64,000 bases of DNA from Staphylococcus phage vB_SauM-UFV_DC4. Under the pieces are notes generated by a model that saw only the letters and a program-made list of their open reading frames with translations, was not told the origin of the DNA and ran no database searches. This document shows positions 1 to 64,000 of this stretch, piece by piece (the stretch's first letter is position 1; every line of letters begins with the position of its first letter). The translations under genes were made by a program, and so were the position numbers. The stretch lies in the sequence record MZ779063.1; one strand, 5' to 3'.

Positions 1-51
1 CGAAAGTCAATTCTATTATTAAGAGTAAATATTAAGAGAGGATGGTTAGAT

Positions 52-321
52 GTGAATTTATTTAATTTATTTAAAAAAGAAGATAAAAGATTAGCATTAA
101 TAAGAAATAAATTTGATGAAGAAAAAATTACTGCAGTAGTCAGACAAGAAGGTAAAAAAATTGAAGTGGAATATTTATTGTTTAATGATGAAAATTGCAT
201 GATGAGACCTTCTTATTATTCTGAAGAAGATCGTTTAGAAGTAGAAAACAAAATAAAAGCTGTTATGGCATATTATGGTTATTTAGATAATGACTTTATT
301 ATGTATGCAGATGTAATTTAA
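52..321 (+). CDS. hypothetical protein (GTG start)
   Basis: 89-aa ORF with GAGAGGA SD-like sequence ~10 nt upstream; no recognisable motifs. Confidence 0.35.
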   Translation: MNLFNLFKKEDKRLALIRNKFDEEKITAVVRQEGKKIEVEYLLFNDENCMMRPSYYSEEDRLEVENKIKAVMAYYGYLDNDFIMYADVI

Positions 322-440
322 TTATATTAAAAGAGGTGTTTAAGTAATGATAACGACATACATCATATTTTCAATTTTAGTACTAGTTTTAGTTAATATT
401 ATTTCATACAAAAAATCAAAAGCAAAATAAATTAAAAATT

Positions 441-494
441 GGAACTAACCTTTTTATATGAGAGGTTAGTTCCTCATATTTGATTTTTTTTTAT
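441..494 (+). terminator. rho-independent terminator
   Basis: inverted repeat ggaactaacct/aggttagttcc followed by a T-run. Confidence 0.5.
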
Positions 495-580
495 AAAAAA
501 TAGAGATTGATTATTTATTTTATAAGTGTATATTAATTTCATATACTTAGAAAAAACTTTTAATTTTTAAGGAAAATTTC

Positions 581-609
581 TAGCTTTTTTATAAAAAATT
601 TGTTATAAT
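581..609 (+). promoter_or_regulatory. sigma-A-like promoter with extended -10 (tagcttttttataaaaaatttgttataat)
   Basis: TGnTATAAT at 600-609; near-identical 29-nt element recurs at 17135-17163. Confidence 0.4.
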
Positions 610-654
610 AAATAACGTTATAGTATTAAATAATTTTTGGAGAGTGAATGTTAA

Positions 655-1956
655 ATGTCAAAATTAACTAGCAAAATTAATGATTTGATTAAATCAAATC
701 CATCAGTATACGGTAAAGAAGATAATTACACACCTATGTATGAATCAGGAATTGACTTATTAGATTATAGAAATGGTTTCTTAAACACTGTTACAGATGA
801 TGAACGCATTGGATTAATGGGTGGTAAAGTAACTACATTTATCGGTGGATCTGGTTCAGGTAAAACAACACTTGCTATTCAAGCAGCAGCAAGAATTGTT
901 GAAAAATATGAGAACTCAAGTGTTATTCATTATGACTTTGAAGATGCAACTACTGATGAACGTATTTATCAAGTAACAGGTTGGTCTAAAGAAATGAAAC
1001 AAGAAAAATACACTAAATTAAATAAAAAGATTAGTTTAGATTCAGTAGATCAATTAATTCGTGGTATCCGTGATACTAAATTAGAAAATGAAGAAGAATT
1101 CACTATCCATACAGATAAAATTGATCCAGAAACTGGTGAAAAAGTTTCATTCATGGCTCCAACAGTAGTTATCATTGACTCTGTTGCTACAATGGCTTCT
1201 AAAGAAATTGATGATAAAGACGGTGAAGGTGGACAAATGAATGCCACTAAACAAGCTAAAGATAATACAACATTCATTAAACGTATTATCGGTTCATCTA
1301 CATTAAATTCAGCGAATATTATGCTTATTTTAATTAATCATATTACAACTAAAATTGATATCAATCCATATGCAGCTACACCTAAAGAATTAAACTATCT
1401 TAAACAAGGTGAAGCATTACCAGGTGGTAAAGCAATCAACTATATGGCAAATAACATGTTTAAAATTAGTCCTTCACAAGCTTTAGATCCAGAAGGAAAT
1501 TCTAATCAAGCTAAATATGGAATTAAAGGTTTTATCAATACAGTTGAAGTTATTAAATCACGTTCAAATGCAGCTGGTGCTAAATTTGATTTAATCTTTG
1601 AACAAAAGAATGGTTTTAATAACGCTTTATCAAATCTATTGTTCTTACAAAGTGAAAAAATGCTTAAAGGTAATCCAAGAGCATATCGTATTGATGGCTA
1701 TGATGATGTTAGCTTTACACTTAAAACATTTATGGATAAATATGAGAGTAATAAAGATTTTAAAGAATACTTTGACAAATATGTTAAAGGTATTTATAAA
1801 GAAAAATTCTTAGCTAATATTGAACATGAATCTAGTTTGGATAATGAAGAATTAGAATTGGTTGAATTAGTTAATAAAGATGAAGATATTTGGTTAGGTT
1901 CAGATGGCAATTATTATGATTCTGATAAAAATGCTATAGAAGTATCTAAAGATTAA
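655..1956 (+). CDS. RecA/UvsX-family recombinase
   Basis: Walker A GGSGSGKTT; RecA core pattern VVIIDSVATMASKEIDDKDGEG ... ILINHI ... LPGGKAINY aligns with RecA IVVDSVAAL..EIEGE ... FINQIR ... GGNALKFY. Confidence 0.8.
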   Translation: MSKLTSKINDLIKSNPSVYGKEDNYTPMYESGIDLLDYRNGFLNTVTDDERIGLMGGKVTTFIGGSGSGKTTLAIQAAARIVEKYENSSVIHYDFEDATTDERIYQVTGWSKEMKQEKYTKLNKKISLDSVDQLIRGIRDTKLENEEEFTIHTDKIDPETGEKVSFMAPTVVIIDSVATMASKEIDDKDGEGGQMNATKQAKDNTTFIKRIIGSSTLNSANIMLILINHITTKIDINPYAATPKELNYLKQGEALPGGKAINYMANNMFKISPSQALDPEGNSNQAKYGIKGFINTVEVIKSRSNAAGAKFDLIFEQKNGFNNALSNLLFLQSEKMLKGNPRAYRIDGYDDVSFTLKTFMDKYESNKDFKEYFDKYVKGIYKEKFLANIEHESSLDNEELELVELVNKDEDIWLGSDGNYYDSDKNAIEVSKD

Positions 1957-2027
1957 TTTTTCAAAAGGGATAATTCCAATGAAGATAATATACTTCATTG
2001 GAACCCTTTAATTCAAATTTTGGTTCA

Positions 2028-2072
2028 AATATATATTATAAGATTGTAGAATATTAAGAGCATGATATTCTA
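2028..2072 (+). promoter_or_regulatory. phage promoter-like motif (aaatatatattataag) followed by hairpin tagaatat..atattcta
   Basis: one of >=12 copies of ATATATTATAA motif followed by stem-loop upstream of plus-strand genes. Confidence 0.45.
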
Positions 2073-2109
2073 TAAATATATTCATTATTATAGGAGAGTG
2101 TATTAAGAT

Positions 2110-4251
2110 ATGACAAAAGACAAAACACAAAGAATGGTAGAAATTGAAGATAAGCGAAGTCATGAGTTTTTATCAGAACCTCTATTAATGCCTAATGTTA
2201 ATAGAACTAATGGTAACAGATCTCAAATGTTTACATCTCACATTGGTCAATGTATTCAATTAACTGGAGCTGAACCACCTTTGATTCAAACTGGTTTTGA
2301 AAATCAAGTAGGTAAATATTCAACTGGATACAAAAAAGCTAATAGAGATTTTGAAGTTATTTATAAATTTGAAAAGAATAAGTACGTTAATTACTATTTA
2401 ATTAAGTACAAAGATAATGATGAATATGATGTAATTATTAGAGAAGAAGCTAATCATTTAGCTGAGAAGTTCGGAAATAAATATAATAATGATGAAATTG
2501 ATAAACTAAAAGTTGGAGATACAGTTAGTAAAGAAACTGTATTATTTAAGGATCAAAACTATGATGAAGATAATAATTTCCAATATGGTGCTAATGCAAC
2601 TTCTGTATTCTTACCATTCAAAGGCATGACGAATGAGGACGGAATTGTAGTATCAGAATCATTAGCAGAGAAAATGTCAAGTTATTTTGTAAATGTAATC
2701 AATATCACTATCAATACAAACGATATTCCTTTAAATTTATATGGAAATGAAGATGAGTATAAATCATTTCCAGATGTAGGTGAAGAAGTTCAAAATGGAG
2801 TATTGTGTGCAACTCGTAGATTGAATTACGATGAGATTATTCATAAATTTAAAAATGAAATGCTTACTAAAACATTAGAAGATGATAATGCTTATAAAGT
2901 TCACGGTAAAGTTATTGATATTGATGTACTTAATAATGAAGATATTGAAAAATTAGAAAATCAAAAATATTCAGAGCAATTTGTTAAGTATATTAAAGAA
3001 TTAAGACACTTTTATAAAACATTTGTAACTGTTACAGATGATATTGTACGTAAAAAGAAATTTAGTAATGATTTAATTAGAATTCATAATAAATTTAAAG
3101 GTTATATTGATAATAATGCTAAATTAGTTTATGATAATAATCAATTTGATAAAATCATCTTCAGAGTTAAAGTTTTAGAAAAGAAACCTTTAGTTCATGG
3201 ATCGAAAATCACCACACGCTATGGGGGTAAAGGAGTCGTAGCTGAAATTGTACCTGATGATCAAATGCCAATGATCACAGAGTTCGATGGAGAAGACTTC
3301 ACTAAAGATTCTACTAAAACACCAATTAGTAAACGAGTAGATTTAATCCATAATAATATGGGTATCATTAACCGTGGAAATCCATCAGCTTTAATTGAGT
3401 TAGAATTAAATCATGTATCAAATGTAATAAGACATCGTATAAGTAAATTAGATGATGTTAATCAACAGAAAGAATATCTATTAGGATATATTAAAGATGT
3501 AGATAAAATTTCATATGATAATTATGTTAAATTATTTAATCAATTAGATTTATCTGAAACTAAAGAAGCTATTAATGAAATTATTAAAGAAGGTATTGTA
3601 TTACATCAAGCACCATTCTTTGGTAATATTGATTCAGAACAATTAAGATACGTATTTAATAAATATAATATTAAGAAAAATAGATTAAACATAAGTAATA
3701 GAACGTTCATGGTTGGAGATTTATATCACTTAAAACTTAAACACGAACCCTCAGGGAAATTAAGTGCAAAATCTCTAGACTTTAACAATTACAGTGGAAT
3801 ACCTACTAGAACCCCTGATAGTAAAAAGTACTTGTCAAGAATTAATAATAATCCACTCAGAATTGGCGAGATGGAAACGTCTAATATGATGATCGGTGGA
3901 TCTATTAAAGCAATCAATCAATTAACGAATATGTATTCAAATAACCCAGATATGCGTAAACGTTTATTAGTTGAATTGTATACAGGTAATCCATTTAAGA
4001 TTAATACAGAGAGTATACAAAAACGAACTCAAAATAATAATACTAAAGTACTTAATGCTTACTTTAGTCCATTGAATGTTAGTATGACATTTGATGAACC
4101 TGAAGAAGATGAATTACTAAATATTATGGATTTAAATGAAGATCAATTAGAATTCTTAATGGAAAAATACGAAAATTTAGATGATATCAATGATTTAACA
4201 CCTCAAGAAATAAATGGTTTAGTTAAAGAAATTATTGAAGAAAGTAAATAA
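2110..4251 (+). CDS. multisubunit RNA polymerase beta-subunit, C-terminal segment (split rpoB-like)
   Basis: TRYGGKGVVAEIVPDDQMPM...DLIHNNMGIINRGN matches RpoB RHGNKGVISKINPIEDMPY...VDIVLNPLGVPSRMN; NPLRIGEMETSNMMIGG matches GGQRFGEMEVWALEAYG. Confidence 0.8.
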   Translation: MTKDKTQRMVEIEDKRSHEFLSEPLLMPNVNRTNGNRSQMFTSHIGQCIQLTGAEPPLIQTGFENQVGKYSTGYKKANRDFEVIYKFEKNKYVNYYLIKYKDNDEYDVIIREEANHLAEKFGNKYNNDEIDKLKVGDTVSKETVLFKDQNYDEDNNFQYGANATSVFLPFKGMTNEDGIVVSESLAEKMSSYFVNVINITINTNDIPLNLYGNEDEYKSFPDVGEEVQNGVLCATRRLNYDEIIHKFKNEMLTKTLEDDNAYKVHGKVIDIDVLNNEDIEKLENQKYSEQFVKYIKELRHFYKTFVTVTDDIVRKKKFSNDLIRIHNKFKGYIDNNAKLVYDNNQFDKIIFRVKVLEKKPLVHGSKITTRYGGKGVVAEIVPDDQMPMITEFDGEDFTKDSTKTPISKRVDLIHNNMGIINRGNPSALIELELNHVSNVIRHRISKLDDVNQQKEYLLGYIKDVDKISYDNYVKLFNQLDLSETKEAINEIIKEGIVLHQAPFFGNIDSEQLRYVFNKYNIKKNRLNISNRTFMVGDLYHLKLKHEPSGKLSAKSLDFNNYSGIPTRTPDSKKYLSRINNNPLRIGEMETSNMMIGGSIKAINQLTNMYSNNPDMRKRLLVELYTGNPFKINTESIQKRTQNNNTKVLNAYFSPLNVSMTFDEPEEDELLNIMDLNEDQLEFLMEKYENLDDINDLTPQEINGLVKEIIEESK

Positions 4252-4259
4252 AACAAATT

Positions 4260-4291
4260 GGAGTAATGATCATTATTTTGATCATTACTCC
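4260..4291 (+). terminator. stem-loop (ggagtaatgatca..tgatcattactcc), possible terminator/processing site
   Basis: 13-bp perfect inverted repeat after rpoB-like gene; weak T-tract. Confidence 0.35.
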
Positions 4292-4305
4292 TATATTTAA
4301 AGGAT

Positions 4306-4860
4306 GTGTTTAAAATTTATCCTGATTATGATGAATTTTTAAAGAAAGAGTTGGATCGCTTTGGAATTGATACAGATAACGTAGCTTATCATTCTAATAT
4401 TAATTATCGTTATTGTAAAGAGGAATTAGAATCACTTGAAAAGGAAGTTGAAGAAATGGAAATTAATTATTTGAATTTAGAAGATATATCTTTAAATAAA
4501 GAAGAGACAAGTGGAGTTATGACTATAAGAGAATTAGTAAATACTATTGATCACTTGATATATACAGAAAATGAAGTTACACCTTTATACTACTTCTTTA
4601 TGGATAAAATTGATTCACTTCCTATGATTAATATGATTACTTATAAAAAGGCAGCTAACACATTCTATGAAGAATATAAAAGATATAACACTGAAAATCA
4701 TTCAGCTTATATAAATATTAAAGGAGAATGGAAACAGTTATCATTTAATCAATTTAAAGAATCTTTAAAAGAAGTTTTATTATCTTCACATAAAGAAAGC
4801 AATGTTGATAAATTATTTAAAGAGTTAAATAATTTAGCTGTAAAAGATAATTTTTCATAA
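4306..4860 (+). CDS. hypothetical protein (start uncertain, GTG in track)
   Basis: 184-aa ORF, no in-frame ATG near start; no SD at proper spacing. Confidence 0.45.
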   Translation: MFKIYPDYDEFLKKELDRFGIDTDNVAYHSNINYRYCKEELESLEKEVEEMEINYLNLEDISLNKEETSGVMTIRELVNTIDHLIYTENEVTPLYYFFMDKIDSLPMINMITYKKAANTFYEEYKRYNTENHSAYINIKGEWKQLSFNQFKESLKEVLLSSHKESNVDKLFKELNNLAVKDNFS

Positions 4861-4887
4861 TTGCTCTTAGATCAAAATTAGTAATAA

Positions 4888-4937
4888 GCATATATTATAA
4901 ATATGAGACAATGTTCATTAACTTGATCATTGTCTCA
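4888..4937 (+). promoter_or_regulatory. promoter-like motif gcatatattataaatatg + hairpin tgagacaatg..cattgtctca
   Basis: motif copy; hairpin overlaps the ORF-track start of the next gene, arguing the true start is downstream. Confidence 0.45.
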
Positions 4938-4967
4938 TATATTGTTTTATTTTTTATAAATAAGGAG

Positions 4968-6857
4968 ATGAATTGGATAATGGAAAATAATACATTAAAT
5001 TCGTATATAAAGGAAGATTTTAAATATTTTAAAGATGATAAATTAGAAATTGATGAAATATTTAACTTTAAAGATGATAAGACTAAAGAAAAATTTGAAA
5101 CGTTTTTTAATGGAGTTATATACACATTGAAAAATTTGAATTATGTTGAATTATCTGAAATGTATAATGAATCAATTAAAGAGAAAGGTAATACTCAAGT
5201 TAAAGCTGAAAGTTATATAGATTATTTAAATAATGAATTGAAAAATAAAAGACTAAATAAAGAAACTAAAAAACTTTATAAAGATTTATTAATGACTTTA
5301 GAAGATGATTTGAAAAGATATAATGCTAATTTAGATGACAGCATTATAAATAAATTATTCAAAAATAAGTATATATCAATATCTTATTATAGTTTAATAG
5401 TACCGTATAATATTGCTAACGAAATTGAATTTAATAAAAACTATTATAGTTTTCTTGAATTAGAAGATTTTGTTAGATTCATAGTATTTCCGTATTATCA
5501 GCTTTTATATCTATCTAAAGATAATTTAAGAAATATTTATATAAAGAATACAGATATAAATCTTCATGATTATTTTATTGATATAATAAAGAGTTATATT
5601 AAAAATTTAATAGATAATAAAGATGTAGATACACTAAAGGATTTATTAGATGTGTTAACAAATGAGCACGAATATCTAAGATCCCCAAAATATACAGACT
5701 ATAGAAAAGGTAATGGTAGAAATTTATTTGAGTTGCTAATAGATATGAATTTCAATGAATTTAAAGACTTATTATATGAAATGATATATATTATAATGAA
5801 TAATAATCTAAAAAAAGAATTACAAGTAGAAATGAATTATGATATATACAAACACAATATATTTTTAATAAGTTTAATGAATGATGAAGTAGAAAGTCAT
5901 AGACAACCTAAATTTAATGATAAATTTTTAATAGAGAGTAATAATACAATTAGAGCTACTGCAAGTGCAGATTTATACAGTAAAAATAATTACTACCAAA
6001 ATAACTTATTAGGTCACTATATTAATGATCTATATGTAAATAAAAATAAAATAAATAAATTTAAAAGGGTTAATAAAGTTAGAAGTCTTAAATCTTTTAT
6101 TTATTTAACTAACCAAAGATGCATTATCGGTGGTGAGTCATATTATAAATATCTATATAAATATTTATTTGATCCAAGTAACTTAACTAGAGAAGAGTTT
6201 GAAGTATCTACATTATTAATTAAATTGATAACTTGTAAGTCTAGTAATCAATTAAAGAAAGTTATGGAGAATGCAAAAACCAACTCTATATTAAATAATC
6301 TTTTATTTGAAACAGAAATTAATGATATAATTAAAATTGGTATAGAAATGAATATTAATACTATATTCAATGAAAAGGGTTTAAGTAAAATTAATACAGT
6401 TGATTTAACTGTAGGAAATATTGTAAAACCTTTGTTATATAATAACGCAAATGATTATGAAGAACAAACAGAAATCATTAATTCAATATTTAAAAATTTT
6501 ACTTATGATATAGATATCAATTTTGATAAATATCATTATAAAGATTTAGATGAATATTTTGAAAGTAGATTAAATTTAGGTCTTTTAAAAGAATCAAATA
6601 TAGATATTAGTATTAATATTAATTATAGTAAAATTGCAAAAACTATTGTAAATAATATTAAAGATAAACTTAGAGGAAAATATGATTTTGAAAAGAATGA
6701 GTTTATTATTACTTATGATAAGATGAATATTACTCGTTTAACTTCTACAGAGTTTTGTAATGGGTTATGTGAATATTTAAGTAAATACTTCCCAGAAGAA
6801 GCTAAAAAGTTAAATAAGAGTTTTAGAGCTGAAATTGTAAATACAATGTTTAGATAG
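4968..6857 (+). CDS. hypothetical N/K/Y/I-rich protein (start ATG 4968 or 4979)
   Basis: long ORF; AAGGAG at 4962-4967; ORF-track start 4911 lies inside upstream hairpin. Confidence 0.5.
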   Translation: MNWIMENNTLNSYIKEDFKYFKDDKLEIDEIFNFKDDKTKEKFETFFNGVIYTLKNLNYVELSEMYNESIKEKGNTQVKAESYIDYLNNELKNKRLNKETKKLYKDLLMTLEDDLKRYNANLDDSIINKLFKNKYISISYYSLIVPYNIANEIEFNKNYYSFLELEDFVRFIVFPYYQLLYLSKDNLRNIYIKNTDINLHDYFIDIIKSYIKNLIDNKDVDTLKDLLDVLTNEHEYLRSPKYTDYRKGNGRNLFELLIDMNFNEFKDLLYEMIYIIMNNNLKKELQVEMNYDIYKHNIFLISLMNDEVESHRQPKFNDKFLIESNNTIRATASADLYSKNNYYQNNLLGHYINDLYVNKNKINKFKRVNKVRSLKSFIYLTNQRCIIGGESYYKYLYKYLFDPSNLTREEFEVSTLLIKLITCKSSNQLKKVMENAKTNSILNNLLFETEINDIIKIGIEMNINTIFNEKGLSKINTVDLTVGNIVKPLLYNNANDYEEQTEIINSIFKNFTYDIDINFDKYHYKDLDEYFESRLNLGLLKESNIDISININYSKIAKTIVNNIKDKLRGKYDFEKNEFIITYDKMNITRLTSTEFCNGLCEYLSKYFPEEAKKLNKSFRAEIVNTMFR

Positions 6858-6873
6858 AAAGGGGAAATTAAAG

Positions 6874-7428
6874 ATGGATGTTAAAAGAACGTTTAATGTA
6901 GATATTATGCAGACAGATAGAAGAATTTTCTATAACATTATTAACGTAGAAATGTCTATTAGTGATAAAAGAAAAATGTATAATAAAGTCAATGATGAAA
7001 ATGAGGTTTTAACATATGTATTTGATAGTTACACAGATTACGTATTGATGGAAAATGAAGGTATAATGACTATGGCAAAAGATTTAAATGATTTCATTAA
7101 ACATTCTATTTTCGATTACCATTTTTCCTCTTTAATAAAACAATTTTTACCTTCGACCAACTTCCGGAATTTTGGAGAGTTTGTCCGTATGTTAGAAAGA
7201 GAATTATTTGTACCTAATCAAGAAACTTTAAGTCAATTTTCTTCAAAAGAAGATATGATTTATGTGTATTATAATACTACTCTAAATAGAATAATCATTG
7301 TTGATCACATTATGTACTTAAAAGCACTAATGGAGTATGTTAAAGAAGAAAAAGAATTCTATGGAGATTTATCTATAGAATTTGAAAAAGAAGTTAAAAA
7401 ATATTTAGTTAAAAATAATCTTAAATAA
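6874..7428 (+). CDS. hypothetical protein
   Basis: 184-aa ORF with GGGGAAA SD. Confidence 0.5.
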   Translation: MDVKRTFNVDIMQTDRRIFYNIINVEMSISDKRKMYNKVNDENEVLTYVFDSYTDYVLMENEGIMTMAKDLNDFIKHSIFDYHFSSLIKQFLPSTNFRNFGEFVRMLERELFVPNQETLSQFSSKEDMIYVYYNTTLNRIIIVDHIMYLKALMEYVKEEKEFYGDLSIEFEKEVKKYLVKNNLK

Positions 7429-7445
7429 AGGAGAGATAATATTTA

Positions 7446-8180
7446 ATGAATGGATATGGCAAAATTAATAAAAAAGTTTTTAATATAGATCGTAGCAACT
7501 TTGAAGTAGTTTTAATGGACTACATGGATACTAAACAGATGAAAAATAATTACAATAGAGATATAACCGATCAAGAAAAAATTGATCGGTTAATACCTTT
7601 AATTAAACAACAAGAAAATGAACAAGATGAGGGCAAAATATTTGAAAATGCTAGAAGATATGAACTTCTTTTAGCTAAAACATTTGAATACTCTCTTAAT
7701 GGAAAATTAGAATTATACAAATTAAAAGAAGTATTAAATTATTACGAAGAAAAAAATCTTTTTAATATAGTATATCCAAATTTTAGATACACTTTTAATG
7801 TAGAATCTCCTAGTAAAGAGTATTCCTTATTATCTTTAAAAACTAAAATATTTTTAATTATAGAAACTATTATAGATTTTATTAAAAATGATTATGTAGA
7901 AGATAATCTTTCTATTAAGTTAATTTTAAATTCAGAAGAAATAATGATTGATACACTTGATTTAAACGAAAAATCTTTGTGTAATACCTTTAGTCTACAA
8001 TATACAAATGAATTGTTATCTTATAATGGAGCTTATTTATTCTCACATGATCAAGTAAAAAGTATAGAAAATATAAATAATATTTTATTTAAAGATATAT
8101 ATAAAGACAAAGATAAAGAAATCTTAGAATTTATATCTAAGAAAGTAAAAAATAAATATATTTCAAAATATTTTAAATAA
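7446..8180 (+). CDS. hypothetical protein
   Basis: 244-aa ORF, AGGAGAGA SD. Confidence 0.5.
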   Translation: MNGYGKINKKVFNIDRSNFEVVLMDYMDTKQMKNNYNRDITDQEKIDRLIPLIKQQENEQDEGKIFENARRYELLLAKTFEYSLNGKLELYKLKEVLNYYEEKNLFNIVYPNFRYTFNVESPSKEYSLLSLKTKIFLIIETIIDFIKNDYVEDNLSIKLILNSEEIMIDTLDLNEKSLCNTFSLQYTNELLSYNGAYLFSHDQVKSIENINNILFKDIYKDKDKEILEFISKKVKNKYISKYFK

Positions 8181-8197
8181 ATAGGAGTGAATAGGAT

Positions 8198-9367
8198 ATG
8201 TCAAATTTAACTATGCAAGAAAAAGACTTAATTATGATTGAAAATAAGTATAATAGATTTTTAGATAAAAAGGAAAAGATAATGAATAAAGAATCAGACT
8301 TTATTAAAATTGCATTTGAAGAATTAATGGACTTCGTTGTACATTTTGGACATAATAAATTCTTTAAATCAGACACAATATTTTATAGAGAATATGATGA
8401 GATGTTAGAGAATTATAAAATGGAATTAAATAAAATATCTAAAGTGGAAGATGATTTAGTACTAACGTATTTAAATAAAATTATTAATGATACTGATAAA
8501 GTTGAATTCTATAATAACATGAAGAAAATTTCAGAAAGTTATAGTAAAGAAAAATTAATCGTATCTATATCATATATAAAAGCTTTGGACTTCTATATAC
8601 ACATGATGCGAAATGAAGAATTAATGAGTGATATGGGATCTCTTACAGTTCATCCTTATGATTTTAATAAACGATTAATAAGTGAATATAAAAAAGATAA
8701 TATATTTTGGAGAAAACTAAGTGATGAAGAAAAGTCAAATGCAATTCAAATGTCTAATATATATTTTGAAGGTATTGAAAATAAAGAAATTGGTAGATTT
8801 ACCACTGAACATATAAACAGTGAAAAAGAAGGAACTGTATTTAATTTTAATATAAATACATTTCATAAATTTTTCGATCAATTTGTATCTTTGGATATAG
8901 CTTATACAGATGGTTTAATATTTAACTTAATGATGAACAGTAATATCAGTAAATATTATGAGAAATACTATAAAGAAATAGAACATGATATCTTCAATGC
9001 TAGTTATATTTCTGATAAATATGACTATGAAAACTTAGAAGAAGATAAATTTTTAAAAATCTTAAATCGTATAGATATGTTTTATAATGTGAATATACCT
9101 TTATATATTTATAATAGTGGAGAAACATCAAATAAAAAATACTATAATTATCTAACTGCTATGAAGTCTTTTGCTTTAAATGATCTTGTTAATCGTTATT
9201 ATGATTCTTATGAATATATAGAATATTTTAGCGAAGTTAGTGTCAATGATTCTTTCACGTTAGATATGTTAAGTGACGATGATGAAAGTGAATCAAATTA
9301 TTTTGGAGAATTGAATAAAAAAATAAAGAAAGAAAATGAAGAAAGACAATGGCTACAAGCTTTTTAA
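8198..9367 (+). CDS. hypothetical protein
   Basis: 389-aa ORF, TAGGAGTGA SD. Confidence 0.5.
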   Translation: MSNLTMQEKDLIMIENKYNRFLDKKEKIMNKESDFIKIAFEELMDFVVHFGHNKFFKSDTIFYREYDEMLENYKMELNKISKVEDDLVLTYLNKIINDTDKVEFYNNMKKISESYSKEKLIVSISYIKALDFYIHMMRNEELMSDMGSLTVHPYDFNKRLISEYKKDNIFWRKLSDEEKSNAIQMSNIYFEGIENKEIGRFTTEHINSEKEGTVFNFNINTFHKFFDQFVSLDIAYTDGLIFNLMMNSNISKYYEKYYKEIEHDIFNASYISDKYDYENLEEDKFLKILNRIDMFYNVNIPLYIYNSGETSNKKYYNYLTAMKSFALNDLVNRYYDSYEYIEYFSEVSVNDSFTLDMLSDDDESESNYFGELNKKIKKENEERQWLQAF

Positions 9368-9397
9368 AATTTATTTAAAGAGAAGAGGAGACAATTT

Positions 9398-9601
9398 ATG
9401 ATATTTTTAATTGGTATATTAATCATTATTTTAATTTGGTTGGAGATAATATCATTTTCTTTATTTATATCAAGTCTGATAAGTTTACCATTTTCAATAT
9501 TTGACACAGGAACAAGTGATTTTATTAAAGAAGATATAATAACAGCGTTTCTATCAGGTTTATCTACCGTCATAATCTTTTTCATATTATCATCGTTCTA
9601 A
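9398..9601 (+). CDS. small membrane protein (2 TM)
   Basis: 67 aa, two hydrophobic helices; AGAGGAG SD. Confidence 0.45.
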   Translation: MIFLIGILIIILIWLEIISFSLFISSLISLPFSIFDTGTSDFIKEDIITAFLSGLSTVIIFFILSSF

Positions 9602-9619
9602 TAAAAAGGAGAGAACATT

Positions 9620-9847
9620 ATGTTTGCTTTATTGGGAATATTAGCAATAATATTTTTATTATTAATATTTATAGGTTTACCTTTATTTGTCATGGGAGTG
9701 GCTTGCATATTTATGTCACTTTATGAAATCTTTGTGGAAAAAGAAAAAGATATTGACATGCTACTGACATCGACTTATATAACACTTGGGTCGTCACTTG
9801 CATTAGGTTTAGCTATCTTTATATCATTTTGTGTTGAAAATATGTAA
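9620..9847 (+). CDS. small membrane protein (2-3 TM)
   Basis: 75 aa hydrophobic; AAAGGAGAG SD. Confidence 0.5.
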   Translation: MFALLGILAIIFLLLIFIGLPLFVMGVACIFMSLYEIFVEKEKDIDMLLTSTYITLGSSLALGLAIFISFCVENM

Positions 9848-9874
9848 TCATTTAAAATAAAAAGGAGAAATATT

Positions 9875-11863
9875 ATGTTAAAATTTAATGAAATTAATGA
9901 AAGTAATTTAGATGAAGTACAAAAATATTTAGAAAACCAATCTTATGTATACTATAATACATCAGATCAGCCAGAATTAACTGACGAAGAGTTTGATAAG
10001 TTATTAAGAGAATATGAAAAGTTCCGTCCATTTAATGGCGGAGCTTTACCTTCTAAAGGTAAAAAATTAGTAGATGTTTCACATGAATATCCTGAATTAG
10101 TAGGAACAGTTTCTAAGGTTAATTCAGTTGAAGAATTAGCTGAATGGATTGAAGAAAAAGGATTAATTAATAGAGAATTATTAATTACTCAAAAATATGA
10201 TGGCAATTCAGTATTAGTTATTTTAACTACTAAAGGGGATTATTTAGTAACTAAATCAGCATTAACTAGAGGTAAAGATGGTAAAGGTGCTGACTTAACT
10301 GATTTCTTCAGTCATATTAAAATTAAAAAATCAGATGTAGATATTAATGCAGTTGATTTATCTGAAGATGATATTGATATTGCTATTAAGTGTGAAGCAG
10401 TAATGAGTTATAGTAACTTTAATAAGATTGATGAAGAGTATGCTAATCCTAGATCAATCGTTGCAGGATTATTAAACTCAGATGATGGATATAAGAAACG
10501 TAAGTTAATTAATTTATTACCTTTAAGAATTAATATTAGTAATAAAGAATTAACTCGACAAGAAGAATTAAATTTAATTTCAGCAATTACTAGTCATAGT
10601 ACTGTATTTGATCAACTTGATCCACAGTATAATTTTGTTATGGAAGATGAACACGATTATAAAGACTTTAATGAATTATATCATCAAATAGCTGATGAAA
10701 GAGAGTATTATGAATACATGATCGATGGATTAGTTATTGAAGCTCTTGATGAAGATGATAGAAATCGTTTAGGTAGATTAAATGACCGTAATAAGTTTGA
10801 TGTAGCATTGAAATTCCCATATATGACTAAAAAGACTAATGTAATTGATATTGAGTTTGACGTATCTGAAAATGGTACAGGCAGATATACTCCAGTAGTT
10901 AGATTTGAACCTGTTTACTTTAATGGAGCTAAATGTGAAAGAGTTTCAATTGCTAACTATAAAAGATTTAAAGAACTTCAATTAGTAAAAGGTCAAGAAG
11001 TTATTATTGAATATCGTAATGATGTTTTAAGTTATTTAACTCCATCTCCCACTAATGAAATTACTGGAGAACCTATACCTTTCATTAAAGAGTGTGTATA
11101 CTGTGGTGAAGAACTTGAAGTTAATGAAAATGAAACATTTGTATCATGTATTAACAACGATTGTGAATGCAGAGTATTAGGTATTATTAATAACTATGTA
11201 GATAAAATGGATATTAAAGGAATTGAATATTCTACTATTAATAAACTTTATAAAGGTAACAAACTACCTAACGGAATTAAAAGTTTATATGAAATTGATA
11301 AAAACGATATTATGCAAGTAGATACATTTAAAGAAAAATCAGCTCAGAATATTATTAATACAATTCATAAAAATAAAGAATATTATGACTATGATGTATT
11401 AGGTTCATTAGGATTAAACGGAGTTGGAAGAACTACATTTAAATTAGTTACTAAAGTCTATGATCCGCAAGAAATAGATTATGTAGATTTAAGTATTAAA
11501 GATTTAACTTCTATTAAAGGAATCGCTGATATTACTGCTGAGATTATTATTAATGGTTATAAACAGAATAAAGATTTAATTGAATTCTTATTTAATGAAT
11601 TAGATGTTAAATCACTTAAAAAAGAAATGGAAGCTAATAAAGATAATTCAGTTGAGCCAATGAATATTGTATTTAGTGGATTTAGAGATGCTGAATTTAA
11701 AGAACAGTTAGAACTTAAAGGTCATAAAGTAACTTCATCTGTTTCAGGTAAAACTGATTTATTAGTTACTCCGGATCCAAATTCAGGTTCATCTAAAATT
11801 AAGAAGGCTAAGGAAAAAGGTATTAGAATTATTAACATTGAAGACGCTAAGGAGGAATTATAA
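9875..11863 (+). CDS. ligA: NAD-dependent DNA ligase (LigA family)
   Basis: KYDG adenylation motif (KxDG), N-terminal Ia-like segment DEEFDKLLREYEKF, C4 zinc finger CVYCGEELEV..CINNDCEC, C-terminal BRCT-like VFSGFRD...SGKTDLLV. Confidence 0.85.
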   Translation: MLKFNEINESNLDEVQKYLENQSYVYYNTSDQPELTDEEFDKLLREYEKFRPFNGGALPSKGKKLVDVSHEYPELVGTVSKVNSVEELAEWIEEKGLINRELLITQKYDGNSVLVILTTKGDYLVTKSALTRGKDGKGADLTDFFSHIKIKKSDVDINAVDLSEDDIDIAIKCEAVMSYSNFNKIDEEYANPRSIVAGLLNSDDGYKKRKLINLLPLRINISNKELTRQEELNLISAITSHSTVFDQLDPQYNFVMEDEHDYKDFNELYHQIADEREYYEYMIDGLVIEALDEDDRNRLGRLNDRNKFDVALKFPYMTKKTNVIDIEFDVSENGTGRYTPVVRFEPVYFNGAKCERVSIANYKRFKELQLVKGQEVIIEYRNDVLSYLTPSPTNEITGEPIPFIKECVYCGEELEVNENETFVSCINNDCECRVLGIINNYVDKMDIKGIEYSTINKLYKGNKLPNGIKSLYEIDKNDIMQVDTFKEKSAQNIINTIHKNKEYYDYDVLGSLGLNGVGRTTFKLVTKVYDPQEIDYVDLSIKDLTSIKGIADITAEIIINGYKQNKDLIEFLFNELDVKSLKKEMEANKDNSVEPMNIVFSGFRDAEFKEQLELKGHKVTSSVSGKTDLLVTPDPNSGSSKIKKAKEKGIRIINIEDAKEEL

Positions 11864-11865
11864 TT

Positions 11866-12759
11866 ATGAAATATTATAAATTAAACCAGACAGGAATTGC
11901 TGAAGTATTAGGTATTAGCGGTGAAATGATTTATTGTTACAATCATGTATTTAGGGAAGATGAACTATATCTTAGTGAAGATGAGGAAATTAAACTATCA
12001 GAAATGATTACTAATTACAAAGCAATACCAAAGTATTCAATTGAAAGCATAAATGAAAAAAATATAATAATCACTGCTTATATGGAAGTTGATATGGATG
12101 AAATGGGTACTTTCAGAATAGCTTCTGAAAATTTTAAGTTTGATAAAAAATGTACAGTTGAGGATATCTATAAAATTGTATCTGAAAAAGTATTAAATAA
12201 ATATTTCTCATTTAGTGAAATGAAAGATAAATTGTATCCATTTCATTATGAGGAAGTGACTGAAGAAGAATATAAAAAATATAAAGGAGAATTAATTATG
12301 AATTATTACAAACTAACAGACGAAGGTATTGCAGAAATATTTGATATTAGTGGATTAGATTATGAATTTATGGATTTTACTGAAGATAATAATCAAATAT
12401 TCAGAAATGAAAGTCTTTATTTAAGAGAGGATGAAGTAATACCTCTCTTCAGTATTATTGGATATAGTGTTACTAAAGAATGTGTAATAACTAAAGAAGA
12501 CGATAAATTAGTTGCAAAGGGTGAAACTAAAATATCTGTAGAAGATGGATATGCTAATTTAAGTGTCATTGATTTAGATTTTGATGAAAATAATACAAGT
12601 TTAAAAGATCTATATAAACAATTAGATGAATATTGTAGAAATGAGAAATTTAATATTATTGATTATATAGAAAAAAGAAATTTAAAAGAAGGATATGATT
12701 ATAGATTAGTTACAGAAAAAGAATATAAATATAATAGAGATGAAGAAAATTTTAAGTAA
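11866..12759 (+). CDS. MKYYKL/KENFK-family protein, fused tandem duplicate (two units in one ORF)
   Basis: MKYYKLNQTGIAEVLGI...EEEYKKYKGELI joined directly to MNYYKLTDEGIAEIFDI...EKEYKYNRDEENFK. Confidence 0.6.
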   Translation: MKYYKLNQTGIAEVLGISGEMIYCYNHVFREDELYLSEDEEIKLSEMITNYKAIPKYSIESINEKNIIITAYMEVDMDEMGTFRIASENFKFDKKCTVEDIYKIVSEKVLNKYFSFSEMKDKLYPFHYEEVTEEEYKKYKGELIMNYYKLTDEGIAEIFDISGLDYEFMDFTEDNNQIFRNESLYLREDEVIPLFSIIGYSVTKECVITKEDDKLVAKGETKISVEDGYANLSVIDLDFDENNTSLKDLYKQLDEYCRNEKFNIIDYIEKRNLKEGYDYRLVTEKEYKYNRDEENFK

Positions 12760-12775
12760 AAGTAGGTATTAAATT

Positions 12776-13234
12776 ATGAAATATTATGAATTTAATAAAA
12801 AGGGAATTATTAAAATATTAGGATTGGACACAGCTTATTTAAAAGAAGATGAAGACATTTTTAGAGAAGGGAATCTTTATTTAAAAGAAAATGAATCAAT
12901 AAAGATAAAAGATATTATAACAAATAAAAAAGATATGGAGTTTAATTGCAGTATTTATGAAGGGTCTGAAGATAACTCATTAATGAAAGCTAATTTAAAT
13001 TTCAGACATGGGTCAGGACAACTTTTATTAAATATTGAATATATTGATTTAAAAGAAATAAAAGATCGCACTGTTGAAGAAGTTTACAGATACGCTAAAG
13101 ATTTAGTTTTAAATAAAACATTTTCTTTTAATAAAGCTGAAGAGCTTGGTATATGTTTATATGAAGGAAAAGAATATGAAGAAATTACTGAGGAAGAATA
13201 TAAAAAATACAAAGTAGAAAATACTTTTAAATAA
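12776..13234 (+). CDS. MKYYKL/KENFK-family protein
   Basis: MKYYEFNKKGIIKILGL ... EEEYKKYKVENTFK. Confidence 0.6.
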   Translation: MKYYEFNKKGIIKILGLDTAYLKEDEDIFREGNLYLKENESIKIKDIITNKKDMEFNCSIYEGSEDNSLMKANLNFRHGSGQLLLNIEYIDLKEIKDRTVEEVYRYAKDLVLNKTFSFNKAEELGICLYEGKEYEEITEEEYKKYKVENTFK

Positions 13235-13254
13235 TGAAATGAGGTGTTATTGTT

Positions 13255-13704
13255 ATGGACAAATATTATAAATTAACAGCGGAAGGTATATTTGATGTTT
13301 TCAAATTAGATAAAAAACACATTATATTCCCAGAAGATAAAAATACAATAATAGATTTCAGATCAAAGGAAGAACGTATAGAGAAAATTAATGAACTTAT
13401 ATACTTTAAAGATAATCAAGAAATAACAATAAACTCATTATCTAATTTAACAGACAATATTGTAATAGATAAATCAGGTTCTAAATATACATTTAACCAT
13501 TTAATAGAAATATCATTCACTACCTTTAGTCATAAAAAAAGATATAACAAAACAATCAATGTACCGAATGTATTTAACGGAACTGTAAGAGAAAATAGTA
13601 GTAGAAGTGACTTAGATATACCGATAGATATCAACAATATTGATAAAATAGAATTAACATTTAAAGAATATAGAGATCTAGTAATAAAAGAAACTTTTAA
13701 ATAG
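13255..13704 (+). CDS. MKYYKL/KENFK-family protein
   Basis: MDKYYKLTAEGIFDVF ... KEYRDLVIKETFK. Confidence 0.6.
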   Translation: MDKYYKLTAEGIFDVFKLDKKHIIFPEDKNTIIDFRSKEERIEKINELIYFKDNQEITINSLSNLTDNIVIDKSGSKYTFNHLIEISFTTFSHKKRYNKTINVPNVFNGTVRENSSRSDLDIPIDINNIDKIELTFKEYRDLVIKETFK

Positions 13705-13716
13705 GAGATATTATAA

Positions 13717-14166
13717 TTGAAATATTATAAATTAAATAAAGATGGTTATATTAAATTTTTAGGATTAGATGTTATGCCTGGACTTAAAACCCCAATTATT
13801 GAAAAAGAAATAAAAAATAAAAACTTCATTGTCAAATATTGTAATGGAGCAGATTTTTGTTTTACATTAGATGAAATTAATAAAATGAAAAACAAAGATA
13901 TTTACCCTAAACTTGGATTTGAAAGTTTAACTGAAAAAGTTAATCATGAAATAGAGAATAATCCAATAGTATTTGTTAATAGAAAATATGAAGATGCTAA
14001 ATCTTTAATGCATGTAGATTTAATTATCAATAATGAAGAAATTACAGTAATGACTATGGCAAGATTTAATATTAATTTTTTAAATGATAATTTGTATATG
14101 AAATACTTTGATGAAATAACAGAGAAACAGTATAAAAATATTATAGTAAAAGATTCATTTAAGTAA
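13717..14166 (+). CDS. MKYYKL/KENFK-family protein (TTG start)
   Basis: MKYYKLNKDGYIKFLGL ... EKQYKNIIVKDSFK; TAGGAGA SD 8 nt upstream of TTG. Confidence 0.55.
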   Translation: MKYYKLNKDGYIKFLGLDVMPGLKTPIIEKEIKNKNFIVKYCNGADFCFTLDEINKMKNKDIYPKLGFESLTEKVNHEIENNPIVFVNRKYEDAKSLMHVDLIINNEEITVMTMARFNINFLNDNLYMKYFDEITEKQYKNIIVKDSFK

Positions 14167-14177
14167 AACTCAATTTA

Positions 14178-14227
14178 AATATATATTATAAAATTGTGAA
14201 AGATGTATGATATTTATACATCTTTCT
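14178..14227 (+). promoter_or_regulatory. promoter-like motif aaatatatattataaaattg + hairpin gaaagatgtat..atacatctttc
   Basis: motif copy with downstream stem-loop. Confidence 0.45.
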
Positions 14228-14260
14228 AAAATATTTATTTAAAGAGAGGTGAAAAAGATA

Positions 14261-14677
14261 ATGGGTTCTAATTTTAATTATTATATATTGCAATCGAGTA
14301 TTTCAGAAGCTAGAAAAAGGATTAAGAATAATCTAGATGTAAATGGATATATGGTTATAAGACAAATATTTTTCAGTCATTTAGATTATAAAGATTATTA
14401 TAATATGTATCATAAAGTAAATAATGTAGAAGATTATTACAATGATATTATATTAGAAAGTATTAAGGATATTATATTTGATGAAGAAGGTAAACTTAAT
14501 GAAGAAGTAGCATTTAGTTTAATTAAAGGTTCTAATTCGAATATATGTGCTTTAATTAAAGATAATAAAGGTAATTACAAAATTTATAAAAAAGATAAAT
14601 ATGTAATTAAAGCTATAGAAGATTTATTATCTGAGAAAGATTATAAAAGAATATTGGTTAAAAATACTTTTAAATAA
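14261..14677 (+). CDS. KENFK-family protein (divergent N-terminus)
   Basis: ends EKDYKRILVKNTFK; ATG 14261 preferred over ORF-track GTG 14249 (GGTGA SD spacing). Confidence 0.5.
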   Translation: MGSNFNYYILQSSISEARKRIKNNLDVNGYMVIRQIFFSHLDYKDYYNMYHKVNNVEDYYNDIILESIKDIIFDEEGKLNEEVAFSLIKGSNSNICALIKDNKGNYKIYKKDKYVIKAIEDLLSEKDYKRILVKNTFK

Positions 14678-14722
14678 TTTGAAAGTGGATGCAACTTACT
14701 TTTATTATATTACAAGTGAGAG

Positions 14723-15388
14723 TTGGTGATTTTATTGATAAAAATGCATTTAATAAACTTTCAAAAAAGGTCTATGAATAGTTATAAGAAGAATTTAAAC
14801 ACAATTGTACTTTTCATAGATTATGATAAAAATATTTTCAACCAAATTAATAATCAATTAGATATAGATGTATTAGGTAATGATACTATAAGATTAAATA
14901 ATGCTAATTATTCATTAATGTTAGATGAGAAGATTTTTAGTTCTGAAAGGACAACAATTGATTTCTATAATAAAATAGTAAATAATGATATATTAAATAT
15001 TATTAAAGAAAATATATCTAATGTAGATAATTATTCTAAATTAAAAGAAATCAATAATATGACTGATAGTGAATTTAATGATATTATTAATAAAGATAAT
15101 TTATTTAAATGTCAAAATAAATACTTCAGTATGAATAAAATACCTTATATAGAAAAAGAAATATCTGAAAGTTTTTATCTAGATCATTTTAAAGAGATTA
15201 ATTTAGATTTTATATTTGAGAAGCTTTTTGAAGAGAATAGAGAAGATGAAGAAAAATTAAAGTACGTTTATACTTTAGCTGAATTATTTCTAACACTCAA
15301 ACAAGGTAAGAATATATTTTATAATTATAATAAAGAGGTAGATAAGAAATATTATAGATCTATATTTATAAATTCTTTATTTAATTAA
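14723..15388 (+). CDS. hypothetical protein (start uncertain)
   Basis: 221-aa ORF; internal ATGs at 14744/14774 are possible starts. Confidence 0.4.
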   Translation: MVILLIKMHLINFQKRSMNSYKKNLNTIVLFIDYDKNIFNQINNQLDIDVLGNDTIRLNNANYSLMLDEKIFSSERTTIDFYNKIVNNDILNIIKENISNVDNYSKLKEINNMTDSEFNDIINKDNLFKCQNKYFSMNKIPYIEKEISESFYLDHFKEINLDFIFEKLFEENREDEEKLKYVYTLAELFLTLKQGKNIFYNYNKEVDKKYYRSIFINSLFN

Positions 15389-15389
15389 T

Positions 15390-15707
15390 ATGATAAGAAA
15401 GGAGAGAAATAATATGAAGAAAATATACGGATTTAAAATAAAATATAATAAAAAAGTGGTAGATACTTTCACTTTTGAAAGTTTTGAAGAAGCTATGAAT
15501 AAACTAGAATTATCATTATTAGAAATTTATGACTCAGAAGATTTTACAACTATGCAATTAATTTTAAACACATATGACATTGAAGAAATTAATGAAGATA
15601 GTTTTAAAGATAAATTAAGACTAAATCATCTTAATCACATTAAGAATTTTAGTATTGAATTGTTTTCTAAATATATTAACACTGATAAGGAAGAAGGAAT
15701 TGCATAA
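15390..15707 (+). CDS. hypothetical protein
   Basis: 105 aa, AAGGAGAGA SD. Confidence 0.45.
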   Translation: MIRKERNNMKKIYGFKIKYNKKVVDTFTFESFEEAMNKLELSLLEIYDSEDFTTMQLILNTYDIEEINEDSFKDKLRLNHLNHIKNFSIELFSKYINTDKEEGIA

Positions 15708-15922
15708 TGTTTGAAGAAAGTAAAGTACCATTTTCATTTATTTATAAAGAAACTAAATATTTCCTACACAGAAGAAATATTAAGAATTTCCCTAATGGAG
15801 ATTCTGAATTCTTATTGTATGGAGATGAAAATGGGAAGTCATTCATAATAGAAGAAAGTAAATTAGAAAACTTAATTGAACAACATGAAGTTGAAGTATC
15901 TTACGAAGAAGATATTATTTAA
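15707..15922 (+). CDS. hypothetical protein
   Basis: 71 aa, TAATG overlap coupling with upstream gene. Confidence 0.4.
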   Translation: MFEESKVPFSFIYKETKYFLHRRNIKNFPNGDSEFLLYGDENGKSFIIEESKLENLIEQHEVEVSYEEDII

Positions 15923-15970
15923 ATATATATTATTAAATTGAGGTAATGACATATTATTTGTCATTACCTC
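15921..15970 (+). promoter_or_regulatory. promoter-like motif aaatatatattattaaattg + hairpin gaggtaatgaca..tgtcattacctc
   Basis: motif copy; 12-bp perfect stem. Confidence 0.45.
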
Positions 15971-16002
15971 TAATATATTAAAAATCAAAGGAGAAAACAA
16001 AC

Positions 16003-16386
16003 ATGAAGAAATTTTTAGTATTACCATTATTATTCGTTTTATTATTAACAGGGTGTTCTCAGGCTGATAAAGTTAGCCAAAATATGTCTGAAGAGTCAGA
16101 TAATTTTAATGTAGTTAGAAAAGTAACTGTTATAAATGCTATTAAAAATGATATTATTTTTCAAATGTCTGGACGTATGTCTATTAAAGCAGATAAAGAA
16201 GACAATCAATTAGAAATAGTTGTAGAAAATGAAGATGGTAAATATCAGAAACACATCATTGGTTTATCTGATAATGTTTCATATACTGTTGAGGATGTTA
16301 CAACTAAGAATGTAAGCAAATACCAATATGAAATTAATTATAATCCTAAAATGTGGATTCCTGCAAAACCAGATTATAAAGACTAA
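16003..16386 (+). CDS. lipoprotein (lipobox LLTGC)
   Basis: MKKFLVLPLLFVLLLTGCSQ signal peptide plus lipobox. Confidence 0.6.
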   Translation: MKKFLVLPLLFVLLLTGCSQADKVSQNMSEESDNFNVVRKVTVINAIKNDIIFQMSGRMSIKADKEDNQLEIVVENEDGKYQKHIIGLSDNVSYTVEDVTTKNVSKYQYEINYNPKMWIPAKPDYKD

Positions 16387-16415
16387 TTATTATAATAGAA
16401 TGGAGAGAATGACTT

Positions 16416-16724
16416 ATGTCTAAGAAAAAGAAATTAGAAAAAAGACTTAATGTAAGAATTAATCAAGAACAAAAGAAAGCTATTTTAAAACGTGAAGATA
16501 TCGATAGAATGGATTTTGAGTTCATTACATTAGATAAAGAGAAACATGATGAAGAAGAAAAATTTGATATCAAAGTAAAATCTAACGATAAGTTTTCTCT
16601 AATTATCATTATTAAATTCTTTTCTAAATTGTTGAATTTTAGTATTAAAAGAGATAAGAAAAAAGAAAAAGTTAAAGAAGATATAAAAGATGATAATGAA
16701 GTTTCTAATTTAGATAAGAAATAA
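16416..16724 (+). CDS. hypothetical K/E-rich protein
   Basis: 102 aa, low complexity. Confidence 0.35.
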   Translation: MSKKKKLEKRLNVRINQEQKKAILKREDIDRMDFEFITLDKEKHDEEEKFDIKVKSNDKFSLIIIIKFFSKLLNFSIKRDKKKEKVKEDIKDDNEVSNLDKK

Positions 16725-16726
16725 TA

Positions 16727-16768
16727 AAAATGCCATAATACACAATTTAAGTGTATTATGGCAAATTA
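16727..16768. terminator. bidirectional terminator (tgccataataca..tgtattatggca)
   Basis: 12-bp inverted repeat flanked by A-run upstream and T-run downstream, between convergent genes. Confidence 0.5.
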
Positions 16769-16769
16769 T

Positions 16770-17072
16770 TTATTTTTCAGGTTTAAAACGGTCTTTAAGT
16801 CTAGGATATAGACGTAGATGCGCTTTACGAGTAGGATCTGTAACAACAATTTGATTTGTTCTAGGATTTCTACGTTTACGCATATCTTCAGGTTTAACTT
16901 CAAGGACACCAATTTCAGGGATAATAGTTTTAGTTTGATCAGCATCATTTGCAGATTCAACAATTATTTCTATCATCTCATTATAAGCATCAACTAGTTC
17001 TCTTTGTGTTAATCCAGTACGTCTAGACCATTCTCTAAAGAAGTGTTTTTGATCTTGAATTTGATTTAGCAT
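16770..17072 (-). CDS. HU/IHF/TF1-family histone-like DNA-binding protein
   Basis: LTQRELVDAYNEMIEII N-terminal helices; beta-arm MRKRRNPRTNQIVVTDPTRKAHLR resembles HU ARKGRNPQTGEEIEIPA. Confidence 0.7.
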   Translation of the reverse strand: MLNQIQDQKHFFREWSRRTGLTQRELVDAYNEMIEIIVESANDADQTKTIIPEIGVLEVKPEDMRKRRNPRTNQIVVTDPTRKAHLRLYPRLKDRFKPEK

Positions 17073-17134
17073 TTTATTAGTTCCTTTCCATATAATATAT
17101 TTTTAATTTTTTTAGAAAATTGTTAATATTTTAC

Positions 17135-17163
17135 TAGCTTTTTTCTAAATTTTATGATATAAT
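17135..17163 (+). promoter_or_regulatory. sigma-A-like promoter with extended -10 (tagcttttttctaaattttatgatataat)
   Basis: near-identical to the 581-609 element; TGaTATAAT. Confidence 0.4.
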
Positions 17164-17263
17164 ATTGTTATGGAATTTCTTAGTTGTAAAAAAATAATTT
17201 TTTGCAATAACTTAAATTTTTATATGGTTTCGAATTTTTAATTATAAGGAGAGTCAGATATCG

Positions 17264-18886
17264 TTGGGTAATTATTTAAGAAAAATTACGAAGAATATAC
17301 AAGATGAGGTCAGTACAAAAGAGTCATTTAATGAGGATGTAATATACTTTAGGGAGAATGAAAACCTAGAAGATATTATATCTGATATTTACAAATCAGT
17401 AGAATTTATTAAAGGCGTAAAATTCATTGATTGTAAAGTTGTTCCTCCAAGTGAAGTTTATGAGTACAATCAAATGACAGACAAACAATTTAAAGCAAGA
17501 GATTTTAGAAAAATCAACGTAGAAGAATCAAAACTATTAGAAGTTCAAATTACTGTAGAATTTGAATCAGCTGAAGGGGAAAAAGAATTATACACACATA
17601 AATTAGATTTCCCTGAACTTATAGAAGGTCAGTATTATTATATTAATGATAATAAGTTCTTCCCTATCTTACAATTAGCTGATACTGAATTCTATAAACC
17701 TAAAGCAAGTACAGTAGTAATGAAAAACTTATTACAACCATTATCAGTAAATGGTTCTAAAAAAGATGAACTTATTGATGATGATAAGAAAATGCCTAAG
17801 AAGTTAAGAGGTAGAACATTATACTTAGAAGTATTTAATAAAAATAAACCTGTTCCAGCATTTTTATTCTTTATTGCTAAAATGGGTCTAGATGAAACAT
17901 TTGAATTCTTAGATATTAAAGAATATTGTGAATTAGTAGATACCAACGATGAAAAAGATGATAAACACTACTATTTTAGAATTAATAATAAAATAACTAT
18001 TCAAGTTGATAAAGAATGGTTAGATCAAGACGATAGATATAGAACTTCTATGGTCTTATGTATTAAAGATTTGTTTAAAGGTATGAGAGCAGGATTAGAT
18101 AAAGTATATGATAAAGAATTCTGGCTAAAAAATTTAGGATCTGTATTTAGTGGTTCTACTAACGTTGACACTAAAATTGAAAAAGCTAATTCTATGATTT
18201 TATCATTTGATAGAATTTTAGATAGTCGTACTAAAAATATTTCTAGATTAGATCCAGAAGATAAAGAATCAACTTATCATGTAGTTAAATACATGTTTAA
18301 AAACTTTGATAATCTTAATTTATTAGATAATACAGATTTAGCTAATAAACGTTTAAGAGTATTAGAATACTTAACTTATCCACTGAATAGAAAGAACTCT
18401 GATACATCTTATCGTATGATTAATTTCACAGATAAGAAACGTACAATTAAAAATCTTAAGGGATTATTCTCAGGTGTACCTCGTGATTTCTTATTAAAAA
18501 CTATAGGAACATCTGAAGGAATTAGATATTCCAATGCAGTTAATACAATTGACTTATTTACTAGAATTCTTAAAATGACTAAAGCAGGTCCACAAACTGC
18601 TGTTGATACTAGTAAACCATCTATTAGAACTATTAATATCAATAATACTTATTTCGGTAGAATTGATTTAATAGCAACATCTTCAAACAATCCAGGTATT
18701 ACACGTACATTAACACCATTCTGTGAGGTTAAAGATCCTGGTGAGAATGGTTCATTCTATTTTGAAAATAAACCTAACATCAGAGAAAATATTGACACAG
18801 ATAATTTAGATAAACTAGAGAAAGAATCTGAAGACAATGAAGTTGTATTAGATATTAAAGAAATTGTAGAAGAGGATGACGAATAA
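17264..18886 (+). CDS. putative RNA polymerase beta'-like subunit, N-terminal segment (TTG start)
   Basis: translationally coupled (TAATG) to downstream beta' segment; AAGGAGAG SD 10 nt before TTG; no strong conserved motif recognised. Confidence 0.45.
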   Translation: MGNYLRKITKNIQDEVSTKESFNEDVIYFRENENLEDIISDIYKSVEFIKGVKFIDCKVVPPSEVYEYNQMTDKQFKARDFRKINVEESKLLEVQITVEFESAEGEKELYTHKLDFPELIEGQYYYINDNKFFPILQLADTEFYKPKASTVVMKNLLQPLSVNGSKKDELIDDDKKMPKKLRGRTLYLEVFNKNKPVPAFLFFIAKMGLDETFEFLDIKEYCELVDTNDEKDDKHYYFRINNKITIQVDKEWLDQDDRYRTSMVLCIKDLFKGMRAGLDKVYDKEFWLKNLGSVFSGSTNVDTKIEKANSMILSFDRILDSRTKNISRLDPEDKESTYHVVKYMFKNFDNLNLLDNTDLANKRLRVLEYLTYPLNRKNSDTSYRMINFTDKKRTIKNLKGLFSGVPRDFLLKTIGTSEGIRYSNAVNTIDLFTRILKMTKAGPQTAVDTSKPSIRTININNTYFGRIDLIATSSNNPGITRTLTPFCEVKDPGENGSFYFENKPNIRENIDTDNLDKLEKESEDNEVVLDIKEIVEEDDE

Positions 18887-20196
18887 TGGCTAGATTTTTA
18901 CTTAAGAATAAAGACTTATCAAAATTACCAGTAGTAACAAATCATGAATCAATTGATAAGAAAGGTGATTTCACTGAAGACGGTATCTTCAGTGAGAAAA
19001 TCTTTGGACCTGATTCAGATGTAGATAATATTACAAATGAAGCTATAGTTTATTTAGGTAATAACTATATTATTACACCTTTAGGATATGACAGAATTAA
19101 AAAATTAATAGGTAGAAAAAGATTTGCTGAAATTATTAGTTCTGAAAAACCTATTGATGAAAATGGTAATGTAATTGAACCAGAAGATGACCATAATTCA
19201 TATATTGGTTTAGTTGAATTTAGAAAGAACTTCTTAAAGATTCTTAAAGAAGAAGTTAAACGTGATAAACGTAAAACTAAAGATTACAATAGAGTTGTTC
19301 AATGGTATTTAAATGGAACATTATTCCAAAATTATGTAACTGTATTTAGTCCTAAATTAAGACCGGCTACAGTTAATAAAGCAACTAAGACATTTAGACA
19401 TTCAGAAATTAATAAAGAATTTAATTTATTAATTGCTCATAGTAATAGTCTTAAAGAATTAGATGAACATTATACAGATGATTCAGTTGAACTACAAAAG
19501 TTAAACCTACTTAATAAAATTCAAGATGACAACATGAATATCTATGATCGTATTATCAATGAAAACATTAAAGGTAAAATGGGTACTATTCGTAAATTAA
19601 TTATGGGTAGTCGTGTAGGATATTCAGCTCGTTCAGTAATTGTTCCAGCTCCTGATTTAAAATTAAATGAAATTAGAATGAATTATACAATCTTCTTAGA
19701 AATATACAAACCACTATTAGCTAATTTAATGTATGTAACGGAAAATATTCCATTACCTAAAGCAGAAGAAATATTAGGTAGAGCTTTAGATAACTTTAAT
19801 CCTAAAGTATATAAATATATGAAAGAATTAGTTAACAAAACTGAAGGTGGAATGAGAGTAATTTTGAACCGAAATCCATCTATCTCAGAATCATCAGTTC
19901 AAATATTAAAAATTAAAGATATCATTAGTGATATTGACTCAGCTGTAGTAGGTATTAGTAATAATATACTTGCAGGTATGGGTGCTGACTATGATGGAGA
20001 CACATTGAATATTATAGCTCTCTTCTCAGAAGAGCAATATGATATGTTAAAAGTACAAGATCCAGTCAATCAATTAATATCATATAATGATGGTCTATTT
20101 AATAGAACTTATTCACTTAATAAAGACTCACAGATTGCAGTTTATTTATTAAATAATCCTAAATCAAAAGATGTAAGTATAAAAGCTAGTAAATAG
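18886..20196 (+). CDS. multisubunit RNA polymerase beta' segment carrying catalytic DYDGD motif
   Basis: [30 protein letters not shown] matches RpoC [53 protein letters not shown] matches [23 protein letters not shown]. Confidence 0.8.
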   Translation: [436 protein letters not shown]

Positions 20197-20204
20197 ATTT
20201 TTTA

Positions 20205-20237
20205 GAATAACGGTCTTATCAGATCGTTATTCTTATT
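20205..20237 (+). terminator. rho-independent terminator (aataacggtc..gatcgttatt)
   Basis: stem plus T-rich tail. Confidence 0.45.
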
Positions 20238-20258
20238 AAATAAATATGACTGGAGACA

Positions 20259-20897
20259 TTGACCATGAACAAAAGACAAAGAAAGAAATTAGAGAAGAAA
20301 AAATTAGAAGAACAAAGTAACGAAAAAATTATAGATTTGCCAAAATTAAAAGAAGAAAAGGATGAAGTTAAAATGAATAAAGAAGTTAAAAGAGAAGGAT
20401 CTTACAAGAAATTAACTAAGGAACAAGTACATTATATTGCAGAATTAATTGACAAAGGACACGGAAACACTTATATTTTAAAAGAACTTAAAGCTAAGTT
20501 TGGTATTGACCGTAAATCACATTCAATCACACATATTAGACGTGGTGAACATCCTACATTTAAAGCACTTACAGATGACAATTATCAATTTGCTGAAGTG
20601 GGATATCCTACATTTAATGAATACAAAAAGATTTTACGTGGAGAAGTTAAACCTAAAAGTAAAACACGTGTAAAAGCTGAAGAAAAGGTTAATAAAGTAA
20701 AAGAATCACCAGTAGTAGAAAAATTATCTAATGTTACAGAAGAAAAAGTAGAACAAGTAAAAGAAAAAATGAGTAATATTCAAAAAGATAAAGAAACTGG
20801 TAAAGAATATCGTGATAAAGAAAGTATTCATAAAGCAGGTAAACCTCAAGAAACTATCTTTGATAAGATTATCAAACGTGTTTTAAATATTTTATAA
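20259..20897 (+). CDS. basic K/E-rich protein with possible HTH (putative DNA-binding/regulator)
   Basis: LTKEQVHYIAELIDKGHGNTYILKELKAKFGIDRKSHSITHIRRGE helix-turn-helix-like segment. Confidence 0.4.
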   Translation: MTMNKRQRKKLEKKKLEEQSNEKIIDLPKLKEEKDEVKMNKEVKREGSYKKLTKEQVHYIAELIDKGHGNTYILKELKAKFGIDRKSHSITHIRRGEHPTFKALTDDNYQFAEVGYPTFNEYKKILRGEVKPKSKTRVKAEEKVNKVKESPVVEKLSNVTEEKVEQVKEKMSNIQKDKETGKEYRDKESIHKAGKPQETIFDKIIKRVLNIL

Positions 20898-20915
20898 TAG
20901 AAAAGATGATAAGAA

Positions 20916-21968
20916 ATGTCCAAATATGATTTAACTTTATATCATCATTTAAAACAAGAAGTAAAACCATGTAGATTAACAACTTCACAGGATGAGACAA
21001 TGATACGTTGTCCATTCTGTGGAGATTCTAAAAAATCTAAAAGTTCAACACATTTATATATACAAAATAGAACTCCATTTAAATATTTCTGTCAAAGATG
21101 TAATGCTTCCGGAGTTATGAGTAATAAAGTTTTAGCTATGTTAAATAGTGGTAATGTAGAAATAAATAGTTATATTAATAATCAATATAATGAATATATT
21201 TCTAATATGAATAAAAAGTATGGTAAATCTTTTATCAATAGAAATACAAAGGAATTAAAATACTACCCAAATAAATATACCGATTTAGAAATAAGCAAGA
21301 TTAATTATATTAATGAAAGATTGGGTATTAACATAGATGAGAAGGATATTGAATTATATAAGATTATTTTAAATATAGAAGATTTTTATAAGAATAATGA
21401 ATTTGATATAGATAATCAATATCAAATAAATAATCTTAATAATAATTATTTTAGTTATATGTTGAACGATAAGAACACTATTAATTGTAGATTAATGAAT
21501 AGTGACACATTTGGGGCTAATGGGAAGAAACATTTTAAACAAAAAATATTTAAGAATTTAGCTGATGAAAGTACTAGATTTTATTCAATTAAAAATGAAT
21601 TAAGATTGGATAGAAGAGTATATAATATTCATATAGCTGAAGGATTCTTTGATATATTGGGGATATTTAATCATGTGTATAATAAAGAAATAAATGACAA
21701 TGATATATTTATAGCTAATAACGGAAAAGGTTATAAATTTGTATTAAATTATCTAAATAGTTTAGGTATACTTAATATGAATATAAATATTTATTCCGAT
21801 AGAGATGTTAAAATTACTGATTATCGCAGTAAGAGAATGCTCGGTAATTCGCTACCAGTAATTTTAAATGATGCTAATATATATTATAATGAATTTGAAG
21901 ATGAGAAAGATTTTGGGGTAACAAAAGATAAAATAAAATTATCAGAACCAATTAAGTTTAATCAATAA
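20916..21968 (+). CDS. DnaG-type DNA primase (zinc ribbon + TOPRIM)
   Basis: CPFCGDS..17..CQRC zinc ribbon; TOPRIM HIAEGFFDILGIF (cf. DnaG VEGYMDV) and YSDRDV DxD motif. Confidence 0.6.
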   Translation: MSKYDLTLYHHLKQEVKPCRLTTSQDETMIRCPFCGDSKKSKSSTHLYIQNRTPFKYFCQRCNASGVMSNKVLAMLNSGNVEINSYINNQYNEYISNMNKKYGKSFINRNTKELKYYPNKYTDLEISKINYINERLGINIDEKDIELYKIILNIEDFYKNNEFDIDNQYQINNLNNNYFSYMLNDKNTINCRLMNSDTFGANGKKHFKQKIFKNLADESTRFYSIKNELRLDRRVYNIHIAEGFFDILGIFNHVYNKEINDNDIFIANNGKGYKFVLNYLNSLGILNMNINIYSDRDVKITDYRSKRMLGNSLPVILNDANIYYNEFEDEKDFGVTKDKIKLSEPIKFNQ

Positions 21969-21970
21969 AT

Positions 21971-22018
21971 AAATTTATATTATAAAAGTGAGGTAATGGA
22001 TATTATATTCATTACCTC
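21971..22018 (+). promoter_or_regulatory. promoter-like motif aaatttatattataaaagtg + hairpin gaggtaatgga..ttcattacctc
   Basis: motif copy; same stem family as 15940-15970 with compensatory change. Confidence 0.45.
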
Positions 22019-22045
22019 TAATATTATTTACACTAGGAGAGTGAA

Positions 22046-22552
22046 TTGGATATGGCAAAAGAAATTTTTAGTTCAGAAGATATTTTTAAGGATTTAACAG
22101 ATTTTCACACAGAAAGTAGATTAGAGGAATTTAGTCACAAGAATATTTTAACATCTTTATTAGAAAATGCAGATAGTAAAAATAATTTAGAAAAAATAAT
22201 ATTGATTCTATCTATAAATATTAATTCATCTTTAAAAAATTTAAATTCTATTGAAGATGAAATGATAGATGTTTTTAGTAAAGAAATAGATATTAAGAAA
22301 GATAAAGATAATATTGATTTGCTATTAAAAAATCTTAGAAATGTTAAAGATAATTCAAGTATGGAAGACATTAAAGAATATTTAGTATTAGAAGTATCTT
22401 TAGATGAGATTATTGATAAAATTAATAAAGATGATTTTTATAATGAAGAAGTAAAAGATTTATATCTTAAATTCTATAATAATCTTTCTATTTTAATTAT
22501 ATCTTTTAAATTGTTAACATTCTATAATGGTTTTAATAATGTAGTATCTTAA
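22046..22552 (+). CDS. hypothetical protein
   Basis: 168 aa, AGGAGAG SD. Confidence 0.5.
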   Translation: MDMAKEIFSSEDIFKDLTDFHTESRLEEFSHKNILTSLLENADSKNNLEKIILILSININSSLKNLNSIEDEMIDVFSKEIDIKKDKDNIDLLLKNLRNVKDNSSMEDIKEYLVLEVSLDEIIDKINKDDFYNEEVKDLYLKFYNNLSILIISFKLLTFYNGFNNVVS

Positions 22553-22572
22553 TTAAATTTAATATAAGGAGA

Positions 22573-23202
22573 ATGATTAGAATGAGAGATAAATTTTTAT
22601 TATTTGAAAATGATGATAATAGCATGTATATGCTATTATCAAATTTTAAATTCAATAAAGAAATTAAAATAGATTATACACATGATATAAAAAATATCGA
22701 TGATGTTCCTAAGTATTTTAATAAAGGAATAAAGAGATTTAAAATGAGATATGACTTTCATTCAGGTCATATTATTAGACAAGATGAATTTTACAACTAC
22801 ATGGATAATTTAGATGCTGATTTTAAAAATTCAAATGCTAAAGCTTTAGAGAAAATAACTTTCTCTAATCTTATTAGTGATGATAAAATCAATATAGTAT
22901 ATACAGGTAAGAAAGATGATAATAATAAAATTGTAAAAACTAATATTTACTTTATTGTCCCTGTTAGTATTGCTTCTGAAGAAATAAATTCAAATCTAAT
23001 ATCTTTAGATATTACAGCTATGAATAAAAGATTAAATGATGTTTATAAATCTGAAACAACTAATCAGAAACTATTAGGAATAAAACCTAGTGTTACAAAT
23101 ATCAATATTATTGATAGACAAAATAAAATTATTAATGAATACTTTAGAGATATAGGAGTAGATTATAACTTTATTAATGATTTTAGTAAATCAGAAGAAT
23201 AA
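22573..23202 (+). CDS. hypothetical protein
   Basis: 209 aa, AAGGAGAA SD. Confidence 0.5.
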   Translation: MIRMRDKFLLFENDDNSMYMLLSNFKFNKEIKIDYTHDIKNIDDVPKYFNKGIKRFKMRYDFHSGHIIRQDEFYNYMDNLDADFKNSNAKALEKITFSNLISDDKINIVYTGKKDDNNKIVKTNIYFIVPVSIASEEINSNLISLDITAMNKRLNDVYKSETTNQKLLGIKPSVTNINIIDRQNKIINEYFRDIGVDYNFINDFSKSEE

Positions 23203-23216
23203 AGGAGGATATATTT

Positions 23217-23948
23217 ATGATTGAAGAAGCTTTTAAATTGAATTTCATAAGTCTAATATTAAATATACCTTACTTTTTAATATCAATTTACTTATTTTAT
23301 TATTTTTATACTTACAAGAAAATTAAAAATAATAAAGATGATATATACGATGTAGCACCAGTAGCTTTTACAAGTTATTTGAGTATAATAATTATAATTA
23401 TACTCAAATTATCTACTAATAGTTTATCTCAATATGGTAATTTGATATATCATCCTTTTAAAATATTTACTTTAATTATAGTAGGTTTGATGATGTATGT
23501 TGTACTGGATGCTTCATTATTTATATTTGATAAGATGAAAAGCTCATTAAAGATATTCATTGTATTGAATATCTTTTTAATTGCATTATTAATATCTGAT
23601 TCATTATTGTTTAATATGATTATTATGATAGTTATATCAATTCTATTAATTTTGACTTCATTATACTTTACAGTTGATCATTTAGATAGTAAAGATAAAT
23701 ATGTAAAAATAACTTTTTGCACATTCTTTACTTTATTCCCTCTATTTTTATCACTGTTAGTTATAAATATGGATGTAATTAAATTTAACTTAATAGATGT
23801 TAATACTAATAATAAAATTGATAATATGCATTTAGTTATAATTGTGCAAATAATTTTACTAATATGGAACTTAGCAGTAATGATATTCAAAATATTTAAT
23901 ATCAATATATACACCGTTATATCAGAAGTATTTAAAAGAAATAAATGA
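23217..23948 (+). CDS. polytopic membrane protein (~7 TM)
   Basis: 243 aa, repeated hydrophobic helices; AAGGAGGA SD. Confidence 0.55.
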   Translation: MIEEAFKLNFISLILNIPYFLISIYLFYYFYTYKKIKNNKDDIYDVAPVAFTSYLSIIIIIILKLSTNSLSQYGNLIYHPFKIFTLIIVGLMMYVVLDASLFIFDKMKSSLKIFIVLNIFLIALLISDSLLFNMIIMIVISILLILTSLYFTVDHLDSKDKYVKITFCTFFTLFPLFLSLLVINMDVIKFNLIDVNTNNKIDNMHLVIIVQIILLIWNLAVMIFKIFNINIYTVISEVFKRNK

Positions 23949-23950
23949 AT

Positions 23951-24010
23951 ATTAGGATAATGATCAAATTAATGGTCATTATCCTAATATTATTTTCTTT
24001 TTTTTGTAAC
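23951..24010 (+). terminator. rho-independent terminator (aggataatgatca..tggtcattatcct + T9)
   Basis: 13-bp stem followed by tttctttttttt. Confidence 0.6.
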
Positions 24011-24059
24011 TACTATTATTTTAGATATATATTATAATTATGAAGGGAGGAATATAATA

Positions 24060-24305
24060 ATGATATTTAATATTCTAATAGCAATTGCATATGAGATGCT
24101 TGTTTCTTTAGGTTTAGGTGTTTCAGCTTTTTATATATCTTTATTTTTATTAAGATATATAAAAAATAATATTATCAAGAAAGAAATTAAAAATGAAAAT
24201 AGAAAGTTATTTTATTTTTCATTATTAATAGTTATAATATTTATGTCAATAAAATCATACGTTGATATAAAATTAAGTATTATAGAACAAATATTGAAAA
24301 TGTAA
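24060..24305 (+). CDS. small membrane protein (2 TM)
   Basis: 81 aa; preceded by motif agatatatattataattatgaag and GGGAGG SD. Confidence 0.45.
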   Translation: MIFNILIAIAYEMLVSLGLGVSAFYISLFLLRYIKNNIIKKEIKNENRKLFYFSLLIVIIFMSIKSYVDIKLSIIEQILKM

Positions 24306-24400
24306 AAAGCGTAACATAAGATATTTTAATTATATATTATAATTATGAAGATATAATAATATTAATTATATCTTTAATAAAAATAAAGGAGAAATTAAAA
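24304..24400 (+). repeat. copy 1 of ~95-bp cassette (aaagcgtaac..atatattataattatgaag + hairpin + SD)
   Basis: highly similar to 25337-25420 and 26034-26133 by direct comparison. Confidence 0.6.
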
Positions 24401-24678
24401 TGACAGAATTTGAAAATGAAATTAAAGTATCAAAAGAGGAGAAGAAGATTAAAAGATTTATTGATCAAGGTATTGATAATTTATCTGATACTGTAGGAGA
24501 GAATATTGAAGGTATTCCATTATCTTTAACTGATTATTTTCCTAAAATAAAGAAATTAATTATTAAATTAATTGATCGAGAAGAAAGTGATGAAATTAAA
24601 ATGACAAATGAATTAGGTGAAGTATTTAAATTTAATAGAACTTCACACGATATTTATTTAACATCAACTAAATTTTAA
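24400..24678 (+). CDS. hypothetical protein
   Basis: 92 aa, AAAGGAGAA SD. Confidence 0.45.
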   Translation: MTEFENEIKVSKEEKKIKRFIDQGIDNLSDTVGENIEGIPLSLTDYFPKIKKLIIKLIDREESDEIKMTNELGEVFKFNRTSHDIYLTSTKF

Positions 24679-24715
24679 TGAAAACTTTCTATGATCCAAC
24701 AATAAAATTAAAGGT

Positions 24716-25348
24716 GTGGTATGTATGATTAAAGTCAATGAGCTATTAACAGAAGTTAAGGAAATAAAAACAAATGACAGTTATACGAAATTAATAAATG
24801 AGTATAGAGATATTATTAATGAAGAATATATATCTTATAAACCGTTAAAAGATTATTACAATTTTATTATATATTATCTAGAGAAATCTAGAAATCAAGC
24901 ATTGGAATCTAACAACTTTAATGAATCCAATTTAAATATCAAATTATTAATAGAAGATCTAATGATATTAAAAGATATTGTTAAATCTAATATTTTTGAT
25001 ACTAAAGAAGTAATCAGATCTACTGGGTTTAAATTAACAAATGGTAGTACATTTGATAGAGTTATCAAATACATTAAAGATAAACTAGATGAATTAATTA
25101 TAGAAATAAATTCAAATAATTATAAATATCAAAATATCTATTTCTATCTACCTGAACTAAATAATCTATTGCATAATACAATTCATATAGAACGTGTTTT
25201 AGATAAATATAAGAATAATGTAGATATTATTAATATAAATAAATATAATTTATTTGAAATGATGCCTTGTAATGATATTATGGATAAAGATGAATTTTAT
25301 ATAATGGTTAATCATTTATATGATTTAGGTGTTTTAGAAAAAGCGTAA
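24716..25348 (+). CDS. hypothetical protein
   Basis: 210 aa; preceded by ttctatgatccaa element. Confidence 0.5.
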   Translation: MVCMIKVNELLTEVKEIKTNDSYTKLINEYRDIINEEYISYKPLKDYYNFIIYYLEKSRNQALESNNFNESNLNIKLLIEDLMILKDIVKSNIFDTKEVIRSTGFKLTNGSTFDRVIKYIKDKLDELIIEINSNNYKYQNIYFYLPELNNLLHNTIHIERVLDKYKNNVDIININKYNLFEMMPCNDIMDKDEFYIMVNHLYDLGVLEKA

Positions 25349-25420
25349 CATGTAATAAAATAAGTATATATTATAATTATGAAGAAAGATAAAGTATTAA
25401 TATCTTTCTAAATAAATCAA
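25337..25420 (+). repeat. copy 2 of promoter/hairpin cassette
   Basis: gaaaaagcgtaacatgtaa..aagtatatattataattatgaagaaagata..tatctttc..ggaggaatttaaa. Confidence 0.6.
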
Positions 25421-25606
25421 ATGGAGGAATTTAAAATGAAAAAGAATTTATTATTAAAATCAGCAGTGGGATTTGGGTTAGGTATTGTATTAGGTGTAGT
25501 AAGTAATAAAATTGATGAAATGGTTATGCAGAAGGAAATGGAAAAGCAAATCTTTAAAAGAGCTTCAGAAATAACTTTTGAACATCCATTCAATAATCTA
25601 AAATAA
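25421..25606 (+). CDS. small membrane peptide (MEEFKMKK..GFGLGIVLGVV..NLK)
   Basis: 61 aa, single TM; paralog of 26134-26238 and 26850-27059. Confidence 0.45.
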   Translation: MEEFKMKKNLLLKSAVGFGLGIVLGVVSNKIDEMVMQKEMEKQIFKRASEITFEHPFNNLK

Positions 25607-25687
25607 AGGAGGAAAGAGGATAATTGTTTTAAAGACCTAATGGACAAGGATCAAGTTCATTAGGTCTATAATTTTCTATGATCCAAA
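25600..25687 (+). repeat. copy 1 of ~88-bp terminator module (aggaggaaagaggataattg..agacctaatg..cattaggtct..ttttctatgatccaaa)
   Basis: highly similar to 26234-26322; contains 13-bp stem. Confidence 0.55.
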
Positions 25688-25709
25688 AAATAAAAAGGAG
25701 CTAAAATCA

Positions 25710-26024
25710 ATGAATAACAAAACTAAATTAGCAGAATTAAGAAAAGAATTAAAAATCGTATATTCGGATATACAATTGAGCAAAACAAGTACTATAGAAG
25801 AAAGACTTCACAAGAAAAAGGAAAGACTAATTAAAGAAATTAATGAACTATTAGAAAAAGATCAAAATGTTTTCGATAGAGAAAAACATATAGCAAAAGT
25901 TAAAGATCAGAATAACGATAACATTCACAAGGGATCAGATGAATTTTCTAAGGCAGGTAGACTCCATAGAAAATATCAGAAGCAAGATAAACACAACATT
26001 TTCAATAATCCAGTACAAGATTAA
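25710..26024 (+). CDS. basic coiled-coil protein with C-terminal SKAGRLH motif
   Basis: 104 aa; paralog of 26536-26841 (shared K[GS]xDx[FY][SA]KAGRLHx). Confidence 0.5.
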   Translation: MNNKTKLAELRKELKIVYSDIQLSKTSTIEERLHKKKERLIKEINELLEKDQNVFDREKHIAKVKDQNNDNIHKGSDEFSKAGRLHRKYQKQDKHNIFNNPVQD

Positions 26025-26033
26025 AAAGTTGAA

Positions 26034-26133
26034 TTTGAAAAAGCGTAACGTAAGATATTTTAATTATATATTATAATAATGAAGAAAGAGATTATCATTA
26101 ACTCTTTCTAATAAATTAAAAGGAGAAATTATT
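26034..26133 (+). repeat. copy 3 of promoter/hairpin cassette
   Basis: gaaaaagcgtaacgtaagatattttaattatatattataataatgaagaaagag..ctctttc. Confidence 0.6.
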
Positions 26134-26238
26134 ATGAAAAACTTAGTATTGAAATTAGTAGCAGGATTTGGATTAGGAATTGTGATGGCAGTTGTTTTAG
26201 ACAAGATTGAAGAAATGACGTTCTCTAATTTAAAATAA
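26134..26238 (+). CDS. small membrane peptide (MKNLVLKLVAGFGLGIVMAVV..SNLK)
   Basis: 34 aa, not in ORF track; SD AAAGGAGAA; paralog of 25421-25606. Confidence 0.4.
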   Translation: MKNLVLKLVAGFGLGIVMAVVLDKIEEMTFSNLK

Positions 26239-26322
26239 AGGAGGAAAGAGGATAATTGATTTAAAGACCTAATGAACATAATGGATCAAGTTCATTAGGT
26301 CTATAATTTTCTATGATCCAAA
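26234..26322 (+). repeat. copy 2 of terminator module
   Basis: near-identical to 25600-25687 with perfect stem agacctaatgaac/gttcattaggtct. Confidence 0.55.
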
Positions 26323-26352
26323 CTAAAACTAAAAATAAAAAGGAGAAATTAA

Positions 26353-26529
26353 AATGTTAGAATTAAATGGAATTGAATTTGTAAATGAAAAGGAAATTAA
26401 AGAAGAGGAATTATTATTTAATTATTCAGATGAAGCAAGATATCCATCTGAACAGGCTTATAGAGAAGTAGATTTAATCATTGAGAGCTTCGACAATACA
26501 GCTTTCGGATTAAGAAAATGGGGAGTGTA
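26353..26529 (+). CDS. hypothetical small acidic protein
   Basis: 58 aa ORF with AAAAGGAGAA SD; not in ORF track. Confidence 0.3.
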
Positions 26530-26535
26530 ATTAAA

Positions 26536-26841
26536 ATGGTCAGAGAAGAAAAAATCAAACAAATGAAACAAGAATTACAAGCAATTTTAGACAAAGAAAT
26601 TAGGTTTAATGGTAAACCAATTTCAAATAAACAATTTGAGAGAAAATTAGAACTAATGAAACAAATAGAAAAGTTAAAATTTGACATTAGATCAGAAAGA
26701 TATCTGAGAAATGTCAAAAAGAATAAAATCACTGAGTTTAAGGGTAAAAGTGATTATGCGAAAGCAGGAAGACTACATCAATCTTTCCAAAGTAAAGAAG
26801 AGCATAAAATATGGAAAGACGATTTATTAGTAATTCAATAA
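26536..26841 (+). CDS. basic coiled-coil protein with C-terminal AKAGRLH motif (start ATG 26536)
   Basis: paralog of 25710-26024; ORF track extends to GTG/ATG 26518. Confidence 0.5.
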   Translation: MVREEKIKQMKQELQAILDKEIRFNGKPISNKQFERKLELMKQIEKLKFDIRSERYLRNVKKNKITEFKGKSDYAKAGRLHQSFQSKEEHKIWKDDLLVIQ

Positions 26842-26849
26842 TATATTAA

Positions 26850-27059
26850 ATGGAGGAATTTAAAATGAAAAAGATTATTAAATTAAAAACTGAGTATGCA
26901 TTAATTTTAGGAATGTTAGTTGGACTATTATTAGGATTATTAACTATGAATTTCTTTTTAGCGTTAGATATTATGTTCATGACAACTTTAGCATTTGTAG
27001 GTATGAATCATTATATCGGTGAAAAAAGAATGAATAATAGAAAAGGGGAAGTAAATTAA
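26850..27059 (+). CDS. small membrane protein (MEEFKMKK.. 2 TM)
   Basis: 69 aa; GGAGGAATTTAAA SD identical to 25421 gene. Confidence 0.45.
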   Translation: MEEFKMKKIIKLKTEYALILGMLVGLLLGLLTMNFFLALDIMFMTTLAFVGMNHYIGEKRMNNRKGEVN

Positions 27060-27060
27060 T

Positions 27061-27255
27061 ATGCAGAATAAAATTAAGATAAAACCATGGATAGTATTTT
27101 GGACCGTATTTATTATTGGATTTATAGTTGGAGAAATTCTAGGTTATGTAGAAGGTAAATCATTGTTTGTAGGTATCGTATCAGCATTTATTTGTTTAGG
27201 AATTAATTATATGGTTGGAGAAATTAGAAGAGATATTATTAGAAATAGAAAATAA
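27061..27255 (+). CDS. small membrane protein (2 TM)
   Basis: 64 aa hydrophobic. Confidence 0.4.
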   Translation: MQNKIKIKPWIVFWTVFIIGFIVGEILGYVEGKSLFVGIVSAFICLGINYMVGEIRRDIIRNRK

Positions 27256-27474
27256 AAATTAATTAAATTATAAGGAGTTGAATTGGATATGTTATTAGAA
27301 AACTTCATTACAATTATCGTGTTACTTGGCTTAATGAAATTTACAGGTTGTTTCAAATTTATGAAAGAAATCTGGTCTAACAAAGGTAACAAATAGCAAT
27401 AAAAGAGTGGATTATTTTCTATGATCCACTCTACATATTTAAATTAAAAAAAAAAACGAAAAGAGGAAATTAAA

Positions 27475-27981
27475 ATGAAAAAATTATTAATGACATTAGC
27501 ATCAATCGCTTTAATCGCAGTTATCGGAGCAGCAGGGATATTTGGTTATAGTAGTTTTAAAAGCTTAACAGTCAATAAAGAAGATAGTAAGACTGAAGAA
27601 GTATCTAAAAAGAAAGAAGACAAAAAAGAAAAGAAAGAACAAGAAGAATCAGATAATGTAGAAGTAAATCAACAACAAGATCAAACTCAAGAAGTAAATA
27701 ATAATGAACGACAAAATCAAACTACAGAAGATAATAATACAAATGTACAACAAAATCAACAACAAGAACCAGTAGTTGAAGAGAAAACTCAAGTAACAGA
27801 TAATGAAGGTAATAATATAGATGATATGGATTCAGAAGAATTTATTTCTAAATATACGGAAGGAATGGATGAAGAAGAAGCTCAAACAGTAAAAGACATG
27901 GCTGAAGAAGATTCAGGATATGAAGATTTCTTACGTGGACAAGTAGAAGCTAGACAAAATGGTCAAGGCGGAAATTACTAA
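27475..27981 (+). CDS. membrane-anchored Q/N/E-rich protein, paralog 1
   Basis: MKKLLMTLASIALIAVIGAAGIFGYSSFK N-terminal anchor then low-complexity acidic region. Confidence 0.55.
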   Translation: MKKLLMTLASIALIAVIGAAGIFGYSSFKSLTVNKEDSKTEEVSKKKEDKKEKKEQEESDNVEVNQQQDQTQEVNNNERQNQTTEDNNTNVQQNQQQEPVVEEKTQVTDNEGNNIDDMDSEEFISKYTEGMDEEEAQTVKDMAEEDSGYEDFLRGQVEARQNGQGGNY

Positions 27982-28004
27982 TAAGAAGAAAAGAGTGAAA
28001 TGAA

Positions 28005-28472
28005 ATGAAAAAAATCTTAAGTATTTTAACAGCGATAGCTTTAATCACAGTTATCGGAGCAGCAGGAGTATTCGGATATAGTAGTTTTAAAGAATTAAAT
28101 AATAGTAAAGATAGTCATAAAGTTGAAACAAGTAAAAAACAAAAAGAATTAGATGATAAAAATAACACTCAACAACAAGAACAAAATACATCAAAAGAAA
28201 ACAACAATATCCAACAACAATCAAATGAAGATAGCCTAACAGAAAATATGGATGAAGAATATAAAAAACAACAGGAAATGTATGAAAGGCAATCAAAAGA
28301 TGAAGCTCCAGAACCGGATTCTATAATTGGCAACCCACCAAAAAATTATGAAACTCCAGAAAAAGATAAAATAACTATAAGTGAGTTAAGAGAAGTTTTA
28401 GGCGATGATATTGATGAAAGTAAAATTGATGAAGCAAAAGCGTCTGGCGAATATATTAATGATGAAGAATAA
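28005..28472 (+). CDS. membrane-anchored Q/N/E-rich protein, paralog 2
   Basis: MKKILSILTAIALITVIGAAGVFGYSSFK. Confidence 0.55.
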   Translation: MKKILSILTAIALITVIGAAGVFGYSSFKELNNSKDSHKVETSKKQKELDDKNNTQQQEQNTSKENNNIQQQSNEDSLTENMDEEYKKQQEMYERQSKDEAPEPDSIIGNPPKNYETPEKDKITISELREVLGDDIDESKIDEAKASGEYINDEE

Positions 28473-28503
28473 AAAATAAATAAAAAGAATAGAGGAAAAT
28501 AAA

Positions 28504-28980
28504 ATGAAAAAATTATTAGTATCATTATCAATCTTAGCAGTAATTGTAGTATTAGTAGCGGCAGGTGTGTTTGGATATTCAAAATATAAAGAAGTAGAAA
28601 TGAAACAACAGAATTTAGAAACACAATTAGAAGAAAAAAATTCCAATGAGCAAACTAATGAAAACGATCAACAACAAGAACAAGCAAATACAAATGAATC
28701 TCAAAATCAAGAAAATAGTTCAACAAAAAACAATAACGACAATAAACAAAAAGTATCTAGAGACAATGTATTTGACTATGCTTTAGCTGCAGTAAATGAA
28801 GTAGGTGACGCTGATTTAATGAAATTCCAAGAACCTTCTTACAGTGATGGTGTATGGACAATTGACACTAATAATAAATCTGGTTCAGGATCTAATACTA
28901 TAAAAGTATACGATGATGGCTGGGTACAGATATATGATGGATCTGGTGAAATAGCTCATGAAACAAAAATAGAACTATAA
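28504..28980 (+). CDS. membrane-anchored protein, paralog 3 (globular C-terminal domain)
   Basis: MKKLLVSLSILAVIVVLVAAGVFGYSKYK; C-terminal part less low-complexity. Confidence 0.55.
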   Translation: MKKLLVSLSILAVIVVLVAAGVFGYSKYKEVEMKQQNLETQLEEKNSNEQTNENDQQQEQANTNESQNQENSSTKNNNDNKQKVSRDNVFDYALAAVNEVGDADLMKFQEPSYSDGVWTIDTNNKSGSGSNTIKVYDDGWVQIYDGSGEIAHETKIEL

Positions 28981-29000
28981 TTATTAAGGAGTGTTGATGA

Positions 29001-29246
29001 ATGATTAAAACAGAAACAAAAAATGAACATTTATTTTTCAAATTTATTTCAGAATTAGGACTAACTAACGTGTATGATAACTTTATTGTAAGTGTTCCTT
29101 CAGGTCCTAAATTCATTAGATTAAATGAATTTGATGAAATAGAAGTATATGAAAAATGTAATGAAAATTTACTGAAAGTAGTCAATATAGATCCTAAATT
29201 TGATGATGTATTTTCGTTATTTTTCAAAATAACGAAAGGAATTTAA
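29001..29246 (+). CDS. hypothetical protein
   Basis: 81 aa; AAGGAGTG SD. Confidence 0.45.
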   Translation: MIKTETKNEHLFFKFISELGLTNVYDNFIVSVPSGPKFIRLNEFDEIEVYEKCNENLLKVVNIDPKFDDVFSLFFKITKGI

Positions 29247-29252
29247 AATATT

Positions 29253-29304
29253 ATAGTCATGAATCTATTTATGTAGATTCATGACTATTAATTATATATT
29301 TTTT
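29253..29304 (+). terminator. rho-independent terminator (atagtcatgaatctat..atgtagattcatgactat)
   Basis: long stem, downstream T-run. Confidence 0.5.
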
Positions 29305-29324
29305 TATAAATATAAGAAAGAGAG

Positions 29325-30026
29325 ATGACATTAATTGTGTATGAAATTTCAATAGCTTTAATGTTTTTAATTGTAATATATTTTTCATTCAATACAATAT
29401 ATAAAACATTAGTAAGTGCGTATAACGAAAAATTAAAAGGAAAGTTCTTTTCCACAACGTTTTTTACATTTAGTTTATTATTTCCAATAATGATTATTGT
29501 ATTTTACAATATAGATGGAATAAATATTAAAATAGAATATGTTTTATTTTATTTCCTGTTGTTAATAATTAACTTTGCATTAAATAAATTTCTTAAAGTT
29601 CATGATATTATAGTATATACGTCATTATTCTATTCTTTATTTATAATGAATTACCATTATGAAATAGCTAATGACTTATATTTTGCTATATTTATTGTAA
29701 TAATCAATTTGATAATTCCATTAATTAAAATTGAATTTCAATTAATTGAAATGGCAATTCAAACTGATGGAGAATATAAAGATATAGATGTAAAAAAGAA
29801 TATAGTAAGACAGAATTTAAAAATAGTTAATTTAAATGATAATAATACACAATTCTCATTAGATGATTTTCTTGAAAGTAAATTTAATAATGATGAAGAA
29901 TCAATAAGTGTCTTCTTAGATGAAATGATTGAAAGAATATATTCTGAAAGAATAAATATAAAATTGTATTGTTATCATATATTAATGGGATTATTAACTA
30001 TATACTTTTTATTATCTCAAATTTAA
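29325..30026 (+). CDS. membrane protein (~5 TM) with soluble C-terminal domain
   Basis: 233 aa, hydrophobic N-terminal two-thirds. Confidence 0.5.
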   Translation: MTLIVYEISIALMFLIVIYFSFNTIYKTLVSAYNEKLKGKFFSTTFFTFSLLFPIMIIVFYNIDGINIKIEYVLFYFLLLIINFALNKFLKVHDIIVYTSLFYSLFIMNYHYEIANDLYFAIFIVIINLIIPLIKIEFQLIEMAIQTDGEYKDIDVKKNIVRQNLKIVNLNDNNTQFSLDDFLESKFNNDEESISVFLDEMIERIYSERINIKLYCYHILMGLLTIYFLLSQI

Positions 30027-30067
30027 ATATATATTATAAAAATGAGTAATATTAATTAATATTACTC
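30025..30067 (+). promoter_or_regulatory. promoter-like motif aaatatatattataaaaatg + hairpin gagtaatattaa..ttaatattactc
   Basis: motif copy. Confidence 0.45.
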
Positions 30068-30091
30068 AAAAAAAATAAAGGAGTTTTTATC

Positions 30092-30622
30092 ATGGAAAAT
30101 AATTATTATGCAGTTGCACAGTTCCAAAATCAAAGAGAGTTTAAAGGAAAAGAGTATATTTATAAAGTGCCAGAATATTTATTAACGAAAGAAAATTCTT
30201 ATTTCCACAAATACGCATTAGTTTCTAATTTAAATTTAAATGAAGTTAATTTAAATGATGATGGAGTTCATAAAGATGATTTAGAAAAATTTGCAAGTTC
30301 AGTTAAAGTTGTTAAAGTATTAAAAATTATGAATGAAGAAGAATTTATACAATCAGAATATGTAAACTCTGCAGAGGATTTAAATCAAAGAATTAATCGA
30401 GAAGGAGAATCTTTTGAATATAAAAATATCGTATCATTCTTCGATAATGAATTAAAAACACATATTGATTATATTTCTGAAAGTAACAGAAAAGAAAAAT
30501 TAGAAAAATTAATGAAAATCAGAATGGAAAAATTAAATAAAGAAAAGGACTTAAAAGAAAGAGTAAGTGAATATAACGATAAAGAATTAGATAAATTATT
30601 TATCGAATATAAAAAATTATAA
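30092..30622 (+). CDS. hypothetical protein
   Basis: 176 aa, AAAGGAG SD. Confidence 0.5.
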   Translation: MENNYYAVAQFQNQREFKGKEYIYKVPEYLLTKENSYFHKYALVSNLNLNEVNLNDDGVHKDDLEKFASSVKVVKVLKIMNEEEFIQSEYVNSAEDLNQRINREGESFEYKNIVSFFDNELKTHIDYISESNRKEKLEKLMKIRMEKLNKEKDLKERVSEYNDKELDKLFIEYKKL

Positions 30623-30630
30623 ATACATTA

Positions 30631-30666
30631 TCCCAATGAGATGAATTATTCTCATTGGGATTATTT
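30631..30666 (+). terminator. rho-independent terminator (tcccaatgaga..tctcattggga)
   Basis: 11-bp stem plus T-rich tail. Confidence 0.5.
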
Positions 30667-30694
30667 AATTACTTAATTAGGAGATGAAAAGGAT

Positions 30695-31525
30695 ATGTAT
30701 AACAATAAAAATTTTATGTCAAGTTTAAATTTAAGTGAAACGAAATTGAGTGAATTTATAAATAAAGAAGATATAAATTCTGATGTGTCTAAGAAAGTGT
30801 ATTATGAGAAAGTTATTGATTTATATATGGATCAAATATTTAATGTAGATAATGAATTCTTAAAAAGTCTAATTGACTTTGATGATTTAAAATATACTAA
30901 AGATGAATTAGATTATATAATATATGAAGAAATGGGAGTAAATAGAAATAATAAAAAAGACTTATCTTTAATTCTTAATAGAGTATATGAATCTTATAAA
31001 GAATCTAAATCAGATAAAAATTATTATTTAATGAAATATTTATTACCGTTTACTCTATATAATGATAGAATTTTTAATAAAAACTTTTATTTACATTTTG
31101 GAGCTAATAGATTTTTTAAAAATGAATTTATAGATGCAATTACTGATACTTTTATGTATATTAGAGATAATAATATAGAATGTGAAGTTATAGAATTATT
31201 ATTTAACGATATACTCACTAAATTATATGTGCACAGTAATGAAGTAGTATCTAGAATTTTAGTTAGAATAGCTAAAAAGGATTCTAGTTTATTATTTACC
31301 AATGATACTATATTTAATATACTATATTCTTTATATTCGCATCAAACTATTAAGAAAATAAAAAGAAATATAAGTATAGAAAGTATCGAAAAAATTATTA
31401 AAATGAATAGATATACTTATATTGAAAGAATTGAAAAAGCTATAGGAAGACAATTATCTTTTTATGATAATCCAAACGGTAAAGAAATAAAGAATATGAT
31501 AAAAGAATTTAAAAATAATAAATAG
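30695..31525 (+). CDS. hypothetical protein
   Basis: 276 aa. Confidence 0.5.
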   Translation: MYNNKNFMSSLNLSETKLSEFINKEDINSDVSKKVYYEKVIDLYMDQIFNVDNEFLKSLIDFDDLKYTKDELDYIIYEEMGVNRNNKKDLSLILNRVYESYKESKSDKNYYLMKYLLPFTLYNDRIFNKNFYLHFGANRFFKNEFIDAITDTFMYIRDNNIECEVIELLFNDILTKLYVHSNEVVSRILVRIAKKDSSLLFTNDTIFNILYSLYSHQTIKKIKRNISIESIEKIIKMNRYTYIERIEKAIGRQLSFYDNPNGKEIKNMIKEFKNNK

Positions 31526-31540
31526 GGAGTTGAAACGGAT

Positions 31541-32038
31541 ATGTTAAAAAATAAAAATATTGAAATTAACCAAGATATTATTAATAATGAATTAATGAAA
31601 ACAAAATATATGGAAGAGGCGATGTTAAAAGTGTTAAATCAAGACCTAGTAATCAATTTAAGATTTTTAAAAGATAATCTACTATCTGGATGGGAATTTG
31701 AAAATAATGTAGCTGAATTTAAAGAAATAGAAAAATTCTATGATCCGTCATTAAAAATAAGACTAATTTTTAAAGTTAATGAAAAAGAAATCAAGTATAC
31801 ACTTAATGAAGATATTCAAGATATGTTAGAGAATTTCATGATTAAGAAAGCTGATGATGAAAGAGCATGTGAGATTATTAAATCTGTTATTGAGTATGAA
31901 TTCTTTAAGAAAGAAAATAAAAAAGATCATGAACTTGATATGAATACAATAGATTTATTAATGGGTAAAGTTAATGAATTAAAAATTAAATACAATATCA
32001 GTAATAAACAAGCTAAGAAATTATATATAGCATTTTAA
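31541..32038 (+). CDS. hypothetical protein
   Basis: 165 aa. Confidence 0.5.
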   Translation: MLKNKNIEINQDIINNELMKTKYMEEAMLKVLNQDLVINLRFLKDNLLSGWEFENNVAEFKEIEKFYDPSLKIRLIFKVNEKEIKYTLNEDIQDMLENFMIKKADDERACEIIKSVIEYEFFKKENKKDHELDMNTIDLLMGKVNELKIKYNISNKQAKKLYIAF

Positions 32039-32063
32039 AATATAACTAAAGAGAGGTAATTTC

Positions 32064-32690
32064 ATGAGAAACACAGTGAATATATTTGATTGGTATATCT
32101 ATAAAAATGGAGAATATACAATGATTCCTTTCTTCTTCAGATTAGCTTCAGGATTATTAATATTAATTGTATTCTCATCTTTAATTGCAATTAATATTAA
32201 ATTATCTTTTATATCATTAATGATAACAATTCCAACATTTTTAATAATTAATCTATTAATTTATTTATATTTTAATAAAAATTGTCTTAGAGAATATGGA
32301 GAAATAAATAAATCTTTTAAAGTGAAAGATAAATATTATTCTTTTTGGTATATTGAATTAAATGAAGATAATGAGGTTTTTAAAGAAGCTTTTAATAATT
32401 TTAAAAATGAACACGAATGGATTATAGAAGAAGAAAATATAAAAAATCTATCAGAAATACTGTCACAAAAATTTTTTATAAAAGACACTAAAATAGTAGA
32501 GACTGTAGCGAGAGAAAAAAGAAAACATTGGAAGAACAATATTGACACTAATAGACTGATAACTTATAGAGAGTTTCTTAAATATAGAAAGAATAAAAAG
32601 AAATTTGAAGAGTCTAAGAAGTTAGAAAAGGAAATAAAAGAGTTTCAAGATTATTACAATTTAAACACTAAAGGAGAAATTAAAAAATGA
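32064..32690 (+). CDS. membrane-anchored protein (2 N-terminal TM)
   Basis: 208 aa; ATGA overlap with next gene. Confidence 0.5.
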   Translation: MRNTVNIFDWYIYKNGEYTMIPFFFRLASGLLILIVFSSLIAINIKLSFISLMITIPTFLIINLLIYLYFNKNCLREYGEINKSFKVKDKYYSFWYIELNEDNEVFKEAFNNFKNEHEWIIEEENIKNLSEILSQKFFIKDTKIVETVAREKRKHWKNNIDTNRLITYREFLKYRKNKKKFEESKKLEKEIKEFQDYYNLNTKGEIKK

Positions 32691-33151
32691 ATACTAAAAT
32701 AATCGCAGCATTTCCGGGTACAGGTAAATCTTACATCAAAAATAATATCTCATTCTTAAAAACATCTGATTCAGATTCAACTAGTTTTTCATGGATAATT
32801 AAAGATGGAGAAAAAGTTAGAAATCCTAAATTTCCAACGAATTATATTAGTTATATTAAGGATCTCTATTATAAAAATGTAATGGATTATATTTTCGTAT
32901 CAACTCATAAAGAAGTTATCCAAGAGTTGATTGATAATAATTTAGAATTTGTAGTAGCTTATCCAAAACGTTCAGATAAAGAATTATATTTAAAGAGATA
33001 CAAAGAAAGAGGTTCAGATAGTAAATTTATTGAGCTTCTTGATAATATGTTTGATAGTTTTATAGATGATATAGAGAATAGAGTTCCTGAAGAAAACAGA
33101 ATTGAACTTAATCATAATGAATATTTAGCTAACGTATTAGATAAAATTTAA
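32687..33151 (+). CDS. small P-loop NTPase / nucleotide-kinase-like protein
   Basis: Walker A AAFPGTGKSY near N-terminus; 154 aa. Confidence 0.5.
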   Translation: MNTKIIAAFPGTGKSYIKNNISFLKTSDSDSTSFSWIIKDGEKVRNPKFPTNYISYIKDLYYKNVMDYIFVSTHKEVIQELIDNNLEFVVAYPKRSDKELYLKRYKERGSDSKFIELLDNMFDSFIDDIENRVPEENRIELNHNEYLANVLDKI

Positions 33152-33168
33152 ATAAGGAGAAATTAAAA

Positions 33169-33627
33169 ATGAGATACTTTAAAGGTATAGTAGCAGGAAA
33201 AGACTTTTTCTTAAAAGCAGATAATGAAGAAAATGCCATTAAGGAATTAGCATCAAAAGAAATTAATTCTATAGGATCTTTTACAATGTTAAGTAATGAA
33301 AAACAGAAATACCTAATAATTTTCTTTAATGAAGATGAAGATAAATTTGTTGTTGGAAATGGATTAGAATCATATATATCATTAGACAGTCTTAAATCTG
33401 AATTAGAATCTAAAGATTTAGAATGTTATTATTTAGATTTAGGTAATACAGATAATATCGAGATAAACGGTATTATAAAAAATCAAGAATACACATTAAC
33501 AGAAATAATAATGGAAAGTATTAAATTAACTATGAATGATTTTTATCAACAAGTTATAAATTCTGTATTAACTGAATTAACTGAAAAAGAATACAAAAAT
33601 TCAATAGTTGTTAAAAATTTTAAATAA
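33169..33627 (+). CDS. KENFK-family protein
   Basis: ends TEKEYKNSIVVKNFK. Confidence 0.55.
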   Translation: MRYFKGIVAGKDFFLKADNEENAIKELASKEINSIGSFTMLSNEKQKYLIIFFNEDEDKFVVGNGLESYISLDSLKSELESKDLECYYLDLGNTDNIEINGIIKNQEYTLTEIIMESIKLTMNDFYQQVINSVLTELTEKEYKNSIVVKNFK

Positions 33628-33646
33628 CTAGGAAGGAATAGAAATA

Positions 33647-34117
33647 ATGAGAAATAAAAAAAGAAGCATAGATAGTTTGATAAATAATAATCTAGAATTA
33701 CCAATTGAGATTACTGAAAATTATATAAATAATTTTATATACAAATCATTAACTGCTATAAATAAGAAAAAAGAAATAAAACCAAATCAAACTTATATAA
33801 TTAATCATAAGAATGAATTATTTAATAAAGCAGATAATTTCATAAATTGTATTTTAGAATTATTAAAAGGTGATGTGGGTACTTTAATAGATAAAAAAGA
33901 TTTAAAGTTAAAAAGAAATGTAAAGAAAGACAATATAAGTAATTGTCTTACAATATATACTATTGTAGAAACTTTAACTTACAATAATTCTATAACAATG
34001 ATGATGGTAAAAAATGTAAATAATACCAATAAGGAAGTAACTGGTGAACTAATATTTGATATTAATATAAGTGATAAATTAGGTAAAGATAATTACAATG
34101 AAAATATTTATATTTAA
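33647..34117 (+). CDS. hypothetical protein
   Basis: 156 aa. Confidence 0.45.
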   Translation: MRNKKRSIDSLINNNLELPIEITENYINNFIYKSLTAINKKKEIKPNQTYIINHKNELFNKADNFINCILELLKGDVGTLIDKKDLKLKRNVKKDNISNCLTIYTIVETLTYNNSITMMMVKNVNNTNKEVTGELIFDINISDKLGKDNYNENIYI

Positions 34118-34127
34118 TTACTATTTA

Positions 34128-34150
34128 AATATATATTATATAAATGAAGT
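34128..34150 (+). promoter_or_regulatory. promoter-like motif aaatatatattatataaatgaag
   Basis: motif copy (no obvious hairpin). Confidence 0.4.
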
Positions 34151-34172
34151 TAATTAAAATACAGGAGATGAA

Positions 34173-34520
34173 TTGGATATGTTAAACGATACTAAAAAAG
34201 TTTTAGACAGAATATATGACAAAATAAATGGTGATTTAATTGTTATTTCAGAGTGTAAAGATCTATTTGATAAGGAATTAAATTACACTTTAACTGAAGG
34301 TAATGAAGAAACAACAAATCTTGATTATTTGGCAGATTCTTTAATTGTAGTTTCTTCAGATATATTTACTTTAAATGAAGTACTTAATATTGATGAAGAA
34401 ACTATTAATAATGAACTATTAGCAGAATTTAAACTAAGCTATAGAATGATACAGAATTTTCATATGAAATTAGAATTAAAAAAATATAAATTAAAAAAGA
34501 TTAAAACCTCGGTTGAATAA
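34173..34520 (+). CDS. hypothetical protein
   Basis: 115 aa. Confidence 0.45.
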   Translation: MDMLNDTKKVLDRIYDKINGDLIVISECKDLFDKELNYTLTEGNEETTNLDYLADSLIVVSSDIFTLNEVLNIDEETINNELLAEFKLSYRMIQNFHMKLELKKYKLKKIKTSVE

Positions 34521-34539
34521 ATATAGGAGATGATTAGGA

Positions 34540-35025
34540 ATGAATTATTTAAAGAATGAAAAAGGGGAGGTCTTTCCAGTCAATGAAGAAGGAATGGAGA
34601 ATATCATATTCTTTCTTCTAGACTACTCACAGAAAAATGATTATAACACAATGAATTTGATTAAAGAGATAAATGATCACGTGATGAAAGGCGAAAATAT
34701 AAGTAATGAATTTATTAATGAAAAAACAAAAGAAACGATATTAACTTTAGGTAAAGTAAAAGGTAATTTAACTAATGAATTAGCTAGAAGTGGTTATATA
34801 GTTAATTTCTCTAGAAATAAAATATCACTATCGATATATGTAAAAAATAATAGTTTTAAATTAGTAAGAATTTCAGATCATAATATTAATAAAAAAATAA
34901 ATAAAAAAGGTGTAATCAGTAATAGATTTGACGGACAATTAGTATGTAAAAATAATCTAGTTAAATCTTCTGATTTGAAAAAGCATGGAATTGATATTAA
35001 TGAAGGAATATATTATTTAGAATAG
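34540..35025 (+). CDS. hypothetical protein
   Basis: 161 aa. Confidence 0.45.
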   Translation: MNYLKNEKGEVFPVNEEGMENIIFFLLDYSQKNDYNTMNLIKEINDHVMKGENISNEFINEKTKETILTLGKVKGNLTNELARSGYIVNFSRNKISLSIYVKNNSFKLVRISDHNINKKINKKGVISNRFDGQLVCKNNLVKSSDLKKHGIDINEGIYYLE

Positions 35026-35026
35026 G

Positions 35027-35320
35027 ATGAAACTATATATGAAAAAGATAATAATGTTTTTAGGTATTTTGTTACTAACAACGGTATTGGTCGGTTGTGG
35101 AGAAAGTGTTGATTCAAAAGATAAAAAAGATTCAATCAAAACAGTAACTATTTATAGTAAAGGCGGTAAAGTATTACATCAATATGAAGGAAAAGTTAGT
35201 GCTGAGAGAGTAACGGATAACAAATTTACTAAAATTGATATAGACGGTAAGAAATTAAGAGTTGTAAATGCAGATGTAGTTATTGAAGAAAAAGGTATTG
35301 AGAAATTTGAAACAAAATAA
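35027..35320 (+). CDS. lipoprotein (lipobox LVGC)
   Basis: MKKIIMFLGILLLTTVLVGCGES. Confidence 0.55.
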   Translation: MKLYMKKIIMFLGILLLTTVLVGCGESVDSKDKKDSIKTVTIYSKGGKVLHQYEGKVSAERVTDNKFTKIDIDGKKLRVVNADVVIEEKGIEKFETK

Positions 35321-35325
35321 AGATT

Positions 35326-35371
35326 AAGTATATATTATAATTATGAAGAAAGATATTATCATATATCTTTC
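35326..35371 (+). promoter_or_regulatory. promoter-like motif aagtatatattataattatgaag + hairpin gaaagatat..atatctttc
   Basis: fourth copy of the cassette seen at 24.3-26.1 kb. Confidence 0.45.
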
Positions 35372-35382
35372 TAATAAAATTA

Positions 35383-35694
35383 ATGGAGGAATTTGTTATG
35401 GCAAAATTAAATGAAGAAGTATTAAGAGACTTTCAAGTAAAAACTGAAATTGATGGAGAATTTGAAGTAATGGAATCTGATGAGCTTGGTGTTGATGAAG
35501 CTTATGAAATTGAATTAATTAAAGAATTGGGATTAGATGTCGATTCAAGTGTATTCTCTTATGCAATATCAGAAAAAGATGATGAAGAAAATACGTATAC
35601 TTTAGAATATAGTCATGAAGGCGTTCTATTAACTATTCATGATATCGATTTTGAAAATGGTATTCATGATACTATTTATAAAAATGTAATTTAA
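35383..35694 (+). CDS. hypothetical acidic protein (MEEFVM.. N-terminus)
   Basis: 103 aa; same SD/leader as small-peptide genes. Confidence 0.45.
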   Translation: MEEFVMAKLNEEVLRDFQVKTEIDGEFEVMESDELGVDEAYEIELIKELGLDVDSSVFSYAISEKDDEENTYTLEYSHEGVLLTIHDIDFENGIHDTIYKNVI

Positions 35695-35704
35695 TGATTT
35701 AAGT

Positions 35705-35753
35705 ATAGCTGATATCTTTAACGGATATCAGCTATATTATTTTTATTTTTTTA
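35705..35753 (+). terminator. rho-independent terminator (atagctgatatc..gatatcagctat + T-run)
   Basis: 12-bp stem followed by ttatttttattttttt. Confidence 0.6.
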
Positions 35754-35777
35754 CTTAAAGGAGATGAAAAGGATAAT

Positions 35778-36389
35778 ATGAATTATTTTGAATTGGAATA
35801 TACAGGTTTAATTAATAATAATAAATTAGATAATCTAGTTCTACACAAACAAGAAAATGAAGAAATTGAATCGGGTGTTTTAAATATGGTTTTATTTAAA
35901 TTGTATCTAAAAGAATTCTATAATGATAATATGGATGATAATGATTTATGTAAGAAACTAAAAATGGAAATAAGAAGTATTCATAGTTATAATAATTCAG
36001 AAATTTATATTAATGAAGACTTTGCTGAAATATATGATGGTATTAATCCGAATAATAATATTAAATCAGGAAAAATAAATAAAGATTATGAATATTTATT
36101 TAAATTTATTAAAGATAATATAAATGAAAAAGATTTAAATAATATACATGTGATTAAATTTACAACATTTGAAATAGAGAAATATAAACCTGTTGTGATT
36201 TTTATAAACTCAGATAAACTTAGAATTAAGACCAATAAATCAATTAGTAGATATACATCAACAAATGAATTTGTATTCTATAATATTTCAAGCGAAAGTT
36301 TATATACATTAATGAAAAATACAAATAGAATAAGAAATATAACGGAAAAAGAATATAAAAAAGAATTAGTTAAAAGGAGTTTTTTATAA
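35778..36389 (+). CDS. KENFK-family protein
   Basis: MNYFELEYTG.. ends TEKEYKKELVKRSFL. Confidence 0.55.
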   Translation: MNYFELEYTGLINNNKLDNLVLHKQENEEIESGVLNMVLFKLYLKEFYNDNMDDNDLCKKLKMEIRSIHSYNNSEIYINEDFAEIYDGINPNNNIKSGKINKDYEYLFKFIKDNINEKDLNNIHVIKFTTFEIEKYKPVVIFINSDKLRIKTNKSISRYTSTNEFVFYNISSESLYTLMKNTNRIRNITEKEYKKELVKRSFL

Positions 36390-36937
36390 TGTATGAAGTT
36401 AATAAAAAATTTAAATATGCTAAAAGAGATAAAGAATTCACATTATTCCACCATAAATCAAAAGAAAAAATAACTGATTCATTTATAATTAATAATTATA
36501 TTTCATATGTATTATATCAATGCTACGAAAGAACACCAGGAAATGCAGAAGTTTGGTTGGAAATTAATGATATAAATAATATAAAAGGTGATTTCTTATT
36601 TAAATTTATGTTTGACAACAGACCTTCTTTTGGTTCTAATTATTTTCCTAAGTGTAAATTAAATATACAAGATAACAGTGATAATAATATTGTAACTATT
36701 GAATTTAGTGATAAATATAAAAGACATAATTTTATTCTAGAAGAAATATCTAAATTTAATAATGTTCATATTAATTTTTATGAAGAAGTATTATTTACTA
36801 ATGAAGATGAAGAATTCAAGTTATTAAAGAATGTATTTAAAACTGATAACATTAAATATTACCAAAATAAAGATTTAATTAGTTATATTTCAGACAAAGA
36901 AGCTAGAAAAATTTTAGTAAAAGAAAACTTTAAATAG
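36389..36937 (+). CDS. KENFK-family protein
   Basis: ends DKEARKILVKENFK; TAATG coupling. Confidence 0.55.
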   Translation: MYEVNKKFKYAKRDKEFTLFHHKSKEKITDSFIINNYISYVLYQCYERTPGNAEVWLEINDINNIKGDFLFKFMFDNRPSFGSNYFPKCKLNIQDNSDNNIVTIEFSDKYKRHNFILEEISKFNNVHINFYEEVLFTNEDEEFKLLKNVFKTDNIKYYQNKDLISYISDKEARKILVKENFK

Positions 36938-36953
36938 AATAGGGGCAAATAAA

Positions 36954-37487
36954 TTGAATAAATATTTTAAATTTAAATTAAATAATAAAAGTGATTACGA
37001 TGTATTTAAATTTTCAGGAAATGAAGAAGAAATAAGCGATTCTAAAATTATAGAGTCTTATTTTGATTATATGTTTAATTATTATATAAATGAAGCAATA
37101 CCTGACTCCAGTATGATTAATATTGCTGTATTTACTGAAGGTAAAAGAAAAAGATTATTGAGATTTACTATAGATAAACCACCAATTTATATAAAAGAGC
37201 CAGTTAGTACTTTATTTATGAATGAAAATGATGAAGATAAACAAATTAATTTTAAAGAATTTAACGAAATTAAAAAATTTATACACGAAAAGATTATGGA
37301 ATTGAATAAAGGTGAATTTTATATTTATATTGATTATAATTTTGATTATTCTTATAGAATAGATTACGATGATGTATTTGATAAAATATTATTTAATAAA
37401 AATAATCTAAATCTTTATTCATCATTTATTAAAGAAACAGATGAAAATGAATATAAAAATTATCTAGTAAGAGAGAATTTTAAATAA
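36954..37487 (+). CDS. KENFK-family protein (TTG start)
   Basis: MNKYFKFKL.. ends ENEYKNYLVRENFK. Confidence 0.55.
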   Translation: MNKYFKFKLNNKSDYDVFKFSGNEEEISDSKIIESYFDYMFNYYINEAIPDSSMINIAVFTEGKRKRLLRFTIDKPPIYIKEPVSTLFMNENDEDKQINFKEFNEIKKFIHEKIMELNKGEFYIYIDYNFDYSYRIDYDDVFDKILFNKNNLNLYSSFIKETDENEYKNYLVRENFK

Positions 37488-37504
37488 GGAAGTGAGACAG
37501 ATAA

Positions 37505-38281
37505 ATGGAATATGTTATGATAAATAAATTATTAACAAAAAATGATTCATCTGAATTAAAAATAAACATGGTTAAACTATATAAAGAGGAAGAAGACTTT
37601 TTCAATTTCTTTTTAAACTTTATTATAGAATATAATTCATATTATATAGGAAATTATAAATACTTTTATAGTATAGATTCATTATCAGATTATAATTCAG
37701 ATTATCAAATAAATGGAAATCCTTATGTGCCATTTGAGGAAGGGATAAAGGTAAATGAAGTCATTCATATTTATAAAAATAAATTATTTAGGAATATAAG
37801 TAAAGATATTGAAAATAGAATAACCGTACTTTATGTAGAAGACAAAGAAGACGATATTTTCTATTATATATTAATATCTAATTACTTTAATAAAAAATTT
37901 AAAAAAGAATATAAAGAAGAACTTCCCGATAAAGAAAAATTGTTAGCTAGACTTATAGTAAGATCCTTTCTAAATGAAAAAATTTTATTAGATTCACATT
38001 CAGAATTTTTAGTTATTAAAGATAAAGAAAAATTGAATAATTTAATTAATAATTTAATGAAAAATCAAAAATACAAAATTTTAAACTTTGATTTCTTAAG
38101 TAATAGGGAATTAAAATATAATGGAGTAATATTTAATACAAATTTATATGATAATAAACTAATCCTGAAGTATTTAAAAGGAATAGACTACAAAGATATT
38201 ATTAATAAAGATAAAGAAAAAATTACGTTTATAAATGAAAAAGGATATAAAAAACTAGCAGTGAAAGAATCATTTAAATAA
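37505..38281 (+). CDS. KENFK-family protein
   Basis: ends KGYKKLAVKESFK. Confidence 0.55.
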   Translation: MEYVMINKLLTKNDSSELKINMVKLYKEEEDFFNFFLNFIIEYNSYYIGNYKYFYSIDSLSDYNSDYQINGNPYVPFEEGIKVNEVIHIYKNKLFRNISKDIENRITVLYVEDKEDDIFYYILISNYFNKKFKKEYKEELPDKEKLLARLIVRSFLNEKILLDSHSEFLVIKDKEKLNNLINNLMKNQKYKILNFDFLSNRELKYNGVIFNTNLYDNKLILKYLKGIDYKDIINKDKEKITFINEKGYKKLAVKESFK

Positions 38282-38359
38282 ATAATAAATATTCTCATCC
38301 ATTCATTATATAATAACTTTTAATTATATAATAATTTTTAGAATGGATGAGATGCTTTT

Positions 38360-39019
38360 ATGAGTAATTATTTATATCGTTTTAACAAAGAGAATGTAAA
38401 TATCTTCTATCATAAAAGGACTAATAATGGTCATAAAATGTTATTTAATAATAGTAATGATAAAGATAGATCTATATACTTAATAAATACTGATGAAGAA
38501 ATCAATAATATGGAACTAGTATCTAAATATATTGCTGGAAAAGTATTTGAAATACTAAACCAAGAAAATATGAAAATAGTACATATGGATTTCTTTAATA
38601 GTAAATTAGAATTCTTTATAAGTAGATCATCCAAGAATAAATATATAATGAATATGTATTTTAGTTTAAAAAGTTATAATGATCTAATAGAAAATGAAAA
38701 AGAATTTATAGATAGTGTTAATGAGCTTAATTTAGACTTTTTAAAATCAGTTTCTTTAGATCAAGACAATAATCATGTATTAGATATGACATTAATATTT
38801 TTAATAGATAAAAATAAAATAGATGAATTTATTAAAAATCTATTTTACATTAATTATGTAAAGATAATAGAATTTATAATAGATACTATATCAGTATATG
38901 CAGATGATTACAAGAAATTTAATGAAGAAATAAATATTCTTTTGGATCATAGAAATTTTGTAGAGGAAATAACATATAAAGAATATAAAAAGATAATGAC
39001 AAAAGAGATGTTTATTTAA
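38360..39019 (+). CDS. KENFK-family protein
   Basis: ends TYKEYKKIMTKEMFI; preceded by long stem tctcatccattc..gaatggatgaga. Confidence 0.5.
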   Translation: MSNYLYRFNKENVNIFYHKRTNNGHKMLFNNSNDKDRSIYLINTDEEINNMELVSKYIAGKVFEILNQENMKIVHMDFFNSKLEFFISRSSKNKYIMNMYFSLKSYNDLIENEKEFIDSVNELNLDFLKSVSLDQDNNHVLDMTLIFLIDKNKIDEFIKNLFYINYVKIIEFIIDTISVYADDYKKFNEEINILLDHRNFVEEITYKEYKKIMTKEMFI

Positions 39020-39032
39020 GGAGTAATTAACT

Positions 39033-39743
39033 ATGAAGATTTCAGCCAATAAAGAATTATTAGGAAAGAAAGTTATACCTTTAGGTTTTAAACAACTTAA
39101 TAACTTATATAAAGATCATGATTATGTATATTTAAGAATTCCTGAAATATTTAATGTATTTGATAAGTATCAATTTAAAGATGATAAATTTGTATATCTT
39201 AAAACAGAAATAAAACCCAGTACTATTGTAGATTTAATAGATTCTTTATCAAGTGGTTTTAATTGGTTAATAAATGAATATATTTCTAATGATATACTAA
39301 ATATACATTATATAAAGAAAAATTTATTAGACATTTCCAATAGTGAATATAAAACTCTAGAAGAAACAAGATCTCAGTTAGATTTAGAATTAGAATTCAT
39401 AAGTAGTAATGAAAAACAAAGAAAGCAATCTAATATTTTAATAAAGGATATTCATAAAGAAATAAATTATATAAGGAATGAATACACAAAAGTATTCACT
39501 CTTAAGAAAAGTAAAACCAGAAATAATAAACCAATAAAAATAAAAATTAGAAATTTATATGATGAAGATCCAATATCTATATTAAAAATAATATTAGACT
39601 TAGGAGAAGAATATTGTATGAATAGTACTATATTTAACGCATTTACTTATTCATTAATGTTAACAAATAATTTAGATTTCATAGACGAAAAAGAATTTCA
39701 GGATATAGTTAAGAAAGAGAAAGTGAAAAATACTTTCATTTAA
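39033..39743 (+). CDS. KENFK-family protein (most divergent)
   Basis: ends KEFQDIVKKEKVKNTFI. Confidence 0.45.
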   Translation: MKISANKELLGKKVIPLGFKQLNNLYKDHDYVYLRIPEIFNVFDKYQFKDDKFVYLKTEIKPSTIVDLIDSLSSGFNWLINEYISNDILNIHYIKKNLLDISNSEYKTLEETRSQLDLELEFISSNEKQRKQSNILIKDIHKEINYIRNEYTKVFTLKKSKTRNNKPIKIKIRNLYDEDPISILKIILDLGEEYCMNSTIFNAFTYSLMLTNNLDFIDEKEFQDIVKKEKVKNTFI

Positions 39744-39753
39744 AACATTATTC

Positions 39754-39812
39754 ATATAGTTTGAGGAAATTTTCCTTAAGCTATATGAATTATTTTATTT
39801 TTTTTCTAAAAA
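39754..39812 (+). terminator. rho-independent terminator (catatagtttgaggaaa..tttccttaagctatatg + T-run)
   Basis: 17-bp stem with two G-U pairs then ttattttattttttttc. Confidence 0.55.
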
Positions 39813-39939
39813 TATAAACTAATTTATATTAATAATTTTTATAATGTATCATTCACTTAGTCGCAAATATTTATTTATTTTAAGAACATAAATTTTATAT
39901 CAAATAATATAGAATTTTTAAAAAGGAGAATTTAATTTT

Positions 39940-40503
39940 ATGGAAAAATATGATAAATTAACTGAAGAATTAGAAGCTTTATATGAGCAATCTCAAGAAG
40001 AAGCTCTAGAAGAACAGTTCGAAAGCATTATCGAATCAACTGATGAAGATAAAGCAGAAGAAGTTGAAGATAAAGATTCTAAAGAAGATTCAGACGAAGA
40101 AGAAACATCTGTTGAAGAACAATTTAACAGTATCTTAGAATCAGAAGATGAAGAATCTGATGAGGAAGAAGATGACGAAGATTCAGAAGAAGAACCGGTT
40201 GAAGAATCTGATGAGGAAGATTCAGAAGACGATTCAGAAGATGATGAAGATTCTTTAGAAGAAGAATTAAATCGTTTATTTGAAGAAAATGAAGACCCAG
40301 AAATGGATGTCGAAAAGCAAACTACAAAAGCTAATGACATGAACTCAAAAAAATCATCTGACTCTACTGAACATCCTGAAGAAGATGTGAAAAAAATCAC
40401 TTCAGAAGATGAAGACGAAGAAGAAGATGCTGAAGATGACGAAGAAGAATCTACTAATGAAGATGAATCATTAGAAGAATCATTAGATCGTATCTTTGGT
40501 TAA
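39940..40503 (+). CDS. extremely acidic D/E/S-rich repeat protein
   Basis: 187 aa, mostly E/D/S; repeated EEQF.SI.ES.DE segments; AAAGGAGAA SD. Confidence 0.55.
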   Translation: MEKYDKLTEELEALYEQSQEEALEEQFESIIESTDEDKAEEVEDKDSKEDSDEEETSVEEQFNSILESEDEESDEEEDDEDSEEEPVEESDEEDSEDDSEDDEDSLEEELNRLFEENEDPEMDVEKQTTKANDMNSKKSSDSTEHPEEDVKKITSEDEDEEEDAEDDEEESTNEDESLEESLDRIFG

Positions 40504-40524
40504 TTATTAATTAATCTTTAAAAT

Positions 40525-40558
40525 ATCCCCTAACCTTATTAATTTAAGGTTAGGGGAT
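40525..40558. terminator. bidirectional terminator at convergent early/late boundary (atcccctaacctta..taaggttaggggat)
   Basis: 14-bp GC-containing stem flanked by A/T runs on both sides. Confidence 0.6.
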
Positions 40559-40572
40559 TAATATTGTATTTT

Positions 40573-41031
40573 TTATCTGAAATAATTAGTATTATCAGTC
40601 ATTTTTCTTCCAAAAGCATCTAGTCCATCTAATGGATTAACTTTATCTCCAGTTGTTTTAAAATCATCTCCACCATAAGTGCCGCTAAAATTTGTATCTA
40701 CGCCTTTAGATAATTCTTCACTCATTTTATTTAAGTGTCTTACTCTTTCAACTTTTCTCTGATAATAGTCTTCTGCTTCTTGTTGAGATTTTAATCTATT
40801 TTCATCAATAGTTTCGTTATCTTTTAATTTAGTTACTGGAGTAAAACCATCCATAACTACATAAAATTTATCAATTTGATCCTGATAAATAAAAGGTATT
40901 TTAGTTTTTAAATGTAAAGTAGTTGGTTCATCTTCATACTGTAATGTCTCATATTCAAGTATATTACCTTCTTTATCGACAGTGACAGATATATCCATCA
41001 TAATTTCTTCTTTTTTCTTTTCTTCTGACAA
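40573..41031 (-). CDS. hypothetical structural-module protein
   Basis: 152 aa, last gene of minus-strand operon. Confidence 0.5.
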   Translation of the reverse strand: MSEEKKKEEIMMDISVTVDKEGNILEYETLQYEDEPTTLHLKTKIPFIYQDQIDKFYVVMDGFTPVTKLKDNETIDENRLKSQQEAEDYYQRKVERVRHLNKMSEELSKGVDTNFSGTYGGDDFKTTGDKVNPLDGLDAFGRKMTDNTNYFR

Positions 41032-41055
41032 GTCTTTTCATCTCTCTTTCATATT

Positions 41056-44052
41056 TTAGTTTCTTCCATAAATATAAGAGTTTAGGAACCAAGCATTTCC
41101 TTTTTGACCTGGTTTAACACGAGCTCGTATAGCTACTGAAGCTATAGATTGTTGTGGTATTCCTAAATCAACAATAATCTCTTTAAATTTAGTTTTAGTA
41201 ACACTAGTAGAAGTGTCTTTAGGTATTGATACAGTTTTATCAAAAATTACACCATTCTGTTCGTTAAAAGAGTCTACTTTAATATCTATACCACATTGTG
41301 GAGTAGCATACCATATACCAATGTGTAACCATCTAGTTTCATGTTGACCGTATAATGTCATAGCACGTCTAAAGTAGCTACCTGTAGTCTTATCACTAAA
41401 CATAAATGCATTACCGACATTTTTAAATCTAGGAGTACCATTAGACATTAAATCTTGCACACCAGGTTCTGAACGTACATAAGCTGTAGTGAATCGTGGC
41501 ATACCATTGTATACTAAATAACCACCATCAGGGCGTTTGATAGTGATACCGCCTTTAACTTCTCCCATAGCATCTAACATAGTTTGAACAACTATATTTT
41601 TAGACATTAAATTAGTAATAGCAGCTTCTTTAATAGTAGCTCTACCATTAGAAATTATTACATCACCATCATTAATATCAACCATCTTAGATTTTAATTT
41701 AATACTATTAGGATCAATATCAAAAGAAGATAATTTATCATTAGATGAAGATGACATAGTAATACCATCAGCTAATAGAGATAATGCAGAACCCATTTTT
41801 TCTATTTTAGTTTTATCAGCATTGTAAGTTTCTTTAGTAACACTTAGAGCGATATTATTTTCTGTTTGACTAATTCTACTTTCCATATTAGTAATTCTAG
41901 CATTACTATCTTTAATAGACGGTTGCCAAGCAGTAGATTTATTACCTTCTTCAACTTTTAATCCTTCAATATCAACAGACATTGGGAAAGTTCCATTTTT
42001 ATTAATAATCATATTAATTAATGTGTCAGTTGTAAATGAATCATTAGGAATAAATACTACTTCTATTAATGTTAAAGCAGAAGTATCATCAAACGTAATA
42101 TTACGTGAATCTTGACCTTTAGCAACACCATTAACAAAAGTATTAGTTATAGTTGAATTAGGTATACTAATATCAACATTAGTTAATGTACCAGTTTTCT
42201 TTTCTAAGTTAAAGCTTAATATGTGTTCACGTCTATTTCTAACTTTATCTAATTTAAATTTAATACCTTGACCGTTAGCAGTTAAAGCTGTATTAAGTTC
42301 TCCGTATTCTAAATAATTAGTTTTAGTTAAAGTTACAGAACCAATTGGTGTAATATTAGCAATGCTAATTAAGTTCATACCGCCAACTGTAATTTTACCG
42401 GCTTCTGTAACAGCATAACCATTAGAAATACTGTCAATAGATTTTTGAATAGCATCTTTAATATTCGATTGAGCTTCATTATATCTCAAGTAGTTAGTAT
42501 TAAATTGAGCTATTTCTTCTTGAGTGGCTACACCGTCAATAATAGTATTAGTGATATCTTGTATTAGTATATTATATTTCTCATTAAATAAATCATATTT
42601 ATTTTTTAAATCTGTTTTTACTGAATTAGCCATCATTTTATTAGGATAAAGTGTATTAAAGATTTTATCTATTTCAGCTTTATCTTTATCAATAACATTT
42701 TTCTGTTTATCAATAGCAATTCTTTCAGCATTAGATATAATACCATCTTTGAAAGCTTCAGTAACTGTATCACCTAAACCTACAGCATTCTTTTCGATAT
42801 TAGTTATTTTACCATTAATAGTTTTATTATAGTTTTCTAACATATTATCATAATCTTCAGGTGCAGCTGTCCAGTCAGAAGACACACTACCTCGTTCAAC
42901 TTTAACTCTAGCAATATCAAATGTACCACTTAATCCATTAAGGTCAGTATCTACTCCAAGAAGCAATTTAGTATTATTTCTTCCAGTTAGTGTTTGTTTA
43001 TATACAAATGAATATCTATGCCATTCTTCATCAATATCTAAATACTTTTCAGCGATTGGTGTAGAATAATTACCAGAAGGATCAATGAAGTAACAATAAT
43101 CAAGTCTATTAAATGTATCTGATCTAAAATCAAATGAAATAGTATAAGTCTCATTATATTCTAGTTTAAAACCATTATAACTTTGAGCTCCTACTTGTCC
43201 TTCAATACCTTCAGTATTAATTGTAAAATAACTTTTACCGTTACTGTCTTGTCCAAAAGTTAAAGCATTTGGGTTTGATGAATTTAAAGCATCCGGTTTT
43301 AACAACCAATTACCTGAAACAGCTAAAGAATTTTCTAATAAGTTTTTACCACCAATAACAATACCGTCAATTTCAGATTTAGAAACTGTTTGTTCTATTA
43401 AGTCTGCAAATTGAGATATCTGACTTTCAAATTCAGTTACTTTATTATTAACCGTATCTATATCAGCTCTAGTAACTGTATCTTGTAGAACTCTAGCTGT
43501 TTGTTCTCTAAATGATTCTAATTTAGTAATACTATCATTAATTTCATTAAGAGTGTAATCAGTAGCTATACTCTTAATGGACTCTGCAGTTTGTTCTACT
43601 TTAGTACTTAAATATTGTATAGATGATTCATATTTATTAACTTTAGACATTGCTATTGATAGGGACTCTTCATTAGATGAAACTCTTCCATTTAAAGAAT
43701 CTAGATTACCTTTAATATCAGAATCCCATCCACCTTCAGCAACGCTATCAATATAGTCAATACTTAGTTTTTGGTATTTTCTTAATTCAGTTTTTAATGT
43801 ATCAAGTGTAACATAGTTAGATAAATCTAAATCAATATCGTGACTACCATCTAAATTTCTTAATTTTTCTATTAAATTATCATTTTCTTTATCTAAAGAA
43901 TCAATACTTGTATTTAAGACATTAATTCTATTTTTATTATCTTCTGACAGATTTTTAATGCTATCTTGTTCTTGTAATAAAGAATTGAATTTCGATTTAA
44001 TAGAATTTATTTCTTCATTTATTTGAAGAAGATTTTTTTCTTTATCTTCCAT
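41056..44052 (-). CDS. tail fibre / receptor-binding-like structural protein
   Basis: N-terminal coiled coil, then beta-rich modules ending in V(E/K)(R/E)G..S.DW.(A/P).(E/K)D motifs shared with the 2662-aa protein. Confidence 0.55.
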   Translation of the reverse strand: MEDKEKNLLQINEEINSIKSKFNSLLQEQDSIKNLSEDNKNRINVLNTSIDSLDKENDNLIEKLRNLDGSHDIDLDLSNYVTLDTLKTELRKYQKLSIDYIDSVAEGGWDSDIKGNLDSLNGRVSSNEESLSIAMSKVNKYESSIQYLSTKVEQTAESIKSIATDYTLNEINDSITKLESFREQTARVLQDTVTRADIDTVNNKVTEFESQISQFADLIEQTVSKSEIDGIVIGGKNLLENSLAVSGNWLLKPDALNSSNPNALTFGQDSNGKSYFTINTEGIEGQVGAQSYNGFKLEYNETYTISFDFRSDTFNRLDYCYFIDPSGNYSTPIAEKYLDIDEEWHRYSFVYKQTLTGRNNTKLLLGVDTDLNGLSGTFDIARVKVERGSVSSDWTAAPEDYDNMLENYNKTINGKITNIEKNAVGLGDTVTEAFKDGIISNAERIAIDKQKNVIDKDKAEIDKIFNTLYPNKMMANSVKTDLKNKYDLFNEKYNILIQDITNTIIDGVATQEEIAQFNTNYLRYNEAQSNIKDAIQKSIDSISNGYAVTEAGKITVGGMNLISIANITPIGSVTLTKTNYLEYGELNTALTANGQGIKFKLDKVRNRREHILSFNLEKKTGTLTNVDISIPNSTITNTFVNGVAKGQDSRNITFDDTSALTLIEVVFIPNDSFTTDTLINMIINKNGTFPMSVDIEGLKVEEGNKSTAWQPSIKDSNARITNMESRISQTENNIALSVTKETYNADKTKIEKMGSALSLLADGITMSSSSNDKLSSFDIDPNSIKLKSKMVDINDGDVIISNGRATIKEAAITNLMSKNIVVQTMLDAMGEVKGGITIKRPDGGYLVYNGMPRFTTAYVRSEPGVQDLMSNGTPRFKNVGNAFMFSDKTTGSYFRRAMTLYGQHETRWLHIGIWYATPQCGIDIKVDSFNEQNGVIFDKTVSIPKDTSTSVTKTKFKEIIVDLGIPQQSIASVAIRARVKPGQKGNAWFLNSYIYGRN

Positions 44053-44084
44053 TATTAAATTTCACCAAACTTTCATTTTTATTT

Positions 44085-44104
44085 AAATAATAAGTTGATG
44101 TTTT
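44085..44104 (-). promoter_or_regulatory. late-promoter-like element AACA-N6-TATTAT (minus strand)
   Basis: aaAACAtcaactTATTATtt ~47 nt upstream of ATG at 44052. Confidence 0.35.
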
Positions 44105-44114
44105 ATGATTTTAA

Positions 44115-44621
44115 TTAAACGAATAATGAAAGATTGATTGCATTTGTATAAGGATCTGATAATTTATATACATAAATATTAGTAATCATTAAATCTTTCA
44201 TTTCAATTTCATTATTTTTCATCAATTCATCTAACTCTGTATCTTCTTTAATAGAATCAAAAATAGCTGGACCGATATACTTTAATACTTCTTTGTCTAA
44301 TTTGTCAGCTACATCTTCTTCATATTCTCTTAAGTAAGCTTCATACTCATCATTATTTCCCTGAAAACTTTGTTTATTTTTAGCATGCAAATCTTCATCA
44401 TCTAATTTAATAACAAATGTTGGTTTTTTAACATCAATATGTTTTTCTGCCGCTTCAGATCTAAATTTAAAGTTTTCAGATTTATTAATAGTATCACGAA
44501 TAATATCAACTGTATTCTCTAAATCGATATAGTTCATAATGTTATTTCTAATTCTCATTATTAACTGCAAATCTCTAATATCTTTTTCTTCATTAACTAA
44601 TACATCTTTATTATTTCTCAT
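44115..44621 (-). CDS. hypothetical protein
   Basis: 168 aa. Confidence 0.5.
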   Translation of the reverse strand: MRNNKDVLVNEEKDIRDLQLIMRIRNNIMNYIDLENTVDIIRDTINKSENFKFRSEAAEKHIDVKKPTFVIKLDDEDLHAKNKQSFQGNNDEYEAYLREYEEDVADKLDKEVLKYIGPAIFDSIKEDTELDELMKNNEIEMKDLMITNIYVYKLSDPYTNAINLSLFV

Positions 44622-44623
44622 TT

Positions 44624-45274
44624 TTATTTATTCTCCATTCTTTTCTCTTTTATTTTTTCTATTAATGTTTTATACTTGTCTAATAATACTTTATCCATTC
44701 TACCTTTAGATTCTTCTAGATCATCTTTTACATATTTAATATGTATGAATGTTTTATCTTTAAAATCACTAGAATACTTCTTAAGAGAAGTTACTTTAAA
44801 TATCTGAGCATCATCTTTCCAAAACATTTCATTCATAACATCAAATGTAGTTTTTTGGAAATTATCAACATCAGGAGTATTTGTTCTCTTAATTAAACCT
44901 AAAAGTTTAAATAATATAAGTTTTATTGAATCAGTATTATTACAAGGATTTCTTTCTGTAATTAATTCAAATTCAATAGGTTTTTCAAAATTATTTTTAA
45001 TGATATCTTTTATAAAATCTTCTTTTAATTCTTCTTTCATTCTTTTCTTTAGTTCTTTTTTATATGTGTGTAAAGGATCATAAGTTCTCATTCCGCTTTT
45101 TCTATGTCTAAGATATTGATAAACTTCATGATCATCTATAGAAATAATAATTTCATTATCATTTACACTTTTATATTCAATATTACAATTTTTAACTTCT
45201 TCAATTTTATCTAATATCTTTTTAGGTACTTCTTTTTTCTTTTTAGGCATTTTTTCATTCAATTCCTTTAGCAA
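44624..45274 (-). CDS. hypothetical basic protein (start may be ATG at 45250)
   Basis: 216 aa from TTG; AAGGAA SD fits the internal ATG better. Confidence 0.5.
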   Translation of the reverse strand: MLKELNEKMPKKKKEVPKKILDKIEEVKNCNIEYKSVNDNEIIISIDDHEVYQYLRHRKSGMRTYDPLHTYKKELKKRMKEELKEDFIKDIIKNNFEKPIEFELITERNPCNNTDSIKLILFKLLGLIKRTNTPDVDNFQKTTFDVMNEMFWKDDAQIFKVTSLKKYSSDFKDKTFIHIKYVKDDLEESKGRMDKVLLDKYKTLIEKIKEKRMENK

Positions 45275-45328
45275 AGTGTATATTTATAATAATAACGTTA
45301 TATGTATATTAAAATTTTTTATAAAATA

Positions 45329-45362
45329 AACGGTAACATTCAATTTAATGAATGTTACCGTA
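45329..45362 (-). terminator. rho-independent terminator, minus strand (aacggtaacattc..gaatgttaccgt)
   Basis: stem with A-run on plus strand upstream (= U-run on minus transcript). Confidence 0.5.
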
Positions 45363-45369
45363 GAATATA

Positions 45370-45909
45370 TTAATTTGATTGATCTTCAGCAGATCCTCCA
45401 CCTAAGATTTCAGGATTGTAATTAGCATCAGCTCTAACATCTGATTCTATTAATTCTTCATCATCTTCAGTAGAAACTTGTTGTTCTAAACCTTCACTCT
45501 CAGGGATTTCTGGATCCTTTGACAAGTTTGTAGTTTCTTGGTTGCTCTCTTGCTCCAAAAAAGGTTTCACTGGAGGAAGAACCGTACCGTCATAGTCCAT
45601 TGCTTGAAGAGATTTTTCATTATTTGTAGTAGGTCTACTTTTAGCTAAGTTACGTTCAGAGTCAGCTATTCCTTCAGTAGTACTATCTACAAAACGACCA
45701 ACTAAACTAGATATAACCCCTGCTAAAACTTGAACAATACTTAAAACATTAGTTTCAGTGTCACCAGAAACTTCTCCGCCAAAAGCACGAATTAAGAAAA
45801 TAACTACGTTGACTAATTGAACTAATAGGGCTGCTGTCCATGCTTTATTTTTAAATCTAACTAATACGTTAATCTGTTTATCTTTACCAATTTTTAAATT
45901 TTTTCCCAA
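45370..45909 (-). CDS. membrane protein (2 TM) with acidic C-terminal tail
   Basis: 179 aa, TTG start with AAGGAGAA SD. Confidence 0.5.
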   Translation of the reverse strand: MGKNLKIGKDKQINVLVRFKNKAWTAALLVQLVNVVIFLIRAFGGEVSGDTETNVLSIVQVLAGVISSLVGRFVDSTTEGIADSERNLAKSRPTTNNEKSLQAMDYDGTVLPPVKPFLEQESNQETTNLSKDPEIPESEGLEQQVSTEDDEELIESDVRADANYNPEILGGGSAEDQSN

Positions 45910-45949
45910 TTTAATATTTCTCCTTTTTTATTAAAATAAATATTTAAAA

Positions 45950-46507
45950 CTATCCTCCAAATATTCTTCTAAGTATATCTAAGATTACTGAAGGAGCTAA
46001 TATCAAAGACACTATATTGACAAATAAATTTCTTTTAAAAGTTTTATTTTCTTTTTCATCATTAGAACCGTCTTCAATCTTCTTAAACTCAATTTCAAAG
46101 TCTTCTATATTAAGTTTACTATCTAAACCCAATCTTAAATCTTGTATATCACTAGTTATTTTTCTTTCAACTTGTTCAACATTTTGATTTAATTCTTGTT
46201 TAACAGATTGTATTTGTGATTCTAATTCATAATGTCTTCTTTTTCTTTCTTCTTCTTCAATTTTTCTATTTTCTCTATCTTCTTTCATTTCTTTTCTAAT
46301 TTCTTCAGTATTTTTACCCATGCTTTCAAGTAATACTTCTACACGTACTAAAGTGTTACTTGTTTTTTGACTCTCGGATTTAACTTCATCTATTTTCTTA
46401 TCAAACTTCTCTTCAATTTCTTCTTTAAGTGAATTATTTGACTTTAGTAATTCTAATTCAGTTATAGATTTACTATTTTCATACAATCTTCTTTTATCTT
46501 CTTCCAT
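45950..46507 (-). CDS. coiled-coil protein with C-terminal TM anchor
   Basis: 185 aa, heptad-rich, ends NLFVNIVSLILAPSVILDILRRIFGG. Confidence 0.5.
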   Translation of the reverse strand: MEEDKRRLYENSKSITELELLKSNNSLKEEIEEKFDKKIDEVKSESQKTSNTLVRVEVLLESMGKNTEEIRKEMKEDRENRKIEEEERKRRHYELESQIQSVKQELNQNVEQVERKITSDIQDLRLGLDSKLNIEDFEIEFKKIEDGSNDEKENKTFKRNLFVNIVSLILAPSVILDILRRIFGG

Positions 46508-46988
46508 TTATAATAGATTCCATTCTCATTTCAAGAATTGTAAATACTGCAAAGAAGAGATTTAGGAAAGAGATGATGATTTTTAATATTATAGTAGATT
46601 GCATACCAGCACTATCTAAAGATAGAATAGCGTATATTAAAAATAGAGCGAAGTTAATAAATGCACCTATAGTCATTAAAGGTTTTGTCATGAAATTATC
46701 CAAGAATAGGGAAGCGGCTAAAGCCAATCCTCCAATAATTAAAAATACTCCATATGTTTTTAAATCCATAAAATGAGAAATAGCCACATAAATATCTGAT
46801 GTTCTATAAGCTTCTCTTGTTCTAAAAACAAATTGAAAACCATAAATTAAAGAATAAACAGCTAAGAAAATAGGAGTTATATAATATTTAAATTGCTTAA
46901 GAAAATAATATAATTTGATGACTAAACTATTTGCTTCTTCAACACTTAGATTATCTTCTCTATCATTATTTTTATTATCGTCCGTCAT
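46494..46988 (-). CDS. 4-TM membrane protein
   Basis: 164 aa; four hydrophobic helices; overlaps downstream gene start (coupling). Confidence 0.5.
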   Translation of the reverse strand: MTDDNKNNDREDNLSVEEANSLVIKLYYFLKQFKYYITPIFLAVYSLIYGFQFVFRTREAYRTSDIYVAISHFMDLKTYGVFLIIGGLALAASLFLDNFMTKPLMTIGAFINFALFLIYAILSLDSAGMQSTIILKIIISFLNLFFAVFTILEMRMESIINGRR

Positions 46989-47023
46989 AGTTATTTTTCA
47001 CATCCTATTCTTTTATTATAAAT

Positions 47024-47044
47024 CTTTATTATAAACCTTTGTTC
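47024..47044 (-). promoter_or_regulatory. late-promoter-like element AACA-N6-TATAAT (minus strand)
   Basis: gAACAaaggttTATAATaaag ~50 nt upstream of ATG 46988; tandem TTTATAATAAA x2. Confidence 0.35.
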
Positions 47045-47077
47045 CTTTAATAGTCTTGATGAGTCCTATAAATTTTC

Positions 47078-47112
47078 GAGCAAAATAAAGTCCCTAACAC
47101 TCAAATAAGAAT
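47078..47112 (-). terminator. terminator hairpin (agtccctaacac..gtgttagggact), minus strand
   Basis: 12-bp stem after end of 47262-47678 gene. Confidence 0.45.
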
Positions 47113-47261
47113 GTTAGGGACTGTTTGAAGACTTTGCCAAAATTAAAAGAAAAAAGAATAAAGATAGACAAGAACAAAGAAATTGTATGAAAGATATTTA
47201 TGTAAATAACTTTCATATAAATATGTTCTATTTTTCTTTATTCAATTGATGCTGATAAGAA

Positions 47262-47678
47262 TTACTGGTTAGGTAAAGATCCACCTTGAGCTGTTGAAGG
47301 GTTTTCAGGATCTTCTTCTTGAGGTTCTACTTCTGTAGCTCGACCAACACCTTGAACTTCAGAATCTTCAACTGAATCCTCAACCATATGTTCTTCATCA
47401 ATAGGATCGATTTCTTCAACTAATTCTTCACTACTATTGTGGGTTCCGCTTGTATACCATGTTTGAGATCCTCTAAAATCATTAGCTGGATCATATGATG
47501 GATCCGTCACCCAATCACCATTATTAGAATTTTCTTCATTGAAAGCAATTTCATTTAAAATTTCTTCAACTAATGCTTTTAACCCATTGCCTTCAGAAAC
47601 TTCTTCTAATTCCAATACTCCTTTAGCAACTAAGGTTGCATGAAAAGTTACAATAAAAGATTTTTTACTAAATTCCAT
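47262..47678 (-). CDS. hypothetical acidic protein
   Basis: 138 aa. Confidence 0.5.
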   Translation of the reverse strand: MEFSKKSFIVTFHATLVAKGVLELEEVSEGNGLKALVEEILNEIAFNEENSNNGDWVTDPSYDPANDFRGSQTWYTSGTHNSSEELVEEIDPIDEEHMVEDSVEDSEVQGVGRATEVEPQEEDPENPSTAQGGSLPNQ

Positions 47679-47693
47679 AATATAAAATTCCTC

Positions 47694-48062
47694 CTATTTT
47701 CTATTAGCCATTAAAGCAGCTAATCTCTCTTGAAGCTCACGAATTTCTTTTTCTTCAGGAGTTTCTTCTGGTTCTTCTTTCTTATTAAAAGTTTCACCTG
47801 GTTTTTCAGCTAATCTAGGAGTAGCATTTTCATATTCTATTTTTAATTTTTCCATCTGTTCACGAATATTATGGTCTACAATAAATATTACAGATTCTTT
47901 AGTTGAATCATTCATATTTCCTATAGAATAACCATAGAAATATCCTTCTTCATCTATATCTTGCATATTTATGATTAGCCAGAATCGACCATCAATTCTT
48001 TTTCCTCTTTCATCATACATATTTTTATGTGTTTCTACAAATGCCAATAAGAAAACCTCCAC
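47694..48062 (-). CDS. hypothetical protein (start uncertain: GTG/TTG/ATG)
   Basis: 122 aa; GGAGG SD upstream of an in-frame TTG. Confidence 0.45.
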   Translation of the reverse strand: MEVFLLAFVETHKNMYDERGKRIDGRFWLIINMQDIDEEGYFYGYSIGNMNDSTKESVIFIVDHNIREQMEKLKIEYENATPRLAEKPGETFNKKEEPEETPEEKEIRELQERLAALMANRK

Positions 48063-48108
48063 TATATTATTTTAATTTATAAATAATAGTTTAAAATAAT
48101 ATAGTTAG

Positions 48109-51100
48109 TTATCTCACATCACTTTCAAAATTACTTAATGACATACGCACTATAGATATTTGACCTAATTGTGCACTTCCTGTAGAACCTGTTATAGAAA
48201 GCTGTATCAGTAAATATTTATTAAAATTATCAGGAACTCCTAAATCTATAGTTGCTATTCTTGTTGAAGTATCAACTTTAGAACTTCCTGTTACCCCTAT
48301 TTCTTTATGCATTTTTATATCACTATTTGTTTTCCAACCCATACCATCACTAAATGTAATATAAAGATTATTGCCTTCAGTTACTGTTGCCCTGTAAACA
48401 AATTTTAGATATCTTCTATTATGATGATAACTAAATACATTTAGTGTCGCTTTGTCTTTACCTGATGATTCATCTAATTGTGCATTATCGTAACCATATT
48501 TATAAATATCTCTATAAATATTATATGTTCCAGCTCTAGTATCGTCTAATACTATAGGTCTAAAGTTTTTTTCATTGGTAGCATGAGCAGATCCACTAAC
48601 CCAGTTCCAAGTTCTAACTCCAGGCATAGTAGGCATAAAGTTAGTTTCAGATAAGAACATACCTTCAACCATTTGGTCAACACCGTTTTTTCTTATATTT
48701 AATCCAGTTGAATTTATTTCCACAAAATTATCAGTATCTAGAGCACTTTTTGATATTCTCAATACATCATTTGTAAATGAAAGATTGCCTTTATTATTAT
48801 ATATTTTAACTTTATCCGTATTTAGATCTATACTACTAGATATCATTTTAATTGATTCCGAGTTCATAGTTATCTTACTTGATAAAGAACTAGTGCTATA
48901 TTTATCTAATGCCGAAGGTGTCCATGGTTTTAATTGATTACCTTTTTCTAATTTTGGAAGAGCGTAATAAAATACAGTTCCATCATTATAAGCATCAGTT
49001 TTATCATAGTTGTTATAACGTAATAGAAATCTTAGATAATTGGTTCTTCCATTACTAGAGTTTCTAGGTATTTTAGCTGTAAAACTATATCTAACCCATT
49101 TATCAAATATAAATTCACTAGCAGGTATCTCAACTACACCAAATTTAGGATTGGTAGTTTGTTGTATATTCTCATAAGTTGCCACCTCAAAATATATCTT
49201 ATAAGTAAGGAATTTTCTAGCTGTTGCAGGAATGTATATATAAACAGAGCCTGTTACTTCATCTCCAATACTAAATTGACCTTCTTGACCTACAGGTAAA
49301 TAGCTTGACATTACTGCAGGCCATGTTGTTCCAAAGTTATTATGTTTATATTTGAAGACATCTTTTACTTTATTAATATCAAAACTAGTATCGTCATTAG
49401 AATCTTTCGACTCAATTACAGTTATATTTTCAAAAGAGGCAGTTATATCAGCATTATCTGTAGTTCCTGCTTTTGCAGCATAAAATAACAACTGATTAAT
49501 TTTATCCTCATTAGGAGTAGTAATTTCTATTACGTTTCTTTTAGTTGTGCTAACAGGATAATCTATTCTATTAACTGAACTAATTTCAGGTAATGTATCC
49601 AAATCAGTTGAATACCCTGAACCTTTATAAGGATATCTATATGGGTACAATGAAATTAAACCTTCACTATTTTTCCCAGATTGTATATTATAATCAAATG
49701 CTACTTTATATTTAGTATTCTTTTTTAGATATCCATTTAATGGAAGAGTCATTCTTTTATAAGTTCCTCTGGATACATTGTTTACACGATAAACTGAACC
49801 TAAAGCTAGATTGTTATCGGTATTAAAAGTCATATCATCTTCAGAAGCTATTGAAAATCTAGGATTTTTAGGATAATTTCCTTCATCCAGTCTTATATTT
49901 TTAAAGTAAAACTTACCATCTGAATATGGTGAAACGGAGGCTATTATTAATCTTAATTGAGTCATTCCGCTTAAATCTGAGCTAGTTAGATTGAACGTAG
50001 TTTGGAAAGTACTCCAATCATCATTGATATCATTTTCAGCAGATATTGTATAACTTAAAGGATTGATTGAACTTGATGATTTGTTCACACGTAAACTTAC
50101 AGTAATAGACCCTTTAGTAGTTTCTAAAGATTTTCTAACATCAAAACTAAAAGTATAAGTACCTGGCTTAATTTTAGATAATTTTAAACTTCCATCTGCA
50201 TCTTTATAATCAATATTAGATGTTTGCCATTGTTTCCATCCTTCATTAGAATTTGAAATTATAGAAAGATAATCTCTATAATTTGTAGTTGTATCTGTTG
50301 GATTTGATTCAGTTGATCCACTAAATGTGTATGTCCAGTAAGGTGAGTCAATCTTATCCGCAAAGTTTAAATTGTTTGATGTATCATCATCATTAGTTTT
50401 CCAACCTTCCCATCCATTTCTAAGATCAGAGTTAATAAGTGCGTTATCTGCATTAAGATAATTATTTATTTTATTAACAGATAACTCAATAGAATCTGCC
50501 TTTTGATCTATTTTAGAAGAAACAGTCGATATTGAAGTCTCAATATCTTCGGGAGCTGGTGTCCAATCAGTAGATTTATTACCTTTTTCAAGTTTAATCC
50601 ATTCTATAGTTGATAGATAATTTCCATCTTTAGGCATATCGTATATTGTTAATAACTTACTTAAATTTCTTGAAGATTGTTTGGCAACCCCAGTACCTAT
50701 CCATAAACCCTTTTTAGAATCATATGTTAAATTACATAAGTTTGTATAACCGTCATCAATATAAGCACTAAAATAGTGGTCTTTATTATTTGTATTACCT
50801 TTTATTGTAACTGTATAAGTCTCATCCACTATCCAATCTAATGACAAATTATATGGTTTCCCATATAATGTATGATTTACATATTTATTATTTTTACTAT
50901 CTAAAACTAAATTTCTTCCACCAATTCGAATATCATTAATTTGAGAGTTTACATCTTCGGGAGCTGGAGACCAGTCAGTTGCTTTATTACCCTTTTCAAT
51001 TTTAATATTTTCAATAGAGAATTTATCTCCATTGTTATTGTTATAAGCATATATAGCCCATCTAGTGTTAGTTCCAGAAGTCTTAGTTATTTTAGAAGTG

Positions 51101-54100
51101 TATTTATATCTAAATTTTTTATTACCAACATTAGTTATTGTATCGCTACCAATAGACATACCTGGATCTACTACACTATCATATATTCTGAAAACATCTC
51201 CACGTTCCATTTGTAAGTCAAATGATATAGAAATTTCATCTCCGACTTTTACTTTATTCAATAACTCATCAATATAAATTCTCCATAAATATTGATAAGA
51301 TCCATTTGAATTATCTTCAAAGCCTTTATTCCAAGATAAACTGTTTTCTAATAAGTTTCTTGCACCAATCTGTATATTATTAATATTTTCATTAACTCTA
51401 TTTTCTACTGCAGTAACTTGTGATGTAATTTGATTTGGTAATTGTTGGATACTAGAAGTATTAGCAGCAATTTTACCATCCATCTCATCTTGTTTACTAA
51501 CAATACTAGTAATCTTATCAGTTTCTACTTTTAATTCACTGTATTGATTTGTAGTTTTAGTATCTAATGTCGTAATAGAAGAAGCGTTAAGTGTAATATC
51601 TTTCTCAGTTTGAGTTATACGAGTTTCATTTTTAGCAAATCTACTTCTATAATCTTCTGGCGATACGTCCCAAGAAGAAGCCACATTACCTTCTTCTAAT
51701 TGAATATGACCTACATAAGTATCCTTAGTTGTATTATCAGCAGTAAACTGAATTTTAAGGAAATTATTAGTTTTAGAATTGAATCTCAACTCATAACGAG
51801 TAGGAGTTGTTGTCAATGTCTTAGCAGATTCAGTCATAGTAATAAGATAATCTTTAGGAGAAACTTCAGTAGTTAAACTTGAAGCTTTCGTAATAGGTGT
51901 TTTAATTACTGGAGACGCAGCTGCTGAATAAGCATCATAGCTTAATACATAATTCGTATTAGGTTTAACTGCAACTATTTGAGACACTTCAGATAAATTT
52001 GTTCTAGTATTAGCATAAGTTATACTATTATTAACTTTTTTAGTAATGCTAGCTAAGAAAGGTAAATCAAATTTTTCAGTTCCAGCAAGCATGTTCTTAG
52101 TACCAATTTTAACTTTTCCCGATATAGCTTCAGTACTAGTCTCAGTTGTTACTCTTTGATCTATTCTACCAATTTCAGCAGTAATATTTGTATTTAAATT
52201 TGATACAGTTTCATTAACGCTAGTTTTAGTGGCATAATCTTTAGAAATATCTTGTTTAATAGAATCAGCTGTAGTAGTAATGCTAGCCTGTAAAGTTTGT
52301 TTAGTGTCATTAATAGCAGATTGTCTATCTGTAACTTCTTGAGTTATTTTATCATTAGCTACTTTTAATTCACCAGTTAAATCACTGATATTGCCTTCAT
52401 TTTTAGTAACTTTATCAGCAGTAATAGTATAGCTATCATTAAGTTGGGTTACTTTAGTTGACAAATCAGAATAATTTTCATCACTTCTATCTATTCTAGA
52501 AACTAATGATGTGATATTATCAGTGGCTACTTTTAAACTACCTTCTAAATTAGTGACATTTTCTTGAGTGACTTTTTGTTCTTCAGAAATAGCTTTAATT
52601 TCTCCAGCAACTGTTTCTAATCTAGATGATATATCTCTGACAACTTTATCATCTAAATCTTCTATTTTCTTAGATACTTCTTGACGAATCATATCTACTG
52701 TTTGACTGACTTCAGAGAAACCTTCGACTACCTGTTTACGATAATCATCCATTTCTTTTTTAGTCATCATAGTGGCTACTAATTCATTAGTGTCAATTAC
52801 AGTTTTCTTAACAGATTCTAATCCAGTGACATCGTACATTTCTAAATTAGTAACCCAGAATTTAGGTTCATCAGAACCATCTTCAAATTCTGTTACATCT
52901 GAATCTTCAGATTGGTTTACCTTAAAGTATAATGTCATATAGAAAGCACCGTATAAGAAACCATTAGTACCTCTAACATTTTCTTTAGTAATTAAACCTT
53001 GACGGTGATACCAACCATTAAATTCTTCAGGATCGTCATCTTCTTCTGTATTAGGAATATCTTCATCTTTAATTAAAGACCATTCAACATTACTATCAGT
53101 GAATGTTCCTGAAACTTTAGTTCCGGCAGGGAAACCTCCATCTTCAGAATCGTAATTAATTAAATCAAAAGGTCTATTTAAATAGATACAATTGTTTTCT
53201 CTATCAATAGCTCCAAAATCCCAACCGTTCATGAATACATTTCTAGAATAAGTTGATTCTCCATAATTATAACCATCATTACTCTTGAAATTCCAAATAA
53301 CTAATGAATGATTATCATTATAATCTACTAAATTAGGATTAATATTTTTATTAACTATTCCTGCATTTGATACATTATAATTATTAGTCATATTCTTAAT
53401 AGCTTCTTCTTCATCTACCGGAGTTGAATTAGTTTCAACTGGTTCTTCAGATTCAGACATAGGGAGATCAGGTTCTGTAGTTTTATCTTCTTCAGGAGTA
53501 TCATCTGCATATATTACACTATCTTCTTCTTCATCAGGTAATGCATTAGGATCATCTATAGAAAGAATATCATCTGCATCACTAGGTAATATAACTGATC
53601 CATCTCTATCGTAATCATAAACAGGAGTATCATCTTCTTCATCTAACGGTGCAGATTGGAATCTATAAGTGTCATCAAGACCATCAAGACTCTTGAAATA
53701 AATAACTTTATCCCCTTGTCTTAATTCTTGAGCTAATTCAATTACAGGTTTCTCACTACCCATTACATGTTGTGATTCTATTAATTGTCCGTCTTTATCA
53801 TAACTTAAATGACCTATAGAAGAAGGAAGAGAATTATTATTCTTCATAAACATAGAAAGTTTGTATGTTTTCTCTGGATTAATTGGTATTAATCTTTCAG
53901 AAGAAACAGTATTGTTAAATCCTTCCATTCTAAATGAAGCTGCAGATTGGAAAGCGTCTGAATTATCGTAATACATTCCAGGAAAGTTTGATTCATCTCC
54001 TTGATCTGCATTACCATTAAAAATTAAGTTATCTCCACGAGAATCCATATAGTAATTAAATTCTTGTTGTGATACTTCTAATTCTTGACCTAAATCTTCT

Positions 54101-56097
54101 CTAACACTATTAGCTTCAGCCATAGCTTTATCTATATCTTTAGATTTTTGATCTAATTCTTCTTGTTGTTTTTCTAACTCTGTTTTAGTATTCTCTAAGT
54201 TAACTTTAGATTCAGCAATTTCATCTTTAGTTTTTTGAATCTGTTCTTGGATAAGATCAAACATATCTTGTTTATCTATAGTACCATCTATTAAACCAGA
54301 TTCAGAGTTAAGAGGTAAACCTAATACGCTTGATAGATTTTCTTTTAATTGATTTAAATTTTCTTTTAATCCTCTATCGGAATCATTAAGGTCATTTTCA
54401 ATTCTGTTAACTTTAACTCTCATTAATTCTAAAGAAGTTTTTACTTCATTGATATCTTCAGTTACGTTGATATTTCCTGTCAATTTTTGAGTTTTACTGT
54501 CATAAGATAAACCTAAAACTCTTCCAATTTCAGAAAATACAGTATCTTTAATACCATGAGAATATTCATTTTGAAGTTTATTCATTTCTAAGTTAATAGC
54601 TTCATTAGATAATTCAATAATACGTTTAGTGCTATTGATTACAGAATAAAATCCTACAAAAGATTTATTAATATCTTTCATTAATGATTCATTCTGATCA
54701 GCTCTATTAAGCTTATTAACTTCAGATTTTATTTTATCGAAATTAGTATCAATTTCTTTAATTTTGTCTCTAACCTGAATCTTAATTGCATCTTCTTTAA
54801 GATAAGCAGAATCAAATATAGATTTCAATTGATTATTAACTTGATCTTTTTGAGATTTAATTAAATTAAAATCAGAAATAATGGCATCAAAGTTAAGTTC
54901 TTTATTTGATTGTAATACACTTAGACCATCTGTACCACTACCGTTATTAGTGCTAATATCATTAATATAATTTTTAAATGATTCTAATTGTTTATTAACT
55001 AAAGATTCAACCAATTTAACATTATTACTTTCAGAAGATGTATTATCTTTAATAAAGATGTTATCATTAGCGTATTTAGTATAATTCTCTAACATTTCAG
55101 GTTTATAAACTTCATTAGAATTTTTATACTTAGCAAAGAAGTTAAATTTCTCAATATTATAATCAAATAAACTTCTCTCTAATTTATATATTTGAAACCC
55201 TGCTGTTAATTCAGGTTTTATATTTTTATAATTGATGAATATTTGACTTGATATAAATTTATTATAATGACAATTAGTCCAATTTCTTAGAACTAAACCA
55301 GTCATTTTTAAATCTATAGCATTCAAAGAACTGTCATTAAGGTATTTAGAAGCAATCTCTTCCATTTCATCTCTAGTTTTTCCTTTAACTTCCATAGTGT
55401 CAAATATATAATTTTCATCTTTAATAAATCTAGCTTGGTTTAATGAATCTTTAACAGTAATAGATTCATTATTATCATTATACATAATTAAGCCAGTTTT
55501 AATATTTGATTTATCTACATTAAATTCAAAACCAGGAATTCTACCAGAAACTTCTTTAGGATTAGATTTTCTTAAATCTTTACCTTTATTAATTATTAAA
55601 GTTCTTTCATTTGTATTAATATCATACTTATGTCTAATAGATAAATCTTTTTCAAATAAAATATCTAATAATTTTTCAAATACAGATTTATTATTTTTAG
55701 ATAAAGTAATTTCTTCATCAACAACCAAATCATTATATTCAATATTATACCCTGTATTCAATAATAGAGTGCTTAATACTGATTTTAATTGTCCTTTTAA
55801 TTCTTCATTAGAATTCACAAAAGTATTATTTAAATCTTTTACATAAGAAGGAATTAATGAAGATTTTAAACCATCTTCTTCAATACAAACAAATTCAGAA
55901 TCATTCTTACTTTCATCTTTAATAATTATATGTGTATTTTCTGAAATGTAGTTTTTACTTTTGAATTCAATATTAATAATTTCAGTTTTCTTACTAAAAT
56001 CATATACTAATTTCTCACTAGAAATTACATTTTCAAAAGTTTCTGCAACTAATTTACCTTCAATTCTTTTACGTTCTTTATCTAGAATACTAATCAA
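48109..56097 (-). CDS. giant (2662 aa) structural protein, tail fibre/adhesin-like, with repeated beta-sandwich modules
   Basis: TTG start with AGGATGGTGA SD; central coiled coil (TKTELEKQQEELDQKSKD); >=5 modules ending (I/L)(K/Q)LE(E/K)GN.A(T/S).W..(A/S)PED. Confidence 0.6.
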   Translation of the reverse strand: MISILDKERKRIEGKLVAETFENVISSEKLVYDFSKKTEIINIEFKSKNYISENTHIIIKDESKNDSEFVCIEEDGLKSSLIPSYVKDLNNTFVNSNEELKGQLKSVLSTLLLNTGYNIEYNDLVVDEEITLSKNNKSVFEKLLDILFEKDLSIRHKYDINTNERTLIINKGKDLRKSNPKEVSGRIPGFEFNVDKSNIKTGLIMYNDNNESITVKDSLNQARFIKDENYIFDTMEVKGKTRDEMEEIASKYLNDSSLNAIDLKMTGLVLRNWTNCHYNKFISSQIFINYKNIKPELTAGFQIYKLERSLFDYNIEKFNFFAKYKNSNEVYKPEMLENYTKYANDNIFIKDNTSSESNNVKLVESLVNKQLESFKNYINDISTNNGSGTDGLSVLQSNKELNFDAIISDFNLIKSQKDQVNNQLKSIFDSAYLKEDAIKIQVRDKIKEIDTNFDKIKSEVNKLNRADQNESLMKDINKSFVGFYSVINSTKRIIELSNEAINLEMNKLQNEYSHGIKDTVFSEIGRVLGLSYDSKTQKLTGNINVTEDINEVKTSLELMRVKVNRIENDLNDSDRGLKENLNQLKENLSSVLGLPLNSESGLIDGTIDKQDMFDLIQEQIQKTKDEIAESKVNLENTKTELEKQQEELDQKSKDIDKAMAEANSVREDLGQELEVSQQEFNYYMDSRGDNLIFNGNADQGDESNFPGMYYDNSDAFQSAASFRMEGFNNTVSSERLIPINPEKTYKLSMFMKNNNSLPSSIGHLSYDKDGQLIESQHVMGSEKPVIELAQELRQGDKVIYFKSLDGLDDTYRFQSAPLDEEDDTPVYDYDRDGSVILPSDADDILSIDDPNALPDEEEDSVIYADDTPEEDKTTEPDLPMSESEEPVETNSTPVDEEEAIKNMTNNYNVSNAGIVNKNINPNLVDYNDNHSLVIWNFKSNDGYNYGESTYSRNVFMNGWDFGAIDRENNCIYLNRPFDLINYDSEDGGFPAGTKVSGTFTDSNVEWSLIKDEDIPNTEEDDDPEEFNGWYHRQGLITKENVRGTNGFLYGAFYMTLYFKVNQSEDSDVTEFEDGSDEPKFWVTNLEMYDVTGLESVKKTVIDTNELVATMMTKKEMDDYRKQVVEGFSEVSQTVDMIRQEVSKKIEDLDDKVVRDISSRLETVAGEIKAISEEQKVTQENVTNLEGSLKVATDNITSLVSRIDRSDENYSDLSTKVTQLNDSYTITADKVTKNEGNISDLTGELKVANDKITQEVTDRQSAINDTKQTLQASITTTADSIKQDISKDYATKTSVNETVSNLNTNITAEIGRIDQRVTTETSTEAISGKVKIGTKNMLAGTEKFDLPFLASITKKVNNSITYANTRTNLSEVSQIVAVKPNTNYVLSYDAYSAAASPVIKTPITKASSLTTEVSPKDYLITMTESAKTLTTTPTRYELRFNSKTNNFLKIQFTADNTTKDTYVGHIQLEEGNVASSWDVSPEDYRSRFAKNETRITQTEKDITLNASSITTLDTKTTNQYSELKVETDKITSIVSKQDEMDGKIAANTSSIQQLPNQITSQVTAVENRVNENINNIQIGARNLLENSLSWNKGFEDNSNGSYQYLWRIYIDELLNKVKVGDEISISFDLQMERGDVFRIYDSVVDPGMSIGSDTITNVGNKKFRYKYTSKITKTSGTNTRWAIYAYNNNNGDKFSIENIKIEKGNKATDWSPAPEDVNSQINDIRIGGRNLVLDSKNNKYVNHTLYGKPYNLSLDWIVDETYTVTIKGNTNNKDHYFSAYIDDGYTNLCNLTYDSKKGLWIGTGVAKQSSRNLSKLLTIYDMPKDGNYLSTIEWIKLEKGNKSTDWTPAPEDIETSISTVSSKIDQKADSIELSVNKINNYLNADNALINSDLRNGWEGWKTNDDDTSNNLNFADKIDSPYWTYTFSGSTESNPTDTTTNYRDYLSIISNSNEGWKQWQTSNIDYKDADGSLKLSKIKPGTYTFSFDVRKSLETTKGSITVSLRVNKSSSSINPLSYTISAENDINDDWSTFQTTFNLTSSDLSGMTQLRLIIASVSPYSDGKFYFKNIRLDEGNYPKNPRFSIASEDDMTFNTDNNLALGSVYRVNNVSRGTYKRMTLPLNGYLKKNTKYKVAFDYNIQSGKNSEGLISLYPYRYPYKGSGYSTDLDTLPEISSVNRIDYPVSTTKRNVIEITTPNEDKINQLLFYAAKAGTTDNADITASFENITVIESKDSNDDTSFDINKVKDVFKYKHNNFGTTWPAVMSSYLPVGQEGQFSIGDEVTGSVYIYIPATARKFLTYKIYFEVATYENIQQTTNPKFGVVEIPASEFIFDKWVRYSFTAKIPRNSSNGRTNYLRFLLRYNNYDKTDAYNDGTVFYYALPKLEKGNQLKPWTPSALDKYSTSSLSSKITMNSESIKMISSSIDLNTDKVKIYNNKGNLSFTNDVLRISKSALDTDNFVEINSTGLNIRKNGVDQMVEGMFLSETNFMPTMPGVRTWNWVSGSAHATNEKNFRPIVLDDTRAGTYNIYRDIYKYGYDNAQLDESSGKDKATLNVFSYHHNRRYLKFVYRATVTEGNNLYITFSDGMGWKTNSDIKMHKEIGVTGSSKVDTSTRIATIDLGVPDNFNKYLLIQLSITGSTGSAQLGQISIVRMSLSNFESDVR

Positions 56098-56125
56098 ATT
56101 TAATTCACCATCCTTTCATTTAATT

Positions 56126-56145
56126 GATATTAATGTGTTCCATGT
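56126..56145 (-). promoter_or_regulatory. late-promoter-like element AACA-N6-TAT (minus strand)
   Basis: gAACAcattaaTATCAAT ~40 nt upstream of giant-gene TTG start. Confidence 0.3.
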
Positions 56146-56151
56146 CAATAA

Positions 56152-56574
56152 TTAATAGTCTTCTAATTGTTCAGCTAGCGTATCAATAATAGCAGCTTTT
56201 TTCCCTGATAGTTGAGTTTCCATATTATCAATAATATTTAATAAAATAGATTTATCTCTAACAGTAATAACTGCTTTTTCTTCATCAATAGCTAATATAT
56301 CTTCTTTAGCATTTGGGAATTCACTTACATTAAGAATAATACTTTCTGGATCTTTAGGGTCTTTAACAATATTACCATTTTCATCTTTTTTAGAAAATTC
56401 GTCAACCATATCTTTTCTATCTTTAGCATATTCTTCATAAGATTCTTTAAGTTGATTAATGAATTTAGTTCTATGTCTAGATTTATTACCATTAAGTGGA
56501 ATATTGAATAACACATCATATACAGTTTGTAAATCTTCATTTTTAATTGTAACTTGTTCAATTGTTTCTACCAT
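56152..56574 (-). CDS. hypothetical protein
   Basis: 140 aa; upstream (minus) tttatattataaatat motif and AAAGGAG SD. Confidence 0.5.
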   Translation of the reverse strand: MVETIEQVTIKNEDLQTVYDVLFNIPLNGNKSRHRTKFINQLKESYEEYAKDRKDMVDEFSKKDENGNIVKDPKDPESIILNVSEFPNAKEDILAIDEEKAVITVRDKSILLNIIDNMETQLSGKKAAIIDTLAEQLEDY

Positions 56575-56646
56575 TTTTAGAAAACTCCTTTTAAATTGAT
56601 ATTTATAATATAAATTAAGTTATTATGGCATTTTAAAAAATTACTC

Positions 56647-56663
56647 AACATTTTATTTATTAT
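56647..56663 (+). promoter_or_regulatory. late-promoter-like element AACA-N6-TTATTAT
   Basis: ctcAACAttttatTTATTATg ~42 nt upstream of ATG 56692. Confidence 0.35.
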
Positions 56664-56691
56664 GAAACTAATAGAAAGTGGGTAGAAATAT

Positions 56692-57954
56692 ATGCCTCAT
56701 TTAGGAAAAGAAAATGGTTATTCCATGTGTACTGCATCACCTTCATTATCTAGTGTTATATCAGGTGTACAATCATTCATGTGGACATATTTTAAATCAA
56801 TGTTCCCTAGTAATTTTTTTGCTTCAACTTATGTAAATACTTCTCTTAATTCAAATTCACTAAAAGATATGAAGGAACGTAAAAAAGGTTTTCCTCATTT
56901 ATCAATGAATACACAATTTGAATTGGGTGATGGTTTTATGTCAGGTTTACCTATGTGGCATAAGACTGATAGATTTGTAATGAAAAATCTTAAAAGAAAT
57001 TATAGATTGATATTTGAAGACGATACAAGAGGAATTAGAATATATACAGTTCCTCAAAGATATAAGATAGTATTTAATTACGGTATACTATTACAAACAG
57101 AAATGGGAGCTTGGAACGTTCTTAATCACATTAATCAAACGTTTGAAAATGGTGGATATAATTATGCTAATGAAATAAGAATACCAACAAAATTACCAGA
57201 AATATTTATTGTTAATATATGTAGAAAACTAGGTTTAGATATTAATAACAATAAAGATAGAATGCAATTAAATGATTATATGATGACAAATGGTTTAGGT
57301 CCAATTACTAATAAAAAAGATTTGTCTACTGGTAAAGAAAAGTATACTTATGATTATACTACTAATATATTATTAAATTATCCTGATTTAACTAATTATG
57401 AAAAAGAAGTAACTAATCTAATAAATAAATCAGCTTCAGTTAGATATGCGATATCTGCTGAATTATGGGTACCTGGTAGTTATATATTAGAAATTGAAGA
57501 TGATTTCAATATTCAAAGAGAAATTGATTCACTTTCAGATGATGTTTTACAATTCGACATTGCTATTTTACAAGATATGATTCCTAAGGAAAATGAAAGA
57601 GGAATGAAATTATTATTAGAAAGAAACTTTAATACTGAAATGAATGTTAAATTTGATTCAACTCAGATTGAAGAAATATTAGATAAAGATGTTATAAATT
57701 CAATTAAAGAACTTAATAAGATTAATGGGGACATTCAAAAAATCGTAGAATTCAAATTGTTTAAAAATAATAAACCTATGAGTAAAGATGAATATTTCGT
57801 TGATTATGATACATTTGAATTAATTGTAAAAGAACCTGAAGATAATAAGGTTCACACACTTGTAATGTATGCGGATACACGTAAGATTAATATGATAAAT
57901 GAATTAATAAATCAAGGAAGAAAAAAAGATTTATACAAAATGGACATATTTTAG
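56692..57954 (+). CDS. hypothetical (likely virion/structural) protein
   Basis: 420 aa, solitary plus-strand gene between terminators. Confidence 0.5.
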   Translation: MPHLGKENGYSMCTASPSLSSVISGVQSFMWTYFKSMFPSNFFASTYVNTSLNSNSLKDMKERKKGFPHLSMNTQFELGDGFMSGLPMWHKTDRFVMKNLKRNYRLIFEDDTRGIRIYTVPQRYKIVFNYGILLQTEMGAWNVLNHINQTFENGGYNYANEIRIPTKLPEIFIVNICRKLGLDINNNKDRMQLNDYMMTNGLGPITNKKDLSTGKEKYTYDYTTNILLNYPDLTNYEKEVTNLINKSASVRYAISAELWVPGSYILEIEDDFNIQREIDSLSDDVLQFDIAILQDMIPKENERGMKLLLERNFNTEMNVKFDSTQIEEILDKDVINSIKELNKINGDIQKIVEFKLFKNNKPMSKDEYFVDYDTFELIVKEPEDNKVHTLVMYADTRKINMINELINQGRKKDLYKMDIF

Positions 57955-57974
57955 AAAAAAAAATCAAAATATTA

Positions 57975-58006
57975 GAGGTAACTATCAAATTAATGATAGT
58001 TACCTC
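57975..58006. terminator. bidirectional terminator (gaggtaactatca..tgatagttacctc)
   Basis: 13-bp stem, A-run before and T-rich after. Confidence 0.55.
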
Positions 58007-58013
58007 AATTTTA

Positions 58014-58820
58014 TTATTTTACATTAGTTCTGTATTCAAGAATAGTTTTTACTAAAAGCATATTAGCATTTAATTCTTTAGAAGTTCCTTCAGCTTCTTC
58101 AGCTTTAAGTTTACCTACTTGTTCTAAAGACATCATTTCCATTGGATTAATATTTTTAGGAATTTTACCTGAATTAAGTTTAATAACTTCGCTAGCTTGC
58201 ATAGCTTTAATAGATTCATTTAAAAATTCATTAATGACTGAATCTGAAAAGCTTTTAATAACTTTGTTATCTTCTTTTTTAGTGATATCATTACCTTTAA
58301 TTAAGTCTGCTCTGTTATAATATACAAATAAATCAATATAAGTTACTAAGATTATATTGTATATTTCTTGGAAGTTTAAATTAGTGCCCATATTTTCATC
58401 AGTGTAATTCAACATTAATGCAAATACTCTTTCACTAATATTACTTTGTCCTTCTGGAAGAAATTCATCAAAACCTACACTTCTAGACATTGATAAGAAG
58501 TCCATAATATTTCTTGCAAAGTTTTCTTCACTGTTTAATTCATTTTCATCAGTAAAGAATTTAACAAAATCAGAATATGATAGACCAGTAATATCATCTG
58601 ATTTTCTTCTAATCATTTTCATACTATAAAAATCTCTAAATGTTTTACTATCTCCAGTTGAACCTAATTTATCTTCTAAGATTTCTAATTCTTTTCTGTT
58701 GGATTCTTCTTTCATTTCTTTCATTAATACATTTGAAACATCCTCGTTAATTCTTTCTAAATCATTGTTAAATAATTCAATTGCTTGGTTTAATTCTTCC
58801 ATTATCCATTTCATCTCCAT
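58014..58820 (-). CDS. hypothetical protein
   Basis: 268 aa; upstream (minus) aaatatatattatataaatgag motif. Confidence 0.5.
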   Translation of the reverse strand: MEMKWIMEELNQAIELFNNDLERINEDVSNVLMKEMKEESNRKELEILEDKLGSTGDSKTFRDFYSMKMIRRKSDDITGLSYSDFVKFFTDENELNSEENFARNIMDFLSMSRSVGFDEFLPEGQSNISERVFALMLNYTDENMGTNLNFQEIYNIILVTYIDLFVYYNRADLIKGNDITKKEDNKVIKSFSDSVINEFLNESIKAMQASEVIKLNSGKIPKNINPMEMMSLEQVGKLKAEEAEGTSKELNANMLLVKTILEYRTNVK

Positions 58821-58901
58821 TTATAAAAATTATTTAAGATTATTTAATTACCATTAATCTCATTTATATAATATATATTTAAATAATGTTTATAATTTTA
58901 T

Positions 58902-59546
58902 TTATATATCTGAAGCTTCTAATAATTCATTATACTGTTCTATTTGATGATCTAACATGTAATCTTTATAATACGAAACAAATTCATTTACTTTACCAAA
59001 TATTGAAGATAATGGAATGATAATTTTACCTGCATGAGCTAATTGATGATTTGTTTTGGATAGTAATACTAAACCTACTTTATTATCGAAATGTAATTTC
59101 ATAACTCTTTCTGCTATATCTATTGATGTGAATTGTTCATCTTCCATTATAGCTCTATTAACTACTATTTCTACAATCTCATATAATGTAAAAGGAAAGT
59201 GATGATATTCCATTGTAACCATGTCTTCTGTTAAATTTGACATTGTTATATCATTTTTTAGATTGTATTCTTCTTTTAATATTGATAAATACTTTTTATA
59301 TTCATTTGATCTTCTTACTAATCCTTCTACATTCTTAATAAATTTCTTTAAACTATTTTCTGATTCTATTTCAAAGTATAAACTTGATATTTGAAATTTA
59401 CTTTTTTTATTTACTAATGTTGTATTATTATTTGAATCTTTCTTGATTAGTATATTATTAATTCTATTATTTTTATTTAATTTAACTTTACTACTTGAAA
59501 ATTTCTTATTATTAAATTTTATATCTACATTTTTATTACTACTCAT
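58902..59546 (-). CDS. hypothetical protein (ATG 59546 preferred over TTG 59555)
   Basis: AAGGAA SD 9 nt upstream of ATG. Confidence 0.5.
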   Translation of the reverse strand: MSSNKNVDIKFNNKKFSSSKVKLNKNNRINNILIKKDSNNNTTLVNKKSKFQISSLYFEIESENSLKKFIKNVEGLVRRSNEYKKYLSILKEEYNLKNDITMSNLTEDMVTMEYHHFPFTLYEIVEIVVNRAIMEDEQFTSIDIAERVMKLHFDNKVGLVLLSKTNHQLAHAGKIIIPLSSIFGKVNEFVSYYKDYMLDHQIEQYNELLEASDI

Positions 59547-59555
59547 TTTATTCAA

Positions 59556-59724
59556 TTCCTTTTTATTAATTAAAAATTAATTAATTTATTATATTTATAT
59601 TCCTTATTTATTAAAAATTCTTTAATTAAAAATATATTTATTAAAAATTTATTAATAATATTTATATTAATTAAAATTTAATAATTAAAAATAAATAAAC
59701 TACCCCCTAAATCCCCCTTCTTGT
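59556..59724. repeat. iteron-like AT-rich repeats ((T/A)ATTAAAAAT x ~6) ending in a C-rich island ctaccccctaaatccccc
   Basis: direct reading of divergent intergenic region. Confidence 0.5.
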
Positions 59725-59963
59725 AAAACAAATTCCAAACTATATATTAAATTATTAGCTCAGAAAATTAAAAATTTTTACTAAATAATATATCTGTTAC
59801 AAAATGTATTAATCTAATACAGATATATTAATTCTTTTTTATAAGTATAATTATATAATTATTTCAATCATTGGTATGTTTATTTTTGAATTGAATAGAG
59901 AACATATTAAGTTAATATAGATTTTTAAATTAAAAATATTATAGAAAATATACAGAGATATAT

Positions 59964-59980
59964 AACAACCTTTTATTAAA
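59964..59980 (+). promoter_or_regulatory. late-promoter-like element AACA-N6-TATTAAA
   Basis: atAACAaccttttATTAAAtat ~47 nt upstream of ATG 60014. Confidence 0.3.
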
Positions 59981-60013
59981 TATACAAAGAGAGCGAGGAT
60001 TAAATGAGATATA

Positions 60014-62557
60014 ATGGCTATAGAATTTAATGATTTTAATAGATTCAGTAAAGATGATTTAAGAAAATACAATCCTCTCTATTTTTATAAAGCATTTACT
60101 GAAGAAGATATAGAAAATTTAGATGATGTTATTAAATATTGTCAAGGTCTAATTATTAAAGATCAGTCAATGGCAGATAAATTAGAATCAAATGACTCAA
60201 TGATGGAATCTGATTTATATATAAGAGCTAAAGATGATACGCTCGATGATTACTATTCAGTTTTCGATAGAGATAGTATATTAAGAACGTATAAAGAAAA
60301 AAATCCATACTATGGTAAATTAAGAAATTTATATGATATTGATCCATACGATTCAAGAACGACTAGCGATTTTCAAATAATAAAAGCACTTAATAAAACT
60401 TTAGATAATAAAGAAGAATCTATATTATTGGAAAGTTATACAGAATCAGTTGAATATTTTAAAAAAGTAACTCATACTAGAGCGTTTAATAATCAAATAT
60501 ATTACAGAGAAATGTTTTATATGTATCTAATTAATGCAACTCTACATAGATATATTAATAAAACTATGTATAGAATATTCGATGTTGATAGATATACAAG
60601 GAGAGATCTTAAAAATGCATTTATATCTAATGGTTTGGATTACTTTGATGAGTTCCCACTTGAATATCAAAGAAGAACTTACAAAAGATTAAATGATTTA
60701 ATTAGAAATAAAGGCACTAATGAAATATTTCCTATAATTGAAGAAATATTCTCTATTAATTCTATTGATATTAATAAATATTATCTAGCTAAGCATCCGA
60801 ATGATTTGAAATTTTATAAAACTAATGTAAATGATAATTTCAATCCTTATAAAAATAACCAATATAGCTACAATGAAATTGTCGATCTTGATCCATATTG
60901 GAGAAATACTAAAGAAGAAGTTATGGATAAAGCATTTAACGTTATACAAACTAAATATTTGTCTACTGATGCTGTTATAGATATAATTAATAACAGTAAA
61001 TCTTTATCATTCTTATACAGTTTAATTAACTTAATGAAAGAAGATAAAAATATTATCGAAGATGACAGTTTCAATATGACTAATACAAGAATTAGTTCTA
61101 GAAAATTTAATGTCTTTGACGGAATTGTTACACTTAATACACTTGTCATAAATTATATTAAATGGAATGATAACATTAAGAATGATAAAAATATGAATAT
61201 ATATGCGTATAATTTTAATTCAGATATAAAAGATACTGTAGATGATATTCGTAATTATATTTATTCTAGACAATTTGATAAATCAGACTATACTGATTTT
61301 GCTAGAGAATTAAATTTCCTTAATATTAAGAAATTTAAAAATAGAAATACATTAAGCTATGAAGATATCATAAATGAATATGAATCATCTGACTTAGCTC
61401 AAAGACAATTTAAATTCATCTCTGAAATGTTAACTGGTGAAAATGGATCAACTCAATTAGAATATTATATTGAAAATGATTTAATTATTGATGGTATGCG
61501 TTATTTATGGACTCAGATATCAAAACCAGAAAGAAACTTCTTATTCAAAAATATTTCTTATTATGAAAACTTTATGAAGATATATAAGAAATTCTTAAAT
61601 GTAATGGTAAGAGATGGAAGAATTGATAGAGAAGACGTATATAAAATAATGATTGAAGACGAATCAATTGATAAAGAATTAAAAGATTTTGTTAAAGTTA
61701 TGAATGTTAGATTTTTAAATGAATCTTACGATAGATATAAAGACAATAAGAATGCTGAAAATATTGAAAATATAGTTACTGCAGTCAGAAAATCTATAGA
61801 CTATTCAATTAAGAATAATCAATATACTTCTAAAAAACAAATATCTAGATATCCTGCATTAAAATCATATATTTCAGATATATTAGTTTATGATGATTCT
61901 GATAAAGATTTAATAAATATTTATGATATTATTAATATGTATAAGCATAATGAAAAATTCCGTAAAGAACTAGAAGAATTAATATATAATGCGAATGATC
62001 CTCATTTAAGAGAAAAATTTATTACATTGCATAAACAACTATTTATCAATAATTCTAGTAATGATGTATTTAATGGATTTAAGACCTATTCAGATTATCT
62101 TAAATTTAAAGAACCTGATTTGTATTATTATACTATTGTAGAATCAGAAATATATGATGAAGATACATTTGATAGAGAAACTATCTTTAGAGAAAGAATT
62201 TTTGAATTAGTTAGTAGTATTGATAATCATTTAAATTTAAAAGAACAGTATTTCACTAATAGTAATTTTGTAGGTATAGTTAATTTTATCAGAGATTATA
62301 TTACTATTTTAATTACATTATTTAAATCTTATTCAACTGATTTAATTTATACTAGTCTATTATTTAAATTAGATGATAAATTTGAAAATAGTATACATTT
62401 AATAGACGAAGCCAATGTTAAATATAGTGGAACTTCTAAAAAAGTAGATAAAATCAATACACTTGACAATAAAAATATCATTGATAAAATTAATAGAAAA
62501 GAAAGTATTGAGACTAAAGATGAATTAAAAATCTCAATAATTAAGAAGGGAGATTAA
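60014..62557 (+). CDS. large hypothetical (possibly virion) protein
   Basis: 847 aa. Confidence 0.55.
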   Translation: MAIEFNDFNRFSKDDLRKYNPLYFYKAFTEEDIENLDDVIKYCQGLIIKDQSMADKLESNDSMMESDLYIRAKDDTLDDYYSVFDRDSILRTYKEKNPYYGKLRNLYDIDPYDSRTTSDFQIIKALNKTLDNKEESILLESYTESVEYFKKVTHTRAFNNQIYYREMFYMYLINATLHRYINKTMYRIFDVDRYTRRDLKNAFISNGLDYFDEFPLEYQRRTYKRLNDLIRNKGTNEIFPIIEEIFSINSIDINKYYLAKHPNDLKFYKTNVNDNFNPYKNNQYSYNEIVDLDPYWRNTKEEVMDKAFNVIQTKYLSTDAVIDIINNSKSLSFLYSLINLMKEDKNIIEDDSFNMTNTRISSRKFNVFDGIVTLNTLVINYIKWNDNIKNDKNMNIYAYNFNSDIKDTVDDIRNYIYSRQFDKSDYTDFARELNFLNIKKFKNRNTLSYEDIINEYESSDLAQRQFKFISEMLTGENGSTQLEYYIENDLIIDGMRYLWTQISKPERNFLFKNISYYENFMKIYKKFLNVMVRDGRIDREDVYKIMIEDESIDKELKDFVKVMNVRFLNESYDRYKDNKNAENIENIVTAVRKSIDYSIKNNQYTSKKQISRYPALKSYISDILVYDDSDKDLINIYDIINMYKHNEKFRKELEELIYNANDPHLREKFITLHKQLFINNSSNDVFNGFKTYSDYLKFKEPDLYYYTIVESEIYDEDTFDRETIFRERIFELVSSIDNHLNLKEQYFTNSNFVGIVNFIRDYITILITLFKSYSTDLIYTSLLFKLDDKFENSIHLIDEANVKYSGTSKKVDKINTLDNKNIIDKINRKESIETKDELKISIIKKGD

Positions 62558-62562
62558 AAAGC

Positions 62563-63399
62563 TTGTTTAATTTTGATAGATTTTCAAGAAGACTTGTTGA
62601 AAGTAACGCTATGGAACAAGAAAAAATAGATGAGATAAGCTCAAGAGTGGAAACAAGAGACTCTAACGCTATTAATATCAAATCAGATTTTAAAGAAGAT
62701 ATAGGAAATTACATTAAAGGTATTGTTAAATTTTCTAATCCTAGAACAGGTGAACTAATACATCAAGAAGAAAATTTAGTTTTAATGAGAACTCGTGTTT
62801 GGTTATTAGAAAAATTATTTGGTAAAGGTATACCTTCAAACTATAATGCAGATAGTACCCCTGATCGTACAATTTGTTTATTCTCGATTGGGTCAGGTGG
62901 AGCAGATGTTAACAATGCAGCTTTTTCTCCTTATACAGTTAAGTATTCGGATCAAAAATTAAATAGACCAATTCCATTTGTAGTAGAAAATCCAGATAAA
63001 GAAAATTCTGATTTAACTGCAAATAATCCTAGTATGATTGAAGAATTATCTGATGAACAGAGAAGAAAATATTATCTTCCTGAAGATAAACAAGATGGAA
63101 CTACTAGTTTCTATGGTAAACGTTTTACTAATGCGACTAAAGAAAATCCTCTTGGAGATTCAAAAGGATGGATTATTGATAATGAAGATGGTTCAGTAGC
63201 ATTTTCATTAAAAATGTCAGTAGAACCAGATGAAGCTAGAGGTTCTATCGTAAATGAATTAGGTTTATGGTTAGCTAAATATAATGAAACTGAAAATAAA
63301 TTTGATGGTACTGAATTAGCTACAAGACTTACATTTGATAGTCGTTCTTTAAAGAACTTATCAGATGGATTAGATATAGAATATATTATTTATATTTAA
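62563..63399 (+). CDS. hypothetical protein (TTG start)
   Basis: 278 aa; GGGAGA SD 9 nt before TTG. Confidence 0.5.
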   Translation: MFNFDRFSRRLVESNAMEQEKIDEISSRVETRDSNAINIKSDFKEDIGNYIKGIVKFSNPRTGELIHQEENLVLMRTRVWLLEKLFGKGIPSNYNADSTPDRTICLFSIGSGGADVNNAAFSPYTVKYSDQKLNRPIPFVVENPDKENSDLTANNPSMIEELSDEQRRKYYLPEDKQDGTTSFYGKRFTNATKENPLGDSKGWIIDNEDGSVAFSLKMSVEPDEARGSIVNELGLWLAKYNETENKFDGTELATRLTFDSRSLKNLSDGLDIEYIIYI

Positions 63400-63406
63400 T
63401 AAAATA

Positions 63407-63448
63407 ACCACAACGATAAATTAATATCGTTGTGGTATATTTATTTTT
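63407..63448. terminator. bidirectional terminator (accacaacgata..tatcgttgtggt + T-run)
   Basis: 12-bp stem, tatttatttttt after. Confidence 0.55.
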
Positions 63449-63659
63449 TATCTTGTTCTTTTATCTCTTCTAATAGGATTTCATTAAAAGTAGATAACTT
63501 ATCTATTACTTTTCTTTGATTTCTATTTTCTTTTTCTATCATATTAATTCTTATAGATATATCTTCCAAATTCTTAAGGATTAATTTAGTTCTTACAATT
63601 AATGGTAGACTTATCAATAAGAAATATATTAAGAGGCAAAGGATAACAAGCTGTATCAA
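63441..63659 (-). CDS. small membrane protein (N-terminal TM + coiled coil), TTG start
   Basis: 72 aa; GGAGG SD 9 nt before TTG. Confidence 0.45.
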   Translation of the reverse strand: MIQLVILCLLIYFLLISLPLIVRTKLILKNLEDISIRINMIEKENRNQRKVIDKLSTFNEILLEEIKEQDKK

Positions 63660-63729
63660 TAGCGGTTTCCTCCAGTACTTACATTATAGAAAAAATTTTA
63701 TAGAAAAGGGAGCGTTGATGAAAATACTA

Positions 63730-64000
63730 TGAATTATAAAGAATCGTTTAAAGAATTTGACTTCAGCAGAGACTTTGAAGCTGTAGTCATAGATAACTCA
63801 GATTTTGATACAAAATATGAAGTTAAGCTATTTGTTTTTGAACTAATAATGACCACCTTGCAAGATTCCCCAAGAAATATCAAAAGAAATCTATATGCAT
63901 CAAATATTATTAATATAGAAGATTTAGATATATCTGAGAATATTGATATTGGAAATTATTTAGTCTGTCAACCGTTGATGAATAATGATCTTGATAAACC
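63730..64000 (+). CDS. hypothetical protein, 5' part (runs off window)
   Basis: ATG at 63730 with open frame to window end; AAAGGGAG SD. Confidence 0.4.

Follow-up and report, generated by a model that had tools for sequence, protein, structure and literature searches.

Small ORFan genes between repeated predicted early-promoter and intercistronic hairpin modules in an S6-like Staphylococcus jumbo phage

Results and discussion

Genes of the repeat-bearing region

The window analysed here, a 64,000-nucleotide stretch of Staphylococcus phage vB_SauM-UFV_DC4 (MZ779063.1), corresponds to Staphylococcus jumbo phage S6 at 99.6% identity by genome comparison. The phage is of the AR9/PBS1 type with two phage RNA polymerases (RNAPs), and virion and non-virion RNAP subunits are annotated in relatives of S6. 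An upstream early operon is closed by a strong plus-strand intrinsic terminator (23948–23991), a 19-bp stem followed by ATTTTCTTTT at 23992. It is the sole terminator-like site called by a terminator scan of 23500–28500, and a terminator is annotated at the orthologous place in phage MarsHill. The plus-strand genes that follow begin with S6_2270 (24060–24305), encoding an 81-aa two-TM membrane protein with no significant family match; S6_2280 (24400–24678), a 92-aa acidic ORFan (hereinafter p92) absent from phages PB50, AH12 and Machias; and S6_2290 (24725–25348), a 207-aa helical ORFan (p207) that is a distant paralog of MarsHill gp013. Downstream lie pepA (S6_2300, 25436–25606), encoding a 56-aa single-pass membrane peptide with a dN/dS of about 0.08–0.23 against its orthologs, and KAG1 (S6_2310, 25710–26024), encoding a 104-aa basic helical protein with an invariant KAGRLH motif.

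A second, shorter series comprises a relic (26025–26049), the final ~25 nt of a p207-like gene that has been deleted and is the orthologue of MarsHill gp013; pepB (26134–26238), a 34-aa membrane-peptide gene without annotation in the S6 record; S6_2320 (26354–26530), a 58-aa acidic ORFan (p58); and KAG2 (S6_2330, 26536–26841), encoding a 101-aa basic helical KAGRLH paralog. Three small membrane-protein genes (26865–27059, 27061–27255 and 27289–27396, the last without annotation in S6) lead to a DNA repeat family of three tandem paralogs of 168, 155 and 158 aa (27475–28980), all of which have a membrane anchor at the N terminus and a tail that is acidic and rich in Q, N and E.

DNA repeat families found in the window show that the repetition noted in a sequence-only reading is real and non-random. 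That reading had described a triplicated cassette; the promoter block is indeed present in at least three copies, whereas the peptide-module-KAGRLH unit has two. The paralogy proposed for the two peptides and for the two KAGRLH proteins holds, at 60–67% and 29–35% identity, respectively. The 34-aa peptide is a form of a ~55-aa family carrying an in-frame 21-aa deletion, and none of the 16 known family members departs from the KAGRLH motif. The unit arose by an old tandem duplication, partly eroded in the window, of a cassette with three genes; these encode a p207-like protein together with a single-pass membrane peptide of ~55 aa and a basic helical protein of ~100 aa. These genes are clade-restricted ORFans under purifying selection: dN/dS is about 0.1–0.5 and synonymous divergence among phages is 0.3–0.5. 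The dN/dS values, the TM segment of the peptides and the basic character of the KAG proteins indicate that the cassette genes are real. Their products may be early host-takeover or exclusion-type factors; the earlier suggestion of membrane-targeting early factors is reasonable, if generic.

A predicted early promoter joined to a 5′-terminal hairpin

The ~95-bp block reported at three sites recurs at 24293–24387, 25327–25421 and 26027–26121 with 66–73% ungapped identity. Exact copies of its 18-mer TATATTATAATTATGAAG occur at 24028, 24333, 25367 and 35331, and the copy at 26067 carries a single mismatch. The copy at 24028 had been overlooked. The copy at 35326–35371, previously described as degenerate, is not: it has the exact 18-mer at 35331 and a 10-bp hairpin, and differs merely in the absence of the upstream element AAAGCGTAAC. 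The latter is matched exactly only at 24306–24315, 25340–25349 and 26040–26049, all on the plus strand, and is interpreted as the 3′ coding end of p207-like genes (..EKA-stop), or what remains of it.

The block had been taken for a promoter, which is correct in kind but not in class; the match is to the early promoter that the virion RNAP uses in jumbo phages of the AR9 type. The AR9 early consensus, AAATATATATTAT-N6-G+1, was mapped experimentally (Lavysh et al. 2017, PMC5312081), and 29 MarsHill genes are preceded by a near-identical predicted motif (bioRxiv 10.1101/2020.12.14.422802). The S6 sites share with the AR9/PBS1 promoters the core and spacing TATATTAT-N6-G+1 and an AT-rich TAAATA upstream, lie upstream of and co-oriented with small ORFan genes, as in that system, and occur, as predicted promoters, at a similar density of about 29 full-consensus sites per genome. 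The core has 41 matches across the S6 genome, and the window holds 15 against 4.9 expected, 12 of them on the plus strand within the plus-oriented gene block. The early promoter is a genome-wide module and nothing special to the peptide/KAGRLH cassette.

The hairpin of the block is also real and would form the 5′ terminus of the transcript, beginning at +1 to +3. On the plus strand, the cores at 24333–24347, 25367–25381 and 26067–26081 have predicted starts at G24347, G25381 and G26081 and stem-loops at 24347–24375 (−8.2 kcal/mol), 25383–25409 and 26083–26109, respectively. A fifth member of the sub-family, also on the plus strand (core 35331–35345, predicted start G35345), carries a stem-loop at 35347–35372, and the plus-strand core at 24028–24042 (predicted start G24042) is followed directly by a Shine-Dalgarno (SD) sequence without a 5′ hairpin. 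With a hairpin defined by ΔG ≤ −6 and a start at +1 to +3, one is carried by 24 of the 29 full-consensus promoters of S6 and by 19 of the 29 of PB50, compared with 4.9% of random positions. The stem sequences vary from promoter to promoter, and 5′ hairpins are also present in a distant metagenomic relative. The promoter and 5′ hairpin together are the standard early start module of S6, which we would write as a virion-RNAP early promoter TAAATA-TATATTAT-N4-TG, starting at G and joined to a stem-loop.

Such a promoter would let the injected polymerase transcribe at once, independently of protein synthesis. While S6-clade early promoters are mostly joined to a stable stem-loop, none of the early core matches in a sampled 50-kb stretch of AR9, annotated promoters included, is followed by one, so that polymerases of this type do not need the hairpin. 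In a Gram-positive host it may shield the mRNA from 5′-end-dependent decay of the RNase J1/RppH type, although some other role could equally account for it given the AR9 result. Firmicutes mRNAs are stabilized by 5′-terminal stem-loops or SD-like sequences, namely the aprE leader, ermC, STAB-SD and the SP82 polypurine element. The S6 hairpin resembles these in lying 0–2 unpaired nucleotides from the 5′ end and being followed by a strong SD, and a polypurine tract, AAAGGAGGAAAGAGG, heads the S6 intercistronic module described below in the manner of the SD-like stabilizers; unlike for those elements, the stabilizing role in S6 is read solely from position. The Firmicutes stabilizers appear in the reference list of a review (PMC3997798).

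These expression signals bear on the proposal that the peptide/KAGRLH pairs form a toxin-antidote or holin-antiholin system, with the peptide as toxic effector and its basic partner, or an antisense RNA, as control. A small hydrophobic peptide does adjoin a basic partner, the pair is duplicated, and phage LY01 lacks the first peptide while its KAG partner has a premature stop. Against this, the genes are preceded by early promoters, none of them has a late consensus upstream, and the opposite strand has no promoter motif, early or late, directed at the peptide genes; there is neither a significant holin nor a toxin-antitoxin family match, and AH12 lacks the second peptide yet retains an intact KAG2. 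The endolysin and an annotated holin are encoded elsewhere in the genome. We regard the holin/toxin reading as unsupported and most improbable.

Intercistronic hairpins and a conserved 13-mer

The second repeated signal lies between genes. The two 88-bp modules reported to be near-identical are 91–100% identical. Module A (25604–25685) contains an SD-like polypurine tract (25607–25619), a hairpin (25633–25667, z −4.1) and a 13-mer, TTTCTATGATCCA (hereinafter BOX13), at 25673–25685; module B (26236–26320) contains a hairpin (26265–26302, z −3.8) and BOX13 at 26308–26320. The 13-bp hairpin, described earlier as perfect, exists but includes one G·U pair. A further conserved hairpin at 27404–27432 (−16.8 kcal/mol, z −5.2), with a UUUCU loop and a 3′ arm supplied by BOX13 (27416–27428), precedes the 168-, 155- and 158-aa paralogs in all phages examined. 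Folding z-scores of the hairpins thus range from −3.8 to −5.2. Across phages, the 27404–27432 hairpin is 97.8% paired with two compensatory pairs, and pairing is 98% across the BOX13 hairpins, with compensatory and one-sided G·U changes that pair in the sense strand only, in small samples of 11 and 8 distinct sequences with one or two compensatory pairs each.

BOX13 had been counted four times. Four exact plus-strand copies are present, at 24686, 25673, 26308 and 27416, and the window holds a fifth on the minus strand (38943–38955), antisense inside the 3′ end of the plus-strand gene S6_2560 and conserved in PB50. The reported position 35–60 nt upstream of start codons agrees with the distances of 39, 37, 46 and 59 nt to the next ATG; the first copy (24686–24698) is without a hairpin and lies 8 nt past the p92 stop. 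In the 267-kb S6 genome BOX13 occurs 8 times against 0.037 expected under a first-order Markov model, and eight phage genomes, that of an S. lentus phage among them, each have it at 3–6 intergenic sites, often as part of a hairpin. Among the copies in early regions of seven phages and phage SA1, 28 of 30 are exact and the other two differ at the final base alone, while the proteins encoded there are merely 32–90% identical. We propose that the intercistronic module consists of a conserved RNA hairpin and an invariant 13-mer whose distance to the following start codon is 37–59 nt.

The modules had been called terminator modules. Their hairpins are conserved with covariation, but as a U-tract their tail, AUAAUUUUCU, is weak, and neither module is called by the terminator scan. 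The hairpin with BOX13 could still be an intrinsic terminator or attenuator that yields abundant peptide mRNA and limited read-through, with BOX13 as its conserved tail: the hairpin is stable, and AUAAUUUUCU resembles the proximal tails of bona fide terminators of this phage, namely ATTTTCTTTT at 23992 and the ATATTATTTCT that precedes a T-run downstream of S6_1200/S6_1210. However, CUACAUAUUU, which follows the 27404–27432 hairpin, is no U-tract, the invariant part reaches past any U-tract (AUGAUCCA), and the 24686 copy has no hairpin at all. In SA1, one copy of BOX13 is located 33 nt past an early start site, inside the early 5′ UTR, where a terminator would be pointless unless regulated. 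Termination as the function of the element is unlikely, although the hairpin and AUAAUUUUCU after the peptide gene may also attenuate read-through.

A role at the DNA level, in which BOX13 is an operator or the core of a third promoter class (middle-type or host sigma-A) giving downstream genes a second mode of expression, is doubtful. BOX13 lies upstream of genes within early operons, as do the internal late promoters of AR9 early operons, which make genes continuously expressed. It contains TATG, and the late promoters of phiKZ are TATG with G as the start (stated in PMC5312081). In the hairpin-module form, the commonest, a perfect TATAAT lies immediately 5′ of BOX13 and would fit a −10 element too. 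The element occurs in both orientations, including a reversed copy 22 nt upstream of tRNA-Asn and a copy in a divergent promoter region, and an HU-like DNA-binding protein is encoded nearby. Yet BOX13 matches neither the early nor the AR9-like AACA-N6-TA late consensus of the clade; no consistent −35 or extended −10 accompanies it, and TATAAT is missing from its other forms. If a TATG start is assumed, conservation reaches +6 and no fixed initiator follows, and there are merely 7–8 copies per genome. The late promoter of the AR9-type non-virion RNAP, AACA-N6-T(A/G), is itself in use in the S6 clade (AACA-N6-TA stands upstream of more than half of 22 PB50 late genes inspected by eye), and an ACAA often follows BOX13. 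In contrast to that promoter, BOX13 has no AACA at −11 to −8 of its own TATG, and the AACA after it lacks a properly spaced T(A/G) in most copies. The HTH protein at 20259, earlier suggested for binding assays with the element, has no Pfam match at E ≤ 0.01.

The position of BOX13 in SA1 and the hairpin covariation, with its strand-specific G·U pairs, favour an RNA leader element over an operator or promoter. BOX13 is most likely an mRNA leader element, which in the form UUUCUAUGAUCCA would be recognized in the sense strand by a trans-acting factor that sets processing, stability or translation for a subset of early genes. In S6-like phages we infer the start sites, the effect of the 5′ hairpin and every function of BOX13 from sequence. 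Three of the eight S6 copies have the other genome orientation: one is antisense inside a gene, another is antisense beside a tRNA gene, and the third, within the 3′ UTR of a gene on the minus strand, is sense to that gene. The two antisense copies are left unexplained by a role that is purely at the RNA level and in the sense strand.

Intercistronic RNA signals of phage early operons include the RNase III sites of T7 and SP82, the lambda nut boxA/boxB and the T4 RegA/RegB targets. As in these systems, the S6 element combines a short conserved sequence with a hairpin between early genes, in the sense strand and repeated several times per region. It shows no sequence similarity to any of them and no match in Rfam, and its 12–13-bp stems are short for RNase III when compared with RNase III sites.

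Recombination at the repeats

Being repeated and nearly identical, these elements also serve as substrates for homologous recombination, by which cassettes are deleted, inserted and converted, as genome comparison shows. Indel junctions between phages coincide with the repeats. In LY01, the end of p92 is joined to the KAG1 leader precisely at BOX13 (crossover point, copy 24686); in AH12, a promoter leader is joined to p58 inside a common SD-ATG sequence; MarsHill has an extra gene with a hairpin-BOX13 copy on both sides; and S6 retains the 3′ relic of the deleted gp013-like gene. Module B has four clustered differences from the S6 record, which is in the module A state, and these form a 24-nt gene-conversion tract between UFV_DC4 and the S6 record.

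BOX13 with its hairpin might instead be a short repeat that is selfish or mobile, resembling a MITE or serving as a homing target, with its own spread as its sole function and gene shuffling as a by-product. BOX13 does border presence/absence polymorphisms, the S6 copies beside tRNA-Asn and after S6_1210 are missing from PB50, and these phages encode many homing endonucleases. Terminal inverted repeats and target-site duplications are absent, however, and the 13-mer stays constant, at a fixed position relative to start codons, in varying flanks and across 32–90% protein divergence, which points to selection on the BOX13 sequence itself and makes a selfish repeat very unlikely.

On balance, the region as a whole is probably best explained as a hyperplastic early-gene stretch of an S6-like Staphylococcus jumbo phage, in which small ORFan cassettes lie between two kinds of repeated regulatory signal that would act as an early start module and an intercistronic hairpin-BOX13 module. 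The closest analogue is the promoter-early stem-loop (PeSL) cassette of T4-type phages (Arbiol et al. 2010, PMC2839356; Comeau et al. 2014, PMC4122927). Like PeSLs, the S6 repeats are composites of an early promoter and a stem-loop, concentrated among non-essential ORFans of hyperplastic regions, and the indel or replacement junctions of close relatives fall in them. Unlike PeSLs, which use host sigma-70, the S6 promoter is one for the phage's own multisubunit RNAP, and the S6 stem-loop, lying downstream of the start site and without a U-tract, probably acts on the mRNA 5′ end and not as a terminator. S6 differs further in that a second, promoter-less repeat (hairpin and BOX13) and the SD-ATG region are also junctions.

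A predicted early promoter of the AR9 class

The sequence-only reading of the region at ~24-28 kb had outlined a cassette made up of a promoter, a hairpin, paired paralogs and an extra conserved box; all four withstood our analysis, whereas specifics attached to them proved wrong or unproven. Over the 4-kb region, identity to Staphylococcus phage S6 (LC680885, 267 kb) is 99.6%. A split multisubunit virion RNA polymerase (RNAP) is annotated in PB50, MarsHill and PALS_2, collinear relatives of S6, and split non-virion RNAP subunits are annotated in relatives' records as well. S6, its relatives and vB_StaM_SA1 (S. lentus), a ninth phage that carries the 88-bp intercistronic module described below at 81% identity, are phages of the AR9/PBS1 type. 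Genes for non-virion RNAP β′ and a DNA primase lie just upstream of the region, the GC content is ~20-27%, and the genes of the region are 'hypothetical' throughout in all records.

A repeat search of the DNA recovered the 95-nt promoter/hairpin block three times, as had been claimed, and an 18-nt box four times. Exact copies of the 18-mer TATATTATAATTATGAAG lie at 24028, 24333, 25367 and 35331, and 26067 has a copy with a single mismatch; the 24028 copy, which has no hairpin, had been overlooked, and the 35331 copy, previously called degenerate, has the exact motif plus a 10-bp stem. The early consensus of AR9, AAATATATATTAT-N6-G(+1), was mapped experimentally and serves the injected virion RNAP, which needs no newly made protein to use it (PMC5312081), and a near-identical motif was found ahead of 29 MarsHill genes by its authors (bioRxiv 10.1101/2020.12.14.422802). 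The blocks read TATATATTAT-AAT(T/A)AT-G, an exact fit to that consensus, and all five sub-family copies conform to (T/A)ATATATTAT-AAT(T/A)AT-G. The AR9-type motif is over-represented, intergenic and oriented like the downstream genes, with 15 core matches in the window (4.9 expected), 47 genome-wide in PB50 and 41 in S6, 35 of which lie upstream of predicted genes. Judged from sequence, the fit to the AR9 consensus and the genome-wide core matches argue that the block is this phage's standard early start signal, neither a special cassette promoter nor one of host type. A host σ70 promoter was rejected for lack of a -35 element in the block, and a σ70 scan gave 53 sites against 42.7 ± 5.0, no real enrichment. 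Both the promoter class and the phage were already known.

Jumbo phages with RNAPs of their own are thought to time their genes by just two promoter classes. In PB50, the late genes (major head, sheath, tape measure, fibres, baseplate, holin and others) bear the AR9 late motif AACA-N6-TA, which we recognised through direct inspection of late-gene upstream regions; by eye, it lies 30-90 nt 5′ of more than half of 22 late or structural gene starts. A crude k-mer enrichment was uninformative (AACA-N6-T[AG] in 24 of 130 upstream regions versus ~14 in shuffles), and in the MarsHill preprint MEME is reported to have been unable to find a late motif (bioRxiv 10.1101/2020.12.14.422802).

Genes in the first 40 kb of the window lie on the + strand, with an HU-type gene at 16770-17072 on the - strand, the sole - strand gene in the checked part of the + oriented early block. 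Its product (PF00216, E 4e-9) agrees with the HU annotation of AR9 g103 and is a candidate binder of dU-DNA sites. The protein at 20265-20897, read earlier as a helix-turn-helix protein at ~20259, has no Pfam match at E <= 0.01.

Hairpins at the predicted 5′ ends of early transcripts

The hairpin of the block is real and, if the G is the predicted start, begins at +1 to +3 of the RNA. Each of the two genomes S6 and PB50 has 29 full-consensus promoters, and a hairpin of <= -6 kcal/mol that starts at +1 to +3 accompanies 24 of them in S6 and 19 in PB50, compared with 4.9% of 2000 random positions; given the predicted start site, hairpin ΔG ranges from -7.6 to -19 kcal/mol. The stems are wholly unlike in sequence among promoters (GAGACAATG.., GTGAAAGATG.., GAGGTAATGAC.., GAAGAAAGA..), indicating that pairing, not sequence, is kept. 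The same promoter-hairpin arrangement is present in a distant metagenomic relative. In a sampled 50-kb stretch of AR9, no promoter-core match is followed by a stable 5′ hairpin, so the feature appears specific to the staphylococcal clade.

These hairpins are probably not terminators, as A-rich sequence rather than a U-tract lies 3′ of them, and a terminator scan called none. 5′-terminal stem-loops protect aprE and other Firmicute mRNAs from 5′-end-dependent decay. By analogy, the best-fitting known role would be that of a 5′-terminal stabiliser against such decay, with a stable hairpin lying within about 4 nt of the predicted 5′ end. The 5′-hairpin rule has no description in the literature searched.

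A near-identical 5′ hairpin (GAGGTAATGAC..GTCATTACCTC-TAATAT) is common to the promoters at 15926 and 21976 of the window and at 179375, 193901, 223112 and 229147 of S6; promoter-hairpin units therefore form sequence families, as if copied around the genome.

Membrane-directed ORFans and their paralogy

None of the ten region proteins matches a PHROG, and their Pfam matches are all sub-threshold, below every curated cut-off. A profile search of 5.8 billion proteins returned 16 members of the family of KAG1 (25710-26024) and KAG2 (26536-26841), which share the KAGRLH motif; each member comes from this clade or a short metagenome contig. The AlphaFold model of KAG1 consists of three helices (pLDDT 74.6) without a significant fold match in the PDB (best E-value 0.37); the net charges of the KAG proteins are +6 and +10, and the peptide has a single hydrophobic (transmembrane) segment. 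With synonymous divergence between phages of 0.3-0.5, a dN/dS of ~0.1-0.5 shows that the genes are real and that purifying selection acts on them. Downstream of the cassette lie another six genes for small membrane proteins; with the peptides and KAG proteins they make up a block of early ORFans directed to the membrane.

The peptide had been proposed to be holin-like. Holins are small transmembrane proteins that are made late and usually encoded beside the endolysin. Such a function is unlikely for the peptide, given that its promoters are of the early class, that there is no late motif 5′ of it, and that endolysin and holin are located elsewhere; the best holin Pfam score in the region, obtained by another protein, is 16 bits against a cut-off of 28.4. 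As a small hydrophobic protein the peptide resembles type I toxins, whose partner is the gene of an overlapping antisense RNA, and a scan of the opposite strand for early and late promoter motifs found none facing it.

Two small membrane-peptide genes, pepB (26134-26238) and 27289-27396, are unannotated in the S6 record, have good Shine-Dalgarno sequences (SDs) and are conserved in relatives; these genes, corrected start sites and the late-promoter consensus are gains for annotation. At 27475-28980, three tandem paralogs (168, 155 and 158 aa) combine an N-terminal membrane anchor, MKKLL..IGAAG(I/V)FGYS, with acidic Q/N/E-rich low-complexity tails, and differ in copy number and sequence among phages. 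In LY01, the KAG1 orthologue (L010 4718-5032) has an in-frame stop right after KAGRLHRKYQK, and the adjacent peptide gene is absent.

The paralogy proposed earlier was borne out: pepA (25436-25606) and pepB are true paralogs, the 34-aa pepB having lost 21 aa in frame, and so are the two KAGRLH proteins. The word AAAGCGTAAC was rejected as a regulatory element, as its copy 2 is the end of the gene for p207, a 207-aa ORFan protein (..EKA-stop). The 25 nt just before copy 3 correspond to the 3′-terminal codons of MarsHill gp013, whose 222-aa product is distantly paralogous to p207 (27% identity across 157 aa, E 7e-4); S6 has lost this gene, which MarsHill keeps. Because copies 2 and 3 of the promoter block follow a p207-like gene end or relic, the ancestral unit was p207-like gene, promoter, hairpin, ~55-aa peptide, module, BOX13 (the 13-mer TTTCTATGATCCA) and KAGRLH protein, present twice. 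The duplication is old, since the KAG paralogs are ~30% identical and the repeat search found no DNA-level repeat spanning KAG1 and KAG2; the regulatory DNA between them, modules A (25604-25685) and B (26236-26320), is still 91-100% identical. Global identities with free end gaps are inflated by AT-richness and were left out of these results.

BOX13, a conserved 13-mer of early regions

The extra conserved box noticed earlier is also real: the window has five exact copies of BOX13, one of them on the minus strand, and S6 has eight, where 0.037 copies are expected. The early regions of seven phages hold 4-6 sites each while flanks and proteins diverge; 25 of the 27 copies are exact and the remaining two differ at the last base only. 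SA1 has exact copies at three intergenic sites although its proteins are merely 32-59% identical. An IMG/VR scan with the 14-mer TTTTCTATGATCCA gave only single chance matches on unrelated contigs, and in an avoidance check GATC was not depleted (635 observed, 582 expected).

The distance from the start of BOX13 to the next ATG is always 37-59 nt. Three contexts recur, in which BOX13 (a) follows a 13-bp hairpin 3′ of a peptide gene, (b) supplies both the UUUCU loop and the 3′ arm in a 12-bp hairpin ahead of the 27475 gene family, or (c) stands bare, 1-8 nt past a stop codon. Both hairpins are 98% paired across phages, with one and two compensatory pairs, respectively, and folding z-scores of -3.8 to -5.2; several one-sided changes yield G.U pairs, which form in the sense strand only. 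In form (a), the 5′ arm drifts, the 3′ arm and BOX13 make up a nearly invariant 38-nt stretch, and a perfect TATAAT lies directly 5′ of BOX13. An H-type pseudoknot between loop GGAUCA and BOX13 UGAUCC could pair in 9 of 13 module copies, BOX13 itself never varying.

What BOX13 might be was weighed against known signals. The 88-bp module has a conserved 13-bp stem, but its tail AUAAUUUUCU has just 2 U in the first 5 nt, and the terminator scan made no call on it; Rfam 15 gave no match at gathering score in 23500-28500, only four sub-threshold chance matches. An AR9-type late promoter was rejected because positions -11 to -8 of the BOX13 TATG read TAAT or AAAC, not AACA. In SA1, one copy sits 33 nt into an early 5′ UTR, where a promoter or plain terminator would make little sense. 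As far as the sequence tells, BOX13 would fall in no known promoter class. Given the missing late motif and the SA1 copy inside an early 5′ UTR, our preferred reading is a leader element of the mRNA that some factor recognises; form (a) may also act as an attenuator. A bolder proposal, which we advance tentatively and consider somewhat improbable, is that a dedicated factor recognises BOX13, which usually lies in or by a hairpin, and that S6-like jumbo phages would thereby have a hidden regulon, either post-transcriptional or of a third transcriptional kind. The factor might be a phage RNA-binding repressor, a processing nuclease or the 16S rRNA 3′ tail, in which UGGAUCA, located before the anti-SD, is complementary to BOX13 UGAUCCA and could pair with it. 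Resemblances by eye to DnaA, CodY and Fur boxes were dropped as partial matches. Mini-ORFs in the module and BOX13 (ATG ATC CAA..) show no consistent SD or length and were set aside.

BOX13 has no description in the literature searched. If true, its regulon would be an early-gene control layer undescribed for AR9/phiKZ-type phages; with a clade-wide 5′ hairpin on early transcripts and a leader box that does not vary, regulation would gain post-transcriptional layers so far unmapped.

Three S6 copies run in the opposite genomic orientation. One, at 38943-38955 (-) of the window, lies antisense within a + strand gene, at its 3′ end and ~70 nt ahead of where the next gene starts, and is conserved in PB50; RNA from it would pair perfectly with sense BOX13 copies. 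Another, outside the window at S6 115070-115160, lies antisense in a hairpin 22 nt upstream of tRNA-Asn, with a GC-rich segment, unusual for the genome, before BOX13 and a second tRNA-like T-arm after the tRNA; PB50 is without both this tRNA-Asn and its BOX13 copy. The third, in the 3′ UTR of minus-strand S6_1210 and sense to that gene, is absent from PB50.

Recombination junctions at the repeats

Differences between the phages repeatedly fall at these repeats. In LY01, which lacks p207, pepA, one promoter and one module, the end of the gene for p92 (a 92-aa ORFan protein) is joined through BOX13 to the KAG1 leader, and BOX13 is the exact point at which the sequence switches partner. In AH12, the gene for the 58-aa ORFan p58 is fused to promoter-hairpin-SD-ATG, with the crossover within shared AAAAGGAGAAATTAnnATG. 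MarsHill has an additional 510-nt gene between two hairpin-BOX13 copies, and in PB50, AH12 and Machias the first genes are replaced by another gene whose stop abuts BOX13. The window differs from the S6 record at 21 positions in 7.1 kb, four of which cluster in a 24-nt part of module B (26259, 26275, an ATA indel at 26278, and 26282); each converts the B to the A state, and together they mark a gene-conversion tract.

In the promoter-early stem-loop (PeSL) cassettes of T4-type phages, indel and replacement junctions of related phages fall in the repeats (PMC2839356; PMC4122927). The present system likewise joins an early promoter to a stable stem-loop in many repeats, and here too such junctions between related phages fall in the repeats; it differs in that its promoter serves the phage polymerase, whereas the PeSL promoter is of host σ70 type, and in having a second, promoter-less repeat. 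In T4-like phages, which use the host polymerase, PeSL evolution relies on short regulatory cassettes whose repeats serve as recombination handles for ORFan genes. The present region shows this way of evolving at work in jumbo phages with uracil-DNA, an unrelated lineage. If true, the proposed BOX13 system, coupled to the 5′-hairpin promoters, would amount to PeSL-like gene shuffling without host RNA polymerase. The literature searched has no description of PeSL-like shuffling in these jumbo phages. The phages concerned are under consideration for therapy and transduce DNA between staphylococci.

Beyond the cassette, 29117-29990 of the window holds 53 differences from the S6 record in 0.9 kb, compared with 21 in the 7.1 kb before it; this divergent patch has sharp borders and probably reflects recombinational replacement. 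Outside the window, a gene-free stretch of 1.1-1.3 kb directly 5′ of a retron-like reverse transcriptase gene (S6 166278-167556, PB50 152491-153589) may encode the non-coding RNA of that enzyme.
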